From: an uncultured virus (IMG/VR IMGVR_UViG_3300043774_001054)
Taxonomy: Duplodnaviria; Heunggongvirae; Uroviricota; Caudoviricetes
Length of the DNA stretch: 20,000 nucleotides
IMG/VR virus record: IMGVR_UViG_3300043774_001054
Span: 53,458 to 73,457 of that record
Strand: one strand, 5' to 3'
Part shown: piece after piece, positions 1 through 20,000 of the stretch
Layout of the letters: each line of letters starts with the position of its first letter
How positions within the stretch are numbered: position 1 is the first letter of the stretch
The notes under the pieces: generated by a model
Databases searched by the model: none
What the model saw: the letters and a program-made list of their open reading frames with translations, nothing else
Told to the model about the DNA's origin: nothing
Made by a program: the position numbers and the translations under genes

Positions 1-172
1 TACGAATTCGGTCAATCAACGCAATCATAGTTTTCTTTGCTTCCGACAGCTCAGAATTAATGTTCTCCGTCACAAATTTCCAAACAAAGTAAATAAAGTA
101 GCCCATACCAGCGGCAGCCATCATTGGCATACCGTACTGGTTGATCATCTGTTTTAATTCAATAGGATCCAT
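1..172 (-). CDS. Small single-TM phage membrane protein, runs off the window edge; paralog of 176..460
   Basis: Manual translation from ATG 172: MDPIELKQMINQYGMPMMAAAGMGYFIYFVWKFVTENINSELSEAKKTMIALIDRIR...; starts 3 nt after the stop of 176..460; not in the ORF track. Confidence 0.85.
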   Translation of the reverse strand, partial: MDPIELKQMINQYGMPMMAAAGMGYFIYFVWKFVTENINSELSEAKKTMIALIDRIR

Positions 173-175
173 AGT

Positions 176-460
176 TTAATCCTTTCTGGCATCCGTCTTA
201 CCATCACTGCGTGCCAGACGTTCAAGGTCGACGCGTAATCCGAAACGTGATGAGATGAGTGCATCAATACGAATAAGGTCATTATTCATTGTGCGCACAC
301 GGTTGTTCAACATACCGGCAAGACCATTTAATGATTTCACATCATCCACAACTCCCGCAAGGATATACTTGAGGAGAATGACGATGAAGACGCCGCCAGC
401 AATAACTGCTGCAACAGAGAATCCAAGGTCCGCAAATGATTTCAGTGTTTCAAAACTCAT
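176..460 (-). CDS. Small membrane protein (N-terminal TM plus short coiled coil), possibly holin-like
   Basis: Hydrophobic GFSVAAVIAGGVFIVILLKYIL followed by LNNRVRTMNNDLIRID; coupled to its neighbours. Confidence 0.8.
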   Translation of the reverse strand: MSFETLKSFADLGFSVAAVIAGGVFIVILLKYILAGVVDDVKSLNGLAGMLNNRVRTMNNDLIRIDALISSRFGLRVDLERLARSDGKTDARKD

Positions 461-723
461 TATCCATTTACAATCTTAGAAATCTTAGATTCAAACTCTT
501 CGATCTTTTTAATACGGTTGGGCCATTTAATGTATTCCTTCTCTGGGTTCTTCTTCAGATTCTGAAGGAGTGGAAGGATTGCTTGGTATAATCGATTCAG
601 TTTATCTTCGTGATACGCAGCAGCCTTCTCGGCTACGTCAACTTGTTTTGTTACGTCAAGTTCGTCTTCGGCGATCGTTGTGAAACCAAAGTCAAAGGGG
701 TCTATAGAATTATTTGTGGCCAT
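460..723 (-). CDS. Hypothetical protein of a type common in T4-like phages
   Basis: 87 aa with DPFDFGFT and LLQNLKKNPEKEYIKWPNR motifs; downstream of a late promoter. Confidence 0.8.
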   Translation of the reverse strand: MATNNSIDPFDFGFTTIAEDELDVTKQVDVAEKAAAYHEDKLNRLYQAILPLLQNLKKNPEKEYIKWPNRIKKIEEFESKISKIVNG

Positions 724-744
724 TGTAATAAGAGTGTAAATAAA

Positions 745-778
745 AATGCTACCTCATCAATAAAGACAAGGTAGCATT
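745..778 (-). terminator. Stem-loop (terminator-like or 5' UTR hairpin)
   Basis: 10-bp inverted repeat AATGCTACCT/AGGTAGCATT followed by a T-rich tract on the minus strand. Confidence 0.5.
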
Positions 779-787
779 CAGTATTGC

Positions 788-795
788 TATTTATA
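788..795 (-). promoter_or_regulatory. T4-type late promoter TATAAATA
   Basis: Exact consensus in intergenic DNA upstream of 460..723. Confidence 0.75.
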
Positions 796-859
796 AAATA
801 AACAGTTTGTAGTATTACGGTATTTGAATCCTATGAGACATTATGTTGAATAGAGATAC

Positions 860-888
860 ATTATAACGTATCTAAGCAGAATGTAAAC
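860..888 (-). promoter_or_regulatory. T4-type early sigma70 promoter
   Basis: GTTTAC-N17-TATAAT. Confidence 0.75.
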
Positions 889-905
889 AATAAAGCGCCG
901 TCGTA

Positions 906-1490
906 TTACTTAGTTTTAATGAATGAGCCAGCTTCTACAGGTTTGAATATGTTCTTGATACCGCGTGTTTGAATGGCGCGAAAAACGAAATATGGCCACC
1001 AGATAATTTTTGGAATCTTGACGACCTTAATGTTGGAGTCGGTAATCACAGGAACCTCAGCGTCCCAGACTTTCAGCACAAGCGGTTCGCCGCTCACAGA
1101 GTTGGTGAGGTTGATTTTACCGTTACGTGTTGGCGGGCGACCGATGTACCAATAGTTGTCGTATTGACCGAATTCAATATCGCAGTCGGAGCCCGATGTG
1201 ACAAACGATACCTCATTAATTGAGTAACCATTGACTGAACCCTTGATGGTGATGCCATTCTTGCGTGGAGCCAGGACGGTATTGTTGAACGTATAGTTTG
1301 AACCTCTTACGGCATCGATGCAGTCTTCCTTGCCGCCTTCAATGGTGCAACCATCGACAACGACATTGGTGCAATTGGAGAATTTAAGGACATCGGAGGT
1401 TTGAGTCCAATCATCCGGCGCAATGACCCGATTGGAAATTACTGTTCCGTCCTCACCAGCGTAGGACTCTAGGTTTTTATCGGCGGCCAT
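906..1490 (-). CDS. Short right-handed parallel beta-helix (pectin-lyase-like fold) protein with hydrophobic C-terminal segment
   Basis: Beta-helix-type repeats CTNVVVDGCTIEGGKEDCIDAVRGSNYTFNNTVL and NGITIKGSVNGYSINEV; C-terminal IIWWPYFVF. Confidence 0.7.
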   Translation of the reverse strand: MAADKNLESYAGEDGTVISNRVIAPDDWTQTSDVLKFSNCTNVVVDGCTIEGGKEDCIDAVRGSNYTFNNTVLAPRKNGITIKGSVNGYSINEVSFVTSGSDCDIEFGQYDNYWYIGRPPTRNGKINLTNSVSGEPLVLKVWDAEVPVITDSNIKVVKIPKIIWWPYFVFRAIQTRGIKNIFKPVEAGSFIKTK

Positions 1491-1492
1491 GT

Positions 1493-1747
1493 TTAGAATG
1501 ATACGGCGACCATACGGATTGTTGCACTACCGAAGATGTTTTCGGCTGGTAGTTTTCTGACAAATGCCGTTTCATATGCGCGAAGGGTAAAGCTACCAGT
1601 AGTGACTACTGCAGCATCTTTTACAAGAACAGAAACGTCTGAAGCAGTATTGTTGTATACGCGGATCAGAGTCTTTCCGCTGAAATTGTTACCGCCCGTT
1701 CCTACTGCGGCTTCTTCGCCTAATACTTTGAGGATTGTTGAGACCAT
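1493..1747 (-). CDS. Small beta-rich late protein, possibly virion-associated
   Basis: 84 aa, rich in V/T/A; first gene after the late promoter at 1777..1784. Confidence 0.75.
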   Translation of the reverse strand: MVSTILKVLGEEAAVGTGGNNFSGKTLIRVYNNTASDVSVLVKDAAVVTTGSFTLRAYETAFVRKLPAENIFGSATIRMVAVSF

Positions 1748-1776
1748 AGAATTAATTGTTTGAGGTTAAGTCTATC

Positions 1777-1805
1777 TATTTATAAACATCGGTCGGTTAT
1801 AAATA
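1777..1805. promoter_or_regulatory. Back-to-back divergent T4-type late promoters
   Basis: TATAAATA on minus (1777..1784) and on plus (1798..1805). Confidence 0.85.
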
Positions 1806-1810
1806 GGGTT

Positions 1811-2770
1811 ATGCGTTTTGTCGTTTCATTATTATTTGTAATGAGTCTGACTGGTTGCACCATGCTCGGTGGGTTAAAGATGCCCAGTCTTGGCGGAGGT
1901 AAAACCGGAGACTCTGCCGGATCCGTAGCTGCTGCTCAAAACACTGCGGAAGCCGTCGACCGTATGGCAGAGATTAGTAAACGGAATGAGGAAGCACGCA
2001 AAGCAATGGAAATAGAGTACGCTAAGTTCCGTGAACAATTGACGGCAGCCTACGCCAACCGTGAAAGGCTGGACAACGAAAATTTTGACCGCATCTCCGA
2101 GATCAACTATGGTATCTTTAAAGCCACAGAGGATGTTACCAAACTGGATGCTCGGGTACTGATTGCAAATTTAAAGTCAAAGGAAAACATGGCTCGTTTA
2201 ATGCCGATTGGTGAAGCCAAGAAGAAAGAGATCATTGCCGAGCTTGAAGGCGACCGTAAAAAGCTCGAGGCTGAAATCGTAAAGAAGTACGAAGTTAGGA
2301 TCAAGGAAGGCGAAGCCGCTGCTGCCGCCTACGAGGAAGCCGATAAACAGGTCAAACTCAAAGAGGCCGAGAAAGGTAAATTACGCGATCAGCAAGCAAC
2401 CATCCTTGAAAAGCTAAGAGCCGATCAGGAAGCCGAAAGAGAAAAGCTCCGTAAAGAAGCAGCAGATGCTGTCGCCATTGCCAAAGAGAAACAACGCCTC
2501 GAGATGGTTGGCTGGATTGTAAAGGCTCTATTGGGTGTCGGAATTGTAATCCTAGTGATTGGCTTCCTCATGAAATCTCCAACCTTTATTGTGTCGGGCA
2601 TTGCAATGCTCGGACTCGCCTACGTTGCGGCAACCATTCCATTCTGGGTCGTGGCAAGTATTATGGGTGTCTTTGTAATCGTGATGGTAATGATGGACCC
2701 AAAGACGGGCAAGATTTCATTACCAGGCAAAAAGAAAGCGGAGTCAATTACGACTCCGCCTGCTCCTTAA
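1811..2770 (+). CDS. Lipoprotein with long coiled coil and about 3 C-terminal TM helices (unimolecular spanin-like topology)
   Basis: Start reassigned to ATG 1811; signal MRFVVSLLFVMSLTG|C has an LTGC lipobox; about 200-aa E/K/A-rich helical region; long hydrophobic C-terminal block then a basic tail; only convincing plus-strand gene. Confidence 0.85.
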   Translation: MRFVVSLLFVMSLTGCTMLGGLKMPSLGGGKTGDSAGSVAAAQNTAEAVDRMAEISKRNEEARKAMEIEYAKFREQLTAAYANRERLDNENFDRISEINYGIFKATEDVTKLDARVLIANLKSKENMARLMPIGEAKKKEIIAELEGDRKKLEAEIVKKYEVRIKEGEAAAAAYEEADKQVKLKEAEKGKLRDQQATILEKLRADQEAEREKLRKEAADAVAIAKEKQRLEMVGWIVKALLGVGIVILVIGFLMKSPTFIVSGIAMLGLAYVAATIPFWVVASIMGVFVIVMVMMDPKTGKISLPGKKKAESITTPPAP

Positions 2771-2790
2771 TAGCCAGTAACGGCTGAGGG

Positions 2791-3060
2791 TCACTCCAGG
2801 TCGTCAAGAACGACTTTGGCTGGGTTTGTTCCTCCTACAATTACACAATTGCGGTATTGCTCCAATGCCTCCCGCAGCTTTACATTTTTTCCAATAAGAT
2901 CATCGGCGTGCTGCGAGTGATGATCCACCCAGTTTTGTGCAATGCGAAGTTCAGCCTCGGCTTTCTCGGCACGAATCAGAGCGGCGTCACGTTGCTTCAT
3001 TAACTCGGCTACTTTCTCTTCCGCAGTAATGAGATTTTTACTATAGTTTGATGCGTACAT
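2791..3060 (-). CDS. Hypothetical coiled-coil protein
   Basis: Start moved to ATG 3060 just after the upstream stop; AALIRAEKAEAEL motif resembles 8161..8721. Confidence 0.7.
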   Translation of the reverse strand: MYASNYSKNLITAEEKVAELMKQRDAALIRAEKAEAELRIAQNWVDHHSQHADDLIGKNVKLREALEQYRNCVIVGGTNPAKVVLDDLE

Positions 3061-3064
3061 AAAT

Positions 3065-3280
3065 TTAAATAATATAAGGTCCACAATTCGCAAAATCATT
3101 AGGAGACATAACTTTTGGGTTAACTATATCTATAGCACCAAGAGAAAATACCCTATCATACGATTCGTTATGTATTTTCTTGCTATGTTCACGCACATAA
3201 TCCCCCATCTCCATATGATTCATTTCTGATTTAACAGCTACGGCTTTAAAACAATCTCCTTTGATAATGTATTGAAACAT
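3065..3280 (-). CDS. Hypothetical protein
   Basis: ATG 3280 lies 5 nt after the stop of 3286..3612; fits operon packing. Confidence 0.6.
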   Translation of the reverse strand: MFQYIIKGDCFKAVAVKSEMNHMEMGDYVREHSKKIHNESYDRVFSLGAIDIVNPKVMSPNDFANCGPYII

Positions 3281-3285
3281 AAATT

Positions 3286-3612
3286 TTACCCTTCCTCCTC
3301 CCATTTGCCAACCGTTTTCAAGAATGCCTCTGCGCGTTGGGCGGCGGTGGCGTTTGCAACGTGACCCACTTCATTACTTGTTAAATCCCACCAATACTTT
3401 TCACGATTTTCTAAGACAATACCGGAAAGATTTGCTGCAAATTGATTTACCTGTTCCGGCTCTAAGTGAGCCATAGCCTCGTGCATGGCGTTGAGGTCGT
3501 GGATGTAGTCGGGGATGAACTGCGCGACAAGTTGCCCCAATTCGTGCGAGTCTTCGCTACATTTCCATCCACACGCTTCCGCGATGGCTATTCTTTGTTT
3601 TTCAGCTTTCAT
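3286..3612 (-). CDS. Hypothetical phage protein
   Basis: 108 aa; IAEACGW...PDYIHDLNAMHEA...ATAAQRAEAFLKT; ATGA overlap with the upstream gene. Confidence 0.8.
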   Translation of the reverse strand: MKAEKQRIAIAEACGWKCSEDSHELGQLVAQFIPDYIHDLNAMHEAMAHLEPEQVNQFAANLSGIVLENREKYWWDLTSNEVGHVANATAAQRAEAFLKTVGKWEEEG

Positions 3613-4088
3613 TTGTTATCAACTAAAGCAGCAACAATCTTCTCTGCATTCTCTTGAATAGAAGGATAGCAAAGAGTATTAAACGAGTCACCGTGTTTTG
3701 CAATGAATTTATCCCAGTCTTTCTTTTCTTCGGGAGTTAAGGCCATGTTAACTGGACGAGCCGCTGATGCCTCGCGAATAATTTTAATAAGTTTTTCTTC
3801 CATAAGACGAGCCGCAGCAGTAATTGCAGACTTCTCTGGGTGAATTTGCTGACGAATAGAAGTGCATCCTTGTGTAATATGAATGAGCCAAAAGCCTTCG
3901 CGCAGACCATCATAAGCGTATGGGTCATTTACAGGAACAAACTTCTTGCCTACCTTACGGTAAAGGCGCTGGTCTTCTTTAGCAGCTGCGCTTGCAGTTA
4001 CCGGATCAATCTGGAACTTATAGTTAAGCTGGAAACGAAGACGCTCGCATTCGTTCTTGTAATGTTCTAAATCTTTATTCTTTTTCAT
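3609..4088 (-). CDS. Hypothetical phage protein
   Basis: 159-aa ORF coupled to both neighbours. Confidence 0.8.
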   Translation of the reverse strand: MKKNKDLEHYKNECERLRFQLNYKFQIDPVTASAAAKEDQRLYRKVGKKFVPVNDPYAYDGLREGFWLIHITQGCTSIRQQIHPEKSAITAAARLMEEKLIKIIREASAARPVNMALTPEEKKDWDKFIAKHGDSFNTLCYPSIQENAEKIVAALVDNK

Positions 4089-4089
4089 T

Positions 4090-4344
4090 TTATTTAAAAG
4101 TTATTTTTTTAGGTTTCATAAAAATTGTTCCTCTATTGATATTTCCAAGAAGACAGTCGTAAGCATCAAATCGTCCTTCGTCTCGTCCTCGCTGAACATC
4201 ATCTCGATGAAGATTGTTTTTATAAAGCATATTTAAAGCCCTTAAATGCTTCAACCATTTTACTAATTTCTTCTGATCAATCTTATAGTATGTGTCATTG
4301 GGGTCAACTACTTCGTCTTCCCAAGTTTTTACATATGTTTTCAT
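4090..4344 (-). CDS. Hypothetical protein
   Basis: 84 aa; ATGA overlap with the upstream gene. Confidence 0.7.
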   Translation of the reverse strand: MKTYVKTWEDEVVDPNDTYYKIDQKKLVKWLKHLRALNMLYKNNLHRDDVQRGRDEGRFDAYDCLLGNINRGTIFMKPKKITFK

Positions 4345-4607
4345 TTTAAATCTTTTTCAATTTCAAAGGTGAATGGCTTAACCGGTTTCCCACCATCAAA
4401 TCGTTTAATAAAAGTTTGCGCCTTTTTAGGCAGTGTGTATGTGTCCCATGAACATCCATTGCGATGAAGTATTCGTGTCGCGCCGATATTTAACCCAGTA
4501 TGAGATGTTGGTTTAACTTCCCGTTTAACCGCATGAGCTATAGGGCAATCATAACAACTCCCTCTATATCCTTCTTCAATATCCTTAAGAGTAACTTTAA
4601 TTTTCAT
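4341..4607 (-). CDS. Hypothetical early protein (CxxCPIA motif)
   Basis: Start reassigned to ATG 4607 (MKIKVT), directly after an early promoter. Confidence 0.75.
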   Translation of the reverse strand: MKIKVTLKDIEEGYRGSCYDCPIAHAVKREVKPTSHTGLNIGATRILHRNGCSWDTYTLPKKAQTFIKRFDGGKPVKPFTFEIEKDLK

Positions 4608-4616
4608 TATGATACA

Positions 4617-4645
4617 ATCATACACCAAACCATGCAAAAGTAAAT
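4617..4645 (-). promoter_or_regulatory. Early promoter
   Basis: ATTTAC-N17-TATGAT with extended TG. Confidence 0.75.
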
Positions 4646-4688
4646 CAAATTGATCGTCCTAAACTATTCATGTCCAACATCAATCTTA

Positions 4689-4898
4689 TTAAGTAAAAAT
4701 TGGCATTTTCGAGGGGTCATAATCATTCGGACCCTTAATGTAAGGTTCGTGCAGAGGAGTTATAACAGGTGTGCTGTATGTAATTACAGATATCTTACCG
4801 AGTTCTTCTCTTAAAATATCGGTTTCCTTCGTGCAAAGGTATTCTTTGCCAGCAATAAAACCGCGGAGCCAATAAATGAATTGTTCTTGTGACATCAT
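4689..4898 (-). CDS. Hypothetical phage protein
   Basis: 69 aa, EQFIYWLRGF motif; ATGA overlap. Confidence 0.75.
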   Translation of the reverse strand: MMSQEQFIYWLRGFIAGKEYLCTKETDILREELGKISVITYSTPVITPLHEPYIKGPNDYDPSKMPIFT

Positions 4899-5116
4899 TT
4901 TAAGTTACCTCCGTAATAGTCGAATACTTCCTCCATGGCATTTAAAGCTACAATAAGTTCGGCCAATTCACGTTTTTGGTAATCTTGGAGTTTCCTTGTT
5001 TTCTTAAGGACGGTAATGTCTTCGCGAAGGTATTCAATCGTTTGTTTTACGGAAGCACGGACAATACCGTCGGCTGTTTCTGGGTCAATTTCTACATTCA
5101 TATTTTTAATTTTCAT
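4895..5116 (-). CDS. Hypothetical protein
   Basis: Start reassigned to ATG 5116 right after the stop of 5118..5393; loosely similar in pattern to 12420..12647. Confidence 0.75.
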   Translation of the reverse strand: MKIKNMNVEIDPETADGIVRASVKQTIEYLREDITVLKKTRKLQDYQKRELAELIVALNAMEEVFDYYGGNLK

Positions 5117-5117
5117 A

Positions 5118-5393
5118 TTAATTCCAAGTTCTGTGTTTTTCAGCAATCCATTCGTCCCCGTCGTATTCTTGAATCTGCCATTGGACATCATCGGGAATCT
5201 TTACAACTTTAAGTTCAGCAAATTCACCGTTGGCAGCTTCACCAAGTTGTTCCACAATTTCTACTAGAATAGGATTGTTGCGCTTGATGTCATCTTCATT
5301 GGTAATAATCGCACCGGCACGTTCATTAAAAAGAGCAAGAGCAGTCTTAGAAAGCCCAAAGGCACCGTGGCAATCATTAATTACAATTTTCAT
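5118..5393 (-). CDS. Conserved-type hypothetical phage protein
   Basis: KIVINDCHGAFGLS...LKVVKIPDDVQWQIQEYDGDEWIAEKHRTW, a pattern recurrent in large phages. Confidence 0.8.
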   Translation of the reverse strand: MKIVINDCHGAFGLSKTALALFNERAGAIITNEDDIKRNNPILVEIVEQLGEAANGEFAELKVVKIPDDVQWQIQEYDGDEWIAEKHRTWN

Positions 5394-5718
5394 TTTTTAT
5401 TGAGTACAACTGAACAGCTGATTTTATCGCGAGTGCAGCCGCGCACGGAAACTGTTCGCCTTTCTTAAAAGAAAGTTTGTTAAGTTTAAATGGTTTTAGA
5501 ACTATATCTCCGTTCCAATACGTAGGTTCGACGGAGATGTAACCCAGCTCACAAAGCCTATTGCGCAACTTTGTAAATTCTGGATGATCCTTGCACGCAT
5601 ACGAATCTCCTTTTAAAATAATTTTGCCAACAAGATCGCTCAGAACCAGGTACTTCTCATCGGGTACCGAACTCAGGTATTCTTTCTTGAGTCTAAATTG
5701 TTTAATTGGTTTCTTCAT
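5377..5718 (-). CDS. Hypothetical protein
   Basis: 113 aa; short overlaps with neighbours. Confidence 0.7.
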   Translation of the reverse strand: MKKPIKQFRLKKEYLSSVPDEKYLVLSDLVGKIILKGDSYACKDHPEFTKLRNRLCELGYISVEPTYWNGDIVLKPFKLNKLSFKKGEQFPCAAALAIKSAVQLYSIKNENCN

Positions 5719-6304
5719 TTTTAGGAATCTCCGAGTAAGGAATATAGTTTTGCGTCGTTACATTGGTCTTTGCGAATTGTTTGTTCAGCGTCTTTAACCA
5801 TCCACCAGACGAATGCAGTTCACCAAGTTGACCCGTCGCTTCACAAGTTCTACCAGAAGCAGTTTCAGCAAAGTGAATGATACCCTCAATGTAATTATAA
5901 AACCGTTCATTAGCCTTTTCGATAGCAGGATACTTTTCAGTTTCTACTAGAGAGGTATTTTTTTCGTCAAGCTCAAACCTGTAATAAAACCGAAGTGTGC
6001 CGAACTTCTCTTTAACTTGCGTTGCGATCACTTGAGGTGGCCCTACTTTAAAGTAGTAGATAGCTTCTCCGTCCTTCTTGTTAATATACGGTGTGATACC
6101 AAGACGCTCACCATCTTCTTTATCCACCGGTACGCTGGTAGTATAAGTGTGGGTAAGAGCTTCGCAAAGAATATCAATAAGATCGTACCAACCATCACCT
6201 ACCTCAAGACCCCAGAACATACAGCTCTCGGTCTTTGGCTTGGTACGGTCGCCGAAAATCTTTGGATACTTCTCAAATAGTTTTTGTTCTAGTTCTGTTT
6301 TCAT
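5702..6304 (-). CDS. Conserved-type hypothetical phage protein
   Basis: 200 aa; GDGWYDLI, QVKEKFGTLRFYY and TCEATG motifs recurrent in phage proteins. Confidence 0.85.
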   Translation of the reverse strand: MKTELEQKLFEKYPKIFGDRTKPKTESCMFWGLEVGDGWYDLIDILCEALTHTYTTSVPVDKEDGERLGITPYINKKDGEAIYYFKVGPPQVIATQVKEKFGTLRFYYRFELDEKNTSLVETEKYPAIEKANERFYNYIEGIIHFAETASGRTCEATGQLGELHSSGGWLKTLNKQFAKTNVTTQNYIPYSEIPKNEETN

Positions 6305-6501
6305 TCGAATAATGTGGTGGCATTTAAAAATTTAGCAAGAGGTTTAATCCAAAATGGAAGAGCCAGTATAAAAAGCCAGATCATTTGAATAACGATAATA
6401 TCTGTAAACCTATAGATGAATCCGTTATAGAGACCTACACAAAGGTACACGAACGTAACCCAAACGGCGTAATGGACTAAAGAGCGTTGAAATAGTTTCA
6501 T
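6301..6501 (-). CDS. Small two-TM membrane protein
   Basis: 66 aa with two hydrophobic segments; ATGA overlap. Confidence 0.75.
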   Translation of the reverse strand: MKLFQRSLVHYAVWVTFVYLCVGLYNGFIYRFTDIIVIQMIWLFILALPFWIKPLAKFLNATTLFE

Positions 6502-6505
6502 AAAA

Positions 6506-6706
6506 TTATTCTTTTGTCATCCAGCGATAAAATGGAGTTAGGACTACCTTTAAAAATATGAAGCCCCATGGAATAGGACCACAAATGATAAAGAATACGA
6601 GTCTCTGAGGAAACCGATTTACCGAATCGTGTAGAACGATAAATGCCAGAGTTCCAAGCCCCAACCAATACATAAGTACCGCATTAATAAATTCAGGCAT
6701 TGTCAT
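6506..6706 (-). CDS. Small two-TM membrane protein
   Basis: Start reassigned to ATG 6706 after the upstream stop; two hydrophobic segments. Confidence 0.7.
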   Translation of the reverse strand: MTMPEFINAVLMYWLGLGTLAFIVLHDSVNRFPQRLVFFIICGPIPWGFIFLKVVLTPFYRWMTKE

Positions 6707-6710
6707 AAAG

Positions 6711-6923
6711 TTATTCTTCGACCTGATGAAGAGCATTTCCTGCTTCGGTGCGAATAGCTTGGGCAAGTTCTTCTACCGTTTTAAAACGATCGGTACCGTG
6801 CTTCAATATATTGCGACACACGGAATCAATTTCATACAATGACGCCCAAGCTTGATTGCAATGAACGGCTCGCATATGTTCGTAATTATCATCGGGTAGG
6901 TTAAATTCCAGTATTGCTTTCAT
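6711..6923 (-). CDS. Hypothetical phage protein
   Basis: MKAILEFNLPDD N-terminus common in phage small proteins. Confidence 0.8.
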   Translation of the reverse strand: MKAILEFNLPDDNYEHMRAVHCNQAWASLYEIDSVCRNILKHGTDRFKTVEELAQAIRTEAGNALHQVEE

Positions 6924-6927
6924 AAAG

Positions 6928-7194
6928 TTATTCCAGTTCGATCATCCAATGTGAATTGTTGTAAATGTAGTCCCATACGATGGTATCTTCTGGTTCTTTA
7001 CCCGAGAATCCCATGGACTCAATGAAACCATCAACAAGTTTATCTTGCTCCGCGTGATGAGCAGCAATTACCTTGCGGATCTTTGCGATTTCCTTCTGCT
7101 GCTTTTTAGTGAATTTGACTTTTAGTTTATGGTCCATTGCTGAAACGGAATACATTTGGTCGATTGCTTTTTGCTGGTTTTTAGTGGTTTTCAT
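6928..7194 (-). CDS. Hypothetical early protein, probably leaderless
   Basis: ATG 6 nt downstream of a -10 box. Confidence 0.75.
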   Translation of the reverse strand: MKTTKNQQKAIDQMYSVSAMDHKLKVKFTKKQQKEIAKIRKVIAAHHAEQDKLVDGFIESMGFSGKEPEDTIVWDYIYNNSHWMIELE

Positions 7195-7200
7195 AATACA

Positions 7201-7229
7201 ATCATATACTGAAAGTGCTGAAAGTAAAC
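7201..7229 (-). promoter_or_regulatory. Early promoter
   Basis: GTTTAC-N17-TATGAT. Confidence 0.8.
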
Positions 7230-7236
7230 AACAAAG

Positions 7237-7602
7237 TTACTTCTTGGAGTTTTCAATGTATTGAATGATGTTTTGCTTACCAATAATGTTCATCGAATGA
7301 ACCTCATAGTCGGGAAACTCAACGCCTTTTTCATGGCAGTAGTTCACTAGCCATTTAGCGCAGTCGTATCCAGTTTTCTCCTTATAGGAGTCATACGTCG
7401 GTTCGGTACCAGCAATGCCAGCGGCATAGTGTTCCTGTCCCAGGTCGTGATCAAAGGTCACGAATGAAGGTATACCAAGCCGTTCAATACATTCAACGAA
7501 TTTTTTATAGCTTCGCACCGTGGTATAAGGTCCCAGGGGTAATTGTACCCATTTTACCTGAGAGGGAAGGCGTTCGTCATCCAGAAATAGTTTGTAGCTC
7601 AT
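7237..7602 (-). CDS. Cyclic-phosphate-processing receiver-domain-like protein (RNA-repair associated family)
   Basis: LFLDDERLP, FVTFDHDLG, KTGYDCAKWL and VHSMNIIG motifs; start reassigned to ATG 7602. Confidence 0.8.
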   Translation of the reverse strand: MSYKLFLDDERLPSQVKWVQLPLGPYTTVRSYKKFVECIERLGIPSFVTFDHDLGQEHYAAGIAGTEPTYDSYKEKTGYDCAKWLVNYCHEKGVEFPDYEVHSMNIIGKQNIIQYIENSKK

Positions 7603-7606
7603 ATAG

Positions 7607-8158
7607 TTATGTTGTGTGTGGACCGTGATGGTCAACGGGCTTATAAGTTTTAGTCTTCATCTTATCCCGAAGCTGCTCCATAGATACTGGAAAGTAGTTC
7701 CAGCAATCTACACCAACATCACAGCTAAGAGTGGTAGGATCATCCGGAAGAGTGCCGTGCGAGTGTCCGTAAAGTTGCCAGTGCCCTTTGTGGCTGCCGT
7801 TCCATACCTTCATGGCATAGTGACAGAGAATGATTTCTTGTTTGTCAACTGTTACTTCTCGAAGATGTGGTATATCAAACTCCCATCCAGAATCTAGGTA
7901 GCTCCGCATGAGCCGTTTATCATGGTTGCCCAAGCAGAATTGAATTTTACCATTTAAACGCCGGAGATAGGGAGCGGCAGGACCGCCACCCACCGCAAAA
8001 TCACCGAGATGGTACACGGTATCTTCTGGACGAACAATAGCGTTCCAATTATGAATGAGTGTATTGTCCATCTCTTCTACCGAGGCAAAAGGACGTTTAC
8101 AGTATTTAATGATGTTTGCGTGCCCAAAATGGGTATCGCTTGTGAAGAATGTGTTCAT
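7607..8158 (-). CDS. Calcineurin-like metallophosphoesterase
   Basis: Metal-binding motifs DTHFGH, HLGDF, GNHD, CHY and GHSH. Confidence 0.93.
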   Translation of the reverse strand: MNTFFTSDTHFGHANIIKYCKRPFASVEEMDNTLIHNWNAIVRPEDTVYHLGDFAVGGGPAAPYLRRLNGKIQFCLGNHDKRLMRSYLDSGWEFDIPHLREVTVDKQEIILCHYAMKVWNGSHKGHWQLYGHSHGTLPDDPTTLSCDVGVDCWNYFPVSMEQLRDKMKTKTYKPVDHHGPHTT

Positions 8159-8160
8159 AG

Positions 8161-8721
8161 TTAAAATACAATTCGGCGAGCCTCAGCAAGAATCTCATTG
8201 AGTCTCTTACCGTCCATTGCTCGACAGCTGCTGATTTTGTTGGGACGAAACTCGTTTCCAGAATCGCTTTCCTCGGTGATTTCCATTAGGGTAATGAACT
8301 CTTTCCAGAGACGCTCCGTTATCTGGGCGCATTGTTCGGCTATGTCGGCACAAGCCGATTTATCTGCAGCAAACCGTGCCCAAGTTAAAGCTGAGGATTG
8401 CATATGTTTTAGATCAGCCTCGGCACGTTCGGCGCGGGCTACCTGTAAGCTGATGTGCTTTCCTGCGTCCCGGTAGTCGTCTTTATACCGCTCCACCTCG
8501 GCGCGAAGGCGGGAATTTTCTTCAAGCACAAACCTTAGCCTTTCGGCTCCCGTTGCATTTACGCTAAGTAGCTCCTCGCACTCCGCTTTCGCGGCGGTGA
8601 GTTCGCGTTCAAGCGTGCGACATAGAGCGGTATGCGCTTGGTCCTGCCTGTTGCCCCACTCGCATCCATTGAGCATGGCATCCGTGCGTGGCGTGTCGGT
8701 GGGTTGGTCGGGTGGGTTCAT
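8161..8721 (-). CDS. Hypothetical coiled-coil protein (TPRTDA-type phage accessory protein)
   Basis: 186 aa; MNPPDQPTDTPRTDA start; 5' half GC-rich. Confidence 0.8.
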   Translation of the reverse strand: MNPPDQPTDTPRTDAMLNGCEWGNRQDQAHTALCRTLERELTAAKAECEELLSVNATGAERLRFVLEENSRLRAEVERYKDDYRDAGKHISLQVARAERAEADLKHMQSSALTWARFAADKSACADIAEQCAQITERLWKEFITLMEITEESDSGNEFRPNKISSCRAMDGKRLNEILAEARRIVF

Positions 8722-9104
8722 TTGATTTCCTCCGTCGCGGCAAGGGCGGCAAGAAACGCCTGCTCATGTTTTGCGAAAACCGCTACCGAGTCGGGCGAGA
8801 GCTTGTCTCCCCAAACCATTTGCCAAGATCGCGCGATCATAAGGGATTCGACGCCGTGCTCCCTTAGCACGCGCACCCGCTCGCGCTCGGCGGTGAGGGC
8901 GGCAAGCGCGGCAGTCCCTTCGTCATGGTAAAGCGTCTCGCTCGCCTTGGTGTAGTTGAGTTCACTGCGTAGTTGAGCCACCGCCCACGCCTCGGAGTCG
9001 GCGATGAGTTGGGCGGCTGCGGTCAGGTCGCGGTTGTGAACCATGCGGAAAACATCGGCGGCAAGTTGCTTGTGTGTCTCGCTCGGTTGATCGGGTGGGT
9101 TCAT
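8718..9104 (-). CDS. Hypothetical protein sharing the MNPPDQP N-terminus with the downstream gene
   Basis: Start reassigned to ATG 9104; GC-rich; ATGA overlap. Confidence 0.75.
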   Translation of the reverse strand: MNPPDQPSETHKQLAADVFRMVHNRDLTAAAQLIADSEAWAVAQLRSELNYTKASETLYHDEGTAALAALTAERERVRVLREHGVESLMIARSWQMVWGDKLSPDSVAVFAKHEQAFLAALAATEEIK

Positions 9105-9105
9105 A

Positions 9106-9291
9106 TTAGTTTGGATTGGTTTTAGAGTATTCCTTGGCCAACTCATTGGCTCTAGCCAATTCTCTTTCAAGAAATTCTTCAAAGAGGCCATGGTTCGTAA
9201 TTTCTACGCCTGGTATTGAAAAGCGATACTTGAAAGATTTGATAGTGCCTTCAAGCACGCCGCATTTGTAAGCCAGATCGATGTTATTCAT
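9106..9291 (-). CDS. Hypothetical early protein
   Basis: 61 aa directly after the early promoter at 9301..9329. Confidence 0.75.
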   Translation of the reverse strand: MNNIDLAYKCGVLEGTIKSFKYRFSIPGVEITNHGLFEEFLERELARANELAKEYSKTNPN

Positions 9292-9300
9292 TATGATACA

Positions 9301-9362
9301 ATCCTACAACATTCCATCAAAAAGTAAACCACAAAGATGTGGTCTAAGTGATTGATAGTCAA
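9301..9362 (-). repeat. Early-promoter plus palindrome cassette, copy 1
   Basis: 57/62 nt identical to 10831..10892; GTTTAC-N17-TAGGAT; ACCACA..TGTGGT and TTGA-tag-TCAA palindromes. Confidence 0.9.
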
Positions 9363-9365
9363 CAC

Positions 9366-10457
9366 TCACTCATAATTTCTGATAGAAGTGACGTATGGAA
9401 ACCGTGGAATACCGTATGGGCTGAGGTGGAAGAACTGGCACGTGGCTTTCTCACCGATGTATCGATCCTTGTTCTGGAATAGATCGGCAAGGAATTCGTG
9501 AGAACCCTTGATGTTGGAATTGAAGTTCTCACCCTTATCATTTTTGAGTACCATGAATCCAGCCATGCCCGTGCGGTTACCCGTACCCTCACCGATTTCA
9601 AGGATTTCATATTCGGCGTCCTGGAATTCTTTGCGCTTCAGCAGAGTCTTTGACCGTTTGCGTTCATAGAGACCATCCGTGCGAACCATCTGACCCTCAT
9701 AACCGTCGCTCATATAGCTTTCATATTCGGTATCAAGGTCCTTTTTGTCGAAGGCGACCGAAGTTTCCACGAGGACAATGGTATCGTCTTCCGGAAGGTT
9801 TCCGCAAAGCCACTTACGACGGTCGCTAAATGTCTTATCGGTATCAATGACATCATAGACCCAATACTGAATCACATTGGCAGATTCATCTAGATCAGCC
9901 TGAGTCGGCTTGGTCTTACGGACCAGCGATACAATCTTATTGAAATCATTATTTAACTTGTCGCAGTAAAGCTCACCGTCCAAAACGGCATCGGGAAACT
10001 CTTGAAAGAAGGACTCCAGAGCCTTAAGGACATGCGGAGCCGATTTAAAAATCTTGCCCTGACGACTAAACATCGTCGTAGAAGTGCAGAGGCAACGAAT
10101 GCCATCTAGCTTGGGCTGTGAAAAGACGGGGTATTTAAGGTCGTCTTCACGGTCCTCAAACTTCTGCGCCAGCATACAGTCGATCATCGTGGGCTTGTCG
10201 ATGTTTTTAATGTCGAGATGGTAACCTGTTTCCTCACGTTTACGGAAGATTGCATCGGCCTCAAAGCGCGCCTGCATTTCCGCATTACGTTCATTTGCGC
10301 GGCCGACATTGGTGGGCTGGGCATAGTACCATTCGGTCGTGGTTTTCTTACCATCGACCTGACCATAGATGGTGCGGTAACGACCGCCGTCAATTTCGAT
10401 GGTCCAGGTCTGCGTGGCACCCGTAGAAGTGCGTGAATAAAGTGTTGGAAGTTTCAT
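9366..10457 (-). CDS. lig: ATP-dependent DNA ligase
   Basis: Motif I QPKLDGIR, III VLDGELY, IIIa YWVYDV, IV GYEGQMVR, V LLKRK, C-terminal PRFP; start reassigned to ATG 10457. Confidence 0.96.
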   Translation of the reverse strand: MKLPTLYSRTSTGATQTWTIEIDGGRYRTIYGQVDGKKTTTEWYYAQPTNVGRANERNAEMQARFEADAIFRKREETGYHLDIKNIDKPTMIDCMLAQKFEDREDDLKYPVFSQPKLDGIRCLCTSTTMFSRQGKIFKSAPHVLKALESFFQEFPDAVLDGELYCDKLNNDFNKIVSLVRKTKPTQADLDESANVIQYWVYDVIDTDKTFSDRRKWLCGNLPEDDTIVLVETSVAFDKKDLDTEYESYMSDGYEGQMVRTDGLYERKRSKTLLKRKEFQDAEYEILEIGEGTGNRTGMAGFMVLKNDKGENFNSNIKGSHEFLADLFQNKDRYIGEKATCQFFHLSPYGIPRFPYVTSIRNYE

Positions 10458-10464
10458 GTTAAAA

Positions 10465-10824
10465 TTAAGCCGCGTAGGCATTCTGCAATTTATAGGGCGA
10501 CTTGGTTGGCTCCTTGACGGAACCATACCACTCAACTTGCTGTTTCTCCTCGTGAGTCAGTTCGCCCACGGGAAGAAGGTACCAGTCAATGACGTACTCC
10601 TGCCACGAGTCATCGTTGCGGGTTACCGCAATACGAAGCTCTTCCACAAAGGAACTGACCTTTGACCGATCCTGGACCTCGGTGAGGTCTAGAGCAATCG
10701 GATGGCGGTACTCATAACCACCCTTGGCTTTCCAGTACTGCGGGCACTGGCCTTTGCCGTCCCAGTCATGGGCTCCGTAGTTCTCGTGAACCTGAGTGGA
10801 AACGACAATGTTAAATTTGATCAT
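10465..10824 (-). CDS. Conserved-type hypothetical early protein, probably leaderless
   Basis: TQVHENYGAHDWDGKGQCPQYWKAKGG motif; ATG 6 nt after -10. Confidence 0.85.
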   Translation of the reverse strand: MIKFNIVVSTQVHENYGAHDWDGKGQCPQYWKAKGGYEYRHPIALDLTEVQDRSKVSSFVEELRIAVTRNDDSWQEYVIDWYLLPVGELTHEEKQQVEWYGSVKEPTKSPYKLQNAYAA

Positions 10825-10830
10825 GCATAC

Positions 10831-10892
10831 ATCCTACATCAATCCATCAAAAAGTAAACCACAAAGATATGGTCTAAGTTGTTGATAGTCAA
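10831..10892 (-). repeat. Early-promoter plus palindrome cassette, copy 2
   Basis: 57/62 nt identical to 9301..9362. Confidence 0.9.
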
Positions 10893-10929
10893 TATGAGCA
10901 ATATTAATATGCCCAAAAAACCAAGAGTA

Positions 10930-11685
10930 TCAGAAAATCTTCTCTAACTTGTTGATTATGTTGGCCCTCTTGTCGCGGGCGTGTTTTTCACCAGGATCAA
11001 AGTTACCCCACTTCTGTTTTACATTGATTTCAGCTAGGCGAGTGCGTTGGACATCATACTTCTTTCCCACCCGAGCTATGGGTCCGAGGTGTTTGCAATG
11101 AAGCAACCAGCACGTTGGTACCGTGAACTTATGGTTCTTATTGTCTATCAGATACCGTTCACCCAACTTAGAGGTCACGTGGCACTGGTGAGCGCCAGGA
11201 GCAAACTCCAACTTGGTGATTCGCTTTGGCGCAAACAGAATCGGCTTGGAGTACCATCTGTCATCTCTGGCTCCATGGACCACCTCATCATAAATCTGAC
11301 CCGAGCCCGTGGGAAAGTTTTCCGAATACATTTCGTAGCCATAGGGCTGTACGATATGAACATTGTTGCGGTCGTATTCCTCCAATGTCTTGGTAACACC
11401 ATTCGGAAAGTAGATCAGTTCATCGGCATCCGCAGTAATGACCCAATCGGCGTCGGTTCCAATCCATGCTGTGCTTTTGAGTTCACGGCTTAGATCGTCA
11501 TTGAGCACGCCGCCCGTATCCCAATCACGTACCTCTGCACCATACTCCTTACAGATTTCTCTCGTTCTATCCGTGCTAAAGGAGTCATGAACTATGATTC
11601 GAGTCGCAAATTGGGAGTAATGCCTTAACGTGTAGGGCAGAATATCCTCCTCATTGTAGGTAAGGATATGAACCTGAATCTTCAT
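10930..11685 (-). CDS. Glycosyltransferase, family 2 (GT-A fold)
   Basis: ILTYNEEDIL, VHDSFSTDRT and WVITADADE (DxD) motifs. Confidence 0.92.
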   Translation of the reverse strand: MKIQVHILTYNEEDILPYTLRHYSQFATRIIVHDSFSTDRTREICKEYGAEVRDWDTGGVLNDDLSRELKSTAWIGTDADWVITADADELIYFPNGVTKTLEEYDRNNVHIVQPYGYEMYSENFPTGSGQIYDEVVHGARDDRWYSKPILFAPKRITKLEFAPGAHQCHVTSKLGERYLIDNKNHKFTVPTCWLLHCKHLGPIARVGKKYDVQRTRLAEINVKQKWGNFDPGEKHARDKRANIINKLEKIF

Positions 11686-12269
11686 TCTTTAATCTTCTTG
11701 AGGGCGACCTGGTAACCACGACCCGGAAGAAGTTCCATTTCCTTGGCATAGCAATTGATGAAAGCATCAACAGCCATCTTGGGGCGGTCAATCTCCTTTG
11801 GCAATGCTGTCCATTGATAGTCGTCAAAGATCATGATACCGCCGACCTTGAGCAGCTCAAAACCAATGACGGCATCACGGAGACAACCACGCGCCGAATG
11901 GTCGGCATCGACATAAAGGAAGTCAAAGGTACCGGAACCCACACTCGTCACAGATAGCATCTGTTTGTGGGACATGTTCTCGATGAATGCCTTATTGGTG
12001 AAACGGGCTAAACGTTCCTCTGCAATCTCATAGTTCCTCGATACATCAATTCCATGGAGATGATGTTCGTCACTACCTTTAAAGGTATCGACGCAATACA
12101 GAAAAGAATCTTTATGGGTGCAGATGTTATCCAAAAACCATTCGGCAGAAGAACCCTGGAAGGTTCCAAGCTCCATGCCTTTACACGGTGTGTCCTTGAG
12201 ATGGCCGAGCCATTCAATCCAGCGCGGTCCTCTTACAGTTCCTGTTTCCGATTTTGCAATGTGTTCCAT
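11682..12269 (-). CDS. Class I SAM-dependent methyltransferase (Methyltransf_24-like)
   Basis: MELGTFQGSS, CVDTF, FDFLYVDADH and LLKVGGIMIFDDY motifs. Confidence 0.92.
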   Translation of the reverse strand: MEHIAKSETGTVRGPRWIEWLGHLKDTPCKGMELGTFQGSSAEWFLDNICTHKDSFLYCVDTFKGSDEHHLHGIDVSRNYEIAEERLARFTNKAFIENMSHKQMLSVTSVGSGTFDFLYVDADHSARGCLRDAVIGFELLKVGGIMIFDDYQWTALPKEIDRPKMAVDAFINCYAKEMELLPGRGYQVALKKIKE

Positions 12270-12273
12270 GGGT

Positions 12274-12423
12274 TTATTTAGGCTGTTTTAAAGGTTTGTT
12301 TTTCTTGACTACTTCCTTGTGCTCCTTGGGAATCTTCTTGAAGATGTCGTCCCAGGTTGAATTAAACTCATCTCGCGATACAGAGAATGGTCGCGGCTTT
12401 GATCCTTTGCCATTTGTGCTCAT
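12274..12423 (-). CDS. Small basic phage protein (49 aa)
   Basis: Manual translation MSTNGKGSKPRPFSVSRDEFNSTWDDIFKK...; ATGA overlap with 12420..12647; not in the ORF track. Confidence 0.8.
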   Translation of the reverse strand: MSTNGKGSKPRPFSVSRDEFNSTWDDIFKKIPKEHKEVVKKNKPLKQPK

Positions 12424-12647
12424 TTTAGTTTCTTACCGTAAAAAGCCCCGACCCTGCGTATTGCGGGCAATAAGTTTTCAAGGTATTTAAGTTCTTGGAT
12501 ATAAACCAGTTTTCCTGATTTCTCTGCTTTCTTACGGAGCTTTCGGATGTCCTCCGACATTAACGTATAATGGTACTGAAGGTCATTTGCCACAATGTGA
12601 TCAAATACCTCAACCTCAAGTTCCATCTGGAAAACCTTCTTTTTCAT
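12420..12647 (-). CDS. Hypothetical protein
   Basis: 75 aa; fits operon packing. Confidence 0.75.
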   Translation of the reverse strand: MKKKVFQMELEVEVFDHIVANDLQYHYTLMSEDIRKLRKKAEKSGKLVYIQELKYLENLLPAIRRVGAFYGKKLK

Positions 12648-12652
12648 ATTAA

Positions 12653-12877
12653 TCAGTACAATCCATCGCCAGGCACATTTGTATCAAGGTACTCTTTGAG
12701 TTCAATGTTCTCGTTATACAGTTCTTCTAATCTTTGAGCGGCTTCAAATATGGCTGCATTGGCTACTCCATCGTCGCTTTGTATATCTCTTGCGAGTATG
12801 TGCATAGCCGCTATTAAAGTTTCGGTGGATGATTTCACAGCTTCGTCCACTTGGTACCAAGGAAGAATCGTTGGCAT
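12653..12877 (-). CDS. Hypothetical phage protein
   Basis: LIAAMHILARDIQSDDGVANAAIFEAAQRLEEL motif. Confidence 0.75.
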   Translation of the reverse strand: MPTILPWYQVDEAVKSSTETLIAAMHILARDIQSDDGVANAAIFEAAQRLEELYNENIELKEYLDTNVPGDGLY

Positions 12878-13050
12878 TGTCTACGGAACCAATTCGGTAC
12901 ATGCTTTTTTTCATAGACAAAACAGACTACGAGCCAATTATCTCCAAATACATCGCACTTATAGATGGGCTCTTTCTTTTCCCGGAACGTCAACGGTTCA
13001 ACGGTACTAGTTTTATAGATTAGGGTATTGTCGGCACGAGTCTCAGTCAT
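12835..13050 (-). CDS. Hypothetical protein
   Basis: Start reassigned to ATG 13050 (ATGACTGA overlap); PNWFRRQCQRFFLGTKW motif. Confidence 0.7.
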   Translation of the reverse strand: MTETRADNTLIYKTSTVEPLTFREKKEPIYKCDVFGDNWLVVCFVYEKKHVPNWFRRQCQRFFLGTKWTKL

Positions 13051-13180
13051 AGTAGCCGTCCTCTCTAAGTTCTTTTTCAATTTTTTTGTTTTTTTCATTT
13101 AGAACTGATATAAAGACAATTAGCACCACTACGGCACAAAGCGCAATAAGACCTCCAATAATGAGAATGCTTTTAATCAT
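13043..13180 (-). CDS. Small single-TM protein (45 aa)
   Basis: Manual translation MIKSILIIGGLIALCAVVVLIVFISVLNEKNKKIEKELREDGYYD; overlaps both neighbours by 8 nt. Confidence 0.7.
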   Translation of the reverse strand: MIKSILIIGGLIALCAVVVLIVFISVLNEKNKKIEKELREDGYYD

Positions 13181-13670
13181 TGATAAAATCCACAATTTCT
13201 TGGATCATTTCTGGAGTGAGGTCCTGAGCTTCATAACCGTAATACGGCTTGATGTTAAAATACTTTGGAATCGGATCAATGAGGTTAAGAAATTCAATCT
13301 TGCTCATATTGTCTCTCCTAGGAAGGTTATCAATAAGGTATGATTGTGCATTTGGAAATCCAGACAGCTCAATTCCTCCGCGGATATGAATGTCGTCCCG
13401 ATGATAGATTTGTGAATTCTTAAACCCTAATTTAAATACTTCATTCCAGCTTTCCGCATATTCCTGCGTTGCAGCGGTAAGAATGTAACAGGGTGCAATT
13501 TCTCTGAGTACCTTTAATAGGTCGAGTGCTCCGGGGCGGAGCACCGCTCTATAGGTATCATTATGGTCAATTTTAATGACCTTGGAACCTTCACGCGGCT
13601 CATCATTCCATGGGTCGCAATGAATCAGAGTTTCATCAAGATCAACAAAAATGTATTTAGTTTTAGCCAT
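13173..13670 (-). CDS. HAD-superfamily phosphatase (NIF/FCP1-like)
   Basis: FVDLDETLIH (DxDxT), LRPG, ILTAA and LIDN motifs. Confidence 0.88.
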   Translation of the reverse strand: MAKTKYIFVDLDETLIHCDPWNDEPREGSKVIKIDHNDTYRAVLRPGALDLLKVLREIAPCYILTAATQEYAESWNEVFKLGFKNSQIYHRDDIHIRGGIELSGFPNAQSYLIDNLPRRDNMSKIEFLNLIDPIPKYFNIKPYYGYEAQDLTPEMIQEIVDFIND

Positions 13671-13678
13671 AAAAGAAT

Positions 13679-13706
13679 ACTATATTACTTATCCAAATTT
13701 GTAAAC
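13679..13706 (-). promoter_or_regulatory. Early promoter
   Basis: GTTTAC-N16-TATAGT, 8 nt upstream of ATG 13670. Confidence 0.65.
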
Positions 13707-13747
13707 AAAAAAGGACCCAATGAATTTATTTTTTCATTGGGTCCTTT
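13707..13747 (-). terminator. Intrinsic terminator ending the tRNA-island transcript
   Basis: Stem AAAGGACCCAATGAA/TTCATTGGGTCCTTT running into a T-tract, just after tRNA-Ala. Confidence 0.85.
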
Positions 13748-13750
13748 AAG

Positions 13751-13826
13751 TGGTGGACCAGACAGGGATCGAACCTGCGACCGTCTGCTTGCAAAGCAGC
13801 CTCTCTACCAACTGAGATACTAGCCC
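13751..13826 (-). tRNA. tRNA-Ala(TGC)
   Basis: Cloverleaf, G3:U70, encoded CCA. Confidence 0.95.
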
Positions 13827-13833
13827 GAATTAA

Positions 13834-14499
13834 TTAGAACTTGAGGGTAACAGCCGAACGGAGACCAACCGTGGTCTTATCGAGATTGCCGTCCTGGAGG
13901 ACAACAAAACCGGCTGATAGGACCTTCCATGAAGCATCAAGTGAACCGCCGTAGTAGGCATTGGTGTATTTGATTTCCTTGACGGTGCGTGGGAAAACAT
14001 CATTTGCGTCGGTATAACCAGCAAATACTGTACCCGTGAGACCGAAGTCGCCAGCAAACTTGGCAGTTTGTGCAAACTTAGCTTCAACATTGGAGAGGTC
14101 GGATTCAACATCATAGCGTCCGGTAACGGTCACTGGACCCTTACCAACGGTAACGAATGGACGGAAGTGTCCATTTGAATCCTTACCCGGACGATTCTTC
14201 ATTGCATACTCGGTACCAACTTTTACGTCGGCAAGAGTTGAGACGAATGTATAACCGCCAAGGAATTTGAACTGGTAGAAATCGACAGAATCAATACCAT
14301 TGAGATGGGTATCTGCCGATGCTCCGACATTGAAACTGCCGATTGAGTAGTCGACTGCGGTAACAGCCGAACCCTTCGTATCAGTGACTTTGCCGAAGTC
14401 AATTCCTTTTTCTTGGTATCCAACCGAAACCGTGCCGCCAGCAAAGGCAGACGCAACAGCAAGAACCGAGATGAGTGTGAGTTTGATTAGTTTATTCAT
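13834..14499 (-). CDS. Outer-membrane beta-barrel protein (porin-like)
   Basis: Sec signal ending in AFA, alternating amphipathic strands, terminal Phe (TLKF). Confidence 0.85.
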   Translation of the reverse strand: MNKLIKLTLISVLAVASAFAGGTVSVGYQEKGIDFGKVTDTKGSAVTAVDYSIGSFNVGASADTHLNGIDSVDFYQFKFLGGYTFVSTLADVKVGTEYAMKNRPGKDSNGHFRPFVTVGKGPVTVTGRYDVESDLSNVEAKFAQTAKFAGDFGLTGTVFAGYTDANDVFPRTVKEIKYTNAYYGGSLDASWKVLSAGFVVLQDGNLDKTTVGLRSAVTLKF

Positions 14500-14506
14500 A
14501 CGTTAT

Positions 14507-14514
14507 TATTTATA
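14507..14514 (-). promoter_or_regulatory. T4-type late promoter
   Basis: TATAAATA 7 nt upstream of the beta-barrel ATG. Confidence 0.8.
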
Positions 14515-14528
14515 TTTCCTATCCAAAG

Positions 14529-14623
14529 TGGACCGCGTGTAGGGCTCGAACCTACATCTTCAGTTTCGTTCAGGGTGTACTTGACCTGTAACACTGAAAT
14601 CTTATCCTTTAGACGAACGCGGT
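14529..14623 (-). ncRNA. tRNA-like RNA (Arg-like body) with about 21 extra nt in the anticodon loop
   Basis: Acceptor ACCGCGT/ACGCGGT, D arm with GGATA, T arm GTAGG-TTCGAGC-CCTAC; 28-nt anticodon loop ending ACG-AA. Confidence 0.8.
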
Positions 14624-14642
14624 TTATGCTTTACTTTGCCGT

Positions 14643-14761
14643 ATTCCATAGCCTCATATTCGATCAATAATAGATCACATCCGATTCGCTACTTAGCCGA
14701 TGGACTTTATTTAAAGACCGCGGATACGCATAATATCCGCGTGAGGTTCAGTACCTGGAAT
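14643..14761 (-). ncRNA. Putative structured ncRNA (about 120 nt)
   Basis: Closing ATTCCA/TGGAAT, hairpin CGCGGATA/TATCCGCG and smaller hairpins; follows a promoter and boxA-like motif; no ORF. Confidence 0.55.
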
Positions 14762-14795
14762 CTTTTGAGAATGACTGTAAAAGAACTATGATAGA

Positions 14796-14824
14796 ACTAT
14801 ATCTCAACGCCGTCAAAAGTAAAC
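14796..14824 (-). promoter_or_regulatory. Early promoter driving non-coding RNAs
   Basis: GTTTAC-N17-TATAGT, followed by GTTCTTT. Confidence 0.75.
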
Positions 14825-14832
14825 AACAAAGT

Positions 14833-15069
14833 TCACTTTTTCTGCAATTCAATAAGTCTATCTAAAATGTAAAGAGCCATTTGAAAGTTTCCACAGTCAA
14901 TGGCCGCAATTAGTTCTTTTTTCAAATTCCACGCCTTTTCAGCATCGGTCCACGCATCCATGCTATATGCAAGAGAGTTTGGCGTCAATGGAGAGTTTCT
15001 CGCATACGCATTGGCAACCGTCTTCATGGACGGATTCATTGCCATTGGTTGTATCGGTGCTATCTCCAT
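14833..15069 (-). CDS. Hypothetical protein
   Basis: 78 aa; late-promoter-like AATAAATA 5 nt upstream of the ATG. Confidence 0.7.
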   Translation of the reverse strand: MEIAPIQPMAMNPSMKTVANAYARNSPLTPNSLAYSMDAWTDAEKAWNLKKELIAAIDCGNFQMALYILDRLIELQKK

Positions 15070-15101
15070 CTATCTATTTATTATTTTGTAACATTTAGAA
15101 G

Positions 15102-15178
15102 TGGTGCTCATTGTAGGACTCGAACCTACGACCCTCTCGGTGTAAGCGAGATGCTCTAACCAACTGAGCTAAACGAGC
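15102..15178 (-). tRNA. tRNA-Val(TAC)
   Basis: Canonical cloverleaf, CCA. Confidence 0.95.
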
Positions 15179-15182
15179 AAAA

Positions 15183-15260
15183 TGGTTCACTATGGAACTG
15201 GAAGCCGTGTTCCTCCTTTTTGCCGGCATGGCAAACTGCTCTCCGTTGAGCTATTAGTGA
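15183..15260 (-). ncRNA. Atypical tRNA-like RNA (normal D arm, non-canonical anticodon and T loops)
   Basis: TCACTA/TAGTGA-ACCA, TAGCTC..GAGC, TTTGCC/GGCAAA, GGAAC-N10-GTTCC. Confidence 0.7.
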
Positions 15261-15263
15261 AAA

Positions 15264-15634
15264 TGGTGGACCTGAGGGGAGTTGAACCCCTGTGTTCAAT
15301 AATTTTTCCGATAATTTTCTACAAGCTTAGTACTACTTAACTGTCGCCATGATACCGTAATACTGTATCATGATTGTTTTGGTGAGGATACACATCTTGT
15401 ACACCACTTCAAGACGGTCTCGCTTTTTATGACGAGTGTAACACTTAGCGAGAATCTGTGTTATCTACTCGATCACAGTTTTTAGGCTGCGAGTGGCATT
15501 TCTTCGGCGAAACCGAAGAAATTGCTGAGGGCTTTATTAATGCCGTTTAACTTTTTACCAGTTTTTAAAAGGTATCCGGAGAACCTTGCTTGCTTACTAT
15601 AAGTCTATTACTGAGTCGAATCCAGTACAGGCCC
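15264..15634 (-). ncRNA. ssrA: tmRNA
   Basis: 5' GGGCCTGTACTGGATTCGAC; 3' T arm plus CAGGTCCACCA with G3:U; 371 nt; internal frame ending LAA-stop. Confidence 0.96.
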
Positions 15635-15655
15635 ATAAATTTAAAAGAACGAAAT

Positions 15656-15729
15656 TGGATGCTGGGGATGGAATTGAACCATCAGCTCCGCGTTATGAGC
15701 GCGACGAGTTACCGTTACTCTACCCGGCA
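15656..15729 (-). tRNA. tRNA-Met(CAT), atypical
   Basis: Loop CTCATAA; initiator-like A11:U24 but no three consecutive G:C pairs; C4.A69 mismatch; U73. Confidence 0.8.
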
Positions 15730-15735
15730 GGAAAA

Positions 15736-15988
15736 TGAATTTGGGAGGATTAATGATTACCTCCATCGTCCTAGTGTTTTCAGTTATTCAGTCATATGGT
15801 GCCGTCGCACCTTAATAGTCCGCTTGTCATTGTATTTCATGCTTACAAGACTATACCTCTGGTTGCTTAGGTTGGCCGACCCAAGTTTTCAGCGTAGTAC
15901 CTTACCTACTTACACATTGTAGAACTGAGTGATGTTCTTCACACCACCCATGCGTTAGCCCCATTAGAAAGGCTTATTCCGCCACAAA
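15736..15988 (-). ncRNA. Putative large structured ncRNA A (about 250 nt)
   Basis: At least 7 helices, e.g. TGGGTGGTGT/ACATCACTCA, CTTGGGT/ACCTAAG, ATAGTC/GACTAT, GGTGC/GCACC, GGAGG/CCTCC; ends TTCA. Confidence 0.7.
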
Positions 15989-16008
15989 AATTAAAAAAGA
16001 ACAAAAAT

Positions 16009-16295
16009 TAGTGGGACCGTGGATTAATGCCACGCACCGGTCTGTCCCGTAACCTGCTGGTAGAACTTGTATCCAGCCAAGGCATTGGTTTAAAGAGTGA
16101 CAATGCTTCCTCTCCAGGGTGTCGGGCAGTTTAAGTGCACCGACAAAATTTCTCTCATTCCGGCAACGTCAGCATACAGTCCCGACCAGTGCCTATTCCA
16201 CTATTATCGAGATTCTACAACTGTTGCAGACCGTGGTGACAATAGGTTCGTGAAACCAGTTGCAGAATGAGAGTCCAAGGAGATCAAGCCTTGGA
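16009..16295 (-). ncRNA. Putative large structured ncRNA B (about 290 nt) with tRNA-minihelix-like 3' end
   Basis: TCCAAGG/CCTTGGA, CTCTCATTC/GAATGAGAG, TGCAACTG/CAGTTGTA, TGTCGG/CCGACA; GGGAC/GTCCC-ACTA plus 5-bp/7-nt arm. Confidence 0.7.
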
Positions 16296-16362
16296 AAGTT
16301 TTTAGAAAGAACAAAACCGAATTGTAACGAGTGAGCCTCTATTCGTGGCTTTATATAAAAAG

Positions 16363-16536
16363 TCAAGATTTAAAGAATGCCGTTAGTAAAGTTCCGAAAA
16401 AGCAAACAACATTACCAACAAGCAAAGAGATAGAATATTTGTTCCAGCTCCGCATAAAGCCTGGGCGGTCCACGATGACTTTCCAGAAGGTGAATAACCA
16501 ACCAGCGAAGAACAACAAAGTTAATATTAGTTTCAT
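16363..16536 (-). CDS. Small two-TM membrane protein (57 aa)
   Basis: Manual translation MKLILTLLFFAGWLFTFWKVIVDRPGFMRSWNKYSISLLVGNVVCFFGTLLTAFFKS; TTGACT -35-like box upstream; not in the ORF track. Confidence 0.65.
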   Translation of the reverse strand: MKLILTLLFFAGWLFTFWKVIVDRPGFMRSWNKYSISLLVGNVVCFFGTLLTAFFKS

Positions 16537-16580
16537 AAAAGTAATAGTGAAGGGAATTTATAAAGAAAGTCAAGAAAAAA

Positions 16581-16653
16581 TGTCCACGGAGTCGAACCGT
16601 TTTTCACATAATATGATTATGGGCCACCACCTTCTAGCTAGAAAGGCTGGACA
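16581..16653 (-). ncRNA. tRNA-like RNA with canonical T loop but short acceptor and aberrant arms
   Basis: TGTCC/GGACA, ACGG-TTCGACT-CCGT, CATAA-TCATA-TTATG; no CCA. Confidence 0.6.
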
Positions 16654-16657
16654 AAAA

Positions 16658-16759
16658 TGAATCAAGTAGATGTTCGGTGTATTTGTCAATTTCCGCACCG
16701 TAGCCAATCAGCCCTAGACATATTAGGCGATTATTTTCATTAAACGGGTATCTACTTGA
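16658..16759 (-). ncRNA. Putative stem-closed ncRNA ending TTCA
   Basis: 10-bp closing stem TCAAGTAGAT/ATCTACTTGA; internal CGGTG/CACCG and AATC/GATT helices. Confidence 0.6.
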
Positions 16760-16762
16760 AAT

Positions 16763-16833
16763 TGAATCAGTGGTGAAGTTGCAGCAATTTATCTTCACTT
16801 TACATATACCTGCTTGGATAGTATCCTCACTGA
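16763..16833 (-). ncRNA. Mini tRNA-like RNA ending TTCA
   Basis: TCAGTG/CACTGA stacked on GTGAAG/CTTCAC; small GGAT/ATCC hairpin. Confidence 0.6.
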
Positions 16834-16837
16834 AAAT

Positions 16838-16958
16838 TAGATAGAATCGTATAGGCCGTGAAGATTTCAAGAGTCTTTGGGTCTTGCCATCCGTCGCACC
16901 CTGCGAAGTCCAATTAGGCCGAAAGAGCGGCATTTTTGTAACCTCTGATACGATTCTA
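16838..16958 (-). ncRNA. Putative stem-closed ncRNA ending TCTA
   Basis: 11-bp closing stem TAGAATCGTAT/ATACGATTCTA; internal GCCG/CGGC and TCGCA/TGCGA. Confidence 0.6.
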
Positions 16959-16980
16959 AAAGTTTTTAAAGAACAAAAAT

Positions 16981-17050
16981 TGGTGGACTTTATCGTTGCC
17001 CGACGACGGTGGATTTATACCACAGGCTCCGTACTGATTACCGTTTGCCA
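16981..17050 (-). ncRNA. Possible degenerate or permuted tRNA-like element ending ACCA
   Basis: 3' GTCCACCA; internal GTGG-TATAAAT-CCAC hairpin; no clean cloverleaf. Confidence 0.35.
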
Positions 17051-17061
17051 TTTTTTCAAAT

Positions 17062-17138
17062 TGGTGCCTCCTCCGAGATTCGAACTCGGAACCCACTGAT
17101 TAAAAGTCAGCAGCTCTGAACCGTTGAGCTAAGGAGGC
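17062..17138 (-). tRNA. tRNA-Lys(TTT)
   Basis: Canonical cloverleaf, loop CTTTTAA, CCA. Confidence 0.95.
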
Positions 17139-17173
17139 GTAAATTGTAAATGAACGAAATTAATTATGGTACA

Positions 17174-17202
17174 ATCATACACATATTCATTTAAAAGTAA
17201 AC
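17174..17202 (-). promoter_or_regulatory. Early promoter within the tRNA island
   Basis: GTTTAC-N17-TATGAT. Confidence 0.8.
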
Positions 17203-17209
17203 AACAAAA

Positions 17210-17285
17210 TGGTGCCCCCGAGGGAATTCGAATCCCTGTATGCACCGTGAAAGGGTGATGTCCTAGGCCACTAGACGACGGGGGC
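17210..17285 (-). tRNA. tRNA-Glu(TTC)
   Basis: Canonical cloverleaf, CCA. Confidence 0.95.
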
Positions 17286-17314
17286 AATAAAAATGTGTTT
17301 TAAAAGAACAAAAG

Positions 17315-17389
17315 TGGTGCCCCGAGAGGGAATCGAACCCCCATTAACCGCTTAGAAGGCGGTGGTCCTATCCGTTGAACGACCGAGGC
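17315..17389 (-). tRNA. tRNA-Arg(TCT)
   Basis: Canonical cloverleaf, A20, CCA. Confidence 0.95.
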
Positions 17390-17443
17390 ATTAAAAAGAA
17401 CTAAAACCGAGACACTTGAAGTGTTGCTCAATTTCATAATACA

Positions 17444-17519
17444 ATCATACATCAATGTCGGTCAAAGTAAAACAAATAATGCAACTTCGACTGTGTTTAA
17501 GTTGTTGATGGTCAACAAC
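17444..17519 (-). promoter_or_regulatory. Early promoter with upstream palindrome
   Basis: TTTTAC-N17-TATGAT (17444..17472); perfect GTTGTTGA-N3-TCAACAAC at 17501..17519. Confidence 0.75.
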
Positions 17520-17527
17520 CGCACAAA

Positions 17528-18022
17528 TTAATGGATAATGACTCTACATTTTTTTGAGGAATCTGATTTTAGAAGTGTGTCCCAGGACTTTCTCCAGCGT
17601 TTGTAATTCGTGGGGCAAAAGCTACCCTCTGGAATTTTCTGGTGGGTATCAGATTCAACACTATCCTTCTTCATGGAATCAAACCCCCACATATGAATCT
17701 CCGTGTAACCGTTCTGCATTAACCAGAACACTCCACGATGCCCAGTGGATTCACCAGCCCTCAGTTGATGATGCATTACATCTCGAATCTCGGGAGCCGG
17801 ATTGCATTGAGTCGCAATCTTTTTAATTGCATTCGGGATGATGACGGGAAAATTCAACTTCAGTTTATTGTTATGGATGTGGTTGATCACCACCTTGTCC
17901 ATAATGAAGGTCGCCTTGAGCGGCAACGCAGGGTCCGACAGGTTACATCCAAAGATGTCACCCTGAGGCGTATTGATAAAATCCTTTCGAGAAGGACCGT
18001 TTCCGAGAATATGTGCAATCAT
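17528..18022 (-). CDS. Hypothetical protein with a DUF115/sialyltransferase-like Rossmann signature
   Basis: ILGNGPSR, STGH and EIHMWGFDS motifs. Confidence 0.75.
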   Translation of the reverse strand: MIAHILGNGPSRKDFINTPQGDIFGCNLSDPALPLKATFIMDKVVINHIHNNKLKLNFPVIIPNAIKKIATQCNPAPEIRDVMHHQLRAGESTGHRGVFWLMQNGYTEIHMWGFDSMKKDSVESDTHQKIPEGSFCPTNYKRWRKSWDTLLKSDSSKKCRVIIH

Positions 18023-18026
18023 AGAG

Positions 18027-18101
18027 TGGAGCGGAAGAAGGGACTCGAACCCTCAACATCTTCGTTGGCAACGAAGTGCTCGACCATTGAGCTACTTCCG
18101 C
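18027..18101 (-). tRNA. tRNA-Gly(GCC)
   Basis: Canonical cloverleaf, U73, CCA. Confidence 0.95.
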
Positions 18102-18113
18102 AAATTGTTTAAG

Positions 18114-18189
18114 TGGAGCTTCCAATCAGGGTTGAACTGATGACCTCGTCCTTACCAAGAACGTGCTCTACCAGCTGAGCTATGGAAGC
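18114..18189 (-). tRNA. tRNA-Thr(GGT)
   Basis: Canonical cloverleaf, CCA. Confidence 0.95.
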
Positions 18190-18214
18190 GTTTGGTATAT
18201 GTATACATGATAAA

Positions 18215-18291
18215 TGGTGCCTCAGGTGGGAGTCGAACCCACAAAATTTAGATTCTAAATCTAACACGTATGCCAATTCCGTCACCGAGGC
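18215..18291 (-). tRNA. tRNA-Leu(TAG), short variable loop
   Basis: 77 nt; loop TTTAGAA; A73. Confidence 0.9.
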
Positions 18292-18299
18292 TAAAAAAG

Positions 18300-18376
18300 T
18301 GGTGCTCGGAGAGAGATTCGAACTCTCAGCAGCTACTCCCTCAAAGTAGTGTGTTTACCAATTTCACCATCCGAGC
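18300..18376 (-). tRNA. tRNA-Leu(GAG), short variable loop
   Basis: 77 nt; loop TTGAGGG; A73. Confidence 0.9.
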
Positions 18377-18387
18377 AAAAAGTTATA

Positions 18388-18465
18388 TGGTACCCACGGT
18401 GGGAGTCGAACCCACAGTTGAACAGATTTTAAGTCTGTTGTGTCTACCAATTCCACCACGAGGGC
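18388..18465 (-). tRNA. tRNA-Leu(TAA), short variable loop
   Basis: 78 nt; loop CTTAAAA; A73. Confidence 0.9.
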
Positions 18466-18476
18466 ATAACATAAAA

Positions 18477-18550
18477 TGGCTCCCCAACTAGGGTTCGAAC
18501 CTAGACTAGGTGAGTCAAAGTCACCTGTGCTACCATTACACAATCGGGGA
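18477..18550 (-). tRNA. tRNA-Gln(TTG)
   Basis: U1:A72, loop CTTTGAC, CCA. Confidence 0.93.
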
Positions 18551-18554
18551 AAAG

Positions 18555-18631
18555 TGGTGGACCCGGTGGGATTTTAACCCACGATCTAGGGATTATGAGT
18601 CCCTTGCTTTAGGACGCTAAGCTACAAGTCC
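18555..18631 (-). tRNA. tRNA with CAT anticodon (Ile2 or elongator Met)
   Basis: Loop CTCATAA; D loop lacks GG; T loop TTAAAAT. Confidence 0.8.
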
Positions 18632-18638
18632 TCGAAAT

Positions 18639-18713
18639 TGGCTGGCAAAGTAGGACTCGAACCTACAACCCTCGCATTAACAGTGCGATGCTCTGCCATT
18701 GAGCTATATGCCA
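18639..18713 (-). tRNA. tRNA-Asn(GTT)
   Basis: U1:A72, G73, loop CTGTTAA. Confidence 0.95.
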
Positions 18714-18717
18714 AAAG

Positions 18718-18795
18718 TGGTCCGAGCGGCGGGATTTGAACCCACAGTCTTCTGCTCCCAAAGCAGACGCGATAGCCAAGTTACGCTACGCTCGG
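18718..18795 (-). tRNA. tRNA-Pro(TGG)
   Basis: C1:G72, loop TTTGGGA, CCA. Confidence 0.95.
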
Positions 18796-18802
18796 ATGAA
18801 AT

Positions 18803-18880
18803 TGGTGGTGCCGGAGGGAGTTGAACCCTCACGCTATTCCGGGTAAGAACCGGATGCCCGTCCACTGTGGCTTCAGCACC
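18803..18880 (-). tRNA. tRNA-Lys(CTT), atypical
   Basis: Loop TTCTTAC; A at position 8; 7-nt variable loop; CCA. Confidence 0.8.
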
Positions 18881-18890
18881 GAAAATAATT

Positions 18891-18974
18891 AACGTCCGAC
18901 CGATGGGTTTGCACCACGAGAGGTTCCTGAGTCAACTGTACCTCTTTGCTATCGACTTTAACGTATCGGACGTT
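18891..18974 (-). ncRNA. tRNA-like RNA with enlarged anticodon loop and no CCA
   Basis: 9-bp closing AACGTCCGA/TCGGACGTT; AGAGGT-N15-ACCTCT; T-loop-like TGG-TGCAAAC-CCA. Confidence 0.6.
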
Positions 18975-19001
18975 TAATTCCGGTAATTAATCGGAATCAA
19001 A

Positions 19002-19080
19002 ATGGCGGGATGGACGGGACTCGAACCCGCGACCTTCTGCGTGACAGGCAGACGCTCTAAACCAGCTGAGCTACCACCCC
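19002..19080 (-). tRNA. tRNA-Asp(GTC)
   Basis: Loop CTGTCAC, G73; one extra nt in the 3' acceptor strand. Confidence 0.92.
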
Positions 19081-19146
19081 TAAAGTTTCACACAGCCATT
19101 ATTGTCATTGATATAAATCGAGAGGACTACTGTGTATGTTAAATTA

Positions 19147-19356
19147 TTTGAATAGATGTAGCTTTGCTTTATATGACTACACTCCAGCGAGTTTCTTATT
19201 TACGCATAAGCTCCAACACGTTTAATGTTTCCCAATAAACGTACTGTTATGAACTCAGAGGCTTTTCGTTACTTCCATGTTTTTCCGCTGACGGTTAGAC
19301 CCCGTGCTCGTACCGAAGATGGAAACAATCTTCTACATTCCGAGCTGCTATTCAAA
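19147..19356 (-). ncRNA. Putative structured ncRNA C (about 210 nt) with candidate kissing loops
   Basis: Closing TTTGAATAG/CTATTCAAA; GCTCG/CGAGC, GAAGAT/ATCTTC, ACGTTTA/TAAACGT, CAGCG/CGCTG, TGTAG/CTACA. Confidence 0.7.
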
Positions 19357-19358
19357 AT

Positions 19359-19546
19359 TGGATCCTTCTGCCATACAAGTCTTCCAGAACATTTCCAGAA
19401 GATGAATGCACTTGTATGCGTTACACTCTTAAACCCCCTAAAGGAACGCAACCTTTTACACAGGTATAAGATTGCCCAGTTTCTTAGCAACATGGAGCTT
19501 TACCTTAGCGCCGGCGAATGTAACGGTCTGCATAAACACAGAAGAA
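19359..19546 (-). ncRNA. Putative CCA-ending structured ncRNA D (about 190 nt)
   Basis: TTCTTCTG/CAGAAGGA-TCCA; CATACAAG/CTTGTATG; CGTTACA/TGTAACG. Confidence 0.7.
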
Positions 19547-19551
19547 ATTAA

Positions 19552-19618
19552 TTTGATAGTTGATTCCGTACCCAAGACTATTAAAGCTGTCCTCATTAAG
19601 GGTGTGCTAACTATCAAA
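19552..19618 (-). ncRNA. Putative small stem-closed RNA
   Basis: 10-bp closing TTTGATAGTT/AACTATCAAA; internal ACCC/GGGT and GAC/GTC. Confidence 0.5.
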
Positions 19619-19620
19619 AT

Positions 19621-19732
19621 TGGATTGCGGGCTGGACTCGATACCAGCTGACAGCGCCAAATATCCGCGACTTAGCGGGGTCCCTTGCTGCCGTGGACTC
19701 GGAAGGCTGCGTGTCCTTCCACGCCGCCGCAA
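19621..19732 (-). ncRNA. tRNA-like RNA (112 nt) with a branched domain replacing the anticodon arm
   Basis: TTGCGG/CCGCAA-TCCA; D-like GCGTG-GAAGGA-CACGC; T-like GCTGG-TATCGAGT-CCAGC. Confidence 0.75.
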
Positions 19733-19734
19733 AT

Positions 19735-19798
19735 TGAATGCGATTGTGACCGCTTATCAGGTCACTACAAGCGTGGAGACTAAGATCCCTCTATCGCA
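19735..19798 (-). ncRNA. Mini tRNA-like RNA ending TTCA
   Basis: TGCGAT/ATCGCA plus GTGACC-TGATAAGC-GGTCAC; no anticodon arm. Confidence 0.6.
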
Positions 19799-19801
19799 AA
19801 T

Positions 19802-19876
19802 TGGCACGGACGGAGGGAATCGCACCCTCATAAGGCAGTTTTGGAGACTGCTGCACTACTAATGTACCACGTCCGT
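19802..19876 (-). tRNA. tRNA-Trp(CCA)
   Basis: Loop CTCCAAA, G73; T loop TGCGATT; D loop lacks GG. Confidence 0.9.
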
Positions 19877-19885
19877 AAAAATAAA

Positions 19886-19963
19886 TGGGGCGATCAACGG
19901 GGCTTGAACCCGTAACCCCGAAAATCACAATCTCGTGCTCTGGCCAATTGAGCTATGATCGCC
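19886..19963 (-). tRNA. tRNA-His(GTG)
   Basis: G-1:C73 eight-bp acceptor; loop TTGTGAT. Confidence 0.93.
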
Positions 19964-19968
19964 GTAAA

Positions 19969-20000
19969 TGGAGCGCCAGACAGGACTCGAACCTGCATGT
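19969..20000 (-). tRNA. Partial tRNA (3' half only; acceptor end is Gly-like)
   Basis: T arm GCAGG-TTCGAGT-CCTGT plus CTGGCGC-TCCA; anticodon lies outside the window. Confidence 0.8.

Follow-up and report, generated by a model that had tools for sequence, protein, structure and literature searches.

Small folded-RNA cassettes in the gaps of a tRNA array from an uncultured lake-water phage

The closest precedent for the RNAs described here is given by rnaC and rnaD of phage T4. Like the present cassettes, rnaC, a stable RNA of the phage tRNA cluster, combines a canonical T arm with a closing helix at its end. Regarding maturation, PMC2190699 describes a cut by RNase E 1-3 nt past an encoded CCA, followed by RNase P and then by exonucleases, and PMC12710915 reports that cleavage of a non-tRNA substrate by RNase P needs a 3' RCCA.

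The present study concerns an uncultured phage from lake water (IMG/VR IMGVR_UViG_3300043774_001054), of which a stretch of 20,000 nt (positions 53,458 to 73,457 of the record, hereafter the window) was analysed. It carries small folded-RNA genes in the gaps of a tRNA array: between 14529 and 19798, on the minus strand, the spaces among 19 tRNAs and one tmRNA, identified in the window by ARAGORN with concordant Rfam results, are discrete units (Table 1), and all array genes lie on this strand. The original prediction had counted about 17 such cassettes, but U14643 (promoter and leader) and U16981 (no supported fold) drop out and U16009 is two cassettes. We consider it fairly probable that the array gaps represent about 15 genuine small-RNA genes of about a dozen unrelated families, co-transcribed and provided with tRNA-style ends for their release and protection.

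Table 1. Units and other features of the array in window coordinates
Feature	Position	Strand	Description
U19735, 64-nt cassette	19735..19798	-	6-bp closing helix; 6-bp 3' hairpin 1 nt away; tail TTCA
U19621, 112-nt tRNA mimic	19621..19732	-	acceptor-like helix, D-arm-like hairpin; tail TCCA
U19552, 65-nt cassette	19552..19616	-	8-bp closing helix; tail AA(A)
U19359, 188-nt multi-helix RNA	19359..19546	-	8-9-bp closing helix; tail TCCA
U19147, 208-nt multi-helix RNA	19147..19354	-	7-bp closing helix stacked on 7-bp 3' hairpin; tail AA
U19090, 53-nt hairpin unit	19087..19139	-	before tRNA-Asp
U18891, 85-nt unit	18891..18975	-	9-10-bp closing helix, terminal-helix score 9.5
Embedded protein gene, 164 aa	17528..18022	-	within array
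Sigma-70-like promoter	17174..17201	-	consensus scan; upstream of tRNA-Lys(ttt)
U16981, 77-nt insert	16981..17057	-	discrete indel; ends GTCCACCA
U16838, 123-nt RNA	16838..16960	-	11-bp closing helix; tail TCTA
U16763, 72-nt cassette	16763..16834	-	6-bp closing helix abuts 6-bp 3' hairpin (12 bp stacked); tail TTCA
U16658, 102-nt RNA	16658..16759	-	10-bp closing helix; tail (A)TTCA
U16581, 74-nt tRNA mimic	16581..16654	-	canonical T arm CGGTTCGACTCCG, 5-6-bp acceptor helix
U16009a, 147-nt RNA	16150..16296	-	5' hairpin and multi-helix domain closed by CTCTCAT/ATGAGAG
U16009b, 141-nt unit	16009..16149	-	3' tRNA-like minihelix; tail ACTA
U15736, ~255-nt manA-like RNA	15736..15990	-	3' hairpin GGAGGTAATCATTAATCCTCC, tail TTCA; directly upstream of tRNA-Met
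tmRNA	15264..15634	-	ARAGORN and Rfam, 105.6 bits; within array
U15183, 78-nt cloverleaf mimic	15183..15260	-	between tmRNA and tRNA-Val; tail ACCA
U14643	14643..14832	-	sigma-70-like promoter, leader and GC-rich hairpin
U14529, 95-nt tRNA-like RNA	14529..14623	-	standard acceptor, D and T arms
Intrinsic terminator, strong	13710..13747	-	15-bp stem and T run; 3' of tRNA-Ala, array end

Borders, ends and folding of the units

That the gaps resolve into discrete units, as had been proposed, was assessed independently of folding through indels in related loci and in metatranscriptome contigs, and is borne out by their exact borders. One related locus (L011) lacks exactly U19621 and has an additional helix-closed unit of 91 nt between U19359 and U19147; another (L015) lacks exactly U19735, U19621 and U19552, and also U16009b, so that U16009a abuts U15736. 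Three joints in RNA-library contigs correspond to variants without whole units: 17058-16294, 17058-16958, which identifies U16981 as a discrete indel, and 19795-19727, from which U19735 is missing. Gain and loss among related phages concern whole units and are exact at their borders.

Closure of the units by an end-to-end helix was scored as the best uninterrupted helix that the first 6 nt can form with the last 8 nt (G-U counting 0.5). As control, 1000 draws of matching size were taken from coding sequence of the same contig and slid identically. The predicted closure is confirmed, with a score of at least 6 in 14 of the 17 listed units against a control mean of 0.68 of 17 and a maximum of 4; the lower scores are those of U16981 (2), U16009 taken as a single piece (3) and U15736 (4). 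Relative to dinucleotide shuffles, folding energies have a mean z of -1.76 for the 17 units and of -1.84 for the 18 true array tRNAs tested; in another run, z is negative in 16 of the 17 units and at or below -2 in seven. The two strands differ only weakly in folding energy, minus being the better one in 11 of 17.

Past the closing helix, NYCA tails are found in nine of the 17 units (four TTCA, two TCCA, two ACCA and one CCA) and TCTA or ACTA in two, in line with the tails originally listed, but four or five units end in AA or AAA. Tails also differ among homologues (ACCA/ATCA and TCCA/TTCA). They are not uniformly NCCA-like, and homologues of U19621 end in TA or TT. A T-rich spacer (ATTT, TTTT or CTTT) stands behind each unit tail and behind all true tRNAs, as the claim of shared spacers had it.

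Three listed units count against the reading: U14643, U16981 and, for want of a homologue, U18891. U14643 was rejected on account of its promoter and leader, with promoter-like sites at 14823-14796 and 14816-14788; its z is -0.6, and the motif TTTGTTGTTTAC...TAT noted for it occurs four times in the contig. A folded RNA is unsupported in U16981 (z of +0.5 and +0.33 against shuffles), for which the homologue search found none.

Conservation, covariation and strand

Homologues of 14 of the 17 units occur in other uncultured phage contigs. In the homologue-covariation check called for with the original prediction, compensatory changes were found, so that this check does not refute the prediction; they show selection at the RNA level. 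Ten units have at least one compensatory base-pair change (U16009a, U19147, U15736, U19621 and six with smaller counts). In several alignments there are just one or two homologues, more than 90% identical, and most pairs are invariant. Covariation support is strong for the four named. For U16009a (n=15, 64-96% identity), 23 of 47 pairs are compensatory and 98.6% of cells are paired, slid controls giving 2-5 pairs and none of 500 shuffles reaching the observed value. Compensatory pairs number 9 of 58 in U19147 (n=6, 82-99% identity), which is also found in a second tRNA array on a 297-kb phage contig, 9 of 61 in U15736 (n=6) and 5 of 29 in U19621 (n=6, 80-86%).

Among the other units, U16838 (z -3.1) has two distinct homologues (89-91%) with 3 of 35 pairs compensatory, and U16658 (n=11) has 2 of 25. 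The latter is nearly invariant across phages, with 92% identity to the copy in locus L017, whose tRNAs show 65-80% and tmRNA 68.5%, and its neighbours differ from phage to phage. One compensatory pair each was found for U19090, with three homologues (91-94%) and a weak fold (z of -0.5 and -0.16 in two runs), and for U19552, with one distinct homologue sequence (97%; L011 and G004, the contig of L019). The fold of U19359 (z -3.3) is only partly supported: in seven sequences of 88-97% identity, 0 of 63 pairs are compensatory, six one-sided changes keep pairing and one variable segment breaks five predicted pairs; its tail is ACCA in two homologues. U16763 has one homologue (96%, L026 contig) with a single one-sided change that keeps the pair. 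The homologues of U19735 (97%, L011 and G004) show no variation in paired columns and end in TCCA. U16009b, in whose predicted minihelix GGGAC/GTCCC closes a CGTGG-CATTAAT-CCACG hairpin, has a single homologue (98%). Searches for homologues of U18891 returned none beyond near-identical contigs; this unit is specific to the present phage and unsupported beyond its own fold.

Compared with 4227 Rfam families, the 17 units gave no match except the tRNA-like U14529 and the weakly manA-like U15736 (22.2 bits to RF01745, below the gathering score of 55.2; 32.5 bits for its homologue in L085), and the same comparison of twenty related loci (117 kb) returned tRNA and tmRNA and nothing else. Apart from the four mimics and U15736, the units have no match among Rfam families, GenBank phages or E. 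coli genomes. Two corrections apply to their listing as unexplained: U14529 attains the Rfam tRNA score, and U15736 is manA-like below threshold. One cassette is manA-like, and the remainder beyond the mimics are new families.

On the opposite strand, the invariant G-U pairs of U16009a and U19359 would turn into C-A mismatches, and wherever homologues were checked their strand is that of the adjacent tRNAs; both observations identify the minus strand as the RNA strand.

The tRNA-derived mimics

The tRNA-mimic nature first attributed to the cassettes applies to four of them, U14529, U15183, U16581 and U19621, which derive from tRNAs and lack a conserved decoding loop. In U14529 the anticodon arm is lengthened into a rod of ~14 bp that ends in a 10-nt loop, and the anticodon “loop” measures 30 nt; the unit is reported as a tRNA by ARAGORN only with an intron allowed and scores 41.6 bits against Rfam tRNA in the sensitive scan only. 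Its one homologue (92%) has three compensatory pairs and no breaks, with tail TCCA vs TTCA. A 221-aa ORF lies downstream. U15183 (z -2.7) is composed of a 7-bp acceptor helix with one mismatch, a tRNA-type D arm, a 6-bp stem with a 5-nt loop and a T stem with a 10-nt loop; its one homologue (L019, 83%) shows two compensatory pairs, one one-sided change and no breaks, the loop being ATGCC in the window vs AGGAA and the tail ACCA vs ATCA. In U16581, which lacks CCA, CAT is inside a zipped hairpin; ARAGORN calls it tRNA-Met(cat) at the 80% threshold only, the sensitive scan against Rfam tRNA gave no match, and the single homologue is 97% identical. A 57-aa ORF lies downstream of this unit. In the consensus fold of U19621 the loop of the T arm is 8 nt long (TATCGAGT), a long hairpin is added and the anticodon arm is missing; the unit is a tRNA only for ARAGORN at the 80% threshold and with an intron of 41 nt permitted, and has no match to Rfam tRNA at E up to 10.

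The suggestion that such RNAs are decoys for anticodon nucleases (PrrC, AriB, PtuAB, VapC) is weakened, the anticodon loop of the mimics being missing, zipped or unconserved: the loop of U15183 is unconserved, U14529 has a long rod in its place and U19621 is devoid of the arm. We regard this role as unlikely; synthetase sponges and scaffolds are further candidate roles from the original prediction. The mimics have kept the acceptor/T-arm “elbow” and lost a decoding anticodon loop, and our best guess is that they occupy host factors recognising the acceptor/elbow end of tRNAs.

Transcription, release and exchange of the cassettes

The consensus scan indicated further sigma-70-like sites at 17465-17436 and 14823-14788 and, with models that leave Bacteroidota host promoters outside, no further promoter or terminator from 17174 to tRNA-Met (15729/15730), which makes a single transcription unit plausible over 17174-15730. 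RNA-library contigs from several studies extend over the tmRNA, U15736, U16009, U16658 and U19147/U19359, and one, at a depth of 122, reaches from tRNA-Lys across both U16009a and U16009b into U15736, DNA carry-over being possible in these assembled contigs. The protein gene embedded in the array belongs to a family seen in viruses only (47 homologues); CstII sialyltransferase folds and MptE-like HPPK folds are similar to its model (pLDDT 93.8), at TM 0.53-0.60.

The cassettes would be co-transcribed with the tRNAs and tmRNA on the tRNA strand, from a few sigma-70-like promoters to the terminator behind tRNA-Ala. Their ends appear tRNA-like: the terminal helix, which in many cases stacks on a 3' hairpin, is followed by a tail of 2-5 nt, commonly NYCA, and a U-rich spacer. 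Host tRNA-maturation enzymes may cut the precursor in the spacers. Presumably these are an endonuclease of the RNase E/G type, RNase P acting on the 5' side of the helix, and exonucleases that trim from the 3' end until the helix halts them; the helix would then shield the released RNA. The proposed release from one precursor through RNase P and 3' trimming is consistent with these features. Homologues of U16009a and U16658 lie directly behind a tRNA CCA, separated from it by no more than ATTT or TTTT, and in relatives a Pistol self-cleaving ribozyme is located right behind a cassette (L017:4220-4286, L085:639-706), which fits a need for cutting cassettes free. The motif TTTTGTTCTTT(T)AAAA, whose five occurrences precede some units, could alternatively be an unrecognised promoter, in which case the RNAs of those units would be primary transcripts and 5' processing would be unneeded.

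In the preferred reading, co-transcription followed by tRNA-style processing, the shared spacers (..YCA ATTT..) may double as recombination joints, so that the choice and order of cassettes differ among related phages. Most of the small-RNA cassettes in this phage tRNA array belong to undescribed families.

Structured RNA units between the phage tRNAs

The window forms the final 20 kb of an IMG/VR viral contig of 73 kb, whose completeness is estimated at 45%. According to ARAGORN and Rfam it carries 19 tRNAs and a tmRNA, each of them encoded with its CCA on the minus strand, and it ends in an incomplete tRNA. In the near-identical contig L010 the array extends past the window to reach 30 tRNAs covering all 20 amino acids; the upstream half of this array, past the window end, has five larger gaps with roughly 8-10 further helix-closed units, one of which has the T arm ATAGGTTTGATTCCTAT and the tail ACTA and some of which terminate in ATCCA or AATTA. 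The DNA is nearly complete in 14 lake-water metagenome runs. The tRNA-Lys(CTT) of the window, whose D region is unusual, scores no more than 44.5 bits; a different Lys(CTT) with a higher score (63.8 bits) lies at the same position in L011, a contig of a related phage. Genes found near the array, from a scan of 14 of the larger ORFs of the window, encode an ATP-dependent DNA ligase, a phosphoesterase, a family-2 glycosyltransferase and a methyltransferase. A 164-aa protein encoded inside the array belongs to a family seen only in viruses, with invariant GNGPS, H95 and HxWGFD motifs, and a confident model of it resembles the folds of CstII sialyltransferase and of MptE-like pyrophosphokinases.

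Features of the array and of related loci (window positions unless a contig is named)
Feature	Location	Strand	Remarks
tmRNA	15264-15634	minus	
Partial tRNA (3' part)	19963-20000	minus	truncated by contig end; the L010 tRNA at this place is tRNA-Cys
tRNA-Lys(CTT)	18803-18880	minus	
164-aa gene	17528-18022	minus	inside array; homologue in related contig L017 likewise array-embedded
57-aa ORF	16363-16536	minus	between U16581 and U16009a; hydrophobic stretches, two predicted by eye; U16581 directly upstream
ORF with U14529 directly upstream	13834-14499		
U16658	16658-16759	minus	
U16009a	16150-16296	minus	
U16009b	16009-16149	minus	
ORFs overlapping units (examples)	16634-16933, 19225-19551		span several independently mobile cassettes
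Sigma-70-like promoter-like sites	17465-17436, 17201-17174, 14823-14788	minus	
Strong terminator	13747-13710	minus	after tRNA-Ala
Motif TTTTGTTCTTT(T)AAAA	starts 17311, 16976, 16314, 16004, 15652	minus	
Extra 91-nt cassette of L011	alignment A5 columns 456-546		between U19359 and U19147 copies; closed ACTGCA/TGCAGT, tail AATTA
Pistol ribozyme	L017:4220-4286		54.5 bits
Pistol ribozyme	L085:639-706		52.1 bits
manA-like matches	L084:587-860, L087:587-860		
Upstream half of array past window end	L010:2260-3895		

The units between the tRNAs (U-handles, numbered by their window start) were re-derived on the minus strand, and a terminal helix scoring at least 6 was found in 14 of the 17. When 1000 size-matched sets were drawn from coding regions of the same contig, with equal freedom to slide their ends, such a helix occurred on average in 0.68 of 17 units and at most in 4, which places the terminal helices about 20 times above their chance frequency. 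The mean fold z-score of the units was -1.76, against -1.84 for the 18 array tRNAs tested. On the 3' side of the closing helix the tail reads NYCA in nine units, TCTA or ACTA in two and AA or AAA in four to five; the first C of NYCA may be U, homologue pairs reading ACCA/ATCA and TCCA/TTCA, and each tail is followed by the same T-rich spacer as the true tRNAs. The helix is stacked on a 3' hairpin in U19735 and U16763 (6+6 bp) and in U14529 (7+5). Folding energy separates the two strands weakly (11/17); invariant G-U pairs and changes from U-A to U-G point to the tRNA strand. The discrete and mostly helix-closed units that had been described from the sequence are real. Most entries of the original list of 17 stand, with the reservations that U16009 consists of two cassettes and that U14643 corresponds to a sigma-70-like promoter followed by a leader.

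Related contigs were retrieved by means of two neighbouring proteins, short DNA patterns and whole-record BLAST. The search for homologues and covariation proposed with the original prediction came out in its favour, homologues beyond the near-identical contigs being found for 14 of the 17 listed units and compensatory pairs in ten units. The largest set was obtained for U16009a, for which slid alignments gave 2-5 pairs and none of 500 shuffles was as high as the observed value.

Compensatory base pairs in the units with homologues
Unit	Sequences	Identity	Compensatory pairs	Remarks
U16009a	15	64-96%	23/47	98.6% of cells paired
U19147	6	82-99%	9/58	
U15736	6	76-96%	9/61	
U19621	6	80-86%	5/29	
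U16838	3	89-91%	3/35	
U14529	2	92%	3/29	no broken pair
U15183	2	83%	2/18	no broken pair
U16658	11	87-95%	2/25	
U19552	2	97%	1/18	
U19090	4	91-94%	1/16	

U19359 displays no compensatory pair; six one-sided changes still pair in this unit and one variable segment breaks five predicted pairs. The folds of U19735, U16763, U16581 and U16009b, with one homologue each at 96-98% identity, stand without a test by variation. No homologue outside the near-identical contigs was found for U18891, U16981 and the narrow U14643, and U16981 resembles a 3' fragment ending GTCCACCA.

Rfam searches of the window, at the gathering threshold and at E up to 10, and of 24 related loci in all returned only tRNA, tmRNA, Pistol (in the relatives only) and a sub-threshold manA match. 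The units of class 3, i.e. those that are neither tRNA mimics nor U15736, match none of 4227 Rfam families; the only Rfam matches among the units are those of U14529 to tRNA and of U15736 to manA. The gap DNA has no match in 50,697 GenBank phage records, T4 included, nor in any E. coli genome, a search of six of the supplementary files of PMC10690425 for short pieces of U16658 and U16009a gave no match, and literature searches found no description of such cassette arrays. A direct-repeat search for paralogy revealed only tRNA-derived parts and a spacer motif shared between cassettes. Protein coding by the units was rejected, since overlapping ORFs span several independently mobile cassettes and the homologues carry indels of 1-4 nt. 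The array of small structured-RNA cassettes is real and mostly undescribed.

Cassette borders, exchange and proposed expression

The borders of the cassettes are revealed by their presence and absence among relatives. An alignment of the Trp-Asp gap of three sequences shows that U19621, and exactly this unit, is missing in L011, which carries in addition a helix-closed unit of 91 nt found neither in the window nor in L015, another related contig, in which tRNA-Trp runs directly into U19359. The second half of 'U16009' is missing in L015, hence its division into U16009a and U16009b. RNA-library contigs show direct junctions of tRNA-Lys with U16009a (17058 to 16294, in two runs) and with U16838 (17058 to 16958), and U19735 is skipped as well; the 57-aa ORF is missing, together with five cassettes, from the variants found in these contigs. 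Parts of the stretch that such contigs do not cover are uninformative in either direction. As the neighbour upstream of U16658, six sequences have tRNA-Lys, two have U16838 and the window has U16763; U19147 is also present in a second tRNA array on a contig of 297 kb.

Between the window and L017 the identity of U16658 reaches 92%, compared with 65-80% for the tRNAs, 68.5% for the tmRNA and 66% for U16009a of the same two phages, and the long unpaired stretches of U16658 are invariant in 11 sequences. This anomaly could reflect either an extreme sequence constraint that includes the unpaired stretches or a recent exchange between phages. No host-encoded copy was found: the invariant 20-mer of U16658 occurs in 2 of 185,579 species genomes scanned, once in a phage-like contig of 3.2 kb that carries a tRNA array and was binned in a Flavobacteriales MAG and once as a chance match inside a membrane-protein ORF. 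From the first of these matches a Bacteroidota host may be proposed, as a guess only. Mimicry of rRNA or antisense pairing with it was rejected: against an 8.7-kb stretch of one relative of this MAG, intended to contain its rRNA operon, only U16838 (15 nt) and U19359 (14 nt) have a complementary run that exceeds those of all 100 shuffles, and both runs fall outside the rRNA genes by an estimated operon layout in which only the 16S position was located.

Promoter-like sites and a strong terminator are present in the array, and a scan of the cassette run from 17061 to 15730 found no promoter-like or terminator-like site. Considering this uninterrupted run and the homologues of U16009a and U16658, which abut the CCA of a tRNA with only ATTT or TTTT in between, co-transcription of the cassettes with the tRNAs would be the simplest reading. 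One RNA-library contig spans tRNA-Lys, U16009a, U16009b and U15736, in agreement with this reading, a contig being no proof of a single transcript. For polycistronic tRNA precursors of E. coli, PMC2190699 describes a cut by RNase E 1-3 nt after the CCA, followed by RNase P and then exonucleases, and PMC12710915 reports that a 3' RCCA aids RNase P cutting of non-tRNA substrates. The cassettes have these tRNA-precursor features, namely a U-rich spacer, a terminal helix and an NYCA tail, on which the host tRNA-maturation enzymes would act, and a role of the tRNA-style end as a processing tag is plausible. Pistol ribozymes above the gathering score of 34.5 occur in the tRNA arrays of two relatives, one directly behind a homologue of U16009a and the other directly behind a homologue of U15736, consistent with a need for the cassettes to be released by cutting. 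The motif TTTTGTTCTTT(T)AAAA is found five times, only inside the array, between the 3' end of a unit and the next RNA (the Glu tRNA, U16838, U16009a, U15736 and the tmRNA), and could be an unrecognised promoter or processing signal.

tRNA mimics and relation to known RNAs

Four units (U14529, U15183, U16581 and U19621) form a class of tRNA-derived mimics (class 1). The tRNA mimicry attributed to the array in the original prediction is genuine for these four, the only tRNA-like ones among about 15 cassettes. The acceptor, D and T arms of U14529 are standard, and in a sensitive scan it scores 41.6 bits with the tRNA model RF00005 (gathering score 29 bits), the default filters having missed it; in place of an ordinary anticodon arm there is a rod of about 14 bp with a loop of 10 nt, the 30-nt anticodon 'loop' folding into this rod. 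U15183 is a cloverleaf with a 10-nt T loop and a 5-nt 'anticodon' loop reading ATGCC, against AGGAA in its homologue, U16581 has a canonical T arm and a CAT in the 3-nt loop of a zipped 6-bp hairpin, and U19621 displays acceptor, D-like and T arms (the T loop exceeding the normal length by one base) and a long additional hairpin and lacks an anticodon arm. The last three have no match to RF00005 at E up to 10, and a 5-bp anticodon stem with a 7-nt loop and a conserved anticodon is found in none of the four. Their 3' ends are diverse: U15183 ends ATAGTGA-A-CCA and its homologue ATCA, U14529 ends in CCA without discriminator and its homologue in TCA, and U16581 has no CCA. In their T or D arms the mimics are similar to tRNAs of this array: the T arms of U14529 and tRNA-Val share 94% identity, and U15183 has a D arm resembling those of tRNA-Gly and tRNA-Asn. 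Overlooked ordinary tRNAs were rejected as an explanation of the units: ARAGORN with introns or with an 80% threshold recovers only U14529, U16581 (called tRNA-Met only at the 80% threshold) and U19621, and these relaxed runs also give several obvious false calls on the opposite strand.

The nearest precedent is that of rnaC and rnaD, the small stable RNAs 'species 1 and 2' of the T4 tRNA cluster. Their precursors are cut by RNase P, and to our knowledge their function is still undetermined. The units lie inside a phage tRNA cluster, on the same strand and a few bases apart from their neighbours, and rnaC and rnaD are likewise non-tRNA RNA genes on the tRNA strand, a few bases from their neighbours (AF158101 annotation). 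With its canonical T arm GGGUUCGAAUCCC and a closing helix at its end (z -4.6), rnaC is similar to the tRNA-ended units; rnaD folds no better than shuffles (z -0.8). Neither has sequence similarity to the units in the comparison of the gap DNA with the phage collection including T4. The scale and modularity are new relative to these T4 genes: T4 has two such RNAs, whereas about 15 are present in the window and about 8-10 beyond it, with about a dozen families shuffled between relatives.

U15736 resembles manA (RF01745), a candidate riboswitch known from marine bacteria and from T4-like cyanophages, and is itself also found in phages. The alignment of U15736 and its relatives with the manA model extends over the full length (positions 1-192), and they have in common with it the 5' hairpin motif GUG.C.GAAUAA...UAA as well as the 3' hairpin GGUA...UAAUCC; the central part is different, and none of the scores (22.2 bits in the window, 32.5 in L085, 31.0 in L084 and 17.6 in L087) reaches the gathering score of 55.2. 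PMC2864571 describes manA RNAs in the 5' UTRs of protein genes; unlike these, U15736 is followed after 6 nt by tRNA-Met and its homologue in L085 by a Pistol ribozyme. Judged by these comparisons, U15736 is manA-like and not a member of manA. The matches in L084 and L087, two other phage contigs, have the 3' hairpin GGAGGTAATCATTAATCCTCC and a GAATAAC-like motif as their sole features in common with U15736, the rest being unalignable, which suggests a wider manA-like family built of reused modules.

GOLLD and ROOL, single large RNAs of about 580-800 nt, have only the proximity to tRNAs in common with the units, which are numerous, 50-255 nt long and unrelated in sequence, and neither was matched in the window at E up to 10 or in the related loci. 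Both are described in PMC5737381 as structured RNAs of undetermined function, often near tRNAs and in prophages, with a length of 581 nt for ROOL. Theta (HDV-like) ribozymes adjoin phage tRNAs and cut their precursor, as reported in PMC10879173. Theta and Pistol ribozymes are self-cleaving, whereas cleavage by host enzymes is proposed for the cassettes of the window, in which no self-cleaving ribozyme (Pistol, HDV-like/theta, hammerhead, twister, hatchet) was found at E up to 10. The tRNA-like t-elements described in PMC1920247 form mRNA ends in plant mitochondria, their acceptor/T-arm mimic being a handle for tRNA-processing enzymes, as proposed here; they act on organelle mRNAs, whereas most of the RNAs tagged here are conserved structured RNAs themselves.

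Alternative readings and significance of the array

The units could be nothing else than cis-acting t-elements or stabilisers for RNase P or RNase Z-type cuts, without function in trans, that protect the ends of the neighbouring tRNAs, tmRNA and three small mRNAs. U14529 and U16581 indeed lie directly upstream of ORFs, L015 keeps U14529 in front of a homologous ORF, and t-elements forming mRNA ends are known from plant mitochondria (PMC1920247). This reading is nevertheless rather unlikely, as most cassettes have only other cassettes as neighbours, the long unpaired stretches of U16658 and the loops of U19147 are invariant, which would be needless for a mere cutting signal, and units of 150-255 nt with many covarying helices far exceed what it would need. 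Selfish or recombinational DNA modules, either MITE-like or integron-cassette-like and with the closing helix as an inverted repeat at the DNA level, would account for the exact borders at which each cassette is present or absent, for the ..YCA ATTT.. sequence common to the junctions and for the conservation of U16658 in excess of the tRNAs, expected after a recent horizontal spread. We regard them as improbable: the sequence of the terminal helix differs between families, so that there is no shared transposase site, no transposase or integrase gene was noticed among the 14 larger window ORFs scanned, and shared terminal inverted repeats and target-site duplications, as expected of MITEs, were not found, the direct-repeat search retrieving only tRNA parts and the spacer motif. 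Moreover the internal helices covary, the conserved G-U pairs and the changes from U-A to U-G are sensible only in RNA of the tRNA strand, and mobility is compatible with an RNA function.

Debris, made of decayed tRNA pseudogenes and of spacer folding by chance, could be evoked by the clear tRNA origin of four units, the fragment-like aspect of U16981 and the modest fold z-scores. The true tRNAs of the array have the same z-scores, however, the terminal helices far exceed chance, homologues are found in phages with just 47% protein identity in a neighbouring gene, and the changes in the mimics U14529 (three) and U15183 (two) are compensatory, with no broken pair. Debris is therefore a very unlikely explanation, largely refuted for the units with covariation, though it may still hold for U16981 and U18891. 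It is equally hard to believe that the mimics are decoys soaking up anticodon nucleases of the PrrC, AriB, PtuAB or VapC type. They keep tRNA-like acceptor, T and D elements, and the phage has a full tRNA set for all 20 amino acids when the part beyond the window (L010) is included, large phage tRNA sets being proposed as anti-defence devices in PMC12803027; yet tRNA-like cassettes are a minority of the array. Enzymes that cut the anticodon loop require that loop, and it is absent in U19621, turned into a rod in U14529, closed to 3-5 nt in U16581 and U15183, and unconserved between U15183 and its homologue, which argues against such decoys. The targets of the mimics could possibly be factors reading the acceptor end or the elbow of tRNAs.

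Beyond the reading of the cassettes as RNA genes co-transcribed with the tRNAs, we tentatively consider, as a rather unlikely possibility, that large freshwater phages, with Bacteroidota as suspected hosts, keep a recombining library of tRNA-tagged RNA genes, with cassettes swapped at shared ..YCA-AUUU.. joints. Unrelated structured RNAs would borrow a tRNA-style end and be matured by the host tRNA machinery; the anticodon-less mimics would be decoys or inhibitors of host factors reading the acceptor or elbow, for example defence toxins modifying or cutting the 3' CCA end; and U16658 would be an RNA traded horizontally, with a sequence-specific target or with a core for catalysis or ligand binding. 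If true, such a library would be the RNA counterpart of an accessory-gene island.

Annotations of phage tRNA clusters usually show tRNAs separated by empty spacers. Here, about 3 kb of 'spacer' consists of dense, conserved structured RNAs, at least four of which display strong covariation, none of them in Rfam, leaving about a dozen new RNA families to characterise. The array provides a testable design rule, that of a tRNA-like end serving as a tag for maturation and stability, and shows that phages can shuffle RNA genes among themselves in the form of cassettes. The natural series that it constitutes, including mimics devoid of an anticodon loop, offers new handles on the function of rnaC and rnaD and on RNA-based host takeover or counter-defence.

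What the first reader, a model, noticed from the sequence alone, without database searches (positions are those of the whole stretch)
14529..14623. tRNA with an intact body and a 21-nt structured insertion in the anticodon loop (mini-intron or armoured tRNA)
Seen: acceptor, D and T arms pair well, but TCAGT/ACTGA encloses 28 nt (GTTACAGGTCAAGTACACCCTGAACGAA) that can fold as GTT/AAC plus CAGG/CCTG. Removing 21 nt gives GT-ACG-AA (Arg, matching the GGATA D loop; no other Arg-ACG tRNA is in the window) or GT-TAC-AA (Val). An alternative register gives a 4-bp TGTT/AACG helix next to a 3-nt bulge, loosely like a bulge-helix-loop. CCA follows the acceptor stem with no discriminator. Known: bacterial tRNA introns are large group I introns, while short protein-spliced introns are archaeal or eukaryotic. 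Inference: a spliced short intron or a non-decoding mimic.
Basis: partly seen in the sequence, partly recalled or inferred. Interest (0 to 1): 0.78.

Follow-up and report, generated by a model that had tools for sequence, protein, structure and literature searches.

The report
Phage tRNA look-alike with swappable hairpin
A lake-water T4-like phage carries, among its ordinary tRNA genes, a conserved tRNA-shaped gene whose anticodon is buried in an extra 20-21-base hairpin that differs between phage strains; it probably imitates a tRNA rather than decoding, though removal of the hairpin by an unknown splicing route is not excluded.

Summary
Confirmed. On the minus strand at 14531-14623 lies a complete tRNA cloverleaf (Rfam tRNA 41.6 bits once 24 nt are skipped). 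Its 5-bp anticodon stem encloses 28 nt instead of 7. The gene is under selection. Eleven records from lake viromes and metagenomes carry it in four alleles, always with the insertion. Six stem pairs change on both sides: three in the tRNA body and three in the insert hairpin. The genome is an uncultured T4-like phage with 19 ordinary tRNAs and a tmRNA in the window.

The insert has an invariant base and a fixed-length tip. The tip is conserved between distant lineages but replaced between close ones.

Against decoding:
- It alone lacks discriminator+CCA (19 of 19 and 23 of 23 ordinary tRNAs have it).
- A normal tRNA-Val(UAC) sits about 480 nt away.
- No splicing endonuclease or RNA ligase was found.
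- The one RNA-library contig across it keeps the insert.

Best reading (0.45): a non-decoding tRNA mimic displaying a swappable hairpin. Spliced mini-intron: 0.25. This scan met the same family before on other DNA (e1-5837571) and read it likewise.

The parts
14531..14623 (-). tRNA-like gene, 93 nt (allele A): full cloverleaf with a 28-nt anticodon 'loop'
   Evidence: Rfam RF00005 41.6 bits; MFE cloverleaf; own model R1 120.3 bits
14617..14623 (-). Acceptor stem, 5' strand (ACCGCGU); pairs with 14532-14538
   Evidence: 7 of 7 pairs in all 4 alleles; pairs 2:71 and 4:69 change on both sides in allele B
14599..14614 (-). D arm (stem GUCU/AGAU, loop AAAGGAUA), invariant in all alleles
14593..14597 (-). 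Anticodon stem, 5' strand UCAGU; pairs with ACUGA at 14560-14564
   Evidence: 5 of 5 pairs, invariant in 4 alleles
14588..14592 (-). GUUAC: positions 32-36 (U33, U34-A35-C36 = Val anticodon), invariant. Paired into the insert (G32:C, U33:A, U34:A, A35 bulged, C36:G)
14567..14587 (-). The 21 nt whose removal leaves GUUAC+AA (20 nt in alleles C and D). Holds the variable apical hairpin and the semi-conserved 3' strand G-R-A-C-R
   Evidence: Only excision giving one 7-nt loop in all 4 alleles; apical pairs 37:52, 38:51 and 39:50 change on both sides
14565..14566 (-). AA: last two bases of the 3-nt bulge (GAA here, AAA in alleles C and D); would be positions 37-38 after excision
14539..14555 (-). 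T arm (GUAGG UUCGAGC CCUAC)
   Evidence: 5 of 5 pairs; pair 72:82 of the alignment changes G-C to A-U in allele B
14529..14531 (-). CCA directly after the acceptor stem with no discriminator (UCA in allele B)
   Evidence: 19 of 19 ordinary tRNAs in the window and 23 of 23 in G001 have discriminator+CCA
14788..14816 (-). Sigma-70-like promoter match (TTGACG-17-TATCAT, 10 of 12), about 165 nt upstream of the gene
   Evidence: Consensus scan only; 5 sites found against 1.8 expected
15102..15178 (-). Ordinary tRNA-Val(UAC) with A73+CCA, about 480 nt upstream
13834..14499 (-). Downstream 221-aa gene with no family match; used as synteny anchor and neutral yardstick

Best explanation
This is a functional, non-decoding tRNA look-alike made by the phage. 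It descends from a tRNA gene and keeps everything that makes the L-shape: acceptor, D and T arms, U8, A14, G18-G19 and a UUCGA T-loop. So the cell's tRNA-handling proteins should still recognise and process it. Where the anticodon loop should be, the arm continues as an irregular helix. There is a 3-nt bulge, then a 3-bp helix that ties up G32-U33-U34, then a bulged A35, then a 3-5-bp apical helix starting at C36, capped by a 7-11-nt loop. The anticodon therefore cannot be presented, and the 3' end lacks a proper discriminator+CCA. The base of the extension is invariant. The tip has a fixed length but comes in interchangeable versions. I infer that the RNA works by binding a tRNA-recognising protein as a decoy or competitor. 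The likeliest partner is a host tRNA-targeting defence nuclease or a tRNA enzyme, with the tip as the part that sets or evades specificity. Shown here: the structure, selection on it, allele turnover, the 3'-end anomaly and the absence of splicing enzymes. Inferred: that it is not charged, does not decode, and acts as a decoy.
For: (1) Selection on the tRNA body. Alleles A and B differ at 7 of 65 body positions, and 6 of those form 3 compensatory pairs. 4-fold sites in the neighbouring gene differ by 0.39-0.45. (2) The anticodon bases are paired in the MFE fold of all 4 alleles, and the insert helix covaries, with 3 pairs changed on both sides. (3) The insertion is present in 11 of 11 records. 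Scans that could have found an insertion-free form found none. (4) The 3' end is unique: 19 of 19 ordinary tRNAs in the window and 23 of 23 in G001 encode discriminator+CCA, while this gene has stem+CCA or stem+UCA. (5) An ordinary tRNA-Val(UAC) lies about 480 nt away in both lineages. (6) The tip is sequence-constrained where it persists. The A-versus-B core is 14 of 16 identical and the loop 8 of 8, against 0.39 neutral divergence (P about 0.02 each). Between closer genomes it is replaced: A-D 7 of 16, C-D 5 of 15, P 0.003 and 6e-5. An inert spacer would not be expected to show this. (7) No EndA, RtcB or Rnl2-type ligase in G000 or G001. (8) The one metatranscriptome contig that crosses the gene keeps the insertion. 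(9) Phage tRNAs acting against tRNA-cleaving defences are published (PMC10264068, passages searched; PMC11464382 and PMC11555353, listings and abstract openings only).
Against: No binding partner is known and none was tested. The conserved/variable boundary falls exactly where an intron model predicts: GUUAC and AA never change, and the two changes in the base region are both on the would-be intron side. A mimic model does not predict this. No complementary target for the tip was found. G001 is 84% complete and many of its ORFs have no annotation, so missing enzymes prove little. Some phage tRNAs are known, from recall of T4 biology, to get CCA from the host enzyme, so the 3'-end anomaly does not exclude charging. 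There are only four alleles, so all statistics are small-sample.
Confidence: 0.45

Rival explanations
1. A short protein-spliced intron. Twenty or 21 nt are cut out between positions 36 and 37 and the halves are rejoined by unknown host or phage enzymes. The product would be a second tRNA-Val(UAC) with the loop G-U-UAC-A-A.
For: Of the 8 possible single-block excisions, only this one gives the same 7-nt loop in all 4 alleles. That loop has U33 and a purine at 37. ARAGORN calls the in-silico excised form tRNA-Val(tac). The 7 would-be exon bases are invariant, while 2 of 5 neighbouring would-be intron bases vary. Insert length is held at 20-21 nt and its hairpin is kept by compensatory change. 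G32 pairs with the base 2-3 nt before the 3' cut beside a 3-nt bulge, recalling the anticodon-intron pairing of eukaryal pre-tRNAs (recalled, not tested). Insertions in phage tRNA anticodon loops are published for Lak megaphages at 23-141 nt (PMC6784885, passages and Table S6) and were noted in this scan (e1-6086262).
Against: No EndA, RtcB or Rnl2 in G000 or G001. No bulge-helix-bulge: one 3-nt bulge and one 1-nt bulge. The excision site is 36/37, not the canonical 37/38; at 37/38, position 37 would be A, G or C depending on the allele. There is no discriminator+CCA, unlike 19 of 19 and 23 of 23 ordinary tRNAs. It would be redundant with the adjacent ordinary tRNA-Val(UAC). The body is unlike that Val tRNA (0.62 identity, background mean 0.59) and has G32 and no A73. 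The loop sequence is constrained between alleles A and B. No insertion-free allele occurs among 11 records. No spliced contig was seen, though that test is weak.
Confidence: 0.25
2. A cis-acting processing signal. The tRNA-shaped fold is kept only so that RNase P and 3' tRNA-processing nucleases cut the long transcript here, setting the ends or stability of neighbouring mRNAs. On this reading the anticodon arm is free to change.
For: It needs only the acceptor, T and D arms, which are exactly the parts under the strongest constraint. It needs no proper 3' CCA and no anticodon. A metatranscriptome contig runs from the gene through the downstream gene.
Against: Nineteen true tRNAs on the same strand already offer such cut sites. 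It does not explain the invariant base of the insert, the fixed insert length, or the sequence constraint on the tip between alleles A and B. The downstream gene has its own TATAAATA motif (seen by eye; consensus recalled).
Confidence: 0.1
3. A dead tRNA gene: a mobile or accidental hairpin insertion destroyed it and it is now decaying.
For: Default tRNA finders reject it. Rfam fails on allele B. The 3' end is damaged. Other windows of this scan found hairpin elements that split tRNA genes (listing).
Against: Body substitutions between A and B are 7 of 65, against about 25 expected at the neutral rate, and 6 of the 7 are compensatory. The body is 65 of 65 identical in A, C and D despite 0.15-0.22 neutral divergence. 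The hairpin motif is not a repeated element: 34 of 37 pattern hits in the viral collection are unrelated sequence with no tRNA over them.
Confidence: 0.05

Closest known systems
'Enigmatic' tRNA introns of Lak megaphages (Devoto et al. 2019, PMC6784885)
   Same: Insertions inside the anticodon loop of phage-encoded tRNA genes. They were found because the genes were too long for bacterial tRNA finders, and no mechanism is known.
   Different: Lak insertions are 23-141 nt, mostly 79-141 (Table S6), and are reported as typically identical across cohorts. Here the insert is 20-21 nt, the tip differs between close strains, and the 3' end is abnormal. No sequence relation was tested.
Archaeal/eukaryal protein-spliced tRNA introns (bulge-helix-bulge; EndA/Sen plus RtcB or Trl1)
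   Same: A short insertion next to the anticodon. The anticodon pairs with the insert, and a 3-nt bulge lies at the would-be 3' cut beside the anticodon stem.
   Different: There is only one 3-nt bulge. The allele-consistent site is 36/37, not 37/38. No EndA or RtcB was found in the phage records. The host is bacterial: the phage is T4-like and carries a tmRNA.
   Same: A non-coding RNA with a tRNA-like module, sometimes phage-encoded, thought to act through protein binding rather than decoding.
   Different: No Rfam match other than tRNA at E up to 10. From recall, YrlA has its ends in the Ro-binding stem and a closed acceptor-like arm. Here the ends are at a normal acceptor stem.
Phage tRNAs that neutralise tRNA-cleaving defences (PMC10264068; PMC11464382; PMC11555353)
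   Same: tRNA genes in phage clusters whose anticodon-loop differences matter in conflicts with host nucleases. This is the framework for the decoy idea.
   Different: Those are decoding tRNAs with point changes in a 7-nt loop. PMC10264068 holds none of the words insertion, intron, decoy or enlarged. Here the loop is replaced by a helix.
Stable RNA species 1 and 2 of the phage T4 tRNA region (recalled, not looked up)
   Same: Small stable RNAs of unknown function encoded beside the tRNA genes of a T4-type phage.
   Different: No sequence or structure comparison was made here. This is a lead only.

Membership tests
Canonical tRNA (Rfam RF00005) | Cloverleaf with acceptor, D, anticodon and T arms, scoring above the gathering threshold | tested here: met
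   41.6 bits against 29 for allele A. Allele B gave no hit.
Canonical tRNA (Rfam RF00005) | 7-nt anticodon loop presenting a free anticodon | tested here: not met
   27-28 nt between the stem halves in 11 of 11 records; bases 32-34 and 36 are paired.
Canonical tRNA (Rfam RF00005) | Discriminator base followed by CCA, encoded in every other tRNA of this phage | tested here: not met
   Stem+CCA in alleles A, C and D; stem+UCA in allele B. 19 of 19 and 23 of 23 ordinary tRNAs have N73+CCA.
Protein-spliced BHB tRNA intron | Two 3-nt bulges separated by a 4-bp helix | tested here: not met
   One 3-nt bulge and one 1-nt bulge (A35) in all 4 allele folds.
Protein-spliced BHB tRNA intron | A splicing endonuclease (EndA/Sen, PF01974) is available | tested here: not met
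   0 of 2 phage records in a six-frame search; the control rang in 4 archaea. The host genome is unknown.
Protein-spliced BHB tRNA intron | An RNA ligase (RtcB or Rnl type) is available | tested here: inconclusive
   RtcB and PF09414: 0 of 2 records. The PF09511 control rang nowhere. A host could supply RtcB.
Protein-spliced BHB tRNA intron | The spliced product exists | not testable with these tools
   Only assembled metatranscriptome contigs were available. One crosses the gene with the insertion retained, and no junction was reported.
Group I intron in tRNA (the known bacterial type) | A self-splicing ribozyme core of hundreds of nucleotides | tested here: not met
   The insert is 20-21 nt. 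No Rfam match other than tRNA.
YrlA / Y RNA | Match to RF02553 and a Ro-binding stem holding the RNA ends | tested here: not met
   No hit at E up to 10 in 14400-14800. The ends lie at an acceptor stem.
Mobile hairpin element splitting tRNA genes | The same element recurs at other sites or genomes | tested here: not met
   34 of 37 hits to the hairpin pattern are unrelated sequence with no tRNA over them. No other tRNA of G001 carries an insertion.

The most novel reading that the evidence does not exclude
A bacterial virus carries a tRNA-Val(UAC) gene interrupted by a 20-21-nt hairpin mini-intron at position 36/37. The hairpin would be cut out and the halves rejoined by proteins. That would be a tRNA splicing route not known in bacteria or their phages. 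The hairpin tip would be free to be swapped between strains, and the masked precursor might protect the anticodon loop from host nucleases until it matures.
Probability: 0.22. Interest if true: 0.9.

Novelty: new variant of a known kind. Interest (0 to 1): 0.62.

Why it matters
Phage tRNA clusters are now seen as weapons against tRNA-cleaving host defences. This gene suggests a further kind of weapon: an RNA that keeps the whole tRNA shape but replaces the anticodon loop with a fixed-length, strain-specific hairpin. If it is a decoy, it points to an unknown tRNA-binding defence or enzyme in freshwater bacteria, and to a natural 'tRNA scaffold' that displays a small hairpin. If it is spliced, it would be the first protein-type tRNA splicing in the bacterial world. 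In practice, standard tRNA finders miss it, so similar genes are probably under-counted in phage genomes.

Tried and rejected
- **ARAGORN intron mode.** It reads Cys(aca) with a 13-nt intron at 31/32. Rejected: that fold needs a second CUGAA, which allele C lacks.
- **Arg-ACG reading.** Rejected. The body shares A1:U72 and a GGAU-type D loop with G001's tRNA-Arg(ACG), and R1 scores tRNA-Arg(UCU) at 44.8 bits, but overall identity is modest, so ancestry stays open.
- **Recent paralog.** Identity to the 19 window tRNAs is 0.49-0.67 against a background mean of 0.59.
- **More distant homologs.** R1 over 50 related IMG/VR records gave 1 of 50, G001 only, and most records are fragments. blastn against 50,697 phage records gave no match. 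A looser viral scan gave the same 3 contigs. R1 over 151 genomes of G051's family gave 1 of 151, G051 itself.
- **RNA evidence.** Four metatranscriptome runs were laid, contigs only. No junction across the insert was reported, and one contig (X16 record 9, 867 nt) crosses it unspliced. Contigs cannot show a mature tRNA, and DNA carry-over is possible.
- **Antisense target for the tip.** No co-varying complementary site within about 1 kb of any allele or in G000 or G001.
- **Larger RNA including the leader.** Only weak consensus structure, -8.7 kcal/mol.
- **Link to the cREC_REC/metallophosphoesterase pair.** Rejected: G001 has the RNA but no homolog of either protein.
- **CRISPR-repeat mimicry by the 27-28-nt segment.** Considered but not tested, because the one genome-collection scan went to the family pattern.
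- **Literature.** Searches found no description of this RNA.

Full report
**What is there.** Read on the minus strand, 14623 down to 14531 is a 93-nt cloverleaf. It has:
- a 7-bp acceptor stem;
- U8;
- a 4-bp D stem with the loop AAAGGAUA;
- the 5-bp anticodon stem UCAGU/ACUGA;
- a 4-nt variable region;
- a 5-bp T stem with the loop UUCGAGC.

The anticodon stem encloses 28 nt instead of 7. Default ARAGORN and Rfam over the whole window list 19 tRNAs and a tmRNA, all on the minus strand, but not this gene. Searched in a 401-nt stretch, Rfam's tRNA model matches it end to end at 41.6 bits (gathering score 29, E 1.3e-7), skipping 24 nt in the loop. Nothing else matches at E up to 10. The own-genome search also reports it.

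**Genome.** The window is the last 20 kb of a 73,457-bp viral record estimated 45% complete, and the tRNA cluster runs off its end. PHROGs on 88 ORFs shows a T4-type myovirus: gp32-like SSB, helicase loader, late-transcription factor, DNA end protector and T4-type baseplate. The nearest cultured phages are only about 55-57% identical in the SSB: Phage C48C1, the Methylophilales 'Melnitz' phages and cyanomyophages. Sequencing runs holding the locus are lake or freshwater metagenomes.

**Relatives.** Eleven records hold the gene:
- the window itself;
- three IMG/VR contigs, found through the neighbouring protein and through DNA patterns;
- six metagenome contigs, found with a pattern that left 5-35 nt free between the anticodon-stem halves;
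- one contig binned into a lake MAG labelled Flavobacteriia.

That last copy is the only one among 151 genomes searched in that family, so it is most likely a mis-binned phage fragment.

All 11 records have the insertion. They fall into four alleles:

| Allele | Records | Loop length |
|---|---|---|
| A | window, L001, L002, L135 | 28 nt |
| B | L003, L132, L134, L136, L149 | 28 nt |
| C | L133 | 27 nt |
| D | L137 | 27 nt |

Searches for more distant homologs failed:
- my covariance model over 50 related viral records hit only G001, though most of those records are fragments;
- blastn against 50,697 phage records found nothing;
- a looser viral pattern returned the same three contigs.

**Selection on the body.** Alleles A and B differ at 9 positions. 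Six of them form three compensatory pairs: acceptor 2:71 C-G to U-A, acceptor 4:69 G-C to A-U, and a T-stem G-C to A-U. One is the base after the acceptor stem, and two face each other in the insert. In the 65 nt outside the loop, A and B differ at 7 positions, while 4-fold sites of the neighbouring gene differ by 0.39-0.45. A, C and D are 65 of 65 identical at 0.15-0.22 neutral divergence. Over the four alleles, 97.4% of cells pair, against 25-40% when partners are slid. Six pairs change on both sides, and 0 of 500 shuffles reach that. With four sequences the power is small, but this is not a decaying pseudogene.

**The insert.** All four alleles fold to the same architecture. After the anticodon stem there is a 3-nt bulge on the 3' side: GAA in A and B, AAA in C and D. 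Then comes the helix G32:C, U33:A, U34:A (U·G in C), then a bulged A35, then an apical helix starting at C36:G, and a loop of 7-11 nt. The base is invariant in sequence. The apical helix reads CAGG/CCUG, CAGGA/UCCUG, CGG/CCG and CCAAA/UUUGG in the four alleles, and three of its pairs change on both sides.

Rates in the 15-16-nt core are very uneven:

| Pair | Neutral (4-fold) divergence | Core identity | Probability |
|---|---|---|---|
| A-B | 0.39-0.45 | 14 of 16; loop 8 of 8 | about 0.02 or less, and 0.018 |
| B (L003)-B (L149) | 0.17 | 16 of 16 | not computed |
| A-C | 0.148 | 11 of 16 | 0.075 |
| A-D | 0.224 | 7 of 16 | 0.003 |
| C-D | 0.186 | 5 of 15 | 6e-5 |

So the tip is held where it persists and is swapped wholesale elsewhere, at nearly constant length. 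The binomial figures treat sites as independent and rest on short gapped alignments.

**Which anticodon.** I listed all eight ways of removing one block to leave 7 nt. Only GUUAC|AA gives the same loop in all four alleles: U33, anticodon UAC (Val), A37, A38. ARAGORN calls that in-silico form tRNA-Val(tac). ARAGORN's own intron call, Cys-aca with a 13-nt intron, needs a second CUGAA that allele C lacks. At the canonical 37/38 site, position 37 would be A, G or C depending on the allele.

**For and against splicing.**

In favour:
- The conserved/variable boundary coincides exactly with a 7-nt loop.
- The two changes in the base region both lie on the would-be intron side.
- The length is constant.
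- There is a 3-nt bulge beside the anticodon stem.

Against:
- There is no second 3-nt bulge.
- Six-frame searches of G000 and G001 find no tRNA-splicing endonuclease, RtcB or Rnl2-type ligase. The T4 Rnl1 search had no working control.
- Pfam on 106 G001 ORFs shows no RNA ligase, Pnkp or Tpt1. It shows only a DNA-ligase-type enzyme, a NIF/HAD phosphatase and assorted nucleases: HNH, SegE-like GIY-YIG, PD-(D/E)XK and SNase.
- The cREC_REC/metallophosphoesterase pair in my window has no homolog in G001, which does carry the RNA.
- G001 is 84% complete and the host is unknown, so absence is weak evidence.

The RNA data were assembled metatranscriptome contigs only. One 867-nt contig (93% identical) crosses the whole gene with the insert, and no junction was reported. 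This cannot show a mature tRNA, and DNA carry-over is possible.

**Against decoding.**
- Every ordinary tRNA encodes discriminator+CCA: 19 of 19 in the window and 23 of 23 in G001. This gene alone has CCA directly after the stem (alleles A, C, D) or UCA (allele B).
- A normal tRNA-Val(UAC) with A73 lies about 480 nt upstream in both lineages.
- The body is no closer to that Val tRNA than to others: 0.62 identity, range 0.49-0.67, background mean 0.59.
- The would-be position 32 is G.

**Verdict.** The gene is real, conserved and shaped like a tRNA, with its anticodon locked into a helix. My best reading, at 0.45, is a non-decoding tRNA mimic whose invariant base and swappable tip serve protein recognition. 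The most plausible role is as a decoy in the conflict over tRNA-cleaving defences, a framework that is published for ordinary phage tRNAs (PMC10264068, where I searched passages and found no mention of insertions or decoys; PMC11464382 and PMC11555353, listings and abstract openings only).

Alternatives:
- a spliced mini-intron, 0.25;
- a cis processing signal, 0.10;
- a dead gene, 0.05;
- the remainder is unassigned.

**What is known.** Lak megaphage tRNA 'introns' are the only published phage case that my searches found (PMC6784885, passages and Table S6). They are 23-141 nt with no mechanism shown. Four literature searches gave no description of this RNA. Two earlier notes of this scan bear on it. 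Note e1-5837571 is on a look-alike of this gene in another genome and reads it as a mimic. Note e1-6086262 is on 21-nt hairpins in huge-phage tRNAs and reads them as mini-introns.

Noticed in passing
window 15264-15634 (-): The phage encodes a tmRNA (Rfam 105.6 bits; tag GINKALSNFFGFAEEMPLAA) inside the tRNA cluster. It is conserved in L001-L003 and, with two tag changes, in L149.
   Followed up: partly
window 7240-7635 (-) and 7610-8158 (-): Adjacent genes for a cyclic-phosphate-processing receiver domain (cREC_REC, 69 bits) and a calcineurin-like phosphoesterase, which are RNA-repair-type parts. Neither has a homolog in the related phage G001.
   Followed up: partly
G000 outside the window: L050:12093-17385 (-): A T4-like phage carrying a run of CHASE2-nucleotide cyclase, FecR-domain, CsgG-like and CsgF-like genes (curli-secretion-type channel parts). 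G001 has ORFs of matching size and order.
   Followed up: no
L004 and L005, 220-286 (+): A Pistol ribozyme match (54.5 bits, gathering score 34.5) about 165 nt upstream of a tRNA-Met in a more distant relative.
   Followed up: no
window 14574-14577 (-) and the same alignment columns 44-47 in the other alleles: Every allele's apical loop holds a self-complementary tetranucleotide in register: GUAC in A, B and C, GAUC in D. G44 and C47 are the only invariant loop columns. This might allow loop-loop pairing or be a recognition site. It is weakly significant and post hoc.
   Followed up: partly
G001:C1:47650-47661: A second same-strand copy of a 12-mer from allele B's hairpin lies inside the cyclase gene. 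It has no counterpart for allele A in G000 and is probably chance.
   Followed up: no
window 14507-14514 (-): TATAAATA, the T4 late-promoter consensus as I recall it, sits just upstream of the 221-aa gene that follows the tRNA-like gene.
   Followed up: no
L003:2320-3010 and G001:C1:63016-63108: Rfam's tRNA model finds allele A but not allele B of the same gene, and larger search spaces lose even allele A. Genes of this kind are easily missed by standard annotation.
   Followed up: yes
G001 70459-71169 (-) and 76823-77239 (-): An HNH endonuclease gene lies just beyond the end of the tRNA cluster, and a SegE-like GIY-YIG endonuclease gene lies a few kb further on. Free-standing homing-type nucleases near tRNA genes are also known in T4 (recalled).
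   Followed up: no

Follow-up and report, generated by a model that had tools for sequence, protein, structure and literature searches.

ROOL and GOLLD are phage-borne RNAs that lie next to tRNAs and form RNA-only multimeric cages. The RNA class manA (RF01745) entered the literature as a candidate riboswitch of 5' UTRs (Weinberg 2010, PMC2864571), and for 16 years it was classed as a probable cyanophage 5' UTR riboswitch; its ability to form cages in vitro has been newly shown in a preprint of July 2026 (10.64898/2026.07.01.735769). According to this cryo-EM work, intermolecular kissing loops let five manA RNAs of less than 200 nt self-assemble, in vitro and at high RNA concentration and 10 mM Mg, into pentamer-based octamers and decamers and an icosahedral-like cage of 60 subunits, and manA is still termed putatively cis-regulatory (10.64898/2026.07.01.735769). 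The main text of the preprint makes no mention of tRNAs or palindromes and gives no biological setting. Our literature search found no description of an enlarged long form of manA.

The DNA analysed here (the window, 20,000 nt) makes up the final 20 kb of an uncultured-virus record of 73,457 bases (IMG/VR IMGVR_UViG_3300043774_001054) with an estimated completeness of ~45%. We conclude that the minus strand of positions 15740-15988 very probably encodes a stand-alone structured non-coding RNA (~250-260 nt) that is a long form of the manA class, and we put the probability that it has this identity and is also processed as a stand-alone RNA at roughly 0.7. The RNA belongs to an RNA-gene array, wholly on the minus strand, that extends from ~13.7 kb to the end of the window and comprises 19 tRNAs and a tmRNA (ARAGORN, Rfam). 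The record carries a single copy of the long-form RNA, whose immediate surroundings are as follows.

15264..15634, minus strand: tmRNA of the phage, which comes next in the array (Rfam, 105.6 bits; tag peptide by ARAGORN)
15656..15729, minus strand: tRNA-Met (CAU) (ARAGORN; Rfam tRNA, 56.9 bits)
15730..15739, minus strand: linker of 10 nt, UUCAUUUUCC, from the closing stem to tRNA-Met, read from the sequence
15740..15988, minus strand: the structured RNA proper, from the 5' strand to the 3' strand of its closing stem, 249 nt, or ~259 nt with the 3' linker
15991..16010, minus strand: U-rich, boxA-like spacer UUUUUGUUCUUUUUUAAU immediately before the RNA on its 5' side, containing TGTTCTTT at 16003-15996

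The extent of the RNA is given by three spans, namely the Rfam manA alignment (15734-16006), a covariance model built from the window and its close relatives (15729-15997, model R1, see below) and contigs from RNA libraries (within 15761-15992). No Rfam family matched 15736-15988 at curated thresholds (Rfam 15), and blastn against a phage GenBank collection gave no match for a 281-nt stretch around the RNA and matches through tRNAs only for its 7-kb surroundings. Among 15 neighbouring reading frames searched against PHROGs, the only matches were ligase, phosphoesterase, glycosyltransferase-like and methyltransferase-like families, and the two frames closest to the RNA had no PHROGs family.

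A permissive scan of 15600-17100 against Rfam gave manA as the only relevant match (22.2 bits, E = 0.0034). On the minus strand this match runs over 15734-16006; it spans the whole model (positions 1-192) and scores far below the gathering score of 55.2. When the manA model was run on the 73-kb record the E-value was 4e-5; the same model gave weak matches (E <= 10) in four of 14 control genomes, none above the cut-off. The parts that align are the two signature modules of manA, GUG-GC-GGAAUAA-hairpin-UAAC-GC on the 5' side and UGGAGGUAAUCAUUAAUCCUCC with the closing strand on the 3' side. The 5' module of the window reads UUUG-UG-GCG-GAAUAA-hairpin-UAA-CGC, to be compared with the manA order of closing stem, GUG, two or three outer pairs, internal loop CUGAAUAA, hairpin and UAAGG, and the manA 3' hairpin (loop GGUAnnCAnUAAUCC) is present as GGAGGUAAUCAUUAAUCCUCC, followed by the closing strand CAAA. 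Between the two modules cmscan places an insertion of ~100 nt and leaves the central helices of the model unaligned; in place of the classic manA centre, the window has a domain closed by a long-range helix. The position in a 5' UTR before a protein gene, as first described for manA, is not found here, the RNA being followed after 10 nt by tRNA-Met and then by the tmRNA.

Relatives were collected by scanning viral and metagenome contigs with degenerate terminal-hairpin patterns and with a pattern in which the GGCC hairpin is linked to CUGAAUAAC. The scans yielded classic cyanophage manA RNAs, sub-threshold forms of ~170-200 nt and six subfamilies of long forms (267-323 nt), and these display a gradient of manA scores in which every alignment is full-length:

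Classic form (L007): 163.7 bits
200-nt group, above the 55.2 cut-off (L033, L250, L246, L076): 82-93 bits
Sub-threshold forms of ~170-200 nt (L013, L131-type): 41-45 bits
Long forms (several), the window included at 22.2 bits: 20-35 bits

The close relatives of the window score 23.7-33.9 bits with manA. In the reverse direction, R1, which was built from the window and four close relatives only, recovered every other long form at 23-54 bits and reached 28-41 bits with the 200-nt RNAs that clear the Rfam cut-off (E = 1e-7 to 4e-12; L250 at 41.2 bits, L246 at 38 and L033 at 33.5), and gave no match at E <= 1 to any of six classic cyanophage manA loci. Because R1 is silent on the classic loci, the link to manA runs through intermediates, and by this route of sequence comparison it is genuine. 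Two further searches were discarded. Matches to the pattern GGTAATCANTAATCC in viral contigs were mostly chance occurrences in coding DNA, and a scan of a genome collection returned 120 stretches, 80 of which were scanned with their flanks by R1 without any full-length match (best 15.9 bits); these matches are thus attributed to chance, so no bacterial carrier is shown.

The architecture of 15740-15988 is modelled as about nine inner helices plus a conserved terminal hairpin, all within a closing stem, with the following parts listed from the 5' end of the RNA.

15985..15988, minus strand: 5' strand UUUG of the closing stem, pairing with CAAA at 15743-15740 (predicted; family covariation)
15952..15985, minus strand: manA signature 5' module, with GUG, GCG/CGC, loop GAAUAA, hairpin AGCCUU-UCUAAU-GGGGCU and UAA (manA alignment)
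15926..15950, minus strand: hairpin P3, UGGGUGGUGU-GAAGA-ACAUCACUCA, with a loop of the GAAGA/GAAAA type (covariation)
15912..15925, minus strand: 5' strand GUUCUA..GUGU of the long-range helix, whose partner is ACAC-UAGGAC at 15777-15768 and which encloses the expansion domain
15894..15909, minus strand: small hairpin GUAG-GUAAGGUA-CUAC within the conserved AGUAAGUAAGGUACUA block (predicted)
15859..15892, minus strand: CUG/CAG stem around the hairpin CUUGGGU-CGGCCA-ACCUAAG, with the palindrome GGCC in its loop at 15877-15874
15815..15854, minus strand: long irregular hairpin AUAGUCUUGU...ACAAGCGGACUAU (covariation)
15798..15811, minus strand: short G+C hairpin GGUGC-GACG-GCACC (covariation)
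15778..15797, minus strand: unpaired junction with the second CUGAAUAAC copy and CUGAAAAC (conservation)
15744..15764, minus strand: terminal hairpin GGAGG-UAAUCAUUAAU-CCUCC, the manA signature 3' hairpin, followed by CAAA-UUCA

An earlier sequence-only reading of this region had proposed a large, ornate non-coding RNA, and its description of the parts holds. It had counted at least seven helices, and the minimum-energy fold contains 15 helical segments forming ~10 helices. The long-range pairing it named is there, GTTCTA (15925-15920) facing TAGGAC (15773-15768), and is lengthened by the GUGU/ACAC extension. The repeated motifs it listed occur on the minus strand (CTGAAAAC twice, at 15892-15885 and inside 15783-15776, and CTGAATAAC once, at 15791-15783), as does the terminal hairpin GGAGG-TAATCATTAAT-CCTCC at 15764-15744, followed by CAAA-TTCA. 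The several G-U pairs that it had noticed are possible on the minus strand only, which is the strand of all 19 tRNAs and of the tmRNA, and the boxA-like spacer that it placed before the RNA is TGTTCTTT at 16003-15996. The overall proposal of a large minus-strand RNA is backed by covariation and by contigs from RNA libraries.

The predicted free energy of the minus-strand fold is -70.4 kcal/mol (z = -2.0; 6 of 200 shuffles equally good), as compared with -57.9 kcal/mol for the plus strand (z = -0.5; 51 of 200 shuffles equally good). These single-sequence statistics are modest, and the case is therefore built on relatives. Two alignments were used, A4 with 12 distinct close relatives and A2 with 33 rows from all subfamilies. 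Both were fitted to the model and hence favour its structure, a bias on which slid-partner controls and alignment-free tests bear: standard pairs fill 89.8% of the pair cells in A4 (80.6% in shuffles, 37-46% when partners are slid), with changes on both sides in 26 of 70 pairs, a number that none of 500 shuffles attains, and in A2 90.3% of cells are paired, against 64.8% in shuffles, with both-side changes in 56 of 70 pairs. The homologue covariation that the sequence-only reading had suggested as a check thus supports most helices, the long-range one included, and does so in the 12 distinct close relatives as well as in the long forms of five other subfamilies.

Support was distributed unevenly among the helices. 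The 5' module aligns with the manA consensus GUGaCUGAAUAA...UAAgGu and its pairs show both-side changes; in the 12 close relatives P3 shows such changes in nine of 10 pairs, with 96.7% of cells paired, the long irregular hairpin in four of nine outer pairs and the short G+C hairpin in three of five pairs, the last two with 100% of cells paired. The stem of the GGCC hairpin has both-side changes in all seven pairs across subfamilies. The weakest helix is the GUAG/CUAC hairpin, whose sequence is conserved, with no both-side change and 81% of cells paired. The terminal hairpin aligns with the manA consensus ugGGUAuacAguAAUCCca and is paired in 100% of cells, its loop in close relatives consisting of UAAUCAUUA and two variable bases. 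Among the unpaired elements, GACUGAAUAAC is kept in all 12 close relatives and GUGACUGAAUAAC-like copies occupy the same place in other long forms; on the RNA strand of the window CUGAAAAC occurs twice and CUGAAUAAC once.

The closing stem of the window is weak, with only four A-U-rich pairs (-0.4 kcal/mol). Across the family it invariably has GUG and the terminal hairpin as its two immediate neighbours, its sequence differs widely between subfamilies, and over 43 distinct combinations cognate strands pair at -8.1 kcal/mol as against -4.6 kcal/mol for non-cognate ones (permutation p ~ 2e-4). In the long-range helix, the GUGU/ACAC part shows both-side changes in all four pairs in A4, and the GUUCUA/UAGGAC register is retained in only 53% of cells of this model-fitted alignment; relatives use other registers, each with its own complementary pair of strands. 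An earlier wide-window test of this helix across subfamilies was passed overall (0 of 265 derangements), but in the window itself seven of eight non-cognate partners scored equally well, and a narrower alignment-free test was accordingly substituted. Over 10 distinct strand pairs, this test gave -12.3 kcal/mol for cognate and -5.8 kcal/mol for non-cognate strands, with none of 20,000 permutations as good, and for the window alone -8.6 against -3.6 kcal/mol.

The neighbours of the relatives bear on how such an RNA would be made. In five of the 12 distinct close relatives, the window among them, a tRNA starts flush behind the RNA (the others being L438, L477, L436 and L462), and in four (L410, L399, L453, L456) a tRNA ends within a few bases in front of it. 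A pistol ribozyme (RF02679, 43.8-52.1 bits against a cut-off of 34.5) starts within three bases behind the RNA in two of the 12 (L415, on the same contig as L165, and L456), and likewise in the metagenome copies L251 (47.6 bits) and L259; in two of the 12 a pistol lies ~155 nt behind. The tmRNA falls inside the examined flank at seven loci. Among classic manA loci, 15 of 93 (not de-duplicated) carry a tRNA, which in 14 of the 15 starts 18-19 nt past the hairpin, the same placement as in the window, where tRNA-Met begins 18 nt past TAATCC. With relatives flush with tRNAs, tmRNA or pistol, the RNA looks like a stand-alone excised product and not like a 5' UTR switch.

The spacer 5' of the RNA was also compared. 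The window carries TGTTCTTT four times against an expectation of 1.4, a count reached or exceeded in 10 of 200 shuffles; every copy is on the minus strand and lies between RNA genes, and GTTCTTTAA- or GATCTTTGACAA-like elements stand ahead of several relatives. A strict boxA pattern precedes six of 34 non-classic RNAs and is found in 3.4% of background 100-nt windows. Where a tRNA abuts the 5' side of the RNA there is no such spacer, and two of the six long-form subfamilies showed none either; the RNA can therefore do without it. By eye, some 200-nt relatives have a promoter-like site and a boxA-like element before them and a terminator-like hairpin after them, with no gene between.

The stretch was found in 14 lake-water DNA runs, which may include its source, and in part in six metatranscriptome runs. 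Four metatranscriptome runs from four studies were compared over 15000-16700, and each gave a single short contig that falls within the RNA (97-100% identical), plus a separate tmRNA contig:

X15, 15776-15992: contig of 227 nt
X16, 15761-15969: contig of 209 nt
X17, 15807-15972: contig of 175 nt
X18, 15774-15975: contig of 208 nt

Contigs from RNA libraries, in which DNA carry-over is possible, indicate presence and carry no information on strand, ends or level. No contig in the four runs bridged the RNA to tRNA-Met or to 16026-16139, which were uncovered; since contigs cannot show ends, this missing bridge is not counted as evidence.

Several other explanations were weighed against a stand-alone manA-type RNA. 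The absence of any RNA gene, with the region being a protein-coding or chance-structured spacer, might be entertained from a 110-aa frame with a TTG start on the plus strand (15590-15922) and from a single-sequence fold z of only -2.0. This frame, however, runs antisense through tRNA-Met and the tmRNA, insertions and deletions of 1 and 2 nt among close relatives disrupt every reading frame and so exclude a coding frame, and covariation is strong; we give this explanation practically no weight. Nor do we give appreciable weight to a shortened ROOL or GOLLD member; the sequence-only reading had likened the 3' part of the RNA to ROOL-type RNAs, while noting that it is much shorter. The ornate, multi-helical nature of the RNA and its setting beside phage tRNAs, shared with both families, would agree with it, but the RNA has less than half their length, its signature motifs align with manA, which is the family it resembles, and neither ROOL nor GOLLD is among the six matches at E <= 10 when all 4227 Rfam families were scanned over 15600-17100. 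A search of the complete 73-kb record with ROOL (RF03087, 574 positions) likewise returned nothing at E <= 10, which is not proof as the control genomes are silent too.

A cis-acting riboswitch or leader, whose fold would bind a metabolite and control transcription into tRNA-Met, the tmRNA and tRNA-Val, is the function originally proposed for manA as a 5' UTR candidate (Weinberg 2010, PMC2864571). It would suit an RNA that has further genes of its own strand downstream, and the conserved unpaired CUGAAUAAC junctions could make a ligand pocket. Against this, the 10-nt gap to the tRNA holds neither a terminator-like site nor an alternative pairing, close relatives differ in what follows the RNA, which may be a tRNA, a pistol ribozyme or a gap of ~58 nt and then a tRNA, some 200-nt relatives look by eye like solitary units with a promoter-like site ahead and a terminator-like hairpin behind, and the tRNA flush in front of four relatives fits excision better than a leader. 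We therefore regard a riboswitch as unlikely. Still less probable in our view is processive anti-termination, in which the fold and the boxA-like spacer would modify RNA polymerase in the manner of rrn leaders, lambda nut and HK022 put, so that the transcript escapes Rho. The four minus-strand copies of TGTTCTTT inside the RNA-gene array point in this direction, as do the similar elements before several relatives and the excess of the strict pattern (six of 34 non-classic RNAs against 3.4% of background), but the spacer is missing where a tRNA abuts the 5' side and unseen before two of the six long-form subfamilies, and boxA elements alone could account for such an effect. To our knowledge, put and nut elements need far less than a 260-nt, ten-helix covarying fold.

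For the preferred reading, a stand-alone manA-type RNA, the positions of the neighbours suggest a route of production. A long, protein-free transcript of tRNAs and tmRNA with boxA-like spacers would contain the RNA, and tRNA-processing enzymes would release it, RNase P cutting at tRNA-Met 10 nt behind; the 5' end of tRNA-Met would thus be the RNase P site that frees the 3' end of the manA-type RNA. In relatives, judging from the same kind of placement, release may take place beside the 3' end of the tRNA in front or at the pistol ribozyme behind. As pistol cleaves close to its own 3' end, the ribozyme would remain joined to the upstream RNA. By analogy with the short manA RNAs, the most likely fate of the free RNA would be self-assembly into a closed homo-oligomer through loop-loop contacts, to which, for the long form, we give somewhat less than an even chance. 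The sequence-only reading had suggested looking for multimerisation, with ROOL-type RNAs in mind; for a phage tRNA-associated RNA this hunch proves apt by way of another family, manA, whose members are reported to form decamers and a cage of 60 subunits (10.64898/2026.07.01.735769).

Two hairpins of the long forms offer possible contacts. The GGCC loop palindrome of the window is invariant in all 12 distinct close relatives, and the equivalent hairpin carries GGCC or GUAC in three other subfamilies, with L252 as an exception; in two subfamilies no equivalent was found. The last hairpin before the 3' CUGAAUAAC has a palindromic loop (UAAUUA, CAAUUG, UUUAAA, UAGCUA, CAUG, AAUU or UUAA) in all eight long forms outside the subfamily of the window, in which the corresponding loop is GACG and not palindromic. 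Over 82 predicted hairpin loops compared with composition-kept shuffles, palindromes of at least 4 nt number 26 against 22.4 expected and those of at least 6 nt 12 against 5.4 expected, eight of the 12 being the shared terminal loop; this excess over all loops is modest, and the argument is accordingly confined to the two specific hairpins. Both loops are candidate two-fold contacts. When complementarity between different loops was looked for, nothing conserved was seen, and by eye the P2 loop has no complementarity to the variable end of the terminal loop.

A bolder extension, which we consider doubtful, is that the long-form RNA is the subunit of an RNA-only shell made from the phage tRNA-tmRNA precursor, its extra hairpins adding symmetric contacts. 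RNase P, a tRNA 3' end or pistol would free the subunit, and the GGCC/GUAC loop together with the palindromic loop of the last hairpin would give two-fold kissing contacts joining oligomers into a larger cage. If so, the constant company of tRNA and tmRNA would hint at a translation-linked role in infection, for example in holding or shielding those RNAs.

The window and its relatives provide a biological setting for an enlarged branch of manA, in freshwater phages and amid tRNAs, tmRNA and self-cleaving ribozymes. Taken together with the presence of the sequence in RNA libraries of four studies, this setting argues for a free processed RNA over a leader. The enlarged branch extends the manA family past the reach of the Rfam model, and the GGCC/GUAC palindromes are concrete loops for probing whether and how larger manA-type RNAs assemble.

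Compared with known systems, the RNA is closest to manA, with which it shares a closing stem just before GUG, then the module GUG-RC-NGAAYAA-hairpin-UAA, a 3' hairpin loop UA..CA.UAAU with the closing strand immediately after, a phage origin and, in some classic members, a tRNA 18-19 nt behind. It differs in its length (250-260 nt versus ~190), in a centre that a long-range helix encloses and to which four hairpins, the GGCC loop and another copy of CUGAAUAAC have been added, and in its occurrence in freshwater phages beside tmRNA and not before a protein gene. Its setting recalls RNA arrays punctuated by tRNAs or ribozymes (pistol, RF02679), since close relatives lie flush with tRNA ends or pistol, whereas processing is here deduced from position only. 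The UGUUCUUU-type spacers between RNA genes on the transcribed strand recall rrn-type boxA leaders, although the window copy UGUUCUUUUUUAA departs from the boxA consensus and several relatives have no spacer. The HIV-1 dimerisation initiation site is a palindromic kissing loop, and the likeness lies in a self-complementary tetramer in the loop, GGCC or GUAC by lineage; here a 4-nt palindrome sits in a loop of 4-6 nt, L252 is without it and the dimer is putative. With ROOL and GOLLD there is no match in sequence or structure and the conserved motifs differ, but these too are phage-borne, near tRNA genes and built of many helices, and in the sense of forming cages they and the long manA-type RNA may work alike.

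Immediately upstream of the manA-like RNA, the minus strand of the window holds a second candidate structured RNA, flanked by copies of the boxA-like, U-rich spacer element and closed, in the predicted fold, by a long helix (CUCUCAUUCUGCAAC/GUUGCCGGAAUGAGAG).

16012-16300, minus: second candidate structured RNA
16313-16306, minus: boxA-like TGTTCTTT
16003-15996, minus: boxA-like TGTTCTTT

The minimum free energy of this candidate is -95.8 kcal/mol (z -2.8), a value equalled by none of 200 shuffles, and an Rfam scan at E <= 10 gave no match to it. It is conserved in L251 and L259, two metagenome loci with manA-type RNAs, where the closing helix shows changes and a tRNA-Lys directly precedes the candidate. 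One metatranscriptome contig covers 16145-16248, inside the candidate, which indicates presence in an RNA library, with DNA carry-over possible.

Further elements were noted elsewhere in the RNA-gene array.

16634-16933, minus: putative small frame, 99 aa
16363-16536, minus: putative small frame, 57 aa
16570-16640, minus: tRNA-like 3' half with T-arm-like ACGGUUCGACUCCGU
13710-13747, minus: strong terminator-like hairpin, 15 pairs followed by UUUUGUUU

The two frames sit between tRNA-Lys and the RNA modules, in a stretch otherwise free of protein genes, and the PHROG search assigned the 99-aa frame to no family. Neither ARAGORN nor Rfam calls the tRNA-like 3' half, which may represent the remnant of a decayed tRNA or else some tRNA-like element. 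The terminator-like hairpin lies immediately 3' of tRNA-Ala, where transcription of the RNA-gene unit probably ends.

In relatives, the slot occupied by tRNA-Met in the window is taken by a pistol self-cleaving ribozyme (RF02679), which either adjoins the 3' side of the manA-like RNA or lies about 155 nt downstream of it, and scores 36.9-52.1 bits in Rfam (cut-off 34.5).

L165:1536-1603: pistol ribozyme
L251:1038-1103: pistol ribozyme
L456:290-349, minus: pistol ribozyme
L408:131-190, minus: pistol ribozyme
L469:706-765: pistol ribozyme

Long forms were also compared at the last hairpin 5' of the 3' CUGAAUAAC-type motif (L247, L255, L252, L258, L132, L126, L228 and L061). Its loop carries a palindrome that varies by subfamily (UAAUUA, AAUU, CAUG, CAAUUG, UUUAAA, CAUG, UAGCUA and UUAA). 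In the subfamily to which the window belongs, GACG or GGCG takes its place.

In a separate, sub-threshold manA-like group (41-43 bits), Rfam placed a freshwater-2 RNA (RF02980; 47-73.5 bits, cut-off 49.9) a few hundred bases downstream of the manA-like RNA.

L131:1685-1759: freshwater-2 RNA
L168:1635-1719: freshwater-2 RNA
L189:2147-2220: freshwater-2 RNA

Among the 93 classic, cyanophage-type manA loci examined for tRNAs (not de-duplicated), 15 bear one, and in 14 of these the tRNA, either Asn or Gly, starts 18-19 nt past the terminal hairpin motif (L004, L007, L018, L031, L044, L060, L071, L087, L097-L099, L107, L113 and L117). The 200-nt manA RNAs above the Rfam cut-off were inspected by eye (L265, L269, L271, L272/L274/L275, L244, L246 and L250). 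No protein gene was seen inside these units, in which a TTGACA/TATAAT-like promoter is followed by a small hairpin, a boxA-like TTGTTCTTTAA and the manA RNA; 3' of the latter come a terminator-like hairpin, G+C-rich and accompanied by a U run, and then the next promoter-like site. By this inspection, the 200-nt manA RNAs look like self-contained units.

What the first reader, a model, noticed from the sequence alone, without database searches (positions are those of the whole stretch)
16009..16295. RNA of about 290 nt with a multiply pseudoknotted core and a tRNA top-half at its 3' end
Seen (minus strand): a 9-bp helix CTCTCATTC/GAATGAGAG closes a domain of about 120 nt. Inside it, the loop of TGCAACTG/CAGTTGTA holds CCTATT and ACGGTC, complementary to downstream AATAGG and GACTGT, and TCTCGA can pair with TCGGGA. 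The 3' end is GGGAC-N9-CGTGG-CATTAAT-CCACG-GTCCC-ACTA, i.e. an acceptor helix plus a 5-bp/7-nt T-like arm with no D or anticodon arm. Inference: compact nested pseudoknots suggest a ribozyme or ligand-binding RNA, with the minihelix as a processing or stability tag.
Basis: partly seen in the sequence, partly recalled or inferred. Interest (0 to 1): 0.76.

Follow-up and report, generated by a model that had tools for sequence, protein, structure and literature searches.

The report
New folded RNA in phage tRNA array
The flagged stretch is two neighbouring non-coding RNA cassettes in a lake phage's tRNA gene cluster: a well-conserved, uncatalogued RNA whose two arms are clasped by a loop-to-loop helix, followed by a poorly supported add-on with a tRNA-like end, and what either does is unknown.

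Summary
The window is the end of a 73-kb uncultured phage contig. Its minus strand carries 19 tRNA genes and a tmRNA. The flagged 287 nt are not one RNA.

Module A (16151-16297, minus) is a real, conserved structured RNA that is not in Rfam. It has a hairpin P0, then a 15-bp helix P1 that closes a three-way junction. The short arm's loop (CCUAUU) pairs with the tip of the long arm (AAUAGG). Across 13 distinct sequences in three deep lineages (53-62% identity between them), 96.6% of cells pair. 25 of 45 pairs show compensatory changes.

Two (TGCAACTG/CAGTTGTA and ACGGTC/GACTGT) break in the divergent rows and are replaced by better-supported helices.

Module B (16009-16144) carries the "tRNA top-half". 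It is a separate cassette, present after 4 of 15 module A variants. Its fold is no more stable than shuffles (z -0.87). A minihelix of that geometry turns up in 53 of 100 shuffled windows.

In two other lineages a pistol self-cleaving ribozyme follows module A instead. Contigs from RNA libraries cover the region.

Function is unknown. Most likely module A is a processed, trans-acting small RNA.

The parts
16274..16295 (-). P0: 7-bp hairpin with an 8-nt loop carrying the invariant UUGAUC; it abuts P1 directly.
   Evidence: helix 1: 98.9% of cells paired, 4 of 7 pairs with changes on both sides. Loop letters are invariant in A5. One search flagged the same hairpin as terminator-like on the + strand.
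16259..16273 (-). P1, 5' strand (CUCUCAUUCU + GCAAC).
   Evidence: P1 forms in all 9 distinct P1 versions (13-15 bp, -17.9 to -23.9 kcal/mol) with different sequences. helix 2 covers the inner part: 4 of 7 pairs with double changes.
16152..16167 (-). P1, 3' strand (GUUGC, bulged C, GGAAUGAGAG). This is the end of module A.
16235..16257 (-). Pa: 3-bp stem (GGU/ACC) with a 17-nt loop, UUCACGAA-CCUAUU-GUC, that is largely invariant.
   Evidence: helix 3: 100% paired, 2 of 3 pairs changed on both sides (one lineage). Invariant columns.
16241..16246 (-). 5' strand of the loop-loop (kissing) helix, CCUAUU, inside the Pa loop.
   Evidence: helix 4: 6 pairs, 100% paired, 3 with changes on both sides, coming from two lineages.
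16192..16197 (-). 3' strand of the kissing helix, AAUAGG, in the apical loop of P5.
   Evidence: helix 4.
16168..16231 (-). Long arm P2-P3-(8-nt bulge)-P4-P5. P2's 3' strand is directly followed by P1's 3' strand, with no linker.
   Evidence: helices 5 and 6: 95.4% and 99.4% paired, 12 of 22 pairs with changes on both sides. The RNAalifold consensus agrees.
16121..16144 (-). Module B, first hairpin: GUCGG(U)GCA-CUUAAAC-UGCCCGAC, 8 bp with a 7-nt loop.
   Evidence: MFE only. No covariation is available: only 4 near-identical variants exist.
16082..16116 (-). Module B: a possible H-type pseudoknot (GGAGAG/CUCUUU interleaved with GCAUUG/CAAUGC). Seen by eye and unverified.
   Evidence: Read from the sequence. 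Not tested against shuffles and not supported by variation.
16013..16048 (-). Module B minihelix: GGGAC, 9-nt bulge, CGUGG-CAUUAAU-CCACG, GUCCC.
   Evidence: Present, but at chance frequency. Five substitutions were seen among the module B copies: three in the minihelix region (one loop, one bulge, one G-C to G-U), one in another hairpin's loop, and one in the 3' tail (A to C in L236).
16009..16012 (-). 3' tail ACUA (CCUA in L236), at the position where the window's tRNAs carry the discriminator base plus CCA.
15986..16008 (-). U-rich spacer AUUUUUGUUCUUUUUUAAUUUUU. Its core TTTTGTTCTTT recurs 4 times on the minus strand, once directly after a tRNA 3' end.
   Evidence: sites at 17311, 16976, 16314 and 16004.

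Best explanation
The flagged stretch holds two independent RNA cassettes in a phage tRNA/tmRNA gene array. Both are transcribed on the tRNA strand.

Module A (16151-16297) belongs to an uncatalogued family of about 147 nt. It consists of a hairpin P0 stacked against a 15-bp helix P1. P1 closes a three-way junction with strands of 1, 3 and 0 nt. A short arm (Pa) and a long, bent arm (P2-P5) are locked together by a 6-bp loop-loop helix.

Inferred mechanism for module A:
- It is made as part of the polycistronic array transcript.
- It is freed by the cuts that free the neighbouring tRNAs. In some relatives the downstream pistol ribozyme would cut the transcript just 3' of it, leaving most of the pistol attached to module A.
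- It then acts in trans as a compact, stable RNA.
- Its invariant junction and loop nucleotides form a binding surface for a protein or small ligand, probably one connected with translation or tRNA metabolism.

Module B (16009-16144) is a lineage-restricted add-on cassette. Its 3' hairpin-on-helix may mimic a tRNA top half as a processing handle, but that is not supported beyond the sequence itself.

Shown: the fold, the conservation, the modularity, the array context, and presence in contigs from RNA libraries. Inferred: processing, trans action and a binding function.
For: Array context: 19 tRNAs and a tmRNA lie on the same strand. In relatives, module A is always co-oriented with tRNA or tmRNA genes. 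In L067 it starts about 2 nt after the CCA of tRNA-Lys.

Fold: MFE z -4.13, 0 of 200 shuffles as stable. RNAalifold found 27 of 49 pairs with compensatory change among 5 sequences. On 13 distinct rows, 96.6% of cells pair against 33-45% when the partners are slid. 25 of 45 pairs carry double changes, and 0 of 500 shuffles reach the observed percentage paired, number of pairs or cells with double changes, or covariation score. P1 forms in all 9 of its distinct versions.

Family size: covariance-model matches at E<1e-30 in 5 of 26, 25 (plus one truncated) of 95, 9 of 40 and 1 of 59 loci. These reduce to 15 distinct sequences in three deep lineages at 53-62% identity.

Modularity: L011 lacks window 16144-15993. 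What follows module A differs by lineage: module B, pistol plus another RNA, a manA-like RNA, or small hairpins plus tRNA-Leu.

RNA libraries: a 610-nt contig at depth 122.5 spans 15778-16297 and runs on into a tRNA 3' end. A second run holds a module A piece at depth 2.8. No contig covers the ORF stretch 16322-16627.
Against: No function has been tested. Contigs from RNA libraries cannot prove transcription or show RNA ends (caveat).

The covariation comes from only three deep lineages, so the cell counts overstate the number of independent events. One measure (further pair types: 36 observed against a shuffled mean of 38.4, with 476 of 500 shuffles at least as high) does not exceed the shuffles.

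The Pa stem has only 3 bp, and its covariation comes from a single lineage.

The architecture (a junction pocket plus a loop-loop clasp) is equally typical of riboswitch aptamers and of small ribozymes. Adjacency to a pistol ribozyme is the kind of clue that has led to new ribozyme classes (recalled). A catalytic or sensing role is therefore not excluded.

In the RNA runs, module A was much less covered than the manA-like neighbour (depth 2.8 against 247 in X16) and was not seen in X17 or X20.
Confidence: 0.68

Rival explanations
1. One reading: one RNA of about 290 nt, with a multiply pseudoknotted core and a tRNA top-half at its 3' end that serves as a processing or stability tag.
For: One RNA-library contig (X15, 610 nt) spans both modules without a break. 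Modules A and B are adjacent in 4 of 15 variants, and those variants have three different P1 versions. The same U-rich spacer core that follows one tRNA 3' end follows the minihelix tail.
Against: 11 of 15 variants carry module A without module B. L011 has a clean indel of exactly module B plus its spacer. Module B's fold is indistinguishable from shuffles, and the minihelix occurs at chance frequency. Two of the proposed core helices break in the divergent rows.
Confidence: 0.08
2. Module A is a new class of self-cleaving ribozyme that helps cut the tRNA-array transcript into its parts.
For: In L098 and L116 a pistol ribozyme (54.5 and 36.9 bits against a cut-off of 34.5) starts about 14 nt after module A. 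Self-cleaving ribozymes are known next to phage tRNAs: theta ribozymes, with a postulated role in 3'-trailer processing (PMC10879173, passages read). Module A has a compact junction with invariant single-stranded nucleotides held by a tertiary loop-loop helix.
Against: No known ribozyme model matches. The junction strands (1, 3 and 0 nt) do not fit the hammerhead core as I recall it. The RNA-library contig in X15 runs through module A unbroken, though contigs cannot show cleavage. No cleavage-site signature could be identified.
Confidence: 0.12
3. Module A is a ligand-sensing aptamer (riboswitch-like) that controls read-through into the downstream RNAs.
For: A P1-closed three-way junction with a loop-loop clasp is a common aptamer design. 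In the window-type lineage, P1 is followed by AAAUUUUU.
Against: No open reading frame or expression platform follows; the downstream neighbours are other RNA genes. The U-run sits 3 nt from the stem and is missing in the L098 and L116 lineages. The terminator scan called nothing on the minus strand.
Confidence: 0.1
4. Module B is a tRNA-derived or tRNA-like small RNA, in the manner of T4 rnaC. Its minihelix would be recognised by RNase P, RNase Z or the CCA-adding enzyme.
For: Module B behaves as a cassette with its own spacer. Its tail ACUA sits where the tRNAs have ACCA. The 5 substitutions seen among its copies fall in loops, a bulge, a G-U-compatible position or the tail. T4 rnaC, which lies in T4's tRNA cluster, pairs its 5' and 3' ends like an acceptor stem next to a canonical T arm. 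The RNA that follows pistol in L098 and L116 also ends in a 7-bp terminal stem plus GCCA or GCCU (read by eye).
Against: No tRNA model or ARAGORN hit. The T-like loop CAUUAAU lacks the UUC consensus (recalled). The acceptor-like stem has only 5 bp and its 5' strand is local. The tail varies (ACUA, CCUA). Chance gives such a minihelix in 53 of 100 shuffles. MFE z is -0.87.
Confidence: 0.3

Closest known systems
Phage T4 small stable RNAs rnaC (species 1, 139 nt) and rnaD (species 2, 119 nt)
   Same: Non-tRNA, non-coding RNA genes embedded in a phage tRNA cluster on the tRNA strand, annotated only as small stable RNAs (annotation). rnaC has tRNA-like ends. Its size is similar to modules A and B.
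   Different: No sequence match in the phage collection. rnaC pairs its 5' and 3' ends next to a canonical UUCGAAU T arm. Module A has no T arm at all, and module B has a local 5-bp stem and a non-canonical loop.
manA RNA motif (Rfam RF01745; Weinberg et al. 2010, PMC2864571, passages read)
   Same: A structured RNA of aquatic phages. A weak manA-like match (22.2 bits, cut-off 55.2) lies immediately downstream at 15734-16006. Another lies immediately upstream of module A in L116 (29.7 bits). The 3' hairpin of manA (..AguAAUCC..) resembles the loop of module B's hairpin (CAUUAAUCC).
   Different: The finding's own coordinates give no manA match at E<=10. The architecture of module A (P0 plus a three-way junction with a loop-loop helix) differs from the manA consensus structure printed.
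Self-cleaving ribozymes in phage tRNA arrays: pistol (RF02679) and HDV-like theta ribozymes (PMC10879173)
   Same: Small pseudoknotted RNAs placed beside phage tRNA genes. Pistol occupies the slot right after module A in two lineages.
   Different: Module A and module B match no ribozyme model. No cleavage has been shown.
Purine-riboswitch-type aptamers (three-way junction with kissing loops)
   Same: A P1-closed three-way junction whose two arms are tied by a loop-loop helix, with conserved junction nucleotides.
   Different: No Rfam match. The arms are very unequal (3 bp against about 22 bp with an 8-nt bulge). There is an extra 5' hairpin P0 and no downstream gene or expression platform.

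Membership tests
tRNA (RF00005) / tRNA-like top half | Match to the tRNA covariance model, or an ARAGORN call | tested here: not met
   Searches give no tRNA hit in 16009-16295, even at E<=10.
tRNA (RF00005) / tRNA-like top half | T arm: 5-bp stem and a 7-nt loop with the U54-U55-C56 consensus (consensus recalled) | tested here: not met
   The stem and loop lengths fit, but the loop is CAUUAAU (CAUCAAU in L067).
tRNA (RF00005) / tRNA-like top half | 7-bp acceptor stem ending in a discriminator base plus CCA | tested here: not met
   A 5-bp stem, and a tail of ACUA or CCUA. The window's tRNAs encode CCA.
tmRNA (RF00023) | Match to the model, with tag reading frame and tRNA-like domain | tested here: not met
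   The phage's tmRNA is a separate gene at 15264-15634 (105.6 bits). Nothing matches in the finding.
manA RNA (RF01745) | Score at or above the gathering threshold of 55.2 bits | tested here: not met
   No match inside 16009-16295. The neighbouring element at 15734-16006 reaches only 22.2 bits.
Known self-cleaving ribozymes (pistol, hammerhead, twister, twister-sister, hatchet, HDV-like) | Match to any Rfam ribozyme model | tested here: not met
   (E<=10, 15700-17100) finds none. Pistol is found only in the relatives L098 and L116, outside module A.
Known self-cleaving ribozymes | Site-specific self-cleavage | not testable with these tools
   Needs an in-vitro transcription and cleavage assay.
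T4 rnaC-like stable RNA | Sequence or model similarity to T4 rnaC or rnaD | tested here: not met
   blastn against the phage collection: no match for the window region, and only tRNA-Met matches for the L116 version. The folds differ.
Module A family (defined here) | P0 with a UUGAUC loop, P1, Pa, P2-P5 and a 6-bp loop-loop helix, all kept by compensatory change | tested here: met
   Window scores 183.5 bits against model R1; it was one of the 5 sequences the model was built from. Pair counts and the P1 check.

The most novel reading that the evidence does not exclude
Module A is a new class of catalytic or ligand-binding RNA: a self-cleaving ribozyme or aptamer that phages place in their tRNA arrays alongside pistol ribozymes, so that array maturation depends partly on phage-encoded RNA catalysts. 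The slot after it would then hold interchangeable processing devices (pistol ribozyme or a tRNA-like minihelix).
Probability: 0.12. Interest if true: 0.85.

Novelty: new variant of a known kind. Interest (0 to 1): 0.55.

Why it matters
Phage tRNA clusters have long been known to hold a few non-tRNA stable RNAs whose function has never been worked out; T4 rnaC and rnaD are annotated in the T4 record only as small stable RNAs.

This finding adds a well-supported new fold to that set. It also shows that such cassettes are shuffled as modules, each with its own spacer. It places the family directly beside pistol ribozymes, which links host-RNase processing and ribozyme processing within a single array.

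The result is a concrete, short (147 nt) and testable candidate for ribozyme or aptamer screening. It also corrects an attractive but unsupported picture: the tRNA-like tag is not part of the conserved RNA.

Tried and rejected
- Rfam: gathering threshold on the whole window and E<=10 on 15700-17100 gave nothing for the finding.
- blastn of the region, and of the L116 version, against 50,697 phage records gave no match beyond tRNA-Met.
- Anchoring on the 164-aa neighbouring protein found only identical contigs, one contig that ends before the RNA, and one distant contig without tRNAs.
- Exact 24-mer of the minihelix: identical contigs only.
- nhmmer with module B over all loci held and the whole 73-kb contig: near-identical copies only. 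No covariation test is therefore possible for module B.
- The looser pattern TTGTCACCACGG..GAATCT gave 3 chance hits in coding DNA.
- A last viral scan with a P0-free pattern gave 2 new loci, neither matching the model.
- 100 pattern loci without a model match are unrelated, mostly coding DNA.
- Genome collection: 58 of 59 pattern hits were chance.
- P0-like UUGAUC hairpins elsewhere in the contig: none convincing.
- Promoter and terminator scan: nothing on the minus strand near the finding.
- Hammerhead reading of the junction: rejected because the strand lengths (1, 3, 0) do not fit the core as I recall it.
- Parts of the laid stretch without RNA-library cover (16322-16627; module A and B in X17 and X20) carry no weight.
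- Literature: searches found no description of this fold. The 10,006-candidate viral catalogue (PMC10690425) was searched for two core strings and two contig numbers in 6 supplementary files, with no hit; files 1, 2 and 4 could not be searched. Prior listing there as an unnamed candidate cannot be excluded.
- Look-ups of earlier scan notes by sequence found nothing.

Full report
**Context**

The window is bases 53458-73457 of a 73,457-base virus record, estimated 45% complete. The flagged sequence occurs in it once. Proteins in the window match phage families: ATP-dependent DNA ligase, phosphoesterase and glycosyltransferase. The ligase's best cultured relatives are large myoviruses of alpha-proteobacteria at about 40% identity.

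The minus strand carries 19 tRNA genes and a tmRNA at 15264-15634. The finding (16009-16295, minus) lies in a stretch of about 700 nt without convincing ORFs. That stretch runs from a 57-codon ORF (16363-16536) to tRNA-Met (15656-15729).

No Rfam family matches the finding, either at gathering thresholds or at E<=10. The only nearby hit is a weak manA match (22.2 bits, cut-off 55.2) at 15734-16006, just downstream.

**The stretch is two cassettes, not one RNA**

A close relative, L011, aligns to window 16316-16145 and to 15992-15648. It lacks 16144-15993, which is the whole 3' half including the minihelix and its U-rich spacer.

A distant relative (L012/L013) has a homologue of the 5' part only (nhmmer E 1.7e-11). 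I therefore treat the region as module A (16151-16297) and module B (16009-16144).

Folding agrees with this split. Module A alone has MFE -54.2 kcal/mol and z -4.13, with 0 of 200 shuffles as stable. Module B has z -0.87, with 32 of 200 shuffles as stable. The whole 296 nt gives only z -2.40.

**Collecting relatives of module A**

- Pattern scans built from conserved columns, plus a tmRNA-anchored scan, supplied candidate loci.
- A covariance model (R1, from 5 sequences) then sorted them.
- Strong matches: 5 of 26 sources (one further 13.7-bit match in L043 I regard as noise), 26 matches in 95 sources including one truncated, 9 of 40, 1 of 59 genome-collection loci, and 0 of 2.
- The 100 pattern loci without a model match are unrelated, mostly coding DNA.
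- From the 35 matches I took 23. I left out 12: the same contig under another locus id, rows with the same score as an included row, or the truncated L087.
- With the window, these gave 24 sequences and 14 distinct ones. L236 added a fifteenth.
- They form three deep lineages: the window group (76-100% identity within it), L098 (53-62% to the others) and the L116 group (53-59% to the others).

**The fold of module A**

RNAalifold on 5 sequences predicted 49 pairs, 27 of them with compensatory change. I refined this to the following structure:

| Element | Window coordinates (minus strand) | Note |
|---|---|---|
| P0 | 16274-16295 | 7 bp, loop with invariant UUGAUC |
| P1 | 16259-16273 with 16152-16167 | closes the domain |
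| Pa | 16255-16257 with 16235-16237 | 3 bp, 17-nt loop |
| P2-P5 | 16168-16231 | long arm with an 8-nt bulge |
| Loop-loop helix | 16241-16246 (CCUAUU, in the Pa loop) with 16192-16197 (AAUAGG, in the P5 loop) | 6 bp |

The junction strands are 1, 3 (ACG) and 0 nt.

The outer part of P1 was left out of the count because MAFFT misregisters it. On the rest of alignment A5 (13 distinct rows), 96.6% of 582 cells pair, against 33-45% when the partners are slid by 1-3 columns. 25 of 45 pairs have changes on both sides. 0 of 500 shuffles reach the observed percentage paired, number of pairs or cells with double changes, or covariation score. One measure, further pair types, does not exceed the shuffles (36 against a mean of 38.4).

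The loop-loop helix is 100% paired, with 3 of 6 pairs changed on both sides in two lineages.

P1 was checked sequence by sequence. It forms in all 9 distinct versions, with 13-15 bp and different letters. In L069 and L236 the inner half is replaced outright: CCUGGC/GCUGGG instead of GCAAC/GUUGC.

Caveat: the deep lineages are few, so many cells reflect shared inheritance.

Three hold: the 9-bp closing helix, CCTATT/AATAGG and TCTCGA/TCGGGA.

Two do not. TGCAACTG/CAGTTGTA is 72.1% paired, and its outer pair is broken in 11 of 13 rows. ACGGTC/GACTGT is 87.2% paired and unpaired in the divergent rows at three of its pairs. Their strands are used instead by the P1 extension, P2 and P3, which covary.

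**Module B**

Module B follows module A only in the window type, L067, L069 and L236. That is 4 of 15 variants, plus a contig in run X15. nhmmer finds no other copy in any locus held or in the rest of the contig.

Five substitutions were seen among these copies. They fall in a hairpin loop, the T-like loop, the 9-nt bulge, one G-C to G-U change in the stem, and the tail (ACUA to CCUA). This is compatible with the drawn structure, but too little to test it.

A minihelix of that geometry appears in 53 of 100 shuffled windows. Its loop lacks the T-loop consensus (recalled), the stem has 5 bp, and no tRNA model matches.

In its favour:
- It behaves as a cassette that carries its own spacer.
- The spacer core TTTTGTTCTTT occurs 4 times on the minus strand: right after the CCA of tRNA-Arg, after an unannotated element ending ..GTCCACCA, upstream of module A, and after module B's tail.
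- T4 rnaC, fetched for comparison, pairs its two ends beside a canonical T arm. A tRNA-like end on a non-tRNA array RNA therefore has a precedent, though module B's version is much weaker.

**What sits in the slot after module A in other lineages**

- In L098 and L116, Rfam finds a pistol ribozyme about 14 nt after P1 (54.5 and 36.9 bits, cut-off 34.5), with the conserved hairpin and pseudoknot letters aligned. These were 2 of the 6 loci scanned. L077 and L060 carry the same sequence by eye.
- After the pistol comes a further RNA of about 170 nt. Its ends can form a 7-bp stem followed by GCCA or GCCU (read by eye).
- In L093 and L011 the manA-like RNA follows directly.
- In L058, L080, L056 and L055, small hairpins and tRNA-Leu follow; L052 has similar small hairpins but no tRNA in the DNA held.
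- In L116 a manA-like match (29.7 bits) lies directly upstream of module A.
- Self-cleaving ribozymes beside phage tRNAs have a published precedent: theta ribozymes, with a postulated role in 3'-trailer processing (PMC10879173, passages read).

**Expression**

Twenty public runs hold the stretch or part of it. Fourteen are lake-water DNA runs that hold all of it, and six RNA libraries hold about a fifth. Four RNA libraries were laid; all are contigs.

- X15 has a 610-nt contig at depth 122.5, with 19 differences and 4 gaps. It covers 15778-16297 and continues upstream into a tRNA 3' end, as in L067.
- X16 has a 189-nt contig at depth 2.8 that covers 16161-16240 of an L093-like variant.
- X16, X17 and X20 each have a contig of about 200 nt covering only 15768-15978, the manA-like element. 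In X16 it has depth 247 and runs into adapter sequence at 15977.
- Contigs cannot prove transcription or show RNA ends. The pattern of RNA genes covered and the ORF stretch 16322-16627 uncovered is what array transcripts would give.

**Interpretation**

Module A is a genuine RNA gene of an uncatalogued family. It is carried as a cassette in tRNA/tmRNA arrays of large aquatic phages.

My reading is that it is co-transcribed with the tRNAs and released by the same cuts, or by a neighbouring ribozyme. I then expect it to act in trans through a pre-organised binding surface. This is inferred from context, not shown.

A catalytic role or a ligand-sensing role remains possible. I give about 0.12 and 0.10 respectively. 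Module B may be a tRNA-like processing handle (about 0.3), but the evidence does not distinguish it from an unstructured, lineage-specific insert.

**Novelty**

- Rfam 15 has no model for it.
- The phage collection has no copy.
- Three literature searches found no description.
- The large viral candidate catalogue could be checked only in part.
- Earlier notes of this scan report several other uncatalogued folded RNAs in phage tRNA arrays, including a three-way-junction kissing-loop RNA between a tmRNA and a tRNA. Sequence look-ups did not link them to this family.
- The kind of element, a stable non-tRNA RNA in a phage tRNA cluster, is known. This fold and its pistol neighbourhood appear to be new.

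Noticed in passing
window 15734-16006 (minus): A weak manA-like RNA (22.2 bits, cut-off 55.2) sits between module B and tRNA-Met. Contigs of about 200 nt covering only 15768-15978 occur in three RNA libraries from different studies. One has depth 247 and runs into adapter sequence at 15977. This suggests an abundant, discrete RNA that lacks the final hairpin at 15737-15767.
   Followed up: partly
L098 1653-1719 (+); L116 1348-1407 (-): Pistol self-cleaving ribozymes above Rfam's cut-off (54.5 and 36.9 bits) lie inside phage tRNA/tmRNA arrays, about 14 nt after module A. In L098 the consensus G-U at the cleavage site reads G-A.
   Followed up: partly
L098 about 1716-1880; L116 equivalent: After the pistol comes an RNA of about 170 nt. 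Its ends (GCCACGC ... GCGUGGC) can form a 7-bp acceptor-like stem followed by GCCA (L098) or GCCU (L116). Before it is a 5-bp hairpin that covaries between the two lineages (UGCGA/UCGCA against GCGG/CCGC). It looks like another tRNA-like array RNA.
   Followed up: no
window 16980-17060 (minus): An unannotated element of about 80 nt follows tRNA-Lys. It contains the hairpin GUGG-UAUAAAU-CCAC and ends ..GUCCACCA, the same last eight bases as the phage tmRNA. The common spacer ATTTTTGTTCTTT follows it.
   Followed up: no
window 16575-16670 (minus): A hairpin with a canonical T-loop sequence (ACGG-UUCGACU-CCGU) is flanked by UGUCCA ... UGGACA, which can pair. It overlaps the end of a doubtful 99-codon ORF (16634-16933). 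RNA-library contigs start covering at 16655-16664. This may be another tRNA-like RNA rather than a protein gene.
   Followed up: no
window, minus strand: 17311, 16976, 16314, 16004: A recurrent spacer, TTTTGTTCTTT followed by an A-rich run, separates the RNA genes of the array. It is also present in the relatives L098, L116 and L236. It could be a processing or promoter signal.
   Followed up: partly
L044 2183-2259: ARAGORN calls a tRNA with a four-base anticodon (cctg) in a related phage's array. It could be a frameshift-suppressor type tRNA.
   Followed up: no
L058 986-1104 (minus) compared with L080 1772-1857: The tRNA-Leu(UAA) gene after module A carries an insertion of about 33 nt in the anticodon-loop region in L058. 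The Rfam tRNA match spans 119 nt at 40.1 bits, and ARAGORN makes no call. The insertion is absent from the otherwise similar L080.
   Followed up: no
L236 (4.2-kb contig): The only genome-collection copy of module A plus module B lies on a short contig binned into a Flavobacteriia MAG. It is either a weak host hint or phage DNA mis-binned.
   Followed up: no
window 13834-14499 (minus): A 221-aa protein with a signal-peptide-like N-terminus and a C-terminal ..TLKF, read by eye as resembling an outer-membrane beta-barrel, is encoded inside the tRNA array. It has no PHROG match. Relatives at 47-86% identity occur in the related phages.
   Followed up: no
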